In this document: piece by piece, positions 1-64,000 of the stretch
Layout: every line of letters begins with the position of its first letter
How positions within the stretch are numbered: the first letter of the stretch is position 1
Assembly (NCBI RefSeq): GCF_004010195.1
Contig: NC_057718.1
Span: forward strand, 83,712,624-83,776,623
Direction of reading: 5' to 3'
Source: Chiloscyllium plagiosum
Lineage: Eukaryota
Length of the DNA: 64,000 nt
Position numbers and translations under genes: made by a program
Notes under the pieces: model-generated
The model's input: only the letters and a program-made list of their open reading frames with translations
Database searches by the model: none
Told to the model about the DNA's origin: nothing

Positions 1-920
1 GTAACAACCATCAGGGAAGTGGTATTGAGCAAATTATTGGAGCTGCAGATTGACAAGTCCCAGGATCCCAACGTATTTTTATCCTAGGGTCTTGAAAGTA
101 GTGGCTAGTAATGTAATAAATGCATTGGTTAATTTTTTTCAAAATTTCCTGACTTCAGTTCCATTAGATTGGAAAATATAAAGTGTCATGCCTTTATTCA
201 GAAAGGAAAGGAGATAGAGCAATAAACTACAGGTCAGTTAACTTGGCAGGGCGAATGTGTTTGAAACTATTATTAAAGCACAACATTACTAAACCTCAAA
301 GTAATCAGGCAACATGGTTTTGTGAAAAAGAAATGGTGTCCAATTAATTTATTGGAGCTCTTCTGACGAAACAGCATGTGCTATGGATAAAGGGGACTAG
401 TTGATGTGTAGTACTTGGATTGCCAGAAGATCCATTTTAGCAGGAAAATTAAATATAGCATATTATCCAAATAGTGATAGGAGAGCTTTGAGATAGAGTA
501 ATCTACATTTCCTGCTATTTAAATGGCATTACTTTAATTTGCAGGTATAGCAAGTAATTATGAAAGCTAATTGAGTGCCACTGATTAAGACTAAGTAGAC
601 CAGTTATGTTTCAGTTATACATGACACTGGTACCACATCAGGAGTACCACGTAAATGCATTGATTACCTCATTGCAGCTAAGATGTCAGCCTGGTGGACA
701 TAGTTCAGCAAAGCTTACTCGAGCGATATGGGTGGGTTTTCGAATGAGGAATGGTTGTGGACTGGCAAGGTTTCTCTCTGCTGGAATTGAAGAGTAAGAG
801 GTGAATTATTTGAAACAAAGATCCTAAGGAGTCTTGACAGTACGCATGTGGAAAAAAAAATGTTTCCTCTGGTGGGACAGTTTAGAACTAAGAATATTCT
901 TTCAAATGAGGGGTTGCCCT
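1..920 (+). mobile_element. Old, degenerate CR1 LINE ORF2 (RT) and 3' fragments
   Basis: Decayed matches to the CR1 motifs seen intact at 28056-29444 (KSPGPD, W..ANV.PLF.KG, NYRPVSL, QHGF, LY.TLVRP); many stops. Confidence 0.7.
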
Positions 921-1157
921 TTTTAGACTGAGGCAAGAAAGGGGTTAATTGCAGGAAAAGCCGTGTTTTCATACAGACAGCAAACACCGAATGTAACAAG
1001 AAAGACAGGAGTTACTTCTGATAACGTGGAAGCAAAATCTTGAGGTCTCCTGAAGCAGAACCAATATTGGGATGAATGAATCTATTGAAACAACAATAAC
1101 TTGCAAGGTAGAACATTGGATTCTTATACAACACCAGACCAAAACTCCACATGGATC

Positions 1158-1360
1158 AAAAATGTGTTGCTGGAAAAGCGCAGCAGGTCAGGGAGCATCA
1201 AAGGAACAGGAGAATCGACGTTTCGGGAATAAGCCCTTCTTCAGGCTTTTGCCCGAAACGTCGATTCTCCTGTTCCTTTGATGCTCCCTGACCTGCTGCG
1301 CTTTTCCAGCAACACATTTTTAAGCTCTGATCTCCAGCATCTGCAGTCCTCACTTTCTCC
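1158..1360. mobile_element. Short Penelope-like element terminus with inverted duplication
   Basis: Same sequence as the 3' end of the PLE at 49373-51092; perfect 70-bp inverted repeat 1158-1227/1252-1321; flanking duplication ctccacaWggatcaaa (1145-1160, 1357-1372). Confidence 0.85.
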
Positions 1361-2492
1361 ACAAGGATCAAACCTTGGACACACCCAGAGACAGATTCCA
1401 TTATTAATTGGTAACAACCAAGTTGAGTTGGGAGGCTTAACTTGCTTACTTGAGGGGTCTATGTTGGTTGCTGCATGCAATAAAGTTGAAATCATTGTTT
1501 CAGTACTTGATTGGTTGAGAGATTTCTTAACAAGTTAGCCAAATTAAAAAGGTAGTCTATGGTGATTTACCTACAACAATACCAAAACCTTTTTAATTTT
1601 AGCAAAGTTGGAGCTTTCTCATTTGTTGGAAAACTAACTTCTCTCTCCAATGAGGTATTTTTCAACACACCAACCCTTTCCTATTCCTCACCTCACCTTA
1701 TTTTCCACTAGTTGCCCAATTGAAGTATTTCCCATCCTCAAATAAAGTGACCTTGTTATTTGCACAAAACTACACGCACTATGTGCCCCATTGTAAATTG
1801 AACTTCACCCCAGTTTCATGCTCCCATTCTCTCCCTTTCCTTCCTTCTTATATTATCAACATGATTGTCAAAACATGACAATGTTCCACAGAAAAAAATC
1901 AAAGTTACTTTACAAGGTTAAGTTTCAAATCAGTGGATTGCTCCATGTTAAAATATTATCAAAGACGTTAAGTATTTGTGATGCCAATGAGCTGGCTTTG
2001 ATAATATTTCTTTAATTTATTATCGAAGACATTTAGAACTAATCACTACATTAAAACATTCAAATACTAAAATCTTAATTTTATAATGGGTGGTTTTCAA
2101 CGGTTCAATTGAAGAAACAAAAACTCAGACAGAACCCACACTTCACAGAAATCTTAGTGACAAAAATAACTTGCGGCTTTTCTAACCAAAGAAACAAAAA
2201 ATACCTTTGCACTGCTGAAAGATGTAGCAAAGTCCAAAACGTATGATTCTTGCCAGGAACAAAATGTAGCTGCACAAAACCACTGCATGCCTGCTATCAA
2301 ACATGGGTGAATACTTCAAAAGAATACTGGTGGTTTCCTTTCTCACACTTCAAAAAAGGTTATTATACTATAAATACATTGAAAGGCTTTTATAAATATT
2401 GAACAAGAATTATCTGAAGTGTAAAATCAGTCCAGTTGTGATACTTGCATGTTACTGTTGTGGTTCTGTTCGCTGAGCTGGAAATTTTTGTT

Positions 2493-2532
2493 GCAAACGT
2501 TTCATCCCCTGTCTAGGTGACATCCTCAGTGC
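2493..2532 (-). ncRNA. Minimal type I hammerhead ribozyme motif (PLE-associated)
   Basis: Reverse complement reads GCA-CUGAGGA-U-GUCACCU-AGAC-AGGGGAU-GAAA-CGUU-UGC. Confidence 0.7.
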
Positions 2533-3407
2533 TTGGGAGCCTCCTGTGAAACGCTTGTGTGGTGTTTCCTCCAGCATTTATAGTGGCCTGTCCCTGCCGC
2601 TTCCGGTTGTCAGTTTCAGCTGTCCGCTGTAGTGGCCGGTATATTGGGTCCAGGTCGATGTGTTTGTTGATGGAGTTTGTGGATGAGTGCCATGCTTCTA
2701 GGAATTCCCTGGCTGTTCTTTGTTTGGCTTGCCCTATAATGGTAGTGTTGTCCCAGAAACACCACAGAAGCGCTTCACAGGAGGATCCCAAGCACTGAGG
2801 AAATATGCCTTTGGCAGGCAGAGTTTAGAGATGTACAGCACATAAACAGACCCTGGAGTCCAACTTGTCCATGCCGACCAGATATCCTAAATTAATCTAG
2901 TCACTGTGGTCCTGTTCGCTGAGCTGGAAGTTTTTGTCTAGGTGACATCCTCAGTGCTTGGGAGCCTCTTGTGAAGCGCTTCTGTGGTGTTTCCTCCAGC
3001 ATTTATAGTGGCCTGTCTCTGCCGCTTCCAGTTGTTAGTTTCAGCTGTCCGCTGTAGTGGCCGGTATATTGTGTCCAGGTCGATGTGTTTGTTGATGCCT
3101 AAGAAAAAGACAACGGAACGAGGACATGCCACAACCCAAAGGACTAGCCACACTACCATACATCAAGAACATCTCTGAAATGACAGCCAGACTACTGCGA
3201 CCACTAGGACTTATAACAGCACACAAACCAACAGCCACAATCAGACAACAACTCAATCCACAGACTCCATCAACAAACACATCGACCTGGACCCAATATA
3301 CCGGCCACTACAGCGGACAGCTGAAACTGACAACCGGAAGCGGCAGGGACAGGCCACTATAAATGCCAGAGGAAACATCACAGAAGCGCTTCACAGGAGG
3401 CTCCCAA

Positions 3408-3447
3408 GCACTGAGGATGTCACCTAGACAGGGGACGAAACGTTTGC
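3408..3447 (+). ncRNA. Minimal type I hammerhead ribozyme motif (PLE-associated)
   Basis: GCA-CUGAGGA-U-GUCACCU-AGAC-AGGGGAC-GAAA-CGUU-UGC: intact core, stem II with one A.G mismatch, palindromic ACGU stem III, GCA/UGC stem I. Confidence 0.75.
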
Positions 3448-3798
3448 AACAAAAATTTCCAGCTTGGCGAACAGAACAACAACAACGAGCACCTGAGCTA
3501 CAAATCTTCTCACAAACTTTGAACTTACATGTTACCTTTCAAATTCATTTTTTTTATTTTGGTGATCTTCTCTTTTAGATATTGATTACACAATATTGGC
3601 ACATGTTTCTTCAGTAACACTCAAAGGCTATCAGACAGGCATGTCGCATATTAAACTAAATTTAAAAAAAACTCCTCACTTTTGCTTTGAACTTTGATGG
3701 AAATGTCAAGATACAAAGTTCAGGTGTGGACACATTTGTAGCACAATAATCTGAAGATTATGGCCTCAAAGCTGGTTAACTGTGCTGTATTTAACAAG

Positions 3799-3926
3799 CC
3801 TGAAGGGCTTTTGCTCGAAACGTCCATTTTCCTGCTCCTTGGATGCCGCCTGACCTGCTGTGCGTTTCCAGCACCACTCTCTAATCTTGATCTGATCTCC
3901 AGCATCTGCAGTCCTCACTTTCGCCT
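3799..3926 (+). mobile_element. Penelope-like element 3' terminus (5'-truncated)
   Basis: gaagggcttttgctcgaaacgtc...catctgcagtcctcactttcgcc; approximate flanking duplication tgtgctRtattt. Confidence 0.8.
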
Positions 3927-4537
3927 AATTGTGCTATATTTGTCAAACATTAAGTGAATTAAAACATGGACTGTAATAAAAGACGTAGGGCTGAACTTTA
4001 CCACAAATCCACGCGGTGTCAATTCTGGCAAGCAAAGCAAGTTCTCATGCTGTGTTCCCTCGTTACCTGTGCACCACACTATGGCAGCCCACTTGTCATA
4101 TTCTCCCACTCACCATTGGAAGTAGGTGCAATTACTGTGAGACATTGGATACCTGGTTCCAGCACTATTTAAAATGCACCAAGTCAAGCGCTGGCAATTT
4201 GGAGATGCCCAGCACAGTTTGTAGTATTCACGCTAGACATGCCAAACAATTAGAAGTTGGCCCTCTTAGAGGTTCTGGTGGACACAGTGGCACGAAAGAG
4301 GGGTTCCACTTCCTGCAGGACCAGCAGAGGAAATGGCAACACCAGACTCTGCCAACCTGGTTGTCACCTAGTTCAAAGCAATGTTAGCAGTCCAGAAAGA
4401 CACCCAGCATTTACCATCTTGTCACGTTACACTCACTCCACTATTGTGCCCACCTCCCACAAAGGCTCAAGGTCACTCACGCCAATTGCCCCACACCACA
4501 AAGCGTTCATGACCTTTTTGCTGCCTACACTCAGTCT

Positions 4538-5124
4538 TGAGATATTAAAGGGTTAATTTGCTCTGCGGACCTGCAGGAAATTGGATGTCCCGAGGCTATG
4601 GTGGGATGCCTCTGACTTACGGGTAGATTGTAAGGAACTTACATTCCCATCCCTTACCATTCAGAGCCATTTGCATGGCCATTTCCTCGTTATTCAGAAT
4701 AAAAAAAAGAACTCAACAACCTATTCATAAATCACTAAGAACATTACAGTTGGAATTTTGACTACTCTGCAGTTAAAAAACGATTCACAACAAATTTGAC
4801 CATTAAGGGATGATTTACATTTTATTGTTTCTGGAAATGATGTGGTCATTGCCTTGTGTAACTGTGGCATGCAACTGTGGGGGGATGGCTGGGGGTTGTC
4901 TTCTGGACATTACTGACTCTAATGTAAAGATTTTGTGTCAAGGAAGGACAGTTTCCTTTGTTCAGAGAGATCCCTTGAAATGGCTTCGCAAGCATTGCAA
5001 AGTGTTAAGGGTTTCTCCAGAAAGCTTATACTGTACTGTGCTTAAATAAATTTTGCTGTTCAAAGTTGTGTGTTGCAGTTGCATCAAGTGCGTAAGAATT
5101 CCAACGAAAAAGATGATAATCTCA
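4538..5124. repeat. Solo-LTR-like dispersed repeat, copy 1
   Basis: TGAGAT...ATCTCA termini; colinear inverted homolog at 13825-14418. Confidence 0.55.
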
Positions 5125-8005
5125 CAACCTTGCCCCACTTGCACCTACTCTTGCTCAGCCCAGTCTACCCCAGCACCTTTAACCTTGAATGGTCTACATG
5201 CTGCCTACTCATTCATACAAAATACCTCACCACCATTTCCCCACATGGACCAACCCTAACAGCTGTGTTAGCCACATTCTCTTTACTTAATCCCTCCTTT
5301 GTCTCATTCCATAACAAAATAAACCACAATAAGGAGTCAGCCAGCACCGCTGACAGGTGTCTGATATTTGCTCTTCATCCATGAGAATCCTGGTACTGTC
5401 TGCTGAGGACAACAACCATTGATGCAGTGATGCCAAACATGCACGTCCCAGCAACCATGTAAGAAGCACTGCATTATTATGCTAGTCTACCCATTGTTCA
5501 TTACACGTTCTTTTGTTTTCTGATGGTACCAGTGGCATCTCTGTGGTCTTAGTGGCTAAGAGGCGAGCCCCACAACACATTTCTTCCTCCAGCTCTGAAG
5601 AAGCCATGTATCCTGCAGAGCATGCACAAGCAAAAGCAGACTCCTGAAGCCTCCACCAGGTCAGATATTGAAAAACCTGGCCAGTACTTTAGCTGGATTA
5701 GAGTTGGGAGCACCTCCCAGTGAGCATATCACAACTATGGTTGAGGAACAAACACCTCAGGTCACTGGCACTTGGAGGACTGCTGGAGACCAGGCATTTG
5801 CTTTGCCTCAGGCTCAACAGGATCCCATGGTGTCAGCCATTATGAACTTTATTCAAATGCAGAAGCAGACACAGGAGCAGCAGACAGGTTTGCTGAAGGC
5901 ACTAGGTAGGCTGACAATGGTTGCAAGACTGCACCAACAATATCTGCATCATGCTTGCCTCAAGCATGCAAGCATCTGGCTACCTCCATGCATACAAAGC
6001 ACTCAGTTTGCTGGATAAATGCATGGAGCTATGCTCCTCTACTCTCGCCACAGGTGCTCAGCATCAATAGTAAGGATGAAGGGAGTTAAGGGATCTTATT
6101 ATTCCAGGTGCCTCTTGCTCAAAAGATGACAGAAAAGGTGCCAGTAGGTTCCTAGCTGGAGGAGGTACCACATACAAGCACCCAGAAGTCTCCTTTCAAG
6201 CCACTTCAGAAGTGACTGAGCCTTTCACCTGCCCTAACAGTCCCATGTGGGACTTCAAGTTCAGAAAGGTATACCCGCCTCTCGGAAGTACACAAATCTG
6301 GGCTCTCTAACCATCAAATGCCCATGGTTCCTGCTCAAAACTCCAAGATTAATGGGTTCCACAACAAGGCAGGACTGCATCTAGATGTAGATGGAGGAAA
6401 TGGAAGACCATCTGAGGGCATACAGATGTCAAATTACATTTCATTCTAAATATATGTTCACTTTTCATCAAACGCTGTGCGAGCAAATGTTTAGTTACAA
6501 CTACAAGATGGAAGATACCAGATCCCGGCCATCTTAATGCTACACAAGGTATTAGGATGTGAAGGGAGAAGCTCTTACACCATATGCAGGTTACGAAAAC
6601 TTGGAAGATGCTTTGAACTTGGACAAGTATCCTTCCAGGCCGCAATATGTTGCTTGTGTATCACAAATATTACTGGCATCAATTCTTCGTGATGCATGTG
6701 GTCAAAGCTGCTTGAAGCCAGGATCTGCAATCCATAAGGTAATGCCCAAGGTTCACATACAGCATGTCGTGCCTGCAGGTGTCTTTTTCTTCTATATCAT
6801 AAGGGAATATAACTTTTTTATGAAGCCTTCAAAAGGCAAAAATAAAAGCTCACTCAGAACGAAATACATATGCCATGCACTTGGCATGCAGTAAATGGCA
6901 TTCATTTTTCAGTTCCATTGCACACTTGCTATTTGCATTAAGATGGAAGGAAGCATCAATCACATTTCATACAGCAAGTTTCAGGCTCAGTCATCTATCC
7001 TTGGTGAACCCCCAAATATACACATTGCCTTCTTGGTAGCCATTCCCATCAACCCCATTGATTTTGAACCTCCCCACATTTGTACCCAAACCAATAATCA
7101 AACTGGTCATCTGCTACTTTATTCCTCCAAGCCCCAGGCAGAGAGGCAATATACTAGTAGTCATACGTCGCCTCCTCCAAAGGCATGGTAGTGTTGACTG
7201 CTGATAACTCTCCTACTCACCCCCACCCCAACCCCTGGCATGCTTTACTTTCTGTTCCCCTTTTCCACATGGTTCGTTACCATCCTCACAACCGTAGTCC
7301 ACATGTATCCCAGTTGACTGACTCCAGTCCCCACAAATGAGTCCCCCAGCTTTCCTCCCACAGCAGTGGTCCAGATACTAATCCCCTTGACTTTTATTGA
7401 ACAGACAGTGATAACTTACCATGGCCCACCCCTTTGACCAAATGGGATGGACAGCTGCAATTAATGGCTGGCCAGACCCCGACTGATCTTTGTGCAGCTC
7501 CCAGAATTTCCTACAACTCCTCAAACTGGTGGTATGGGCCCAAAGGAACAACCTTGGCCCACTCCCCAGACACAACACCCCGACTCCAACTGGCCAAGCA
7601 GCCAACTGAATGTACCCAAGCCTCAACACTGATAATGAGAGGTTGTTCTTAATTTACTCTTCTGGGACCACTTGACGAAAGGATATCTACTTTGACTTCA
7701 CTGACGACTACTCTCCCAAAACTGAGAGACATGGCAACTTAAGTGCAACCATAAGGCGTAGGTATGAGATTGACATCATATGCGGCTACACAACAACACA
7801 TCTGTCTCCTTGACTGACAACTGCTTAGAACCATGACCAGCTATCTTGTTTTGTGTCTGCACTAAAAGGCAAGTCATAACATAGGTACTGAAACCATTCA
7901 AGCTCTGGAAAAAGGGGACAAATTGCAAAAAAGCATGGTAAGATAGAAATACTGTTAGCTTCCAAGCAGATGCAAAATAAGTGAACACTAAGCTGAATGA
8001 GGACA

Positions 8006-9081
8006 TAGTGGACAGCGAAGAGGGTTACCTCAGATTACAACAGGATCTTGACCAAATGGGCCAATGGGCTGAGAAGTGGTAGATGGAGTTTAATTCAGAT
8101 AAATGCGAGATCCTGCATTTTGGGAAAACAAATCTTAGCAGGACTTATACACTTAATGGTAAGTTCCCAGGGAGTATTGCTGAACAAAGATACCTTGGAG
8201 TGCAGGTTCATAGCTCCTTGAAAGTAGAGTCGCAGGTAGATAGGATAGTGAAGCTGGCGTTTGGTATGCTTTCCTTTATTAGTCAGAGTATTGAGTACAG
8301 GAGTTGGGAGGTCATGTTGCAGCTGTACCGGACATTGGTTAGGCCACTGTTGGAATATTGTGGGCAATTCTGGTCTCCTTCCTATCGGAAAGATGTTGTG
8401 AAACTTGAAAGGGTTCAGAAAAGATTTACAAGGATATTGCCAGGGTTGAAGGATTTGAGCTATAGGAAGAGGCTGAACAGGCTGTTTTCCCCGGCGCGTC
8501 GGAGGCTAAGGGGTGACCTTATAGAGGTTTACAAAATTATGAGGGGCATGGATATGGTAAATAGGCAAAGTCTCTTCCCTGGGGTCAGGGAGTCCAGAAC
8601 TAGACGGCATAGGTTTAGGATTATTGGTGCTGGAAGAGCACAGCAGTTCAGGCAGCATCCAAGGAGCAGCGAAATCGGGCTTTTGCCCGAAATGTCGATT
8701 TCGCTGCTCCTTGGATGCTGCCTGAACTGCTGTGCTCTTCCAGCACCAATAAACCAGAATCTGGTTTCCAGCATCTGCAGTCACTGTTTTTACCTCGGCA
8801 TAGGTTTAGGGTGAGGGGGAAAAGATATAAAAGAGACCTAAGGGGCAACTTTTTCACACAGAGGGTGGTACGTGTATGGAATGAACTGCCAGAGGAAGTG
8901 GTGGAGGCTGGTACAATTGCAACATTTAAAAGGCATTTGGATGGGTATATGAATAGGAAGGGTTTGGAGGGATATGGGCCGGGTGCTGGCAGATGGGACT
9001 ACATTTGGTTGGGATAGCTGATCGGCATGGATGGGTTGGACCGAACAGTCTGTTGCCATGCTGTACATCTCTATGACTCTA
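8006..9081 (+). mobile_element. CR1 LINE 3' fragment interrupted by a PLE hairpin
   Basis: ORF 8083-8814 is CR1 ORF2 C-terminus (MEFN.DKCE.LHFG, LYRTLVRPLLEYC.QFWSP, LRGDLIEVYKIM); ctctatgactct tail. Confidence 0.95.
8620..8795. mobile_element. Penelope-like terminus with inverted duplication, nested in CR1
   Basis: Perfect 57-bp inverted repeat 8621-8677/8696-8752; perfect 15-bp TSD cggcataggtttagg (8605-8619, 8796-8810). Confidence 0.9.
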
Positions 9082-10194
9082 CATCCTGGGAGGTGCAATC
9101 TATGAAATAAATACCTGACCTTACATGCAAAGTGTCTTTGCAGCAGCATTCAAAAATGGTGGGTGCATGTCTACGCACCCAGAGACGTTGGTGGCTGATG
9201 TCAAAGATGGAGGGCCGGAGAAGTTAGCAACAAATTGGATATGCAAGGCCACCACTCAAATTTGCATGCCAGGAACTGTCATGATTCAATGTCTATCTGA
9301 CACACGGGAGAATGGGAAGCTGTGTATAAATTAAACAAAATTCAATAATAATGAGATGTTAATACATGCTACTACATGCACTATGCCGCTCATCACTCAC
9401 TGTTGAGAAGCACACCTCGTCATTCTCAACATGAAGAATTCCAAACTGGCCATCTTCTAAGACTTTCCGAACATTCTCACTAATACCATGTCAGTGATGA
9501 GGAATATTCTACCATTTTTGTCATTGACACTTCAAAAGAATAAACTTACCCACAACTTGAAAGCCACTTCTGAATCCCTCTCTCACTCTCAGACAGTACA
9601 TTCTAAATCCGAACTATGTACTGCCTGAAGGTTAAAAGCAGCACAGCATGTGCACGATTCCCAGATCCCCACAAGTTTTGGACCCATACATAAAAAATTA
9701 GGGCTGCAATTCATCTGGTTTTGTTGAGGTACAGTTGCCTGTTTAAAAGTTACTAGACAAATTAAATCAGTCTCAAGCACACTTCAAACAAGCAGTCAGC
9801 AGTAAAAAGTTGAAAGCATAGTTCCATCCACTCCAGCCAACCTTGAAGTATTGAATGACTAGGACCTGCATTCAATATTACATGCTAATCAAGGTAGGCT
9901 GATTCTAATTATCCTTCTCTTACTGCTTACCTTTATTGAGGTGAGCAATTCAATACAGACCAAGAATCAAAAGGCTTTTAAAAATGGTTACGTGCAGTAA
10001 CTTGAAAATATGATTTGATTTATTAAAAAGTAATTAAAAAAAAAGTCAGATGATAGAAAACTTGACAAATAAAACAAAAGAGCATTTGGTCCTTTGCATC
10101 TGTGCCAATTGACAAAGAACCAGCTGGCATAATATACCTCTCTCCACAAAGTCTACATTCCTGCAAGTCACAGTTCAAGTTGCAACATTTAAAT

Positions 10195-10960
10195 ATTTGG
10201 GAAAGCAAATCTTAGCAAGACTTATACAGTTAATGGTAAGGTCTTAGGGAGTGTTGCTGAACAAAGAGACCTTGGAGTGCAGGTTATTAATTCCTTGAAA
10301 GTGGAGTTGCAGGATAGGATAGTGAAGGTGGTGTTTGGTATGCTTGCCTTTATTGGTCAGAGTATTGAGTCCAGGAGTTGGGAGGTCATGTTGCGGCTGT
10401 ACAGGACATTGGTTAGGCCACTTTTGGAATATTGCGTGCAGTTCTGGTCTCCTTCCTTATTGGAAGGATGTTGTGAAACTTGAAAGGGTTCAGAAAAAAA
10501 TTACAAAGATGTTGCCAGGGTAGGAGGAATTGAGCTATAGGGAGAGGATGAATAGGTTGGGGCTGTTTTCCCCAGAGCACCAGAGGCCGAGGAGTGACCT
10601 TATAGAGGTTATTAAAATCATGAAGGGCATGGATAGGATAAGGTAGGTCTTTACCCTGGGGTGGGAGAGTACACAACTAGAGGGAATAGGTTTAGGTGAG
10701 AGGGGAAAGATATAAAAGAGACTTAAGGGGAAACTTTTTCATACAGAGGGTGGTACGTGTATGAAATGAGCTGCCAGAGGAAATGGTGGAGGCTCGTACA
10801 ATTGCAACATTTAAAAAGGCATCTGGATGGGTATATGAAAAGGAAGAGTTTGGAGGGATGTGGGCCGGGTGCTGGCAGGTGGGACTAGATTGGGTTGGGA
10901 TATCTGGTTGGCATGGACGAGTTGGACCAAAGGGTCTGTTTCTGTGCTATACATCTGTAT
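10195..10960 (+). mobile_element. CR1 LINE 3' fragment
   Basis: Near-identical to 8120-9081; frameshifted ORF2 C-terminus. Confidence 0.95.
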
Positions 10961-11059
10961 GTATCTATGTATTTTGGATGTCAAGTGTTTTGACCTCCAC
11001 AATACTGAGGCACAGTGTTCCAGATCGTTGCAGCTTTTTAGTTTAAAAAGAAAATTTCA

Positions 11060-11245
11060 TAAAATGCCAAACTGGTCAAAGAGGCTATTTGGCCCATCGA
11101 ATCTGTATTGACCCTCCGAAGAGCACCCACCCAGTCCACTCCCCCACTCTATCCCCACAATCCCATGTTTACCATGGATAATGCCGTTCTTTTACGTATC
11201 CCTGAACACGGAAGGGCAATTTTGCTGAGTCAATCCACCTAATCT
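11060..11245 (-). mobile_element. Diverged HE1/V-type SINE 3' part
   Basis: Resembles the reverse-complement tails of the SINEs at 23783 and 53248. Confidence 0.55.
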
Positions 11246-11479
11246 TCTTCCCTCTAATTGTACTTTTTACTTCAAGCCTACATCTCTTCATTTGAGCTCT
11301 ACTATGATAAACAGGTTATGTCCAAGTACCTAATCAAAGTCCCTTCATTTTAAAGTCCTTAATTAGGCCAATCCCCAGCTTTTTCTGCTCTTAAACAACA
11401 AGTGCTCCAATCCTGCCACTTAGCCACATATTTTCTACTCCTAGCAACTTCCTTTTACACCTCCTCCATGCCTTCTCCA

Positions 11480-13340
11480 ATGCAATTATAACTTAGCTAC
11501 AACATTGTAACCATAATAGCAAGTGGAACTATTGTTGCATATGGTTCCAGTAAAATATCAGGTGGGCAGAGGGGTACGATTGCCTTATTGGCAAAAAATG
11601 AAATTAAATCAATAGTAAGAAACCAAGTAGGGTCAGATGGTAGAACCCGAGTGAGTAGAATTGGTGAACCACAAAAGGTTAGAAAATAAAACAGCTGAAG
11701 TTATGTACAGGCCTCCAAACAGTAGTCAGAAGCTGGGGCACAAGACACACGAGGAGATAGAAACGATATGTAGGAAAGGCAAGACTGCAGTGAACATGGG
11801 GGATTTCGACATGTAGGTGGATTGGGAAAATCAGGTTGGTGGTGGATCACAAGAAATGGAATTTGTGGAATGCTTTTTAGAGCAACTTGTGGAGGGGTCC
11901 ACCAGGGAACAGGCAATTCTGGATTTAGTATTGTGCAATGAGGCAAACTTGATAAGGTGAAGGGACCCCTTCAGAGGCAGTGATCACAAAATGATTGAAT
12001 TTACTCTGCAATTTGAGAGGAAGAAGATATAATCAGAGGCACAATATTACAGTCAAATCAAGGCAAGTACAGAGCAATGAGGGAGGAGCTGGATAGAATT
12101 GACTGAGAGGGGAGCTTAGCAGAGTTTAAATCAGATACATGCGAGGTGCTGCATGTTGGGAAAGCAAATCTTAGCAGGACTTATACACTTTAGGGTAAGG
12201 TCCTAGGGAGTGTTGCTGAACAAAGAGACCTTGGAGCGCAGGTTCATAGTTCCTTGAAAGTGGAGTTGCAGGTAGATAGGATAGTGAAGAAGGCGTTTGG
12301 TATGTTTTCATTTATTAGTCAGAGTATTGAGTACAGGAGTTGGGAGGTCATGTTGCGGCTGTACAGGACATTGGTTAGGCTATGTTGAAATATTGTACAA
12401 TTCTGGTCTCCTTCCTATCGGAAAGATGTTGTGAAACGTGAAAGGGTTCATAAAAGATTTAGATGGAAGTTGCCAGGTTTGGAGGATTTGAGCTATAGGG
12501 AGAGGGTGAACAGGTTGGGGCTGTTTCTCCTGGAGCGTTTGGATGGGTATATGAATAGGAAGGGTTTGGAGGGATATGGGCCGGGTGCTGGCAGGTGAGA
12601 TGTCTGGTCGGCATGGACGAGTTGGACTGAAGGCTCTGTTTCCATGCTGTTCATCTCTCTGACTCTATAAAACAGTGGCAGGAGAGACAGCAATGGCAGG
12701 AGATTCTGGGAGTAATTCAGGAGACACAGCAGAGATTCATCCAGAGGCCAAAAAAGCATGGTACAGGGAAGATGAGGCAACCATAGCTGACTAGCGAAGT
12801 CAAAGATAGCATAAAAGCAGCAAAGGGCAGTGGGAAACTAGAGGACTGGGAAGCTCACAAAGAGCAAAACAGGGCCACAAAAAAAAATAAGGTGAGAAGA
12901 TTAAATATGTGGGTAAGCTAACCAGTAATATAAAAGGAAGACTGTCAGAGTTTCTTTAGATAAATAAATGGCAAAAGAGGCAAAAAAGTGGACAATGGGC
13001 CACTGGAAAATGACTTCGAAAAGAAAGTAGTGAGGAACAAGGAAATGGCTGAGGAACTGAATAATTACTTAGCATCAGTCTTCATGGTGGAAGATGAGTA
13101 ATATCCCAGAAATTCAAGTGGGGGGGAAGAGCTGAGTATGCTGGCCATCACCAAGGAGAAGGTGCTAGAATAATGGATGACCTGAATATGGATAAATCAC
13201 CTGGACCAGATGGACGACACCCCAGCTTTCTAAGGGTAATAGATGAAGAGATAGTGGAGGCGTTAGTGGTGATCTTTCAGAATCGTTAGAATTAGGAAGG
13301 GTCAGAGAGGACTGGAAAATCGCAAATGTGACACCCATGT
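11480..13340 (+). mobile_element. Older CR1 LINE (endonuclease to RT start) with a nested younger CR1
   Basis: APE-type motifs YRPP (11704), MGDF, ILDLV, SDH; KSPGPDG at about 13195. Confidence 0.8.
12121..12668 (+). mobile_element. Young CR1 3' fragment with internal deletion
   Basis: Matches 8085-9081 but jumps from cctggagcg to tttggatgggtat at about 12537. Confidence 0.9.
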
Positions 13341-13349
13341 AGATAACCT

Positions 13350-13421
13350 CACCTGGTAGTCTAGTGGTTAGGATTCAGCCCTCTCACCAACGCAGTCCAG
13401 GTTTGATTCCCAGTCAGGGAA
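13350..13421 (+). pseudogene. tRNA-Glu(CTC) pseudogene
   Basis: cacctggtagtctagtggttaggattcagccctctcaccaacgcagtccaggtttgattcccagtcagggaa is colinear with vertebrate tRNA-Glu(CTC); substitutions largely at CpG sites, T-loop GTTCGA changed to GTTTGA. Confidence 0.85.
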
Positions 13422-13448
13422 TGGGAGGTTTGCTCTGCTCATTTATAA

Positions 13449-13760
13449 GGGTGGCATGGTGGCTCAGTAGTTAGCACTGCTGCCTCACAGTACCAGGGAC
13501 CCAGGTTCAATTCCAACCTCGGGTGACTGTGTGTGGAGTTTGCACATTCTCCCTGTGTCTGTGTGGATTTCCTCTGGGTGCTCCGGATTCCTCCCACAAT
13601 CCAAAGATGTGCAGGTTAGGTGGAATGGCCATGCTAAATTGCCCAATGTGTAGGTTAGGTGCATTAGTCAAGGGTAAAGAGAGGGCAGGGGAATGGGTCT
13701 GGGTGGGTTACTCTTCGGAGGGTCAGTGTGGCTGAAGGGCTTGTTTCCACACTGTAGGGA
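13449..13760 (+). mobile_element. HE1/V-type tRNA-derived SINE
   Basis: A box tggctcagtagtt, B box ggttcaattcc, central gtggagtttgcacattctccc domain, CR1-like tail. Confidence 0.9.
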
Positions 13761-13824
13761 TCCTATGCTGGCAAAAATGTGAAAGCTTTTCAGAATTAGC
13801 ACCCATGCGGAATCCTCTACACTA

Positions 13825-14418
13825 GCTTCTTTTTCTTGAGATTCTTACACACTTGATGCAACTGCAATAGGCCAACTTCTGTGAACAGTCAAAATGTATT
13901 AAGTACAAGCCGTGGGGAACCCTTAACACTCTTCACAATGCTTGCGAAGACATGTCAAGGGATCTCTCTGAATAAAGGAAACATCCTTCCTTTACAAAGT
14001 ACAAGAGCTTCACATTACAGTCAGTAACACCCACAAGACAACCCCAGCCATTCCCCCACAGTCACATGCCACTTAAGTCAAAATGTAATGATCACATCAT
14101 TTCGAGAAACAATATAATGTAAATGATCCCTTAACGGCCAGATCTATTATGAATTGGCTTTTCAACTGCTGGGAGTACTCTGAACTTTAATTGCAATGTT
14201 CCATTGATTTCTGAATTGGGGATAACAATGAAATTATTTTACCCTGAATAACTAGGAAATGGCCATGCAAATGGCTCTGAAGAGCAAGGGATGGGAATGT
14301 AAATTCCTGACATTGTACCTGTAAGACAGAGACATAACATCCTAAGACAGAGGAATACTGCCCTAAACTCGGGACATGCAATTTCATGCAGGTCAGACCA
14401 AATTAATCCTTTATCTCA
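13825..14418. repeat. Solo-LTR-like dispersed repeat, copy 2 (inverted relative to copy 1)
   Basis: Reverse complement aligns along 4538-5117, e.g. ttacattcccatccctt..ttcagagccatttgcatggccatttcct. Confidence 0.6.
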
Positions 14419-14449
14419 CTCTACAGGATAAAATAAGCTTTGCGTGAGC

Positions 14450-16995
14450 AAATTTTGGGGAAATTCAATTTCATGGCGTTTCACACCTTGAGCACTGGTG
14501 AATTTTCTTGTGCCTTTTTAAAGGTGTGATATTCTGTATGCACCACATCTCCTCTCCTGCACCATCTGCGCTCAGTGGGGGAGGTGGTCATTGCTAGAAA
14601 AAGCTTGCAGCATTCATGCTACGGATACCATTCTTAATGCCCATCTGCACACCAGTTCAACCGCCGCAAGCCAGCAACAGACCCCCTCATCTGCAAGGGG
14701 CTCTCTTGTGACAGTGGTAGTGTCCCTACGCCAGACCAGGAGGCTCAGGTTCAAGTCCTATCTCGTTCAGAGGTATGTTCTAACATCTCTTAACAAGTTG
14801 ATTGGAAAAGCAAAATCAGCCTTTCATACTTCCAGTATGCAAAGACCTCCAAGGGACGTAGTTGATCGAGACAAATTAACACTGGTTTGTGGATAGGGAC
14901 CTGGAAGTCCTGGTGGATGGGATGTAAGGTTGTCCTTCATCGGTCAGGACTTGAAGTTGCCATCTAGGTCAGTACTGTTTCCATGGTCTGGAAGAAAGCC
15001 CAGTAAAACAGGAAGAACGTTAAAGATCTTTTGCACTCCACAAGGCTAAGTGCCACCACTTAATTTCTATTACCTCTCCTCACATTTAAACTCCACTACT
15101 GCACCAATCATCCACAGGGCTCAAGCACTCTCACTGTTGCACATGGTATCTTTCCTCAATGGTTCTCCAAATCATTGTACGTATTTTTAACCAACCTGTT
15201 CAGAGATGTCATGACATGACACACCTCAGGAGCAGGTAGAACTTGAACACTCACCTCCTGAACCAAAGGTTAGGATACCAGCACAGCACCCTCTACTAAA
15301 TTTCTAACCTATCCTGTACTCGCCAATTCCTGCCACTCAATGGACACCTCATCACCTTTCCTCCAGCAACACTAACATCTGCCATTTGCATCTAGCTCAG
15401 TCCCTGCCCTTGGCTCATCCCAGATTAAGCAGCCCACACAAGGGCAGAGAGGGACAAGATGAGTGGGTGGGGTGACAGACATATGTTTGCTTACTGACTA
15501 CAAATAGACAATCCTTACATTAGACAAACAGGATGGAGACCGCACAGGTGGAGATGCAGAGATCTCTATGCACTAGCTATCAAGTAAAATGAATTGTGAT
15601 GTGCAGTGTAGTACTGCCATTCTATTACAAGAAGACGACGCCACAGATGAAGCACTGGCAATACTGTCCCTGGCAGCCTCCACCAGCTCAGATACTGACA
15701 CCTTGGTAGATTGTTCAGCTAGATTGGAGTAGAGAACACATTCTGAGAAGCACGTCTCCAGAGTTGGAGAGAGGAAGAAATGTCTCAGAGCATGAGTACT
15801 CGAAATTGCCAAAAACTAGGTACCTGCACAGCATCACGCAAGTGAGGACCTCATGGTGTTAGCCGTTAAAACTTGATGCAAATGTACAAACAGACAGAAG
15901 CAGCAGACAACTAACAGCTGTTTCTGTGGATAGGTTTGCGGTTACCATGGAGAATCAGGTCCCCAAAACTTATTGACTGTTAGATATACATGCAAATCTG
16001 CATTCCATCACTGTCGCCATTGGTGGTCAAGCAACAGGAAGACAAGGGAACTTAACCTCATCCTGAGACAGGGTGGTGCCAGCTTGCACCCAGTCAGAAC
16101 AGGAACCACACGCAAAATCCCAAGATATCCTCTTTCAGAATATTCCAGAAGTGCTCAGCCTTTCCACTCCCATTCTGCCCACAATTCTCAACTTTGAAGT
16201 TCAAGTCAAGGAAAGTGAACTTGCATCTGGCCAGGACCTACTAGCCACAAATACCCAAGGATCATCCCTAGCACCCATCACAGCATAAAACATTGTCATG
16301 TTTGGATTTGGAAGTATCAGATGTTGTGAAGCCTTTCAACAGTTTGCAATGTTCACTTCTATTACACAACAGTGTAACAGAAATGAAGAAACGTCAGCAT
16401 TTGGAAATAAACAGTAACTGCTTACTTTTGCAGCATGAACACGCTTAGTAAATGATGACTTCATTCAATTTAGTTCCATTAGAATCGGTCATGAAATATG
16501 CCCTATGGTTGATTGTGGTGGACCATGGTGATGTTCTCAGTAATCAATGTTCCAACATCCTCCTTTCTTGCTGCTTTCACAGCTTACTGTCCACCCCCTA
16601 TATTTGTGTCATTGCCAGCTCCACATCACCATATACAAGGATTACACAGCACAATCTGTGGGCATATCAATGAACCCCCTGACCTGTCTCAGCTTGGGAA
16701 CGGCAACTCAAGCAGGTTGACTAGCCTTCAATTACCCCAGCTGAAACTGCTGCATTGTATCTATGCACAGCCTCAGTCAGGGAGTGGTGTAGCACATTGT
16801 GAGCCATGTTTGATGAGAGTAGTCTTTGTCACTCAACAACCACCCTTTAAGGCATCTGGTCTTTGAAATGAAGCAGAATCTGAGAATTATCAAATGTATG
16901 GGATTGTGCATGCTTGCATTTGGAATTCAGCATTCTATTTTTTTTAGTGGGATTCTTTCCCTGTTTCAGTCCCACCCAGCTTCTTGTTAAATCAA
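14450..16995. mobile_element. Second degenerate Harbinger-like element (Myb/SANT ORF remnant on +)
   Basis: WFVDRDLEVLVDG at about 14883-14921 and RKNVKDLLHS at about 15010; homology to the 5.6-6.2 kb region; boundaries are uncertain. Confidence 0.45.
14698..14808 (+). mobile_element. Short tRNA-related SINE (related copies at about 15185-15290 minus and 17570-17680 plus)
   Basis: cagtggtagtgtccctac...ggttcaagtcc B-box-like motif, recurring three times. Confidence 0.55.
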
Positions 16996-17189
16996 GAAGG
17001 TCAAACAAAGATGATATATTTCATAACTGTTAATTGTGACAGATCATTAATTATGGCTTCTCAGATATTTGATTAGCTGTTATTTCTCCCAAACAAGGAA
17101 CAAAATTTTGCTTTACGGGAGATAATAAATTCCTATTATACTAATCTCAGAGATCACATTCAGACTTGTACTGAAGCCTCCTACAAGGG

Positions 17190-17345
17190 AGGATCAATAC
17201 TACAGGGCAATTTACTAAGTCCAATCCATCTAACCTGCACACCTTTGGACTGTGGGAGGAAACCGGAGCACCCGGGAAGAAACACACACAGACATGGGGA
17301 GAACGTGCCAACTCCATACATCTAGCCTGCATATTTTTGGACTGG
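17190..17345 (-). mobile_element. HE1/V-type SINE central fragment
   Basis: ggactgtgggaggaaaccggagcacccgg. Confidence 0.8.
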
Positions 17346-18241
17346 GTGAGGAAATGTTTGCCATAAAGTTAATTGGAAATATTATGATCATCTGAAAAAC
17401 ATGCAATTAGGAATTTAAAAATTAAGCCTAAGAGTTAATATTTAACAGTTATGACTTTGGATCAATTATAACTGATCATTTGTGGACACCCTTTTGACAA
17501 CTCTAGCCCTCAACTCTTCTCAGGTCCACAACCTCTACAATTAAAGACTGTTTTGTACAGCCAAAATGACAGCGCTTGTGTTATGCAGGCCTAGTGCCCC
17601 ATGAGCCATGAGGCCTGCGTTCAAGTATCATCTGCTACATAGGTCCATGCGAACACCTCCAAACAGATTGACTGGAAAGCACTGTACAAAGTAAATAAAG
17701 AAAACAACTTTAAAAAAAAAGGTGTTTTAATAACATGAAAAGCAAAACCCCTCCTAACTTGCTGTTCCATGCAGACGTCTTCCCTCAATCCTCATATTAG
17801 TATTCAAAATTCTTAACTAATTTCCTAGTTTAACAATATTGCCCCTATCCCAAATCTCTTACCTTCATCAATACTTCCCCTCGTACAAATTATGGCTTAA
17901 AGCCAATTTTAACTATCACACGCAATACACAAGTTTTCAGAAACAGACGTAGGCTACATTTTCATTTCATTTAAAAACTGCAATTTACAAATTAAAAAGT
18001 GCAACTAATGGAATCACGTGGGACCACCCCTGGCTGGACCCAACAGGCAGCATCCAAACTCGAGAGTAAAAGCAAAATATTGTGGACATTGGAAAAACAC
18101 AAAATTCAGGAGTTACCTACTAGGTCTGCAGCATTTTCTATAATCCCTCCAAACTAAGAGTGCATTTAGGAGCTACTCCCAGGTTGTTAGCGCCCTTCAG
18201 GAGAGGAATATTACAGACCAATTCCAAGTAAATTTACTCAC

Positions 18242-18309
18242 TTGACTAAAACTGCTCCACCAATTACAATTCCAGCAATTGATAGTGGCAATATATATTT
18301 GCTCATCAT
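18242..18309 (-). CDS. RDH13: Retinol dehydrogenase 13, first coding exon
   Basis: Translates MMSKYILPLSIAGIVIGGAVLV+AA, followed by a gtgagt donor; matches the human RDH13 N-terminus as recalled (MSRYLLPLSALGTVAGAAVLLK); CpG-enriched region directly upstream. Confidence 0.9.
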
Positions 18310-18620
18310 GCTCGCTCTGTAACTCAGAAAACGACTGTTACCACAATCCCGATTTAAACATCAGTTACCACCAGCTCCTGAGTATTACGGCATTCGTCTA
18401 TCGCCGCTAGAAGTAACCAACCAGAGCTCGGCTGCCGCTGCGGGCAAAGGTTACACCCCAGCGTGCACCAGAAATGACCTTCACCCTTTTCGACGTTCAC
18501 TCCCCTCCATCACACGTCATTAGAATAAAATCGTAAATCGAAACTTAAGGGGGTTCACTTATCTGTTAGCTTTTGTGAGAGTGTCGTGTTGTGCACCGAA
18601 TCGTAGGATAGTTATAGCAA
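18310..18620 (-). promoter_or_regulatory. CpG-enriched promoter/5'UTR of RDH13
   Basis: Local CpG retention in a CpG-depleted background; cacgtca (CRE/USF-like) at about 18513-18519. Confidence 0.65.
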
Positions 18621-19329
18621 AGAAGCAGTCTTTTTTTGATTCTGCAAAAGCATCTTATTTTTTCTTCTTTCCTGATAATTACCGAATTCTCTTTTGAAAG
18701 CTTGGATTGACTCCACCTCCATCACCGTCTCACACATTTCGGATTATAACTTGTGACGTGACCTTTTTTTTTGTGTCGATCTGCGGTCCTTCTACCATTT
18801 ACTAAAATCGGTGTCCTCTGTTTTCTGATGTTTATGTTAGGGAGAACATTCTCCCGAGCTACTGTTTTGAACACCATTATTAAATATCTTTGCGTCTTCC
18901 CTAAAGAGAACCCAGCTTTTCCAACGTATGCAATCTTATGTCCTGATCCGATATATTTTATTTAAAATTTAGCTTTTCAATAGAAGAATCTGGGTCTTAA
19001 CAGAAATTCTAATGGCGAGAAGAAAATGATCAATTTTCTCACTGGCCCAGGGATCCTTGGGTGCAGTCTTCTTTCCTGCTATACGGCACTTTTGGGAAAT
19101 TATCCAGAAAGACTACCATTAAAAAATTGGAGGTAGGATTTTAACCAAATCTGAAAAACATTCTAAAGCTATGTGCCCTTGAGAAACCAGAATACCACCA
19201 CAACCATCTTAAAATTGCATATTTCCAATATGTGGCATGGATTTCATGGTCAAATGGTTCAGAATTACTTCTCAGGGAAGTCATTCCTCTACTTTTCATA
19301 AAGAGATTATATGATGCCTTATTTTGTCT

Positions 19330-19560
19330 CAGGTTGCCTGTGCATAAAAGGTAATGTTACCATTGTACTCAAACACTTAAGGGCTGTTTGCTTCTTAGAA
19401 AGAGATTACTTTTGATAGTTTAAACTGAGGGTCATTATGCCTCAGGTGAGGGTAGAGTTTGAGAAGAAATGTCCTTCACAGTAATCTAGCTTGTGTGGGA
19501 ATTGAATCCATGTTGTTGGAGCTACTCTACATTGCAAACCGTCTATCCAGCTAACTGAAC
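19330..19560 (-). mobile_element. Old tRNA-derived SINE
   Basis: Reverse B-box-like gggaattgaatcc and ccagctaactga head. Confidence 0.45.
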
Positions 19561-19804
19561 GCCAAACCCCAAACCAGGCACTTGTCAACTGAAGAATTGT
19601 TTCTTAGAAGCTGTTATGAAGGAAACACGGCATCCAAATTACACAACAGAGCAAGAACCCATAAAGAGCCATGTTTTCGTGATTCAGAAGCCAAAACTAC
19701 TCTTTAAATAAAAATACAAAATACTAAATGCTGCCTGAAACACCAATAAAACTGTTTTCATTCTGTAGATACTGCCAGACCTGTTTCCAGCACTTTGTGT
19801 TTTA

Positions 19805-20072
19805 GTGATGTTAGTTGAGGGATAAATATTGGTCAGAACACTGAGTAATTTCTCTGCACTTCTCCAAAACTGGCATGGGATGTTTTACATCCACAGGAGA
19901 GGACAAGACATTGATTTAACATCTCATTTGAAGAACAGCATTTCCAACACCACTTTCTCAAGTATTCAGAAGTGTCAGGCTAAATTTGTACTTAAATTTC
20001 TAGAGTGGGACTTGAATCCACAACTTTCTGACTCAGAGGCATGATTCTTTCCACTGAGCCACAGCTAACACC
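19805..20072 (-). mobile_element. Old SINE, Deu-domain/SacSINE1-like (related copies at about 52170-52490 minus, 54680-55000 minus, 56390-56700 plus)
   Basis: gtgggacttgaatccacaactttctgactcagagg...ccactgagccacagct head and gcatgggatgttttacatccac core; family name from memory. Confidence 0.55.
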
Positions 20073-21554
20073 AATGGTACCAGTCCAGAAAGCACAGGGA
20101 CATTTCTTGCAATCTATAAAGTTATAGTGCCTTCGGGGGAGACCTTACTCCCACATTTTTCATATCAATGACAAAATTAATGTTTTAAAAACATCAAATA
20201 TGTTTGATACATGGTTATTTTGTTATATCCACATGACAAGTCATTGTGAGGGTAAAGTCCGTTAAAGTAAACTGAGCTAAGTGACAACTTTAATCTCACT
20301 TTTTGCGAAAAGTAAACATGTCAAAGCTTTTCATCTTCCACTTATCAGAACCAGGATACAGAGTGCTGATAAACTCTGAGCCGAAGCTGTTTAACATCAA
20401 ACAGTTACTGTCGACATGTTTGTTGTATACCAAACTGACATCCAGGAACTGCCACGTACTAACGCTGTGATACCTGAGGAGTCTTGCCATCCTAAATGAG
20501 TTCTAATCATCTACTTCATTATTCAATTCTTTATTTATTTACTTATGCTAATTTAATTTGTTAACTGTACCACCAGTTGCTATCCTTTGTTGGACCATAG
20601 AAATACAATAAACCTTAGTCATTTCGGAAATACTCAGAAAATAATTAACTTCTCCTGTGACAGACAAACAATTGTTTTCAGAAGGCTGAACATGTTAGAA
20701 AGGCAAAAGCAATGCAGCATCTCTTTCATGCCCTATCTCCCTTTACGTTTGACTTTGGCTTTCTATTAAAAGTCACATTTCCTAAATCAACTAATTCCAG
20801 CACCTTATTGTAAGTCACACTTGAATCCTAAGATGTACTAAGTTGGCAAGTTTCATATACTTGAACACAAGGACCAGCAAAAATGAGTAACTAGTTTGAG
20901 ATGCTTAATTAAGCCCAATTGCTTTTCCACTGGCAACCTTGTTTAAAAATCCTGCTTAAGGCTGGGATCTATCTGGAGGTGCTTAAAAGCAATTGATAAA
21001 AAAGTTGGGAACTAGAGAATTTAAATTGTAGATCTCAGTTAATTGTCAATTATATGTTATGAACAAGATTAGATTTGTGTAAAATAAAATGTAAACTTTC
21101 TTACCTACCAACTGCAAGCACTCAGTCCTCAAATGGTATGTGAGAATTCCTAGATGTTGTTTGGTCCAAAGCAAAAACATCAGCAACAAGTGTTTAAAGT
21201 TCAAGGAGGTTCAGCTCAGAGTTCATGAGCTGGAGACTGAATGACAGAAACTGTAATAAATCAGTGAATTGAAATGTTATCCTGATTTTTCACACTCGGA
21301 GGCAGTCTTGTATTGGGTCATTGATTTGGTCAATGTTTCGGGTCAGGAAACTGACTAAGTGAGGCAGGTAATGAGGTACAGAGGGCAGGGATACAGGAAC
21401 CTCAGCCTTTGTAATTGTCTAAAAGTTCGGAGGTTCTTTCAACTTGTCTGAATGAGAATGAGGGCTGCAGGGTAGATGAATTGACTGACCAGGTTCAAGG
21501 GAATGAATGGCTTACTCCTGCTTTTCTGTTACTGAAGACTGTACACATTTTTTA

Positions 21555-22510
21555 TTTGTTGATGGGAGGTGGGTGTTGTTAAATAGGCCAACATTTATTG
21601 CCCATCCTTAAATACCCTGGAGAAGGTGGTGGTGAACTGTCTTCTTGAACCACCGCAATCTTTGAACTGTAGGAACAGCATGAAGGGAATTCCAGAATTT
21701 TGACCAGCAATAATGAAGAATTGGTGATACATTTTCAGATAAGTATAATGTTTGGTTTGGAGGATACTTACAGGTGGTACTGTTTCTATGCATCCCCAAC
21801 CCTTGTTCTTCTACTGGCAGAAGCTGCAGATTTGGAGATGCTGTCAGAGGAACCTTGGTGAGTAAACTGCAGTGCAGCTTGTAGATAATATACACTGCTG
21901 CCACAGCACCTCGGTGGTGAAGGGAGTCCCAGTCTTGCAAGCTGCTTTGTCCTGGATGGTGTCAAGTTTTGTGGAACTGCATCCATCCAGGCACTGTGAG
22001 TATTCCACCATAGTCTATACATGTTCCTTGTAGATGGTGAACAGGCATTGGGGTAACAGGAGATGAATTGCTTTTCACAGAATTCCTAGCCTCTGACCTG
22101 CTATTGCTACAATATTTATTTGGCTGGTCCAGTTTAGTTTCTGGTAATCCCCAGGATGTTCATAGATGGGGTTTCAGCAATGGTGGTAGCATTGAATGTC
22201 AAGGGGCAATGGTTAAATTCTCCTTTGTTAGAGATAGTCATTGTGTGGCACTTGTGTGTGCAGATGTTACTTGCCACTTATCATCCCAAGCCTGGATACT
22301 GTCTAGATCTTGCTGCAAATGAACAAAAACTGCTTCAGTATCTGAGATATTGGTGCTGAATATTATACAATCATTCATGAACAACCCACTTCTGACCTTA
22401 AGATAGAGGGAAGGTCATTGATGAAGCAACTGAGGATCTCATGCAGTTATGAACTGGAGCAGATAATTGACCTCCAGCAATTACAAACAACTTCATTTAT
22501 GACTTCAACC
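21555..22510 (-). mobile_element. Non-LTR retrotransposon (CR1/L2 group) 3' fragment, second family
   Basis: Colinear with 45995-46950, which carries RT motifs; tail catttattgcccatcc. Confidence 0.75.
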
Positions 22511-23782
22511 AGCTATTTAGATACATTTAGATACAATTAGATATCCTAATTTTGGCAAGTTAAGAATCTGAGAAGTGTTGACAATAAAATATAGTGCTGC
22601 AACAATGATTAAAGAAGAGGAAGTATCTTGAACCAAAAATATTTCTGTACACTTTACTTCCTCTATATGACTTGGATGTTTCTTCCAAATGATGAATAAT
22701 TTTTGAATTGATAATTAATGTGTTGCTCAGTCATCAAAATTGAAACTGAGTCTTGTTCTTATAATATAAATTCAGAATGCTGAAAAACAATAACAAATAG
22801 CTAAAATTTCAGGAACATTTGCCAGGTTCACTAGTACCCAAAAAGAAAGGAAGGAAAAGTTAATATGTACATTGGAAATTCTTTATGCTCTTTCAGGTAT
22901 CTTTTTTCCTTTGCTGTTCTTCAACTGGAGAAAAGCAGATGTAATAGACCTAAGTACTGAATTTCTATAGCTGTCCAGAAAGATTTCTTTCAAATTTTAT
23001 TTTCTTATTTAGAAGTAACTTGGAAATGCCACTTATAATGGGTTTCTGCAGAAAATGGAAAAAACTCTCTGTATTGGAAAAGGGGGCACTTGTGACATGA
23101 TGTGAATAGAGGAAGCAGCAACTGTGAGTATTCCACCATAGTCTTTACATGTTCCTTTAGACATTGGTGCTTCACTCAAGGTGTGAAATCCCTGAAACTG
23201 TCAATGCTAATTAAATTAGAGTGACGATCCATAATGTCAAAGTGGCCCCCATACATGTGCAGATGCTGCCAGTGATGTCACCTGGCTCCAACAGGCCACT
23301 GATGTCACCACACCAAGATATATTTGCACATGCTCACTAACATCACCGAGTGCAAATGAGTGGGCTTGGGCTAGGGGGCATGTGGAGGGAGGAGGGTGAA
23401 GCTTATTCAGTGGAACCTCCCCACCCCAGGGCTGCATGGCCATCACTCCTTCACCATGCTCACTTTATAATCCAGCACCTCCATCCATTGCATAGCCCAG
23501 AGAGGGACCCGCCTCCTACAGCCAGGAGACCATGCCTGGGGATGGGACAGCTGCTGTGCCTGTTCCTCGCTGTCACCTTTTGGTTCTGTCCTTATTACTG
23601 CTAAAGATGGAGTGATCCACCTTCTTTACCAAGTTCATGTCACTGTCCATAGATCGCAATTGGAATGATGCAGCTACTCAGGCTTCACTGTTGCAGCTGC
23701 CCTTCAAAGACCTCACAATCTGATTCACACTCAATACAAAATATGGTTCAGGCCACCAAGTCCTGGATTCCTCTTCTTTGAT

Positions 23783-24099
23783 TTAGATTAGATTAGATTA
23801 CAGTGTGGAAACAGGCCCTTCGGCCCAACAAGTCCACACCGACCCGCCGAAGCGCAACCCACCCATACCCCTACATTTACCCCTTTTAATCTAACACTAC
23901 GGGCAATTTAGCATGGCCAATTCACCTAACCTGCACATCTTTGTGACTGTGGGAGGAAACCGGAGCACCCGGAGGAAACCCACACAGACACGGGGAGAAT
24001 GTGCAAACTCTACACAGTCAGTCGCCTGAGTCGGGAATTGAACCCGGGTCTCTGGCGCTGTGAGGCAGCAGTTCTAACCACTGTGCCACCGTGCCGCCC
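23783..24099 (-). mobile_element. Full-length young HE1/V-type SINE
   Basis: Reverse complement starts gggcggcacggtggcacagtggttag; (TAATC)n tail; CpGs retained. Confidence 0.95.
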
Positions 24100-24132
24100 A
24101 CTTGTTATACACACTTCGTGTAGCACCATCTT

Positions 24133-24643
24133 TGAGACAGACTGATCTGAACTTTTCTTATTTTAAAGGCAAGTGCCAGGCATTTCATTCTAGATGCAAT
24201 TCAATTGGTCAAACTACCAACCTTGATGCAAATCACACTTTAATCATATACTATAGTTAAAATACAACAAAAGAAAGAAGAAATTGGAATAACAAGTCTG
24301 TTGGAAAATTTAGCAGAATAGTAGATTATTTAACTATTAAATAATAACTGTTTCAAAATAGTAACATTCCATCAACACACCCTTGGCAAAGACAAATTCG
24401 ACAAAATAGATTGTGTCACTGGCAATTTTCCAGTCCAGGAGCAAAACACATCAAGGGGAAACTCTGAGAAAGGAGAGAGACGCACTGCAGCTTCCAAACC
24501 CAACTTCAAGACCCCAGCAATTTAGGAGCTTGGCCCCACCCATTCAGACTGCTTCTATTGTTCCAATTTAAAAAAATAAACAAGTCCTCACAAGCTGTTT
24601 ACTTTATTGGCTTTGGAACAGACCGCTTTGCATTTCTGTCTCA
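24133..24643. repeat. Possible solo LTR or MITE
   Basis: TGAGACAGA...TCTGTCTCA inverted termini; no TSD seen. Confidence 0.35.
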
Positions 24644-24930
24644 ATGGCCGAGTGGTATAATCACGAGACTATTAATCCAGAAATTCAGCTAATGTTTAGG
24701 GACCTGTGTTCAAATCCTGCCATGGCAAATAGTGGAATTTGAATTCAATTAAGAGGGTCTATTAATGACCATGATTGTTATAAAAACCCATCTGCTTCAC
24801 TAACGTCCTTTAGGGAAGGATATCTGTCATCCTTACGTGGTTCTGGCCTACATGTTACTCCTGGCCCACCACAATGGGTCTCTGGATAATGCAGGGTGGG
24901 CAATAAATACTGACCCACATTCCACAACTG
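24644..24930 (+). mobile_element. tRNA-derived SINE with a tail like that of the second LINE family
   Basis: tggccgagtggta A box, gttcaaatcc B box; gggcaataaat..cccacat tail matches the reverse complement of 21565-21605. Confidence 0.7.
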
Positions 24931-25299
24931 AATTTTAAACAAAATTATCTTATGGTGGCACGAGTATCTCTTGGAACTGCTTCACTTCCTGTTACTGCAG
25001 TTACTTGGATTATTTTTATCACTTTTTATATCTTCCAAAATCTATCTTTGACTCCACCCATCTTTTATCCACAAGCTTTCCTCAGCAAAATTGTTTGAAA
25101 GCACAGTATTTGATGTCATGTTGATAATACCCACCACTATTTTACCAACTCACTAAACTCTTCAACTGTTGCTAAATTAGCAGATTGCTAATTTGACATA
25201 AATTACTGGTTGAGTAGAAACTTCCTCCAAAAATGTTTGGAAGACAAAAACTATTGTTTTCTGTCCCTGCTCCAAACTCCATTCAATGACATACCAACT

Positions 25300-25905
25300 C
25301 CATCCCTCTGGCAACTGTCCAAGACTAAACTAGATTGTTTGCAACCTTGGTCTTGTATATCAGATTTGTGCTGTTACTATGATGTGCATTTAAAACACTA
25401 TTATCATCTAACATTACTCCTATCTCAGATCATCTGCTGCTGAAATTCTCATTCAAACTTTGTTACTTCAGGATTTGACTATTTCAGTAAATTCTTAGCT
25501 TATCTCTCATATTCTGTCTTAATTAAACTGACATAATTAAGAATTAAACTTGAAGCAATCCAAAACTCTGCTGTCCATACCCTAACTCACACTAAGTCTG
25601 ATTCACCCACTATTCGTATGCTTGCTAATCTACTTCAACTGGTGATCAAATAACAACTTGATTTTTAAATTCTCATCCTTGTTTTGAAGTGACTCCATGG
25701 CCTTTTTCTTCCCTAACTGTGTAATCTTGTCCAACTGTACAACATTCCAAAATATCTGCACTCTTCCAATTTTAGTTTCTTGTGTTTCTCCAAGTTTAAT
25801 TATTAGCAGCCGTGCCTCAGTGCCCTGAGTTCTGGAATATCAGCCCCCCCCCCTTTCCTCTTCAGCACACTTTCCTCCTTAGGATGCCCCAGAAAACCTA
25901 CCTCA
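25300..25905 (+). mobile_element. L2 LINE 3' remnant (another tail at about 48060-48265)
   Basis: Decayed AAEILIQTL-VTS-FDY, QNSAVH.LT, L.FKILILV.K.LHG, typical of the L2 ORF2 C-terminus. Confidence 0.65.
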
Positions 25906-26469
25906 TGTACATGGTAACTTATGCAGAAAATGTGAGCACGGTTCTAAATAGGTATTTTGTCTCTGTCTCTCTAGAATGGTGGATAAACCTCAAGGATTGT
26001 GTGAACTGCATTACAGGTTGTTAAAGGAAGCCAAAGAAGAAATATTAGATGTTCCAAGGAAGTCAGTCCCTCTATATTTACCTTTTCATACGCCCAACAC
26101 TGTGGTAAGATTTACATGTATAATTATTTGGCCCATCCTTTGCAGCCTTTTTTGAATAATGGTACAACATTTAGAGACCTCCAATCCTCTGGTACTTTGC
26201 CTACATCTAGTACTGAATTACTGGAATCAATATTGAGAAATAGGATTAATTGTTAGTTGGAGAGGTATAGATTAATCACTGATAATTAGCATGATTTTAT
26301 TGAGGGAAGGTCTTTGAATTCCAAAATTAACCAAATATTTTGAGCAATTAACAAGGAGGATTGATGAGATTCGTGCAGTGGACGTTGTCCACATGGACTT
26401 TAGTAAGGTATTGGCATACTGTTATTTGGCAGTTTATTAAGTGAAATAATTTTAGGGTCTGAACTCTTT

Positions 26470-26853
26470 TATATCCCAGCCCCCTACCCCACACATCAGA
26501 CGTTGTTATCACAAAGTCTGCCATTACACACTACCTGTTTTTAGGCACTAACAGTCTCTATTAACAACCACTCACTGTCTGGACAGATCATTATCCACTC
26601 GTTTGTGTGTCCAACTATACTCTCTCTTTGGGCTCTATCCCCATCTATTGTTTACTCCTTACTCTCTCCCTCCACCCTATCGTCTGCATATAAACCAGTA
26701 TTTTCCTAGCTACCATCATTTCTGAGGAAGGGTCACTGGATTCGAAATGTCAACTCTGATTTCTTCTCACAGATCCTGCCAGACATACTAAGTTTTTCCA
26801 GCAACTTCTGTTTTTGTTTCTGATTTACAGTATCTGCAGTTCTTTTGGTTTTT
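26470..26853 (+). mobile_element. Older Penelope-like 3' terminus with decayed hammerhead motif
   Basis: ttctgaggaagggtcactggattcgaaatgtcaac at 26721-26755, then the typical ttccagcaact...atctgcagt tail. Confidence 0.7.
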
Positions 26854-27037
26854 ATGGAATATGGTGAATTGAAAGTAAAATTGGCTCAGTGACAGGAAAT
26901 ATAAGGTAATGCTTGACATTTTTAGGAATGGAAAAATTGCCAGTGATGTTTCACAGGGTTCAGTTTTTGGTTATTTGCTGATTGTGGTACATATTAAAGA
27001 TTCGAATAAACGTAGATGGTATGATCAGGAAACAACT

Positions 27038-27665
27038 CGGAGAAAGTGAGGACTGCAGATGCTGGAGATTAGAGTCCAAATGTGTGGCGCTGGAAAAGCA
27101 TAGCAGGTCAGGCAGCATCCGAGGAGCAAGAGAATCAACATTTGATTGGGCGGCACGGTGGCACAGTGGTTAGCACTGCTGCCTCACAGCGCCAGAGACC
27201 CGGATTCAATTCCCGCCTCAAGCGACTGACTGTGTGGAGTTTGCACGTTCTCCCCGTGTCTGCGTGGGTTTCCTCCGGGTGCTCCGGTTTCCTCCCACAG
27301 TCCAAAAATGTGCAGAGTCAGGTGAATTGGCCATACTAAATTGCCCGTAGTGTTAGATTAAAAGGGGTAAATGTAGGGGTATGGGTGGGTTTCGCTTCGG
27401 CGGGTCGGTGTGGACTTGTTGGGCCGAAGGGCCTGTTTCCACACTGTAATCTAATCTAATCTAATCTAATTTTGGGCATAAGCCCTTCATCAGGAATGTG
27501 TGGCGGTGGGGGAGGGAGGGGATGGGTTGGGGAGGAAGGTAGCTTGGAAGGTGATAGGTAGATGCACTTGGGGGGTGATGGTAGTAGAGTGGAGCAGATA
27601 GGTGGGAAGAAAAATGGACAGGTGGGACAGTTCAAGAGGGTGGTGCTGAGCTGGAGGGTTGGATG
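27038..27665 (-). mobile_element. Penelope-like 3' terminus split by an HE1 SINE
   Basis: ggagaaagtgaggactgcagatgctgg (27039) continues as gggcataagcccttcatcaggaat (27474). Confidence 0.85.
27148..27470 (+). mobile_element. Full-length young HE1/V-type SINE
   Basis: gggcggcacggtggcacagtggttagc head, (TAATC)n tail. Confidence 0.95.
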
Positions 27666-27790
27666 AAGAGGATGGTTGTCAACTGCAGGAAGATGTCAAT
27701 AATTTGGTTGAGCTGGCAGAAAAGTGACAAATGGAATTCAATCTGAAGAAGTGTAAAGTTATGCAGTTGGGAAAGGCAAACAAATCAATG

Positions 27791-27950
27791 TGTTCTGGTG
27801 CAACTTGACAAACCACCAGAAGACCCAGGTACAAGTTACAATCATTTATTCCAGTTAACTCAAAAACACCCAGTTTTAAACAGTCTAAGACAGTACTCAG
27901 CAAAGTCAAAAACACTCATTCTTTATACACCTTAAGTCACACATACATAC
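27791..27950. repeat. LTR-like repeat segment (continues at about 29650; homolog at 41414-41625)
   Basis: ggtgcaa.tgacaaac.accagaa ... ttctttatacaccttaa shared with 41450-41590. Confidence 0.5.
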
Positions 27951-29647
27951 ATCAGTGTTTCCTGTGAAGAAGGACATGGAAGCTAAAGAATGTAGGGAAG
28001 TAGATGGTGACATCTTGAAAAATATCTATATTACAGAGAAGGAAGTGTTGATGTCTTGAAACACATAAAGGTGGATAAATCCCCAGGATCTGATCAGGTG
28101 TACCCTAGAACTCTGTGGGAAGCTAGGGAAGTGATTGCTGGGCCTCTTGCTGAGATATTTGTATCATCGAGAGTCAGAAGTGAGGTGCTGGAAGACTGGT
28201 GGTTGGCGAACGTGGTACCACTATTCAAGATAGGTGGTAAGGACAAGCCAGGGAACTATCGACTGGTGAGCCTGATGTCGGTGGTGAGCAAGTTGTTGGA
28301 GGGAATCCTGAGGGACAAGATTTACATGTATTTGGAAAGGCAAGGACTGATCAGGGATAGTCAACATGGTTTTGTATGTGGGAAATCATGTCTCACAAAC
28401 TTGATTGAGTTTTTTGAAAAAGTAACAAAGAGGATTAATGAGGGTAGAGTGGTGGACATGATCTTTATTGACTTTAGTAAGGCGTTCGACAAGGTTCTCC
28501 TTGGGAGACTGGTTGGCAAGGTTAGATCTCATGGAATACAGGGAGAACTATCCATTTGGATACAGAACTGGCTCAAAGGTAGAAGACAGAGGGTGGTGGT
28601 GGAGGGTTGTTTTTCAGACTGAAGGACTGTGACCAGTGGAGTGCCACAAGAATCGGTGCTGTGTCCACTACTTTTCATCATTTATATAAATGATTTGGAT
28701 GTGAACATAGGAGGTATAGTTAGTAAGTTTGCAGATGAGACCAAAATTGGAGGTGCAGTGGACAGCAAAGAAGGTTACCTCAGATTACAATGGGATTTTG
28801 ATCAGATGGGCCAATGGGCTGAGGAGTGGCAGATGGAGGCTAATTTAGATAAATGTGAGGTGTTGCATTTTGGGAAAGCAAATATTGGCAGAACTTGTAC
28901 ACTTAATGGTAAAGTCCTGGGGAGTGTTGCTGAACAAAGAGACCTTGGAATGCAGGTTGATAGCTCCTTGAAAGTGGAGTCGCAGGTAGATAAGATAGTG
29001 AGGAAGACGCTTGGTAAGCTTTCCTTTATTGGTTAGAGTATTGAGTAGAGGAGTTGGGAGGTCATGTTGCGGCTGTACAGGATGTTGGTTAGGCCACTTT
29101 TGGAATATTGCATGCAATTCTGGTCTCCTTCCTATCGGAAGGATGTTGTGAAACTTCAAAGCGTTCAGAAAATATTTGCAAGGATGTTGTCAGGGTTGCA
29201 CGGTTTGAGCTACAGGGAGAGGCTGAACAGGCTGGGGCTGTTTTTCCTGGAGTGTCGGAGGCTGAGGGGTGACCTTATACAGGTTTATAAAATCATGAAG
29301 CGCATGGATAGGATAAATAGACAAAGTCTTTTACCTGGGGTGGGGAAGTCCAAAACTAGAGGGCATAGGTTTAGGATGAGAGGAGAAAGACATAAAAGAT
29401 ACCTAAGAGGCAACTTTTCCACACAGAAGGTGGTGCATGTATGAAATGAGCCGCTGGGGGAAGTGGTGGAACCTGGTACAATTGCAACATTTAAAAGGCA
29501 TTTGGATGCGTATTTGAATAGGAAGGGTTTGGAGGGATAGGGGCCAGATGCTGGCAAGTGGAACTAGATCAGGTTGGGATCTGTGATCGGCATGGACGAG
29601 TCAGACTGAAGGGTCTGTTTCCATGCTGTACATCTCTATGACTCGAT
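27951..29647 (+). mobile_element. CR1 LINE, RT domain to 3' end
   Basis: ORFs 28056-28622, 28629-29036 and 29064-29444 with KSPG, NYR.VSL, QHGF, DFSKAFDKV, SGVPQ, FADE; stop-interrupted. Confidence 0.97.
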
Positions 29648-32600
29648 GACATATCTTGGTCAATTCTAGTCTTGTCAATTTACAATCACATGTTAAATTG
29701 ATGTCTTGGCATCAATTCACTTAGTTCCTCTGCTCCATACATCAGGCACTACACTTTATCCATCCAAGGACACACCCATCCTTATCTCGGTGATTATGCA
29801 GTCTGGACTGTGTCCTTGTTTTTATTATCTAGTCTTTGTCCTGGCCCTCTGCCCTAGTCTAATTCTTTATCTTTCTAGACTACTTTTGCTCATTTTTTTT
29901 CTGCTATTTTCTGCTTACAACTTGTTTTACTGAAAGACACTTCGAACTAAAACCATTCAATCATTTCAGTCCCCCCTTTTAATTCTTTCCAATCCCAAAA
30001 TATCCAACTTTGCGTTGTTGCCTTTCTCCCTTTATACTCTGCTGCCCATGAATCCTGGCCAAGCTTCAAGCTAAGAATTGGAAATGATTATACCATCTCT
30101 ACAGGCTCTGTAACATGGGCTCTTTCCTTATCTGTCGAGCCACCACATTCCCCAAATCCCATATTCCTTGCCATCTTTTGTGTGTCCTCCTTTGTGGGTA
30201 AAGCAAATAGATTAAGTACACAACCAGTACTAATTGGGTGATAACCAAAATATGGGATGTGATCCTAATTGATGTGTTTCTGTACATTCTACCTCCAACG
30301 TCACAAGCTATTCCCACCAGGTGGTGGTGTCTGTTTCCTCTTTAGCATCAGCCAATGTCGAGTGCCCAAGTGAACTTAGTGTCTAATATGTCCTGTGCAC
30401 ATGCTGGGCCTCACTTCAGTCAACAATGGGATTTCATTGGAGAAATAGCTCAGAATCTGTTTCAGGTTTTTAATACTTTCTGTCACCTCTCAGTTAATTG
30501 TTTTTCTCCTGGAGATTTTCACCAGTTCTACCTTTCCCACACCATCTAATACCTGTGGATAATATAGGACTACTACAGGACATGATTGATTGTTCACACA
30601 TTAGTACTTTTCTTGTGATGTGATAATGCAATATCTCTTTGTACAGACATAGGTTACAGAGATTGGTTCCATTGCAGACTATATAGCATCCACTGCGTAA
30701 TTAGCTATTGCATAAGATCTGCACCTTCTTTCTTTTGTGTCATATATCAGATGTGAACTCACTACCGAAGAATTTACTATACTGCAAATGTCTGAATGGC
30801 AGTTATCACATCACCGTCTATTTCTACGGCATGAGGTACAGTACCTTGTAATAAAACCCCATAAATATACCAATATTTGCTACTCCATGTTAAGCCCCTG
30901 TGCTGACAATCAGGCCTGGTACCATGACTGGTTAAAAAGATATGCATGTTTGTATACAAAGAGATATTGCATCAGCCTTGCAACTTTTTCTCCGATTTTC
31001 CCATGTTTGTTCAAGTTCCCATGATCCAAAGATGCTTGAGATGTCATTCCTGACTGCAGAGTCCAAGAGATTTTTCTCTACATTAATCAACCTGTTAGTG
31101 GTCCATATATGACTCTCTAATACATTGCCCAAGCTCTGAATTATCCATATCAGCTTGGTTAACTCTCTTGTTAACATTCCTAGTTTGCTGACCTGGTCAC
31201 TAAACTATTTAGGCATGCAGACCATTCTTGGGCTTCACAATTAAATGTTTCTGCCCAGTTATAGTCAAGTATGCAGCAGTCAAACTGTCATCATCATACT
31301 TGTTGGCGTATTGGAGAAGGATCCAAGTGTTACTGGAGTTCAGTCTGTAAACTTTCAGCATAGAACAGCAACCTCATTACTCATTCCTTCTCCTTCCATT
31401 TTCCTCAAAGTTAAGGAAACTGTTACAAGTCATGCACAGGAGCTGGTTTACCAGAAGGTTAAGCTGCCCATGGTCCAGGCAGAAAGCAGTTCCATTGTAC
31501 ATTAACAGTCATTTATTGACAGGTACTCAAGAATTACTGGTGAGTCAGATAGTTAGTATCCCCACAATATATATGTAAATGTCATTAACATGATTCAAGT
31601 TCTTCTGTGACTAATTATTCTGAAAAACATCAATCAGTTTATGACTTGCTTCAATTGCAACTCGTGCTTCCAGCACTCCTTCCTTTTCGTATCTACACAT
31701 CCATAAGTATTTCGAAGTATTATCTCATAAGGTTTTATCCACTTCAAGGCAAAACCTGATTTTTCAGTTCACATTCACCATCACCTTCCCCCACACTGCT
31801 TAACCAACCTGCTCCATTCCCACCTCTAGTTCCATGTTATGTATGATTTGTTGATCACAAAATTGTCTTAATCCATGCAGCTGCTTGCACAGCTCTTTCA
31901 CAAACTGATTAACTTTCTCTCTCATGGGCATTGCTTCCTCAATACCAAGCAGTTTACCCAGCAGTCTTATTGTCCATCCTGTCGTTAACTCATATGAAGT
32001 AAATCTGGTTACCTTGCTGGGTGTTGTCCTGCTTTCTGAGCCTCAGTTTTGATGGGTGACTGTTTTCTTGGGGAATGTTCTGACTCTGACACATGAACTG
32101 ATGTAATCTTGACCCTTGCCTGCAGGTTTGCCAGAACAATCTGCCCCACCAACAATGGCATTCTCATGGGTCAGTCTCTGTTTTGCTCAGCACAGTTAGT
32201 TTTAAAGGAATTCATAGGGGTACTGTCTATTTTGAAAGATCCTGCATTATTATCTTGCCATCTCAAGGACTAATTCATGTTTGTTTTATTCAAAGATCCA
32301 TGGCAAGGCCTTCCTCCTGTCACTTTACATACCCATATCTGGAGAGGGATCATTAGCCCACCCACTTTGAAGGGTGGGTCTCACTCATCTTTGCTCTCAG
32401 ATATGGTACCCCCTGTTCCATGCATAATGGTATCATGTAATGTTATTTGCAAATCCAGATCTGTAATTGGGATAAATGCCACAGTTTTTATTAATATACT
32501 GAACTGTCATCCTCCCCCAGATCTGTCAGTAAACGTGAGGTCTCCCGTGGTGCAAGGGCCAGTGTAATCTATTCATTCCCTACTAAGCTTCTGAACAGGC

Positions 32601-33019
32601 TCTGTGTGCTGTCAGAAACTTCTGTTTTTGGACATTATAGGATATTTGCCTAATATCCTGTCCTTCTTTTGTCTCTTCTGGTGTGCGACCATCATTCCTT
32701 CTGTAGTTGGTCTTCCTGCCATTTGTACAGCAGTACTAGCCTATCCTTTCTTTAGGAGTTGGCAGTCTTGTGCAAAGAGATATTGGCTGCCACATCACAA
32801 TAATAGCCCTTTTTGAGGATTTACAACTGCCACTAACCCTATCTTACCCCTGGTTTGGTGGGTCATCACATGATATCAATATACTTTCCACCCACCAATA
32901 CCCTGTGGTGTTCTGAACTGAATCCTTTATTTAAGAACTTTTGAATATTTCATCATCATTCTTGGGATGTTCCTGCCTGAGAGCTGTACATAAGTTTCCC
33001 ACTTTTGTTCAATGTGATT

Positions 33020-33330
33020 GAAAATCCCTGCAGTGCAAAAATAGGCCATTTGGCCCATTGAATCTGCACCAACCGTCTGAAGAGAATTCCACCCAGACCC
33101 AGACCCAGACCCAGACCCCAGACTCTCCCCATATTCTTGCATTTCCCATGGCCAATCCACTTAACCTGCACATTTTAGGTCTGTGGAAAGAAACTGGAGC
33201 ATCTTGTTGAAACCCACACATTCACAGGGAGAATATGCAAACCCCACATAGACAGTTGCCCAAGGCTGAAATCAAACCTGTGTCTCTGGTATTGTGAGGG
33301 AGCAGTACTAAGCAGTGAGCTAACTACGAT
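33020..33330 (-). mobile_element. Diverged HE1/V-type SINE containing a (CCCAGA)n expansion
   Basis: SINE core in reverse; short hexamer array at about 33092-33123. Confidence 0.8.
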
Positions 33331-33340
33331 GACCGACTAT

Positions 33341-33640
33341 TACCGGGAGTCCAAAATCAGAGGGCATGGGTTTAAGTTGAGAGAGAAAGGATTTAAAAAA
33401 GGGGTAACTTTCTCATACAGAGGGTTTGCATGTACAGATCAAGCTGCCAGAGGAAGTGGTGGAGGTAGGTACAATTATGACATTTAAAAGGTATCTGGAT
33501 AGGTTTATGAATAGGAATAGTTTAGAGGAATATGGGTCAAATGTTAGCAAATGGGACTAAGTCAGATTGGGATGTCCAGTCAGCGAGGATGAGTTGGACC
33601 AAAGGATCTGTTTCCATGCCATATGACTCTATGACTCGAT
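33341..33640 (+). mobile_element. CR1 3' end
   Basis: gagtccaaaatcagagggcat...atgactctatgactc. Confidence 0.9.
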
Positions 33641-33651
33641 CTACTACTGAC

Positions 33652-35143
33652 TCCCGAGAGCTCTGTGGGAAGCAGGGGAAGTGAATGCTGGACCCCTTGC
33701 TGAGATATTTATCTCATCGATAGTGAGGTGCCGGAAGACGAGAGGTTGGCTAACATGTGCCACTGTTTAAAAAGGGTGATAAGGACAAGCCAGGGAACTA
33801 TCGACCAGTGAGCCTGATGTCAGTGGTGGGCAAGTTGTTGGAAGGAATCCTGAGGGACAGGATGTACATGTATTTGGAAAGGCAAGGATTGATTAGGGAT
33901 AGTCAACATGGCTTTGTGCATGGGAAACCATGTCTCATAAACTTGATTGAGTTTTTTGAAGAAGTAACAGAGAGGATTGATGAGGGCAGAGCGGTGGACG
34001 TGGTCGATATGGACTTCAGTAAGGCGTCGACAAGGTTCCCCATGGGAGACTGGTTGGTCAGGTTAAATCTCATGGAATACAGGGAGAACTAGCCATTTGG
34101 ATACAGAACTGGCTCAAAGGTAGAAGACAGAGGGTGGTGGTGGAGGGTTGTTTTTCAGACTGGAGACCTGTGACCAGTGGAGTGCTACAAGAATTGGTGC
34201 TAGGTCCACTACTTTTCGTCATTTATATAAATGATTTGGATGTGAGCATAAGAGGTATAGTTAGGAAGTTTGCAGAAGACACCAAAATTGGAGGTGTAGT
34301 GGACAGTGAAGAAGGTTACCTCTGAGTACAACGGAATCTTGTTCAGATGTGCCAATGGGCTGAGGAGTGGCAGATGGCGTTTAATTTAGATAAATGCGTT
34401 TTGGAAAGCAAATCTTAGCAGGACTTATACACTGCATGGTAAGGTCCTCAGGAGTGCTGCTTAACAAGGAGACCTTGGAGTGCAGGTTCATAGCTCCTTG
34501 AAAGTAGAGCAGCAGGTATATAGGATAGTGAAGAAGGCGTTTGATCAGAGTACTGAGTACAGGAATTGGGAGGTCACGTTGCAGTTGTACAGGACATTGG
34601 TTAGGCCACTTATGGAATATTGCACGCAATTCTGATTTCCTTTGTATTGGAAGGATGTTGTGAAACTTGAAAGGGTTCAGAAAAGATTTAGAAGGATGTT
34701 GCCAGGGTTGGAGGATTTGAGCTATAGGGAAAGGTTGAATAGGCTGGTGTTGTTTTCCCTGGTACGTAGGGGGCTGAGGTATGACCTTATAAGATTTATA
34801 AAATCATGAAGCGCATGGATAGGATAAATAGACACCCTGGGGTGCGGAGTCTAGAATTCAAGGGCATAGGTTTAGGGTGAGAGAGGAAGATATGAAAGAG
34901 ACCTAAGGGACAACGTTTTCATCCAAAGGGTGGTACGTGTATGGAATGATCTGCCAGAGGTGGAGGCTAGTACAATTGCAACATTTTAATAAAAAGGCAT
35001 TTGGATGGGTATATGAATAGGAAGGGGTTTGGAGGGATATGGACAGGGTGCTGGCAGGTGGGACTAGATTGGGTTTAGATATCTGCTTGGCAATGACGAG
35101 TTGGACCGAAGGGTCTGTTTCCATGATGTACATCTCTATGACT
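33652..35143 (+). mobile_element. CR1 LINE, RT domain to 3' end
   Basis: ORFs 33757-34092 and 34134-34325 (NYRPVSL, QHGF, DFSKA, LGPLLFVIYINDLD). Confidence 0.97.
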
Positions 35144-36299
35144 CACACTTCTTTTGGCAGATGGACATTACATATGCCCATTTAGGCTCTCCTTTCAGAG
35201 CTTTAATCATACTGTTCATGAGAACCACCTATTCATGTGGCGGACTTTGTCTTTTCCATCTCAGCCCACTCCCCTGTTTTGAAGTCATCAGGAATTGTGT
35301 TCCACCAATCTGATTGACAGTTAGCTTTTATAAGGTGCATCTTTGGGAGTGCATGGAATTTCCTAAATTTAGTTCAGATCTCATGACTGTTGATCCAAGG
35401 CTTGAGCTGGGACAGTTCCTTGCATAGCATGTGCTTCTCGCCTGGAATAAAGAGGATATTCAGTCACAAAGTCTGTATCTTCCCCTTATTCTTCACTAGC
35501 AACCCACTCACCCTTAAGTTTCCTTCTTTTCAACTTAGTTTTTCAGTTGTTATAGTCATGTGGGCTAACGTTTTCTCAAATGATGATGCTGTGGGAGTCA
35601 TGCTTTCATATGGGGTGGTTCTTTTCCATATTTGGCCGCTTCCACTTCTAAACTTCCCCAATCAATTTCCTCCTCCTTGTCAGTGATGGGCAACAGTGCT
35701 GCCACCAGCTGATCTTTTTTTCCTTAAGCGTTCTAATTTATTCACCTGCACAGTTATAAATAAAAAGTGTTAATTATTACGTTTTTTGTTCCTTTGCCTT
35801 ATTTTGGCTTATCCATCAACTTTTCTGTTCCTTGGTGTCCCTTTGAGGTTCCACTCATTCTTCTGCATTTTCTTAATTATCTTTTTCTGGTGCTCGATAA
35901 TGAAACTTGGAGAGTTCTATGGACCCCATCAAGGTCCACAGAACCCTTTGGCTCCTTCCTGTCTCCAAAAAATATCTTTTGTCTTTCTTTCCAACCTTTG
36001 CCCACATATATGATGTTTGTTTACCAACTTGTGTGTCTTTGGCTCATACAGTTCTGTTAAAGCTTTTTGGAGTCTGACCTTTCTGTATGGCATTGGCTTC
36101 CTAACCTGCCAGTGCAGTTCTGCCTCCTTACTCTGTGCCCCTGTTCTGAGTACACCTTTAGATACTTTGGATCTCACCCACAATGATCCAATGAGGCTAA
36201 TCGTTCTACCGCGGGGTGGTAAATCAAATCTTGTTTTTACATTCATTCACGGGATTTAGGTGTCACTGGTTGGGCCAGCATGTATTGCCCATCTGTAGT

Positions 36300-37420
36300 T
36301 GCCCTTGAAAACGTGGTGGCGAGTTGTCTCACTTCGGTACCGTGTATCCTGGAATGCTAAGCTACCAATCCTGCCCCCTCTCTCAGTGACAGCAATGACA
36401 TCATGGCCCAATGTTTACGCCCTCAACTCATTTGCCTTGTTTGTCAGACTTCTTTCATTAAAATAAATACCATGCCAAACTCCCTTGTGCCTGAACCGGC
36501 AATAATTTCGATGCCTTTCTTACTCACTTGCTATCTCATCTCATTTTGGCTTTGCAACTCGACTTGCAGAATATTCTTTCAGGATCTACTCACCTGGCAA
36601 AAGCATCAGCAAATTTCCCAGAAGGATCCTGGTACCAGGCTATTTTAGCTGCAACCCTTGTACTGGTCCCATTCTCCCAGAAATCTGAAGGCCTCCCTCT
36701 TACACCATCTCTGCAGCCACACATTCATCTGGACTAACGCATTTCTGTTCTCACAACCACATAGAGATTGCTCGTTATTGGGTCCTACTTTTTATATCTA
36801 CTTCCTAGCTTGCTAAATTCTGCCTGAATGACATCATCCCTTTTTCTACATCATCCCTTATTGGTACCATTGTGTGTCACAGTATCCATCTGTTTGCCCT
36901 CCCCCTTCAGGATGCCCTGCAGCTGTGCACTGACATCCTTGACCCTGGCACTAGGGAGGCAACATACCATCCTGAAGTCTTTCTGCAGCTGCAGAAATAC
37001 TTGTCTGTTCCCCTTACAAGTGAAACCCCAACCATTATCGTCCTGCCTTTCTTTTTCCTCCCCTCATGTGCAGCAGACCCACTCACATACCATGAAGGTT
37101 CACACTGATTTCCCATGTGCAGTTATCTTCTCTGATGGTATGTAAACTGAATATCTATTAAAAATGGAGATGAGCAAAAGACACCCCTGGAGTACCTGCC
37201 TTCCTCTACTCTGTTTGGTGGTCATTCTTTCTTCCCCTGCAGTGTGACCACCTCACTGATAGTGCTGTCCACGACATACTCAACATTGTTGCTGGACACA
37301 CTTCCTACTTATGTGGCCACGAGGGGCAACTAGAGCTTCCATGATTTGACACATAGCACAGAAGCAGCATATCACAAGTGCAAGCTCTGCTGCCACGACT
37401 TGCCATAAGCTTTTCAGTTA
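36300..37420 (-). mobile_element. CR1 5' region (ORF1, SGNH/GDSL esterase-like remnant)
   Basis: MVGVSLVRGTDKYFC resembles the VGDS.VRG.D..FC motif of CR1 ORF1. Confidence 0.65.
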
Positions 37421-37749
37421 CTTCCCTTCTTTAAAGTATTAATTATAGATTTACAGAGTATAGGAACACTATACACTTACTTCCCTTACAGTAACTTTAC
37501 TTCCCTTACTGTACTTTGCTTAATTATACTACTTTATTATATTGAATCTGACTTTTGCCTATTCTTGTGGTTTCTCAGTTAATCTCTTCTTAAAAAAAAA
37601 TCCACCGCTTCTCTGTGATGTCACTGTTTGACTTGTTTTCCCAACCAATAAACCCTGAAGCTGCAACTATTAAATCCACTTACCATGTTGCTGCCTCCCT
37701 TGCTCTGCTGAGTTGAAGCTGATGTTCTGGAACTAAAATGACTGACCTT

Positions 37750-38040
37750 TAATAACCACAACCATCCATCTTTGTGCCAGGCTTGATTCCAATCAAAGGA
37801 GAATTTTCTTCATGATTCTCATTGCCTCCAGTTTTGCTCAGGTTCCTTGATGTCATTCTCAGACAAATACAGTCCTGATGTCAAGGGCAGTCACTTTCAC
37901 CACACGTCTGGAATTCAGCTCTTTTGTCAATGATTGAACCAAATTTGTAATGGGCTCAGGAGCTTAGTGGGTCTCACAGAACCCAAACTTGGTCTCAGTG
38001 TTATTGCTAAGTGAGTGTTGCTTGGTCACACTGTTGAAAA
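37750..38040 (-). mobile_element. Fragment of the second LINE family (other pieces at about 41160-41360 and 55330-55620)
   Basis: gatgtcaagggcagtc is the reverse of a .ALDI. RT motif; similar composition to 21555-22510. Confidence 0.5.
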
Positions 38041-38049
38041 CATCTTGAC

Positions 38050-39982
38050 AATAAAAAGGAAAACAAGAAATATGTAACAGGTATAAAGGGAGCAAAACAA
38101 TGGAGGAGTATAGAAAGTGCAGAGTGGGAGTTCAAGCAAGTAGGACAACAAAGAGAGGGTTTGAAAAAATGCTGATGGGCAAGATGAGGGAGAATCCCAA
38201 GATATTCTACAAGCATATCAAGGGAAGAGAATAACTAAGGAAAGAGTAGGGCCTATTAGGGACCAAGGAGAAACTATGCGTGAAACTGCAGGACATATGT
38301 AGAGTGTTAAATTAAAACTTCACTTCTGTTTTTATTCGGGAGGAGGAGGCTGTTCGTACAGAATTTGAGAATGCTAAACAGAAGTCCTGGCATCAGTTGA
38401 AAATTCGACTTTAGAGTAATGTCAGCAGGGAAACAGACCCTTCAGCCCAACATATCCATGCCGACCAGGTTTTCTCAGCTGTACTAGTCCCATTTGCCTG
38501 CGTTTAGCGCATATCCCTCGAAACTGTGATGTTCTTGAGCAGATAGATATAAGAACCAAGGAGCTATTGGAGGTTTTGGCAGATTTAAAGCGGTGATATC
38601 TCAATGTCCAGATGAGTTGTATCCCATGCTGCTATGGGAGATGAGGGAGGAAATTGCCCTGACCCAAATTTTCAAATCTCTGGCCACAGGGGAGGTACCT
38701 AATGTCTTGAGGATAGCTAATGTTTTCTAATAACAAGGGTGGTAGAAAAAGGTGAAGGAACTATAGACCAATGAGTTTAGCATCAGTGATAGGGAACCTA
38801 TTGGAGAAAACTGTGAAGGACAAAATTAAACTCTGTTTTGAGAGACAAGTTTTGATCAGAGATAGTCAACATACTTTGTCAGAGGGAGGTCATGCCTAAC
38901 AAATCTAGTGGAACTTTTTGAGGAGGTGACCACGTTTTTTGGGTGAGAGTAAGGCAGTTAATGTAATTTATTTGAATTTCAGCAAAGTCGTTGACAAGGT
39001 CCCACTTGGAAAGCTGATAAAGGCAAAAATCTTGTGGGATCCAGGGTAATTTGGCAAGTTGGATCCAAAATTGGGTGTGTGACAGGAGACAATGAGCAGT
39101 GGTGAAAGGCTGTTCATGTGACTGGAGCCTGGTGTGTAGTGGTATACCACAGGGATCAGTGGTTATTGTGTGTAATGTTCATAAAGATGTAGATGAAAAT
39201 TTGGGGGTGAGTGGGGATGAAAAGTTAGATTGCAGATGTCACAAAAGTTGGCTGGGTAGTTCATAGTGACGAGGAAGGTGTCAGGTTGTAGGAGGATATG
39301 TATGGATTGGTCAGATGGGCAGATCAGTGACATATAATTTAATCCTGATAAATGTGAGGTGATGCACTTTGGCAGAAAGTGGCAGGACAGGTTAAGGGGG
39401 TATTTAAGAAGGTATACAGGATACTTATCTTTTTCAGTCATGATACAGAGGTCATGTTCGAAATATATGGAACTTTGGTTGGGCTACAGCTGAAGTACTG
39501 CATGCAGTTATTGGTCACCACGCTACAGGTAGGATGTGATTGCACTGGAGCGGGTACAAAGGAGATTGATCAGGATATTGCCTGGGATGGAGCTATTAAG
39601 AGAGGCTGGATAAGACACTGTTTTCTTTGGAGCAGAGAAAGTTGAAAGGGGATTTGATAAGGTGGATAAGATTATGACGGCCATGGACAGGGTGAATAAA
39701 AAGCAGCTTTTCTCCTTAGTCTTAGGATCAATATCATGGGGGCATAATTTTAAAGTGAAAGGCAGGAGATTTAGTGGTGATTTGAGGAAAACATTTTCAC
39801 CCAGAGGGCAGTGGGGGTCCAGAATGCACTGAATTGAGGTGGGGAAATCTCACAACATTAAAAAAGTATTGGGATGAGCACATTAGGTGTCATAACATTC
39901 AAGGCTATGGGCTTAGTGTGGGAAAATGGGGCTCGTAGTATAACTTTGGCAGTACAGACTCAATGAGCCAGTTCTATGACTG
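38050..39982 (+). mobile_element. Older CR1 LINE ORF2 to 3' end
   Basis: ENPK.FYK, NYRPMSLASV, DSQH, NFSKV.DKVP, SG.PQGSV remnants; ttctatgact tail. Confidence 0.85.
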
Positions 39983-40084
39983 TCCATCACTTTGTTAATG
40001 ATTGAGGGTAGACTGATGGGGACAGAAATTAATTGGATTGGATTTGTCCTGCTTTTCGAGTACAGGACACATGTGGGCGAATTT

Positions 40085-40880
40085 CCACATCATCAGGGAA
40101 AAACCAGTATTGCAGCTGTACTGGGTTTAAACTAGCTCAGCAGGGGGATGGGAACCTGTGGTGTAGTTCCAGTGCTCAGGAAGATGTGAGTAGGGAGGAC
40201 ATAGACAGGATTTCACATGGACAGTCACAGGATTGTGCTGGCAGACAGCAAGCTGGTTTGAAGTGTGAGTACTTTAACGTCAGGAGTATCCGGAATAAGG
40301 TAAGTGAGCTTGCAACATGGACAGGTACCTGGGACTTCGAACGTTGTGGCCATTTCAGATACATGGATGGAGCAGGGTCAGGAATGGATGTTGCAGGTTC
40401 CAGGGTTTAGATCTTTCATTAAGATCAGGGAAGGTGGTAAAAGAGAGGGAGATGTGGCTTTGTTAATCATGGACAGTATAATGGTGGCTGAAAGAACTTT
40501 TGACGAGGACTCGTCTACGGAGGTGTTATGGGCTGAGGTTAGAAACAGAGAGGAGAGGTCACACTGCTGGGAATTTTTTATAGGCTTCTGCAAATTTCCA
40601 GGGATGTGGAGAGAGGATTGGCAAAACAATTCTGGGTAGGAATGAAAGGAACAGGGTGGTCATTATGGGGGACTTTTAACTTCCCCAACATTGACCGGAA
40701 ATGCTATAACTCTAGTACATCGGATGCATCAGTTTTTGTCCAATGTGTGCAGGAGGATGTCCTGACAGTATGTCGAAGGGCTGACAAGATGGGAGGCTAC
40801 ACTGGATCTGGTACTTGGTAACGAACCAGGCCAGGCATTTGATTTAGTGGTAGGTGAGCACTTTGGAGAGAGTGACCATT
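40085..40880 (+). mobile_element. CR1 ORF1 end / endonuclease fragment
   Basis: LKC.YFN.RSIRNK, VVAISDTW, GGKR.G.VALL, MGDFNFPNID, LDLVLGN, SDH. Confidence 0.9.
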
Positions 40881-41152
40881 ATAATGAGGGGGCATAGCTG
40901 CAAATTGAGGGGTGATAGATTTAAGACACAGATGTCAGAGGCAGGTCCTTTACTCAGAGAGTGTTAAGGGCGTGGAATGCCCTGCCTGCCAGTGTAGTTA
41001 ACTCAGCCACATCAGGGGCATTTAAATGGTCCTTGGATAAGGATATGGATGATGATAGGATAGTGTAGGGGAATGGGCTTAGATTAGTTCACAGGTTGGC
41101 ACAACATCGAGGGCCGAAGGGCCTGTTCTGTGCTGTATTGTTCTATGTTCTA
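40880..41152 (+). mobile_element. CR1 3' end of a different subfamily
   Basis: FTQRV...WNALP; ttctatgttctat tail. Confidence 0.85.
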
Positions 41153-41413
41153 TAACAGCTAGGCTTGGGGTGCAACAAGTTCTGCAGCATATCTTCAGTA
41201 TTATTGCCAGAATGTTGTCAGGGCCCATTGACTGCCTTTCTTGACATCACATGGAGTGAACTGCATTGGCTGAAGACTGGCATCTCTCATACTGGGGACC
41301 TCTGGAGGAGTACAAGATGGATCATCCACTTGGTACTACTGGCTGAAGACTGTTGCAAAATACTGCAGCCTTACTAAAATATATTTATCAGTTTGGAGGC
41401 CTGGTCCCAGCAA

Positions 41414-41625
41414 TGTTACACAATACCTTGCCAACGAGGCCAAGATTGCAGTGGTGCAAGCTGACAAACTACCAGAATCAATGTTACAATTCTTATTCAA
41501 GGGTACACAGAGGAATCCAGTTTTAGGCAGTTTAAGAAAGTCCTCTGCAAAGCCAGAAATACCCATTTTCTTTATACACCTTAAATTACATAAACATAGC
41601 ATTACTCAATTCTCATCTTGTCAAA
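41414..41625. repeat. LTR-like repeat segment
   Basis: Starts TGTTAC; homologous to 27797-27950 plus 29655-29680. Confidence 0.5.
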
Positions 41626-41665
41626 ATGCTAAACAGGAGTCCTGGCATCAGTTGAAAGTTCGACT

Positions 41666-42600
41666 TTAGAGTCATATAGCAGGCGAACAGACCCTTCAGC
41701 CCAACTTGTCCCTGCTGATCTGGTTTCCTAAACTGAACTATTCCATTTGCCTGCGTTTAGCCCGTATCCCTCTCAACCATTCCCATCCATGCACCTCTCC
41801 AATGTCTTTTAAATGTTGTAATTGTACTCACGTCTACCACTTCCTCTGGCAGATTGTTCCATACACGCACTACACTCTGTGAAAACATTACCCCTCAGGT
41901 CCCTTTTAAATGTTTATCCTCTCACTTTAAGTCTATGCCCTTTTGTTTTGAATCCCGTACACTGGGGATAAGGCCTTGGCTATTCACTTTATTCATGCTT
42001 CTCATGACTTTATAAAACCTCCATAAGGTCACCCTTCAGTCTCCTATGCCCCATGGCAAAAATGTCTCAGCCTCCTTATAACTGAAACCCTCCAGTCTAA
42101 GTAACATTCTTGTAACTCTTTTTTGCACCCTTTCCAGTTTAAGAACATCCTTCCACAGCAGGGCAGCCAGAATTGTACACAGTATTCCGAATGTGGTCTG
42201 ACCAATGTCTTGTACAGCTGTAACATGACATCCCATCTCCTGTACTCAGTGCTCTGACCGATGAAGGCAAGCATGCCAAACACCTATTTCACCATCCTGT
42301 CTACCTGTTATGCCACATTCAAGGAACTATGTATCTGCACCCCTCGGTCTCTGTCTGACAACACTCCCCAGTGCTGTATCATTAACTGTGTAAGCCCCGC
42401 TGGTTTGTGTTAGCAAATGCCATACCTCACATTTATCTGCATTCAAGTCCATCTGCCATTCCTCAACCCACTGGCCCAGTTGATCAAGATCCCATTGTGC
42501 TTAGAAAATCTTCTTCACTGTTCCACTAAACCATCAATTTTGGTGTCATCCACTAACTTACTAATTCTGCCTCCTATATTCTCGTCCACGTCGTTTATAG
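41666..42600 (-). mobile_element. CR1 3' fragment
   Basis: ORF 42044-42283 FGMLAFIGQS.EYR.WDVMLQLYKTLVRPH.EYCVQFW. Confidence 0.93.
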
Positions 42601-42799
42601 TTCACCTAGTTGCTGCAGTACGTCCGTCAGGAAATGTTCTTTGACCATCCAAGCCCTCCTTTACCTGGTTTGTGTTGCCTTCGGTCCGTTAGATCATCTC
42701 AACAATAATAATATCCGGAGCAAAGCTAGAGAAAACATCAATATTCAGGAGTCCTGCTGTTAGCTGACGTATTTGTATTTTAAGTTTTTTTTTAATGAA

Positions 42800-43724
42800 T
42801 CGGTCCAAAGGATCGTTCGCTCAGTAAAACCACACTCAATGAAACTATGAACGTGAATAAACTTGCTGCAATTGCAATCAAGAATGAACTCTGTTTCCCA
42901 GAATGCACGGAACACGGCAGCGTAAACAGGGCAATCTTTTCTCCTGTTCCTTTTCCGTGTTGGGTTGAGAAAGAAAATGCGGCCCCCTGCCTATCCGGCC
43001 GCATGCGCAGACGTTTGAAGCTCTCAAGTTTGAAGAACACACGGGATATTTTTGTTATATTTATCGTTAGAAGGGGTGACTTGTTTCTCCTTTTTTAAAA
43101 TTATTCTCGGCCAGTATTTGACGCCTCGGGGGTTGGCTCTCAATATGTAATCGTGGGCGTTCACACCAGTGAAAAGGGAGTTTCAAAGGGGGGGGGGGGG
43201 GGTTGTGGAAGAGAGACAAATCGAAATTTGTGTGTGTATATAGGTCAGCTGGCGACTGGCTCCCCCCGCCTCGATCCAGGGCGACCGTTGAATTTTCGCC
43301 TCGAGATCGCGCCGTCTTACTCTTGCGGCCCCCACCCCCCTCGTCTCGAGCCTGAGCCGTTGGTTGGCTGCCGTGTCCAGCGTCTCCCCGTTTGCTTTGC
43401 AGCCGAATGGTGTCCCCGGCGTGCGAGAGAGGTGAACGCGAGCACCAGCGACGACAGCAAAAGGGGCTGGTGGGGGTAACAAAAAAGGGAAAGGGGAACG
43501 ATCACTTTGAAACTTTTGGGGAGGGAGGAGGGGTGGTGGGGGGGGGCTGTGCGGATAAGAAGCTGTCGGCGAACGCTTTAGAAGTCGGACAGGGAGCAAA
43601 AGGCGGAGGAAGAGAATAATTTCAAGATCGGTCCTAGGAGTGGCGATCGAAGAAGAAAACGTCCAATCTTCTTACTGACTGGAAAAAGGCTGCGGGTGCG
43701 CGTCCGGGGGCCGGAGGCTGTACC
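42800..43724 (+). promoter_or_regulatory. CpG-island promoter and 5'UTR of the SOS gene
   Basis: Dense CpG; NRF1-like ccgcatgcgca at 42999-43009; G-tracts at 43188-43202 and about 43517-43546; Kozak-like accATG at 43722-43727. Confidence 0.8.
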
Positions 43725-43811
43725 ATGCAGCAGCCACAACAACAGTACGATTTCTTCAGTGAGGACAATGCACCCAAATGGCGGGGTCTACTCGTCGCTG
43801 CTCTACGGAAG
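43725..43811 (+). CDS. SOS2: Son of sevenless homolog (Ras GEF), first coding exon; SOS2-leaning, paralog not certain
   Basis: [29 protein letters not shown] then AAG|gtaaaa donor, 87 nt; compare human SOS2 [29 protein letters not shown] and SOS1 [29 protein letters not shown] (both recalled). Family assignment is very secure, paralog less so. Confidence 0.85.
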
Positions 43812-44629
43812 GTAAAAGTTATTTTGAAGCTCCAGTATGTGTTTATATTTGAATTATGAATTTGCGAGATTTATTGTAATTTTTTTTCCAAGAAATTCGA
43901 GGCTTGACGTATCGAACCATGGACCTGATGTTTTTGATATTTTAGAGGTGCAGTGAAGGATGCTAAAATGCCGTTTTACAGGCATTTTATATTAAATCAG
44001 TTAAATATTTCAGTAATAGGAACGGAGAACTTGTGAAAGGAACATGTTTCCTCTACCGTTGTCAACTGGTTTGACAAATAAGTTTGTTAATTTGGTGAAT
44101 TTGACTTTTTTGAATCGTATTTTGCTGATTATGATATGACATTCTGTTCGGAAGCAACTTTTATTGTGTGCATACGATTTTTTGCTATTGGTTATCGCAG
44201 TTATTAGCTTTCGACATATTAAACCATAATTAAGTGAAGTTTTACCTGATATGTTTTGATCTTCTTCCCCCTTGTGGTTACTGTGTTGCAAATGACTTTG
44301 GGGTCGGGGTATTTTGGAATCAGTTGCAACATGGTGCATGTTCATCATGTGGTTTTTGCTTATGGGGTTTTGGACAGTGAACAGAATGAAAGTGAATGCG
44401 AGACTGAGATTTCAAGTTTCAAGCCTGTGTGCTGCTTTTAGTGAAAGGTTCGATTGAAGGCAAATTGTGGACTTTGTGACGTAAAAGGTAGCCTGATACC
44501 TGGAAGGGATTATTGGGCAAGTGAGATAGAATTGTCAACAATTTTGGTCAAGTAAATCTCGATTTTGAAAAAAAGAATGGAAATGACCAAGTATCTTCAG
44601 GATAAGCTTGATTCTTTTTTTTAATTTAA

Positions 44630-44790
44630 ATCGGAAGAACTCTGGATGTTGGAAATCAGAAACAAAGACAGAAATTAATGGAAATGCTGAGGTTTGGCAG
44701 CATCTGTGGAGAGAAATCAGAGTTAACGTTTCAGGTCCAGTGATCCTTTGTCAGAACTGCTGAGCTTTTCCAGAAATTTAATGCTTGGTT
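44630..44790 (-). mobile_element. Older Penelope-like terminus with hammerhead motif and short inverted piece
   Basis: Reverse complement of 44721-44758: AGUU-CUGACAA-AGGAUCACUGGACCU-GAAACGUU-AACU. Confidence 0.75.
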
Positions 44791-44974
44791 GTCCTGACTC
44801 TGGTGAAGTTTTGTGAATTTTAAAAAAATATTAGTACTAGTAGTTTTTTGTGATTTCTGAAACACTCAAGTAAAATATCTGATCTAACTTAACAAATCAC
44901 CATCTTTTCAGAGTGGGGAACACTTTGGAATATTGTAATTATTTGTCAGATAAGTAGAAAAAGCTGTACATTGA

Positions 44975-45442
44975 TAAGACCATAAGACATAGTAGCAGAA
45001 ATTATGCCATTCAGCCCACTGAATCTGCTCTGCCATTCAATCATGATTGATAAGCTTCTCAACCCCATTCTCCTGCTTTCTCCCCATTACCTTTATTCTC
45101 CTTGACAATAAAGAAATCTATCTATCTCCATCTTAAATATACTCTGACCTGACTCCATAGACCTCTGGGACAATGAATTTCATAGATTCGTGACTCTGGC
45201 TGAAGAAGTTTCTTTTTTACCTCCGTTTTAAAAGATCTTCCCTTTACTCTCAGGCTGTGCCCTCTGGTCCTAGTCTCTCCTACCAGTGGAAACATCTTCT
45301 GAGCATCTCCTCTGTTCAGGCCATTGAAAGATACAGAATACTCAATTAATCCCCCCCTCATCCTTTTAAACTCCATTGAGTAAAGACCCTGAGTTCTCAA
45401 ACATTCCTCATGTTAAGCTTTGCATTCCTGGGACCATTCCCA
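44975..45442 (-). mobile_element. CR1 3' fragment
   Basis: ORF 45122-45400 GLYSMEFKRMRGGLIE...MFPLVGETRTRGHSLRVKG. Confidence 0.9.
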
Positions 45443-45994
45443 TAAAGATTGTAGAAAGCAGTTGTGTAATTAATTGCTATGAAAATAACTAAATATAAAG
45501 AACACAATTATTGCGTTGCTGCCATCGTAATACTTGATTATGCTGGATTCCAAGGTGGACCAGAAAGCCTGAGGACCTCTTCGGATATTGTGGACCAAAC
45601 TGATGGTCTGAAAGAATAATTAGCGTGATTGGTGTAATTGTAAAAAAGGCTAACTTTTTGGCTTATTAAACAATAGAACTTCAATACTGTAGCTGATGCT
45701 GCATGTGGATGTACTTTGGGTTATAAACTGTTGCAAGGGGGAAGTCTCTCACCTGTTGTATCCAATTTAGACAAATAAAATGATGGGCTCCAGTATGTCC
45801 ATTCTTGTCTTTTACCAAGCAGTGAGTCTGCATTTTAATCATCTGGGAAGTGAATTACCAAATAGTTTCTGGACCAACTGACACTATTAATTTTGTAAAT
45901 AATTTTTCAAAACATGTTAAAATACTTGGATCTTACTGGAAATTGGAGGAATTTTCTCACTTTGGTTTCCAACAGAAATAGTTTTGAATTAAGA

Positions 45995-46950
45995 TTTTTG
46001 CTATTCCCTTGTGAGACATAGGTGTTACTGGCTAGCATGTATTGCCTGTTCCTAATTGCCCTTGAGAGGGTGGTGATGAGCTGCCTTTTTGAACTGCTGC
46101 AGTCCATGTGCTGTAGGTTGATCCATGATGCCATAAAGGAGGGAATTCCAGGATTTTGACCCAGCAACCGTGAAGGAACAAATATAGTTCAGTCATGATA
46201 GTGAGTGCCTTGGAGGATAACTGCAGGTTCTGGTTGTCCCATGTATCTGCTGCCCTTGTACTTTTCTAGTTGGAAGTGATCATGGGTTTGGAAGATACTG
46301 TTTCATGATTTTTGCATTTCTGCAGTTCAGTTTGTAGATAGTAGCAGCATTGTGTACTGAGCATCACTGATTTGAGGGAGTGGATGTTTCTGATGTGCTG
46401 GCAATCAAGTGTGCTGCTTTGTCCTGGATGGCGTCGAGCTGCTTCATTGTTGTTGGAGCTGCACCTGTCCATGCTCGTGGGATGTATTCTATCACATACC
46501 TGACTTGAAGATGGTGAGTGAGGGAGTCAGGAGGTGAGTTAATTGCTACAATATTCCAAACCTTTGACCTGTGTTGTAGCCACCATGTTTATATGGCAAG
46601 TCCAGTGAGCTTCTGATCAGTGGTAACCACAGGATGTTGATACCTGGGGATTCAGTAGTAATAACACGGTTGAATGTTAAGGGGCCATTTTAGATAGTCA
46701 GTCATTGCCTGACGTTTGTGTGGCATGAATGTTACTTGTCGGCCCAAGTCTGGATATTGTCCAAATCTTGTTGCATTTGAATGTGGACTGCTTCAGTATC
46801 TGTGTGGTTGTGCAATCACCATTTGCAATGTTCAACATCAGCGAACATCACTACTTTTGACCTTGTGATTAGAGAAAGGACATTGAAGCAGCTGAAGGTG
46901 GTTGGGCCAAGGATACTACCCTGTAGAACCTCAGCAGAGATGTTTTGGCG
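45995..46950 (-). mobile_element. Non-LTR retrotransposon (CR1/L2 group) RT to 3' end, second family
   Basis: SAEVLQGSILGPTTFSCF...VVMFAD in ORF 46816-47004. Confidence 0.8.
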
Positions 46951-47049
46951 CTGACATGAACTGTCTCCAAAAAAGGTAAAGGCTGGCCCAGCCTCTTTTG
47001 ACATGCTGTGATTTTTAAGGTGTGTCTGGTAGAGGACAGGAATGACTGG

Positions 47050-47560
47050 GAGGCTGTATTGTCTGTCTGCTTTGTGTCATCCACTCTCGTTTAAAAGGAT
47101 TTGCCGATTCTCACAATTTCAGTCTGAGATCATGTCACTGAGCAATCATTTACTTCCAGGCTGTTGACCACAGGACTCTCTTTGAGCACTTCCTGGAAGA
47201 AGAAACATGAGCACATCTTGTCCTGCTCCATGGTCTGGCCCCTGGATCTGAAAATTATCTTGTTTTTGGCTCTTGACAATTCCACATCTTTTCTTCAAGA
47301 TTTCCCTGGACCTCAACAAGAAAACCTCCTTGACGTCAACCTGCATTGTCTGCAGCAGGAGCTAGTTCTTTATGCGTTTCTCGAGTTTTGATAACTTTTT
47401 TCATCACTTCTGTCACCTTCTGAGTGCTTTTGTTGAAGATGAAGAACCTCTTGATGTTTCCCACCAGTTTGCTGGAGACTCTCAGGGATTTTAGTCCTCT
47501 AATGTTTTTGGGCAACTGAGAATGGACTAGAATATTTTCTGGGGTCAAAAATTTCATATT
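47050..47560 (-). mobile_element. Tx1/L1-clade ORF2 linker fragment
   Basis: Frameshifted WWE.IKRFFI, IIFRSR...EQDKMCSCFFFQ, SQ.EI.RI.KSF. Confidence 0.55.
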
Positions 47561-48879
47561 CAGCTTGCATATTTTAGGTCTACTTCAGTGTTACACTATG
47601 AAATTTCTAATAGTATTGTCATTCTGCGAAGAGTGATCAATTGACCTTTTTAAGATTTTGGTTATTTCTATTGTAATGACAATTTATATTAAACGTAGTG
47701 ACAATTGTTTCAGTTGTCTTAATTCCTGTTTGGTGTATCTTATGGTGATCCTGATTATGAAAGAACATGTTTTATCATGCAAAGTTAGCTACTTGAATTT
47801 TTTGGAGAGATCAATGCAGCTATCTCAGGGATGTACATTAAGAGCCATATAGTGTTTGGCCTATATATTTCAGAAGTTGAGAATGGTACATAGCCTTATT
47901 TTTGAAAGAGTAGAGGATACTTTTCTTTTCCCAATGAGTGATTACTATGACTCCATTAAGTTCTTGAACTGGTCAGTGAGTTTTTCTGAGTTGATATTCA
48001 GAACACTGATCAGTCATGTTCCCTGACCTTTATTTGAGATTGCATGAACTGTTGCTATCTTCAGCTGCATTCTAAAATTCCTTCCCTACAGGTCTTCATC
48101 TCCACCTTGCTTCCTTTTAAGGAACTCCTTTAAAACCTACACCTTCAATCATCTTTTGTCACTTGCTGTAATATTTCCTAAGATGGCTCTGTCATGTTTT
48201 GTTTTATAGTGCTGTGTGGAAGTGCCTTTTGGATACTTCAGTATGTTAAAAGATCCCAGTTGTTGTTGAGGTCCAGGGAAATGTGCATAATAGCTGTGGA
48301 GCCATGATCATGGTACATTTTCTGGGGTGCTCAAAGTTAAGACAACTGACTTCTGTGCCAACTTGGGAGGCTGAAGTATTCTAGGAGTTCCATCTTTGGC
48401 CATCTAATAATAATTGTTTTTAGGTGGAATGACCATAAAGGGATTCAATAGTATGAGAGGCAGTAGTTGAGTTAGTGCTAATTACAGCCTTTTATGTAAC
48501 GGGAGCACTGTTTTGTCAGCGTTCCAGTTGTTGACCTTGATGTTATGGTTTCTAACACTGAAAACTTTGTAAAGGTAAATTTTTCAGCTCTGTGAAGAGG
48601 CAGTTTAATATTACATTTCTGGCATAGGAGATCTGATAAAGTGAGGTCAACCACTGAATTTTTTTAATTGTGGTCATGGAAGATGCTGAGGTGGATTGGT
48701 TTGAGTTTTATGTAAATAAGAGACATTCTGAAAATTCAGCTAATGGAGCGACTTGAAATTTTGAGTTTTTTTTTGACTGGATGTCCTACTTCAATTTCTA
48801 TAGAGTCTGTTCCTCTATCAAGGAGATTATGTTTGATCTCCACTCTGTCTCAACTTAACTTTCCTGTCTTTGCCCCATC

Positions 48880-49210
48880 TCATTGATTCCCATATTGATT
48901 GAGAATCTGTCTATCTCAGCCTTTTAATATCCTTAATGACGCAGCCTTGACCGACCTCCATGGTAAAAATTCCCTAGATAGACAGACATTCTCCTCTGTG
49001 TTTTTAATGGGTAATCTTAGTCGAGATTGATCTCTAGACTTTCCTATAAGGGGAAGCAATCTTTCAGCATCTACCCTGTCAAATCCCTGAAGAATCACGT
49101 ATCTTTTAATAAGATTGCCATTATTCTTCGACACCACAGCAAGTAACAAACCCAAACTACTCCTTCTTCTCATGAGAAAATCCATCCATACCTGGAGTTA
49201 ACTCTGTCAA
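48880..49210 (-). mobile_element. Old CR1 3' fragment
   Basis: GNLIKRYVILQGFDRVDAERLLPL in ORF 48916-49185. Confidence 0.75.
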
Positions 49211-49372
49211 CCACCTTCCCGTGTCTGTGTGGATTTCCTCTGGGTGCTCAGGTTTCCTCCCATAATCCCAAGATGTGCACTTTGAATTGGCCATGCAAAG
49301 TTGCCCACCTGTAGTGTTAGGTATATGAGTCAGGAGTAAATGTAGGGGAATGGGTTACTCTTCGGAAGGTCA

Positions 49373-51092
49373 CTACTATCAAACCGGCAGACAAGGGAGG
49401 CACGGTGGTAGTTTGGCGCACCGATCTTTACATTGCTGAGGCTAAACGCCAGCTCGCGGCACCTCCTCCTACTGACCCCTTGACCATGACCCCACCTCCC
49501 ACCACCAAACCATCATCTCCCAGACCATCCATAACCTCATCATCTCACGGGATCTCCCATCCACCGCCTCCAACCTCATAGACCCACAACCCCGCACCGT
49601 CCGTTTCTACCTCCTGCCCAAAATCCACAAACCCGACTGCCCCAGCCGACCCATTGTCTCGGCCTGTTCCTGCCCCACCGAACTCATCTCTCATACCTCG
49701 ACACGGTCCTGTCCCCCTTAGTCCAAGAACTCCCCACCTACGTTTAGGACATCACCCACGCCCTCCACCTCCTCCATGATTTTCACTTCCCCAGCCCCCA
49801 GTGCCTTATCTTCACCATGGACATCCCATCCCCCATCACGAAGGCCTCAAAGCCCTCCACTTCTTCCTTTCCCGCCGACCCAACCAGTACCCTTCCACTG
49901 ACACCCTCCTTCGACGGACTGAACTGGTCCTCACTCTGATCAACTTCTCTTTCCAATCCTCCCACTTCCTCCGAACCAAAGGAGTAGCCATAGGCAGCTG
50001 CATGGGCCCCAGCTATGCCTGCCTCTTCGTAGGATATGTGGAACAGTCCATCTTCTGCAGCTACACTGGCACCACACCCCACCTTTTCCTCCGCTACATC
50101 CATGACTGTATCGGCGCTACCTCGTGCTCCCACGAGAAGGTTGACCAGTTCATCCACTTTACTAACGCCTTCCACCCAGACCTCAAATTTACCTGGACCG
50201 TCTCAGACTCCTCCCTCCCCTTCCTAGACTTCTCCATTTCTATCTCGGGCGACTGACTCAACACGGACATTCACTATAAACCGACCGACTCCCACAGCTA
50301 CCTAGATTACACCTCCTCTCACTCTTCTCCCTGTAAAAACGCCATCCCATATTCCCAATTCCTTCGCCCCCTCCGCTGCATCTGCTCCCAGGAGGACCAA
50401 TTCCAATACCGAACAACCCAGATGGCCTCCTTCTTCAAAGACCGCAATTTCCCCTCTGATGTGGTTGACGATGCTCTCCACTGCATCTCCTCCGCCCTTG
50501 AACTCTGCCCCTCCAATCGCCACCAGGACAGAACCCCACTGGTCTTCACCTTCCACCCCACCAACCTCCAGATACATTGGATCATCCTTCGTCATTTCTG
50601 CCACCTCCATACAGACCCCACCACCAAGGATATATTTCCCTCCCCTCCCCTAGCAGCGTTCCGGAAAGACCACTCTCTCCGCAACTCCCACACCCCCCAC
50701 CAACCTAACTCCCGGCACCTTCCCCTGCAATCGCAAGAAATGCAAAACTTGCCCCCCCCCGCTTACTTCAAGGCCCCAAGGGATCCTTCCATATCCGTCA
50801 TGCAATCTTCTTCCTGACCTCTCCGCGCCCACCCCCTCTCCGGCCTATGACCCTCACCTTAATCTCCTTCCACTTATCGCATTCCTAACGCCCCTCCCCC
50901 AAGTCCCTTCTCCCTACCTTTTATCTTAGCCTGCTTGGCCCCTTCTCCCTACCTTTTATCTTAGCCTGCTTGGCACACACCCTCCTGAAGAAGGGCTTAT
51001 GCCTAAAACGTCGATGCTGCCTGACCTGCTGCGCTTTTCCAGCAACACTTTTCAGCTCTCATCTCCAGCATCTGCAGTCCTCACTTTCTCCT
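49373..51092 (+). mobile_element. Penelope-like element (Neptune-like), 5'-truncated RT with 3' terminus
   Basis: IKPADKGG, FYLLPKIHKPDCP.RPIVS, GVAIGSCMGPSYACLF, RYIHD, LPFLD, CNRKKCKTC; frameshifted, GIY-YIG region apparently deleted; TSD ggaaggtca (49364-49372, 51093-51101). Confidence 0.92.
50905..50973 (+). repeat. Tandem duplication of about 35 bp in the PLE 3' region
   Basis: cccttctccctaccttttatcttagcctgcttggc occurs twice. Confidence 0.9.
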
Positions 51093-52039
51093 GGAAGGTC
51101 AGTGTGGACTTGTTGAGCCGAAGGGCCTGTTTCCACACTGTAGGGAATCTAATCTAATTAACCTCTGGACTGTATGCAATGCCAGTGTATCTTTAGACAA
51201 GGGGACCAAAGCTTGTCACTATATACCAATTGTGGCCTGACTTGTTAAAACAAGACATGCCTATTTTTATACACAATTCTTAATTTTGAGCAAAACAACA
51301 TAATTATTTTCCTATAAAGTAGTCAAATGTAACACTTACCACATTTTCTTGTCCTTTTTTTTGCAACTTCGGCAACATATTATTTGCCATTTTCATGGTT
51401 ATTGTATAGCTAGTCAAAACATTTAAAACACTTTTTTTGCCTAATCATCAGGGGAAGAAGTAAGTTAAGGGATCTTTTTGTTAATACCACCATGAAATTG
51501 CACTGTTGGATTTTATTTTTGTGTTTTTGGAGATTGGTGGGTTCGTGTAAATTTTGAAGTAGAACTAATGAACAGACAATGTCTGCAGTAAAAAGCCCTC
51601 CCTTTTTTTGGTTGATTCTGCCCCTCATCAATGGTAATCTTAGAGATTGAATAAAGACAGTTATATGGAAAGGATGTTACATTATGAACAGGAAGATGCT
51701 GTGGGTTGTTATGATAGGGGACAGAATAAGTGGCTGTAAGGTTTAAAATGTTTGACAACATGTATAAAGATTCTCAAGTCTGCAACCTTATTTAACTTGG
51801 TTATTAATGCTGACATTAATTATTATACTCTACTTTTGAAATTAGCAAACATCAAGAGATTTCCCATTCTCAACTATAACTTGTTTGTTTTTTCAATATA
51901 TCTTTGTGCCAAGACGGCTCTAATGTTAAAAGAACTTATTCAGGTCGAAGTCTAACTCGTGGAAAGTCTCTGACCTCTGTTTGACATCTGTTATGCTATG
52001 ATAGTTTGAGATCTGGGGCCAGTCACATTTGCCAGAATA

Positions 52040-52120
52040 CAAGTCCACACTGACCTTCTGAAGAGTAACCCATTCCCCTACATTTACTCCTGACTCATGT
52101 ACCTAATACTATGGGCAATT
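52040..52120 (-). mobile_element. HE1 SINE 3' fragment
   Basis: caagtccacactgacc...ccattcccctacatttac. Confidence 0.8.
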
Positions 52121-53247
52121 TTTTGCTGTACATGACCTTAGAAAGACCTACATCACTTCACAGTTTAAGATACCCATAATTGCAGTATATGAAACGCACA
52201 GCGATCTGATAATGGCCATGTAATTTTTATTTTGTGGTGCTCATTGAGCAAGAACCTACCTGCACTTTGTAATAGTGCCATGCGATTGTTTTTGCATCCA
52301 GTTGAGACAGCAGATGGAGTCTTAGTTAAACATTTTGCCATTGAGTGAACTCTTTCCCCCAGTACTATCGTCTTCCATTAATGTCACAATGGAGTTTCTA
52401 GTTTGATTTTTTTCTGTATTGAAGTCTATGTTTTGGGACTTGAACCTATGGTTTTCTGGTAAAGCAAGGGTTCTACAAATGCAATCATTGTTAACATCTG
52501 AACACAATTGAATGTTGCATGGTGCATACACTAGTCATTATTTTTAACCAGTCCTTAACCTGTTAAATTGGTTCCAACGTGGACCATAACATTTTACTGC
52601 ATGTCCTCACTCCTCCACAACATTTAAGGAGATATCACATAATTGGCTACCTAAATAGATGGAATCATAATACTACAGTTTGCCTGTATTAAGTCTAACT
52701 GCATGCAAAATTACCACTATTGTACACATTCCCTTCTCCCCCCAAAAAAGACTGATTTCCTTCTTAGGATCAACCAATTATGGTGTTTTCCACCCTGTGC
52801 TTGTCCTCCACAATTAATCCACTTAGTTCGTTGTATTCATGAGCCCCACAGAATGCAGTTCAGTAACAAATTTCCACTACAGAATGGTCAGTTCAGACAC
52901 CAACATCGAGATTGTACTTCATGGACTCAATTTTTTCCATTCGGTAGTGGAAGAACTTCAAATACTTGAGGGGATCCATTATGGTACCCTTCTTTGAACC
53001 TCTATGTTGCAAATCTTCCCTGGACTACCATACCTCCATGTCAGGCTGTCTAACTTTACAAACCTAAATCTTCTGAACTTGAATTTGCATGTATACTGAG
53101 CTTTTTCATGATTTCCATCTCTTCAAAAAACTGTCCAAATGCCTCTTAATGCTGAGCTTGTGCTGTGGAATTCAACTTCAAAGTCGTCATCACACTGCAC
53201 TCCTCGTTCACTACCACTACCCTGTAGCATCTGATGACAGTGTGTCA

Positions 53248-54158
53248 TTAGATTAGATTCGATTCCCTACAGTGCGGAAACAGGCCCTTCAGTCCAACAA
53301 GTCCACACTGACCCTCCGAAGAGTAACCCACACAGACCCATTTCCCCTCTGACTCATGCACCTAGCACTATGGGCAATTTAGCATGGCCAATTCACCTGA
53401 CCTGCACATAGTCATAGAGATGTACAGCATGGAAACAGACCCTTTGGTCCAACTTGTCCATGCCGACCAGAAATCCCAACCCAGTCTAGTTCCACCTGCC
53501 AGCACCCAGCCCATATCCCTCCAAACCTTTCCTATTCATATACCCAACAAAATGCCTCTTAAATGTTGCAATTGTACCAGCCTCCACCACTTCCTCTGGC
53601 AGCTCATTCTGTACACGTACCACCCTCTGCGTGGAAAAAGTTGCCCTTTAGGTCTCTTTTATATCTTTCCCCTCTCACCCTAAACCTATGCCCTCTAGTT
53701 CTGGACTCCCCGACCCCAGGGAAAAGACTTTGTCTATTTATCCTATCCATGCCCCTCATAATTTTGTAAACCTCTATAAGGTCACCCCTCAGCCTCCGAC
53801 GCTCCGGGGAAAACAGCCCCAGCCTGTTCAGCCTCTCCCTATAGCTCAAATCCTCCAACCCTGACAACATCGTTGTAAATCTTTTCTGAACCCTTTCAAG
53901 TTTCACAGCATCTCTCCAATAGGAAGGAGACCAGAATTGCATGCAATATTTCAACAGTGGCCTAACCAATGTCCTGTATAGCCGCAACATGACCTCCCAA
54001 GGACTGTGGGAAGAAACCGGAGTACCCGGAGGAAACCCACGCAGACACTGGGAGAATTGTGCATACTCCACATAGACAGTTGCCCAAGGCTGGAATCTAA
54101 CCAGGGATCCTGGTGCTGTGAGGCAGCAGTGCTAACCACCGAGCCACTGTGTTGCCCC
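53248..54158 (-). mobile_element. HE1/V-type SINE split by CR1 (53248-53409 and 54001-54158)
   Basis: cctgcacat | ggactgtggg junction matches the uninterrupted SINE apart from a few lost bases. Confidence 0.9.
53408..54000 (-). mobile_element. Young CR1 3' fragment
   Basis: ORF 53604-54071 WEVMLRLYRTLVRPLL...RGDLIEVYKIMRG. Confidence 0.95.
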
Positions 54159-56243
54159 TGTCGTAATGCTGTAGAAAATTCCACATGGGCTGATTTATGA
54201 ATCTGGATTTGGACTCTGTGTGTACTTAGCTGATAACAAGGCGTGGATATTAAAACTATGTCCAAACCCATGGCGATGCTCGTTATCTGTGCATTTAGAA
54301 AAGTCACCAGAAATGAAAACACAAATTGTGCAAGGTAGTGATTTAACCAAGGTGAAATGCTGTTCAAATACATAATTTTCGCTGAAAGAATTATGAATTA
54401 TATGGACACTTTGAATCTGCTCAATTTGCACCTGCTTCTCCTTTATACATCATAAAACTTTGGGAGCCCACATACAGACAGTTTCTTAGGTTGACTGACT
54501 GAAAGACACCCACCTTGCCCAACAACTTCTCTCTCTCTCAACTAGGATTATTGTGTTTATGCTTTCGAATTGGAAATCTCATTTACAAAAGAACACTTTA
54601 CAAACAGTTTGTTTCTAAAAGAGCAGGCAGAAGCTTGTATTGTACATGTGATTTTTGATTTACAGCTCCATGGTTTTTTGCAAGAGAAAGAATGACCTTG
54701 CATTTATAAAGCAATTTTTCAGGACCTCTAGTATTTCCAAAGCACTTAGACATCCATGGTGTGTCGTCACTGTGATAAAGTGGGAACACGACTGGCAGTT
54801 TTATATGCAACAAGATCCCAGAAACAGTAATGAGGTGATGACTAGGTAATCTGATTATTATGTTGATTATTGAATTAATATTAGTTACCATAATAGAAAG
54901 ATATGGTGCAGTTCACAGTTGGACCATGGGATCTCCTTATGTTTACTTCAGAGGGAAACTTCAATATAGAAGACTTGATTTGACTTCCAAAATACTGTAG
55001 TATGCCTAAACACTCAGCCTTTCTGTAGGATGCTCCAGTGTTGACTCCAATTTTACAAATATAAGGCAGAAAGAAAATGTTGAGTTTGGTACCAAAGTAT
55101 TGTTCATGTTCACAATGTTGTTGCCTTTGTGCCTACTTCTCTTTTTGAACAAACATGAATTTTTACACTCTTTATAGTCTGATTTTTAATTTTTCTGCTG
55201 TGCATCTAGCTTGTGGTAGCCACAAAGTTGTAGTTTGTATTCTTGGCACAAAATTCAGGTGTCTTGGAATGTCTTTGGTTTTGTGTCATGATCTAGAGGA
55301 GTAATTGGTAGGTCAGTACCTAATATACTATGTTGGAGGAGGTGATGGTGAGTTGCCTTCTTGAACTGCTGCAATTCATATGATGAACACTGCTAATATG
55401 AAGAGAATTCCACTATTTTAGAACAGTGACTTAACTTCGAGTAAGGATGATTGATTTGGACGGGAACTTGCAATTTGTGGTGTTTGGTATGCATCTTTTG
55501 TATAGAGGTCATGGATTCAGAATGGGCAGTTCAAGGAGGTTTGGTGATTACGACATAAATGTCATTTACTGCTGCTGTTTGAGTGGGTTTCAGTCAATCT
55601 AAGTAATGATCTGTCTGTGCTCCCAATTTTTTTTATGTTCCATAAGGGAATGGCAGGTGCAAATTGGGCATGTTCATGTTGTGCTCATGGGAAGAAGGGT
55701 ACACTTTTTTTTTGGGTGTGAGCATGTAGTATATTTGTTCGAACAAAATGCTCCGTCATGGGGAGATGGGCTGAAACAAAACTGGGAATGATGGGTTTCA
55801 AATACAATCCCTTGTACATTTGAGGGAACAAACATTTAGAGATGTGCAAGTATAGTTATACCACAATTTCTCCTTGTAAGACATTGATTAAATTAACAAC
55901 TGAAATCTCGTCTGACTATTTAGTTTGTTTTTGCTGCGTGAGGATGATGGTGTTGAAATTTGCTAACTTTTGTATAATTAGTTAGAATGCTTAGTTCCTC
56001 AATAAGCAGTGTAAACATTTTTTTTTCTCCGGCTCCACTTCCATTCTGTTTGATCCTGAAGAGGTCACCCCTCAATCAATCTGCCCATTACCATGTAAAG
56101 TTGTGTTTATCAGCACAAAAGAGTTTCATTTTTTGGATTTTTTAAAAATCCTTTTTTAAATTTTGATGAAAACCAATAATATTTCTGAATGGATCTTGAG
56201 TCTTTACCTTTTAATTTCTTCAAACAATATCGTGAGTTAAGTA

Positions 56244-56370
56244 GGAAAAAGTGGGGACTGCAGATTGTGGCGAGTCAAAGTTGAATAGTGTTGTGCTGAA
56301 AAAGCACAGCAGGTCAGGCAACTTCCAAGGAGTAGGAGAGTCATTGTTTTGGGCAAAAGCCCTTCACCAC
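56244..56370 (-). mobile_element. Penelope-like terminus fragment
   Basis: ggactgcagat...aaaagcacagcaggtcaggc...gggcaaaagcccttca. Confidence 0.75.
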
Positions 56371-56968
56371 ACTTTTTTTTGACAGGGAGTTGAGTGCTAA
56401 CCATGGCTCAGTTAGTAGCACTCTTCCCTTTTGACTGCTAAGATTCTGGATTCAAGGCTGACCCTTTGACAATGCGACATTCCCTTATAAATGCACAGAG
56501 ATGTTGGCCCTTGGATGATCTGTGAAAATGATGCTTTACATTCAAGAAGGTCACTGAAGTCCAGCTACAATAAATTAGTTTGTGGGCAAATTGGTCACTT
56601 GGTTTAACACTGCCTCGACTTCAAAAGACCTGAACAGGTTGTAAAATGGGCTAAAATTTTGAGACATCCAGTGGTCATGGAAAGCGTGATATAAATGCAA
56701 GTATTTTTTTTCTTAAAATTTTAACAAGGTATTTTCCTGTGGTGTTGACAGTTGGCTGGATTGAGATATTTAACATTCTTATTTAGCAAGAAATATTGTT
56801 GGATTATTGAAACAGTTTGAGGGCTATAACATTTTATTGTTGCCCTGTTCTCAATTAGTTGAAAGTTTCTGTCAGTGGCCAAGTGATGATGAAAGTGGCG
56901 TACAGTAATCTGGTGAATTCTGGCGTGTGAATTAAACCTCAAGTGTTTGATTCTGCCATAACCTACAC

Positions 56969-57562
56969 CACCCCTCATGATTTTATAAACCTCTAAGATC
57001 ACCCTTCAGCCTCCGATGCTCCAGGGAAAACCGTCCCAGCCTATTCAACCTCAACCTCAAATCCTCCAACCCTGGCAACATCCTTGTAAATCCTTTCTGA
57101 ACCCTTTTTCAAGTTTCACAACATCTTTCCAATAAGAAGGAGACCAGAATTGAACACAGCATTCCAACAGTGGCCTAACTAATGTCCTGGGCGAAAGTGA
57201 GGACTGCAGATTCTGGAGATCAGACTCAACGTTAGTGGTGCTGGAAAAGCACAGCAGGTCAGGCTGCAGCAGAGGAGCAAGAAAACTGATGTTTCGAGCA
57301 AAAGCCCTTCATCAGGAATGAGTATTCCTGATGAAAGGCTTTTGCTCAAAACGTCAATTTTCCTGCTCCTCTGCTGCCTGACCTGCTGTGCTTTTCCAGC
57401 ACCACTTTAATATTAACTAATGTCCTGTACAGCTGCAATATGATCTCCCAACTCCTGTACTCAATACACTGACTAATAAAGGAAAGCCTTCACTATCCTA
57501 TATACCTATGACTGTACTTTGAAGGAGCAATGAACCTGCACTCCAAGGTCTCTGTTCAGCAC
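56969..57562 (-). mobile_element. CR1 3' fragment interrupted by a PLE hairpin
   Basis: Matches 53750-54000. Confidence 0.9.
57190..57413. mobile_element. Head-to-head Penelope-like termini with two hammerhead motifs
   Basis: Inverted arms about 57235-57319 and 57324-57406; perfect 14-bp TSD taactaatgtcctg (57176-57189, 57414-57427). Confidence 0.9.
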
Positions 57563-58239
57563 TAGAAATAAAAATAGATTTTTCAGGGCAAGAGAAATTG
57601 TTTAGCTGTCAATTGTAACTTGGTATGCTGTTAGAAATCTTCAATCTTACTGATGTTTAAAATTTTTTTTTTCCCCAGGTTTCTTAACGCAATTGATTTA
57701 AAAAGTGGAATGCGTATTAAATAGCTTTTTTAAACTATTTCCGCTGTGAGAATTTCAGTATACCCTTTGGAAAAGTGGGGCATCACCTAATATCATTCAT
57801 TCCCTTTTTATCATGCACGTATTTTAATATAAATTTCTTAGGAAGAGCAAATGCTGAAACTTTCAGGATCATTACAATGGCAAAATTTAAGCCATTTAGC
57901 TATGTAATGTTATATTCAAAGCACAAACCTGAAGTAGTTGACCATTTTTAGCATATAACATGTATTTAAAGGAGATGATAGATAAATGCTTAGTAGTATT
58001 TGACTGAGGAGCTAAGTGCATTATATCACCAAGTCTGAAGAAACATTTGAGATGACAGACTATTAAATATCTTTTAAATATTTTTAGAAGTTGTAAAACA
58101 TTATTTATAAGATTTTTGTAGGTCAATATTTCTTCTTTTGTTTGCTGTTCTATTCCTACCTATTTGAATTAAGGTTCCAGCAAAGAATCTTTTCCCAGGT
58201 GGATAATGAAAATGTTAAATACAGGATTTAAACCATTAA

Positions 58240-59885
58240 AATAGAGTCAGACCATTCGGCCCATTTGAGTCTGCGCTACCATTTGATCATTTGCTTCCCA
58301 ACCACATTGTCTTGCCTCTCCCCTGCCATAACTCTTCTTCCGCTTACCCATGAAGAGCCTATCTCTGTGTCTTATATGCACTCAATGACTTGGCCTGCCT
58401 TCTGTGGTAATGAGTTCCACAGGTTTACCCAAGCTCCTCCTCATCTCAATTCTTTTTAAGGGTCATCCCTTAGGTGCAAACATCTTTTCCATGTGAACTC
58501 TATCCAGGCCTCCTTCTGCAAGTTTTGAAGAGATCTCCGCCCCTCTACTTCATGCAGTTTAAAAAGAGTGGGGGGGGGGGTGAAGAACAGGCCCAGAGTC
58601 CTAAATTGTTCCACTTGCAGCAAACAATTTATCCACAGGATAGTTCTTGTAAACCCCCTTTCGACTCCTTTCAACACGAGCACATCCGTCCTTGGATACA
58701 GTGCCCAAAACTGCTCCAAATGTAGTCTGACCAAAGCCTTAAACTCTGGTCCTGTGATGAGGTTATTTTAGCAGGGACCCTTTCCTTGTAGATGTCTATC
58801 TCCCAGATGAAACTGTACTCCAGTTTTAAATGGAGCCAAGCTTCCTTGAATACACCAAAAGTGAATTTATTAATTACTAAATTTAAGAAGTCGTAATGCA
58901 ACACACAGATTGGAAGGAGAGAATAAAATCAAAAAGATTAAAAAAAAAGCCAACTTTTTTTTAAGAGAATGTACATCAGTTTTTGGTTTATTTTTGAAGA
59001 ACAGACTCCAAATTGCAACTGTTATTAGATGGCAACAGTAGCATTGACATTGGCAGTTAAGTGGTGAGTCTTCAGATTCTTTGGTTTTGCAAATTGGTTA
59101 AAATTCCTTTTGAACTGGCTGCCACCACTTTGTGCAAAAGAGTGTTTCCTCTTTTTGTTTCACTCAGTATGCAGTGTTGTTTAAATGTCAGTTCTCAAAG
59201 ATATGGCCCTTGGCGTAATACATCTCTGCTCTTGTATTCTAGCCCTGTTGAAATGAATGCTAATGTAGCATTTGCCTTCCGAGCTTTCTTATGAGCCTGC
59301 ATGTTAGACCTAAGAATCCTGGACTGGGACTCCCAAGTGCTATGGTGCTTCAGATTTCTGAAGTCTTTCCCCATGTAGAAAGTAGGTTATGCCTCTTCCT
59401 AACGAATTGCATAACTTCACGCTTTCCCACATTGTATTCCATCTGTTACTTCTTTGCCCAGTTGCCTAGCTGTCCAAGTCCTTCTGCAGCCTTCCTGTTT
59501 CCTCATCTGCAAACCTTGCAACAATGCCCTCAGTTCCTTTGTCCAGATTGTTCATGTATAACGTGAATAGTTGTGGTCCCAACTCAGACTTGTGTGGAAT
59601 TCCACTAAACACTGGCTGCCAGCCTGAGAAAGACTGCTTTTATACCTCCTGTCTGTCTTCTGCCAGTCAGCCAATCTTCTACCCATATCACTCCCTTGTT
59701 CCTAACACCATGGGCTCTTATTTAGCAGCCTTCTGGAAGTCCACTGGTTCTCCTGTGTTTTGCTGGTTATGTTGTCAAGGAATTTTGACGTTTATCAGGC
59801 ATGGCCTCGCCTTGATAAAGCTCTGCTGGCTCAGCCTTATTTTACCATTCACTTCCAAATACTCCATAATCTCATCTTTTATGAT
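58240..59885 (-). mobile_element. Old CR1 fragments (about 58240-58740 and 59230-59885)
   Basis: VRLHLEQFWA; IIKDEIMEYLEVNGKIRLSQQSFIKARPCLIN. Confidence 0.75.
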
Positions 59886-59899
59886 TTGACTCTCAGATC

Positions 59900-62800
59900 T
59901 TTTGTTTTTGTAAGTATATTTATCCGCAAAAACCTTTTTTGACTTTACAAATTTTTGTAATATTTTCAATAACTTTATGTATCAGTATAATAAAAATGCA
60001 AATTACAATACAACTACTGTCTACTAACTACTAATCTACCCTGTAATACAAAACAAAACGTAACACCAATAAATAAGTGACTAATAAGAACAAAAAAACA
60101 CTCTTTCCGGAGTCTCTCTCCCCCCTCCAAAGGACTCAGCAAACCTAACCACCCTGGTTAAACGCATACCCTAGTTAAGATAGCATACAGATCTATATAT
60201 GAATAACTCAAAAAGGGCTGTCATGCCTTTAAAAAAGAAAAGTCTGTTGTGTGGTGCACCATATTTGTGAAAAAAATCCAAGGGAATGTGCTCCATAATT
60301 AATTTCCACCATCCCAACAAGCCCATTGGGTTCTCGAGCACCCAATTCGTCAGAATAATCTTCTGTGCACAGTAAGTAATAATATATAGTTTCTTCCCAT
60401 GCCCATCTAAAGATAAATTCGGTAGACCTAGGAGGAGAAATATCAGGTTTACTTTACTTCAGTCCTCAATACCCTCCCTATCGCTCCAATAAAAGAGAGT
60501 CTTCATCACCCGGACACGCCTTGGCATGCTCATTTGCCACTGGGCAGTGGGGATCTCCAGTGGAGGGATCTCTAAGTGGGAGTCCTTCCCCTTTTTCTTG
60601 AGGATTTGGAGTGGAGGAAGCTGCATGCGGCAGTACCCTGCAACTGCAAATTGCGGTGGTTCACTGACTCCCGGCCCAACTACTTGTTCTGTGGCGTCCG
60701 TGGACCATGTATATATTGGGTGTGGGCGTTTGTACTCCCTTTTTTGATTTCCTTAAAAACCTTCTCCTCTGTTTTTGGTTGCACTTCTTCAGTCCCATGC
60801 TCCTGCTCTTTATGGGGGGAGGGTAGGTCAGAGGACCTCCTCAATTCTGCTCCTGGGCCTGGCCAAATTGCCCATAAACCCAGGCAGCGGGCTGTGAAGG
60901 CGGGTGTTAGGGCCGATTGCCTGCCCCTCTTCCGCAATTATGTCAGAGCCTGGGTGTCCCTGGAGAAGGAGCACATGGTGTCCACAAACATGAGATTTTC
61001 CTGGTAAGGTGGGCACTGCAGGGAGTGGAGTGTATTATTTTCCCCTCCAACTCTATTTTGGTTTAATCCCTGCCCTCCCTTTCACTGTTTAATCACTCAG
61101 CATTGCCCTCTGAGAAGGGCACTGCTTGTCACTGGCCACCCTGGTGTTTCCTTTCTTCTTGGTGGTGGAAGTTGAATAAAGGTTTGTACACCTCTTGTCT
61201 TTCACTGTCTCTGAACTGCGTGCACATGAAAAAGATACTGAGCCTGTGGCATGTGCAGAAGCAATGGGTAAGAGCACCTAGATTTAGTTTACATTTGGGG
61301 CACATTGGCAAAATTTTAAAAGGGGCATCTCCAGACAGTCCGGTGCCAACTGAACCCTGTGCAGAACCTTTAAGTGCATAACAATTAAAAATTACAAATT
61401 GAGATCTTTTGCACATTCTCCCATATGTCCTCCCACGTTGCAGAAGAGATCTCCACTCCTCGTTCTTGCTCCCAAATCTCTCTCAACCGATTAATATTCT
61501 GCCAGGCCCTACCACCCAGCAGGCAATAGAGGGCACTAACAGAAAGGGTGCTGTGACACGTCGCACCAACCCCTCTGTATTTGCCTTATATGGCTTCCTG
61601 AGAAGCGTAGTCGTCTTCTGGATGAAATCCCTAACCTGAAAAAATGGAAAAGGTCTGACCTGGGCAGCCCGTCTTTGCGGCTCAGTTGCTCGAAAGACAT
61701 CACAAACTCCCCTCAAACAAGTCTCCCGAACTGGAAACACTCTCGCTGCCCAAATTTTTAACCCCGAGTCCATCATCCCTGGTTGGAACCCCAGCATACC
61801 AACTATCGGAGTGAGTGGTGAAGTCTTGGATAAGCAGCCTTCACTCTGAGGCATTGCCCTCCATGCCTTAACTGTACTATTAACAATGGAGTTCTGGCAG
61901 TGGTCCATAACTGTCCTAATCTTGTCTGTGAACAACAGGTTAATAAGCGGGCACTTTGCCTGGGAAGCCTCGATATCCAGTTTTATTGAGTCTGGATCAG
62001 TACCTGTCCAATTGCGTGCACAGGACAGCATGGAACTGAATTAATACCTCCTGATGTCTGGGAAATCAATTCCTTCCCATTGTTGCGGCAACTGCAACTT
62101 AGTAAATTTGAGGGGCCGCCCAAGACACCAGACGAAGAAACTAAACCAACCCATACGTTTCCCCAACATTGACCTGGGAAACAACATAGGGAGCATATGC
62201 ATAGGATAAAGCAAACGATGGAGGATATTCATCTTAAGGGCTATTTGGCCGAACCACGAAATTGGAAGAGCCTCCCATCTCTGAAGAACTTGCCTAATAT
62301 TGTCGAGCAGGTGAGTAAAATTAGGCCAAAATAACCAATCAAAACATGGGGGTAATAATAGCTCGGTATCAGAAACCCGCCAGTGACCACTTAAAGGGGA
62401 ACCTCAGGCCACCTTCAACCTCTGGCGCTTCCTTTAGGTCCCCCAAAGGCGTAGCCTCTGACTTTGCAAAGTTGATCTTATCTTGAAGTAGCCCCAAAGA
62501 ATTAATACTTTGTATCAGATGGGGTATGGACGTCATGGGGTTCGATTTAAAAACAGAAGAACATCATCTGCATACAGTGTAATCTTGTGTACCCTTGATC
62601 CCACTTCTGGAGCGGTTATGTGGACGTTCTGACGAATGGCCTCTGCCAGTGGCTCTACCACCAACATAAACAATAGTGGTGAGGGGGGCCAGTTTTGCCA
62701 ACACCCCTACCAATCCTAAAATTCCCAGGTTTCACCCTGTTGGTGATGTCTGCGGCCAGAGGGTGGCAAGATAAAACCTCCACCCACCCAGCAAAGACCC

Positions 62801-64000
62801 CGCCCGATCCAAACTACTCTAGGACGTAAAAGAGATGGCTATTCCACCCGGTCAGTTGCTTTCTCTGCATCTAAGGAAATCATGAACCTCTGGATCGATC
62901 GTTGCTGACATGCTTAGGTCATATTCAGCAACCTTCTAATATTATTAGAAGAACTACAGCTCCTGATAAAACCTGTCTGGTCCTCTTTGACAATATAGGG
63001 CAACAGCTTTTCCGATCTCCGTGCCAAAATCTTAGACAGAATCTTGAATTGTGAATTTAATAGAGAGATGGGGGCACAGTCCTCAGGAACCTTCCCCTTC
63101 TTAAGAATTAAGGAAATATTAGCTTCTCTCAAAGATGGCGGTAGGCATTCAAGCAAACAGGAGTGATTATACATTTCCAGCATCAGCCCTGACAGAATCC
63201 CTGACATAAACTCCTTGTAAAAATCATCTGGGAGACCATCAGGATCAGGCAGTTTCCCACCCTGAAGTTGCCTATCTGCCTCCTGTATTTCCTGAACTGT
63301 CAAGGGGGCATTAAGGAGAGAGACCTATTTCAGGGTTACGTTCGGGAGGTCCAGGCTCTTAAAAAAGGTTTCCATCTTGGCCCTCCTATCCTCTCAACCT
63401 TCAGACCAATACAGTTCAGAGTAAAAACTCTGAAAGCCTCGTTTAATCCTTTTGGCATTGTACGTAGGGACCCTGGCGCTATCTCTAACTCTAGTAATGG
63501 ATTGGGGAGCACGCTTTTTCCTAGTTAAGCTAAATACTTCCCTGGCCTATCCCCATACTCGACCAGCCTTTGTCTAGCAAAAGCAAGTTCTTTCTTTGCG
63601 GATTGTGTAAGTACTGAATTCCAGGCAGCCTGTGATCCACTGTGGCTTGGTCACCAAAGGTCTTGCAAAATGTGCCCCCTTAGTGGCTTCAGCTGCATCT
63701 CAAGTAGACACTGCTGTTCCCCCTTCTTTCGTTTCTGGCTAGCTGAATAGGAAATAGCTGATCCCCGAGCAAAGGCCTTAGCGGTCTCCCATAGTAAAGA
63801 TGGATACTAGCTGTTCCTGAGTTGATAGTCAAGAATTCCTGGTACTCCTTGAAAAGGTATTCCACAAATTTGGAATCTTTTAAGGAGAAAAAGATCCAGA
63901 TGCCAGTGCCGCAAACCTAGCCTCTCGCTCTTGGCCTTAACCTCCAAATATACTGCCATATGATCAGAGATAGCTATGTTTCCAATTTTACAACCCACAA
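59900..64000 (-). mobile_element. L1-clade LINE ORF2 (endonuclease end, RT, C-terminal Cys motif) and 3' end, with an insertion at about 60495-61238
   Basis: ISDH at about 63960; GK.P.PDG.P.DFYK, ANISLILKKGK, PISLLN..FKILSKILA, DQTGFI; ITLYADD at about 62565; CPKC......THCF.TC at about 61245-61290; runs off the window. Confidence 0.92.

Follow-up and report, generated by a model that had tools for sequence, protein, structure and literature searches.

A minimal type I hammerhead motif of a young Penelope/Poseidon-type family, probably inert within a fold-back insertion in an RDH13-like intron of Chiloscyllium plagiosum

At 3408–3447 on the plus strand lies what is very likely the minimal type I hammerhead carried by a young, high-copy family of Penelope/Poseidon type; this copy is likely inert, sitting in a fold-back insertion in intron 1 of an RDH13-like gene. 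Positions refer to the window, i.e., the whole 64,000-nucleotide stretch of Chiloscyllium plagiosum DNA that was analyzed.

Two complete motifs in one composite insertion

The headline motif reads GCA-CTGAGGA-T-GTCACCT-AGAC-AGGGGAC-GAAA-CGTT-TGC in window letters and features every core nucleotide, with a single extra U following A9. Stem II spans seven positions—six pairs and one A-G mismatch—and carries the loop AGAC; the ACGU palindrome is loopless, and stem I consists of 3 bp, with GCA as the 5′ strand and UGC as the 3′ strand. U17 corresponds to 3444, and scission is predicted between 3444 and 3445, after GUU. Copy 2, which reads from 2532 to 2493 on the minus strand, is one base apart: C11.1 is replaced by U, so that a G-U pair is kept (closing pair G10.1-U11.1), and scission is predicted between 2496 and 2495. 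A strict motif scan of both strands of the window yields these two motifs and none in 100 first-order Markov simulations of the window. With a looser pattern, three motifs are found vs 0.01 expected per window; the third, at 1244–1217, matches the loose pattern only and belongs to another repeat. A preliminary description, made from the letters, had proposed an intact minimal hammerhead on the plus strand and a near-intact copy on the minus strand. Letters, core, and stems are confirmed for the former, with the A-G mismatch to be added to its stem II, and the latter passes the strict scan. The covariance-model search that it had recommended turned out negative: Rfam models gave no hammerhead family in window 1–10000 at E<=5, and only hairpin-type chance matches below gathering scores appeared. 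The fold of the monomer is no better than that of its shuffles (z 0.06). Both the unremarkable monomer fold and the missing Rfam match are expected because the motif has no helix III.

Both complete motifs lie inside one 1.07-kb composite insertion of a truncated Penelope/Poseidon-type retroelement, 2456–3523, the parts of which are listed in Table 1. The insertion is bounded by a target-site duplication of 11–13 bp, with a rough chance probability of about 1e-3 when offsets of ±3 nt are allowed. Its two arms are formed by 2456–2684 (229 nt) and 3256–3484, which are 96% complementary, and the forward 3′ end outreaches the inverted arm by a 39-nt tail at 3485–3523. The ORF stop TAG at 3425–3427 overlaps stem II and loop 2 of the headline motif. 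Family copies that match the ORF remnant run on into RT upstream and into GIY-YIG downstream. The captured piece in the middle of the insertion may be a LINE-like 3′ end, and its presence suggests template switching. A similar piece occurs near family copies in two other stretches, L009 and L017.

Table 1. Features of the composite insertion and its host gene (window coordinates)
Feature	Position	Strand	Remarks
Left target-site duplication	2445–2455	.	11 bp; 13 bp when started at 2443
Inverted, 5′-truncated copy of the element 3′ end (ORF tail and pLTR)	2456–2756	-	94–97% identity to family copies over ~300 nt
Minimal hammerhead copy 2	2493–2532	-	sense to RDH13-like pre-mRNA; strict scan
46-nt pLTR fragment	2756–2801	+	stops just after CUGAGGA; half motif without stem II or GAAACGU
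Captured 77-nt piece of unrelated repeat	2826–2902	.	75–84% inverted match to 8997–9073 and 10883–10959
Second inverted pLTR copy	2904–3097	-	~21-nt deletion takes hammerhead 3′ half; half motif 2957–2935
ORF remnant, RT thumb to endonuclease linker	3094–3255	+	no cysteine; ~97% identity to family copies
Element 3′ end	3251–3523	+	~270-nt deletion before it, GIY-YIG core gone; mapped on L038 and L040
Minimal type I hammerhead (headline)	3408–3447	+	antisense to RDH13-like gene; strict scan
Right target-site duplication	3525–3535	.	matches left one with 1 mismatch
Coding exon 1, RDH13-like gene	18242–18309	-	hydrophobic; phase fits exon 2; spliced contigs

The insertion sits within the first intron (~24 kb) of an RDH13-like gene. 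Exon 2 of this gene lies ~5.8 kb before the window start and encodes the motif TGANTGIG; its closest relatives, at 83–95% identity, are named RDH13 or RDH13-like and stem from cartilaginous fishes. A spliced exon 1–2 junction, joining 18242 straight to exon 2, is present in contigs from two of four runs. The minus strand is hence the sense strand of the gene, as had been suggested: the headline copy is antisense, and copy 2 alone is sense. The RDH13-like gene escaped motif scans of the window and came to light through natural relatives taken from this genome; its locus is absent among the 18 scored places of a genome-wide short-chain dehydrogenase search.

The repeat family and selection on its fold

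The 40 best-scored copies of the surrounding repeat are 96–98% identical across 245 nt. The exact 34-nt core (C or T at 11.1) occurs in 3,765 genomic copies and, with up to two mismatches, in 16,559, with no match for the reversed-pattern control in either case. A pattern of the same geometry, with the core fixed and stem II mostly free, gives 25,954 genome matches vs 33 in the control. In family copies, the RT features the motifs DKG, PISG, and YVDD (RVT_1, E 2.9e-6, 27.6 bits vs a Pfam cut-off of 29.6) and is followed by a GIY-YIG domain (Pfam E 0.017, also below the cut-off), whose two tyrosine motifs enclose a CxxC and which has a pair of His further downstream. This order—RT and then a C-terminal GIY-YIG of CCHH type—is seen in L029/L038, L041, and L028 and is deleted in the window copy; three of six translated family pieces have no Pfam match. 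The linker between RT and endonuclease is free of cysteine in L038, L026, and L028 and, hence, contains no CX2-5CxxC zinc finger, a trait that marks Penelope/Poseidon rather than Neptune or Nematis in the classification given in PMC8557442. The element is assigned to the Penelope/Poseidon type from domain order, motifs, and linker, and the earlier placement of the hammerhead in a terminal repeat of this type agrees with its position in the pLTR of copies that carry RT and then GIY-YIG.

The best named homologs of the RT (L038:2958–3803) are found in carpet sharks, at 84–86% identity, with flatworms next. Outside sharks, the top relatives are parasitic flatworms, namely Trichobilharzia (56% identity) and Sparganum/Spirometra (~45–50%); this likeness could reflect plain clade membership or horizontal transfer. 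The pLTR architecture of the family includes direct and inverted arrangements with 5′ truncation. In L036 and L037, ORF sequence is bracketed by direct pLTRs on one strand, and in L037 the next ORF starts directly after the hammerhead. Among the first 100 exact matches on one contig (C1), 17 pairs of close neighbours (<=3.5 kb) occur, 15 of them inverted and two on the same strand. The family stretches examined contain no full-length intact element and no single intact ORF of full length.

The fold was selected in the lineages that spread, as judged by the covariation of stems I and II across sister subfamilies, and inserted copies then decay, mainly at CpG sites. In 32 aligned copies, hand-picked to spread over subfamilies, 88.4% of stem cells pair and 21 cells are changed on both sides. 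The observed stem covariation score is reached by none of 500 shuffles, a control that ignores the relatedness of copies; measures counting pairs or pair types are not significant (145 and 192 of 500 shuffles, respectively). Pair 3 of stem I, which lies outside the search pattern, is C-G in 10, G-C in nine, and U-A in seven of the 32 copies, and pair 3 of stem II appears as U-G, C-G, or U-A. Covariation and core conservation, the absence of which the preliminary description had listed among its refuting conditions, are both found across sister subfamilies, the former under a shuffle control blind to relatedness.

Freeing five core positions of the search pattern raises the 3,765 matches to 3,960 only; freeing five non-core positions raises them to 8,692, by letting in a sister subfamily. 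Four of the five core positions are first or second codon positions, so that this count is confounded with coding constraint. The 3′ half could be followed unselected by fixing the 5′ half plus a single base of stem I and nothing else, which gives 36,019 matches (21 in the control). In the first 100 of these, counted by hand, the post-stop positions A13, A14, A15.1, and U16.1 are changed in seven of 400 cells, and the motif is intact in 40 rows. Changes, mostly transitions, affect the CpG positions G12, C15.2, and G16.2 in 22, 17, and 29 of these 100 rows, respectively, and loop and stem positions vary between subfamilies. The end of the ORF is encoded by the 5′ half of the core and reads T-[ED]-D-V-[TA]-stop in most aligned copies. 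In most aligned copies of the sister subfamilies (L045–L100), the stop codon lies partly in stem II and partly in loop 2. Of 39 distinct motifs, 30 have C and nine have U at H17; at pair 4 of stem II, 21 have A-U and 16 have either A-G or G-G. The headline subfamily departs from most sisters twice, by U17 and by its A-G mismatch.

Activity of the copies and competing readings

In an intact tandem element, two motifs on the same strand would, following the literature, pair via their ACGU palindromes with their stems I cross-paired; each partner of the dimer would have to supply ACGU. The resulting double hammerhead would cut after position 17 and free unit-length RNA. Family copies end around 3520–3527 in window coordinates, well beyond the scissile bond, and their junction is intact; the tail of the forward 3′ end stops ~79 nt after that bond. 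Since inserted copies keep this uncut junction, the template for insertion would have been uncut or else re-ligated or circular. The intact junction would fit a circle model and a vestigial ribozyme alike.

At the locus, no cis dimer is predicted because the complete copies lie on opposite strands and the same-strand neighbours of both are half motifs without GAAACGUU. A second complete enzyme strand of the family is absent from either strand of intron 1. Folding of the whole insertion predicts pairing to the opposite arm with P 0.97 for the plus-strand and 1.00 for the minus-strand copy and no stem II, in an equilibrium calculation that ignores co-transcriptional order. A read-through transcript of the locus would fold its arms into a ~230-bp duplex, with the motif hidden. 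The double hammerhead is geometrically possible for the headline sequence but is not the predicted minimum (−12.7 kcal/mol vs −19.3 for an alternative co-fold, modelled for the bare 40-mer with no tertiary terms). Dimeric cleavage, which the preliminary description had cited as established for PLEs, is not supported for these two copies, which oppose each other in strand and are both predicted to be locked in the fold-back duplex. The copies at the locus are probably inert. A heterodimer of copy 2 with the motif at 1244–1217, which shares strand and ACGU, was discarded for its mismatched stem I strands, and two 8-nt substrate-like sites on the minus strand, at 17950 and 17778, were set aside as chance occurrences 15 kb off. 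A polyA single-cell raw-read run contains 702 family reads, mainly from other copies, and leaves the unique flanks of the locus uncovered; its read starts and ends show no pile-up, which counts neither way since this type of library is unable to show a cut. A second raw-read run contains no family reads.

The preliminary description had also raised an effect on the host pre-mRNA. It is highly improbable that copy 2, being sense and complete in its core, modulates the RDH13-like gene by cutting its pre-mRNA, be it during transcription or by trans dimerization with another family transcript. Amniotes do have domesticated intronic hammerheads, as reported in PMC6155905, and family transcripts exist in the run with 702 reads, mostly of other copies. 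The insertion is, however, young and repeat-like, unlike those conserved canonical cases, and the missing cis partner, the antisense arm—transcribed first and predicted to sequester the motif—and the G-U closing pair, which weakens stem II of copy 2 (−3.0 vs −4.3 kcal/mol), all speak against it. Spliced mRNA exists as well, although it is compatible with partial cleavage. With the headline copy antisense in addition, an effect on the host transcript is not supported. Even less credible is a motif that merely accompanies a conserved protein tail and its stop-codon context with no selection on RNA. It could draw on the coding role of the 5′ half of the core, which supplies the last ORF residues, and on the unremarkable monomer fold, but is largely refuted by post-stop core positions that stay conserved when unselected, by stems that covary on both sides, and by subfamily differences at free positions that alter the encoded residues.

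The remaining alternative concerns the family rather than the locus: the hammerhead of the youngest subfamily may be weakened or vestigial, by U17 and the A-G mismatch, and the family may have spread without needing cleavage. This is possible though on the whole unlikely. C17 and A-U at pair 4 of stem II prevail among the distinct motifs, GUC is cut faster than GUU, and the junction is uncut in inserted copies; against this, of the positions tested, only free ones distinguish the two youngest subfamilies, and stem I is retained, as G-C, in the headline lineage. The literature likewise points both ways. Low activity was found even for dimers in the experiments described in PMC4209133, and Naiad PLEs proliferate without hammerheads, which may parasitize PLEs according to the discussion in PMC8557442, but GUU is counted among the active NUH sites in PMC3138052. 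The preferred reading remains a genuine minimal hammerhead of an expanding family with an inert copy at this locus.

A wider proposal is rather doubtful and is offered tentatively: that a shark Poseidon-type ribozyme under RNA-level selection overlaps the ORF stop and that fold-back insertion seals each copy in duplex. If true, such sealing would explain how the genome tolerates more than 150,000 hammerhead cores, many of them intronic, and the subfamilies, graded from C17 and a fully paired stem II at one end to U17 and a mismatch at the other, would form a natural series on the need for cleavage or RNA circularization in Penelope retrotransposition. The individual copy is of little weight, being one among 3,765 identical cores and probably silent. 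The weight of the family lies in pattern-independent covariation support for RNA-level selection of PLE minimal hammerheads in a cartilaginous-fish lineage, and young subfamilies with differing cleavage triplets offer material for asking about the role of the ribozyme in Penelope transposition.

Within the RDH13-like pre-mRNA, the arms 2456–2684 and 3256–3484 would pair over ~230 bp, and the resulting duplex could plausibly be a target of A-to-I editing.

Relation to known systems and further features of the window

Minimal hammerheads were described in the pLTRs of metazoan Penelope-like elements (PLEs), including Xena, Poseidon, and Neptune of fish (Cervera & de la Pena 2014, PMC4209133), so that the architecture has been on record for Poseidon and related PLEs of fish since 2014. 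Alone, a minimal motif is reported as inactive, and dimers are reported as cleaving weakly in vitro via palindrome pairing, with a proposed role in releasing, and perhaps circularizing, unit-length RNA from tandem copies (PMC4209133, PMC6765202). The motif of the window resembles the form set out in PMC4209133 in being of type I with a 7-position helix II, an extra nucleotide between 9 and 10.1, G10.1-C11.1 (G-U in copy 2), and a palindromic 15.2–16.2 with no loop 3. The arrangement is similar as well—mostly solo motifs or opposite-strand pairs ~100–700 bp apart, in thousands per genome. It differs from that form, as far as the source describes it, by the internal A-G mismatch in stem II and by U at H17; stem I has 3 bp here vs 4–5 bp in Schistosoma. 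The count of 25,954 compares with ~4,000 in coelacanth and ~9,000 in Xenopus, obtained there by another search method (PMC4209133).

The element features the traits given for C-terminal endonuclease PLEs by Craig et al. (2021, PMC8557442), namely the RT, GIY-YIG with CCHH, DKG, and the lack of a linker finger, together with 5′ truncation and, next to the 5′ end, a truncated copy in inverted orientation. The tail at one end only measures 39 nt here and 30–40 nt in those PLEs. Unlike the insertions covered in that source, the window insertion is doubled, internally deleted, and equipped with a captured foreign fragment. With the dimer-cleaving PLE hammerheads of Lunse, Weinberg & Breaker, as summarized in PMC6765202, it shares a stem III that is short, palindromic, and dependent on a second copy, whereas a complete same-strand second copy is lacking at the locus. 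Vertebrate PLE-derived type I hammerheads also form non-LTR retrozymes, for which the one chondrichthyan sampled was positive in the account of bioRxiv 10.64898/2026.07.22.740005. Retrozymes as defined there are head-to-tail tandem arrays, in contrast to the inverted composite with ORF remnants seen in the window; near the locus, there is no tandem array and only one complete family motif per strand. Compared with the RECK-type domesticated hammerhead, the fold is minimal and not canonical, and the copy is 96–98% identical to dispersed repeats. The search of open literature found no paper on the shark family, which may already be listed in repeat databases (Repbase, Dfam), subscription journals, or supplements.

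A second repeat family in the window consists of short fold-backs with a smaller minimal hammerhead featuring a 4-bp stem II. One copy lies at 1158–1321 (motif 1244–1217, minus strand), with related copies at 3805–3925 and 8611–8794. The core pattern with a 4-bp stem II has 127,312 matches in the genome vs 34 in the control. In addition, the plus strand at 43726–43812, in a GC-rich region of about 42900–43800, encodes the start of a protein in a first exon that ends at a GT donor; we take it to resemble the N-terminus of Son of sevenless (SOS1/SOS2).
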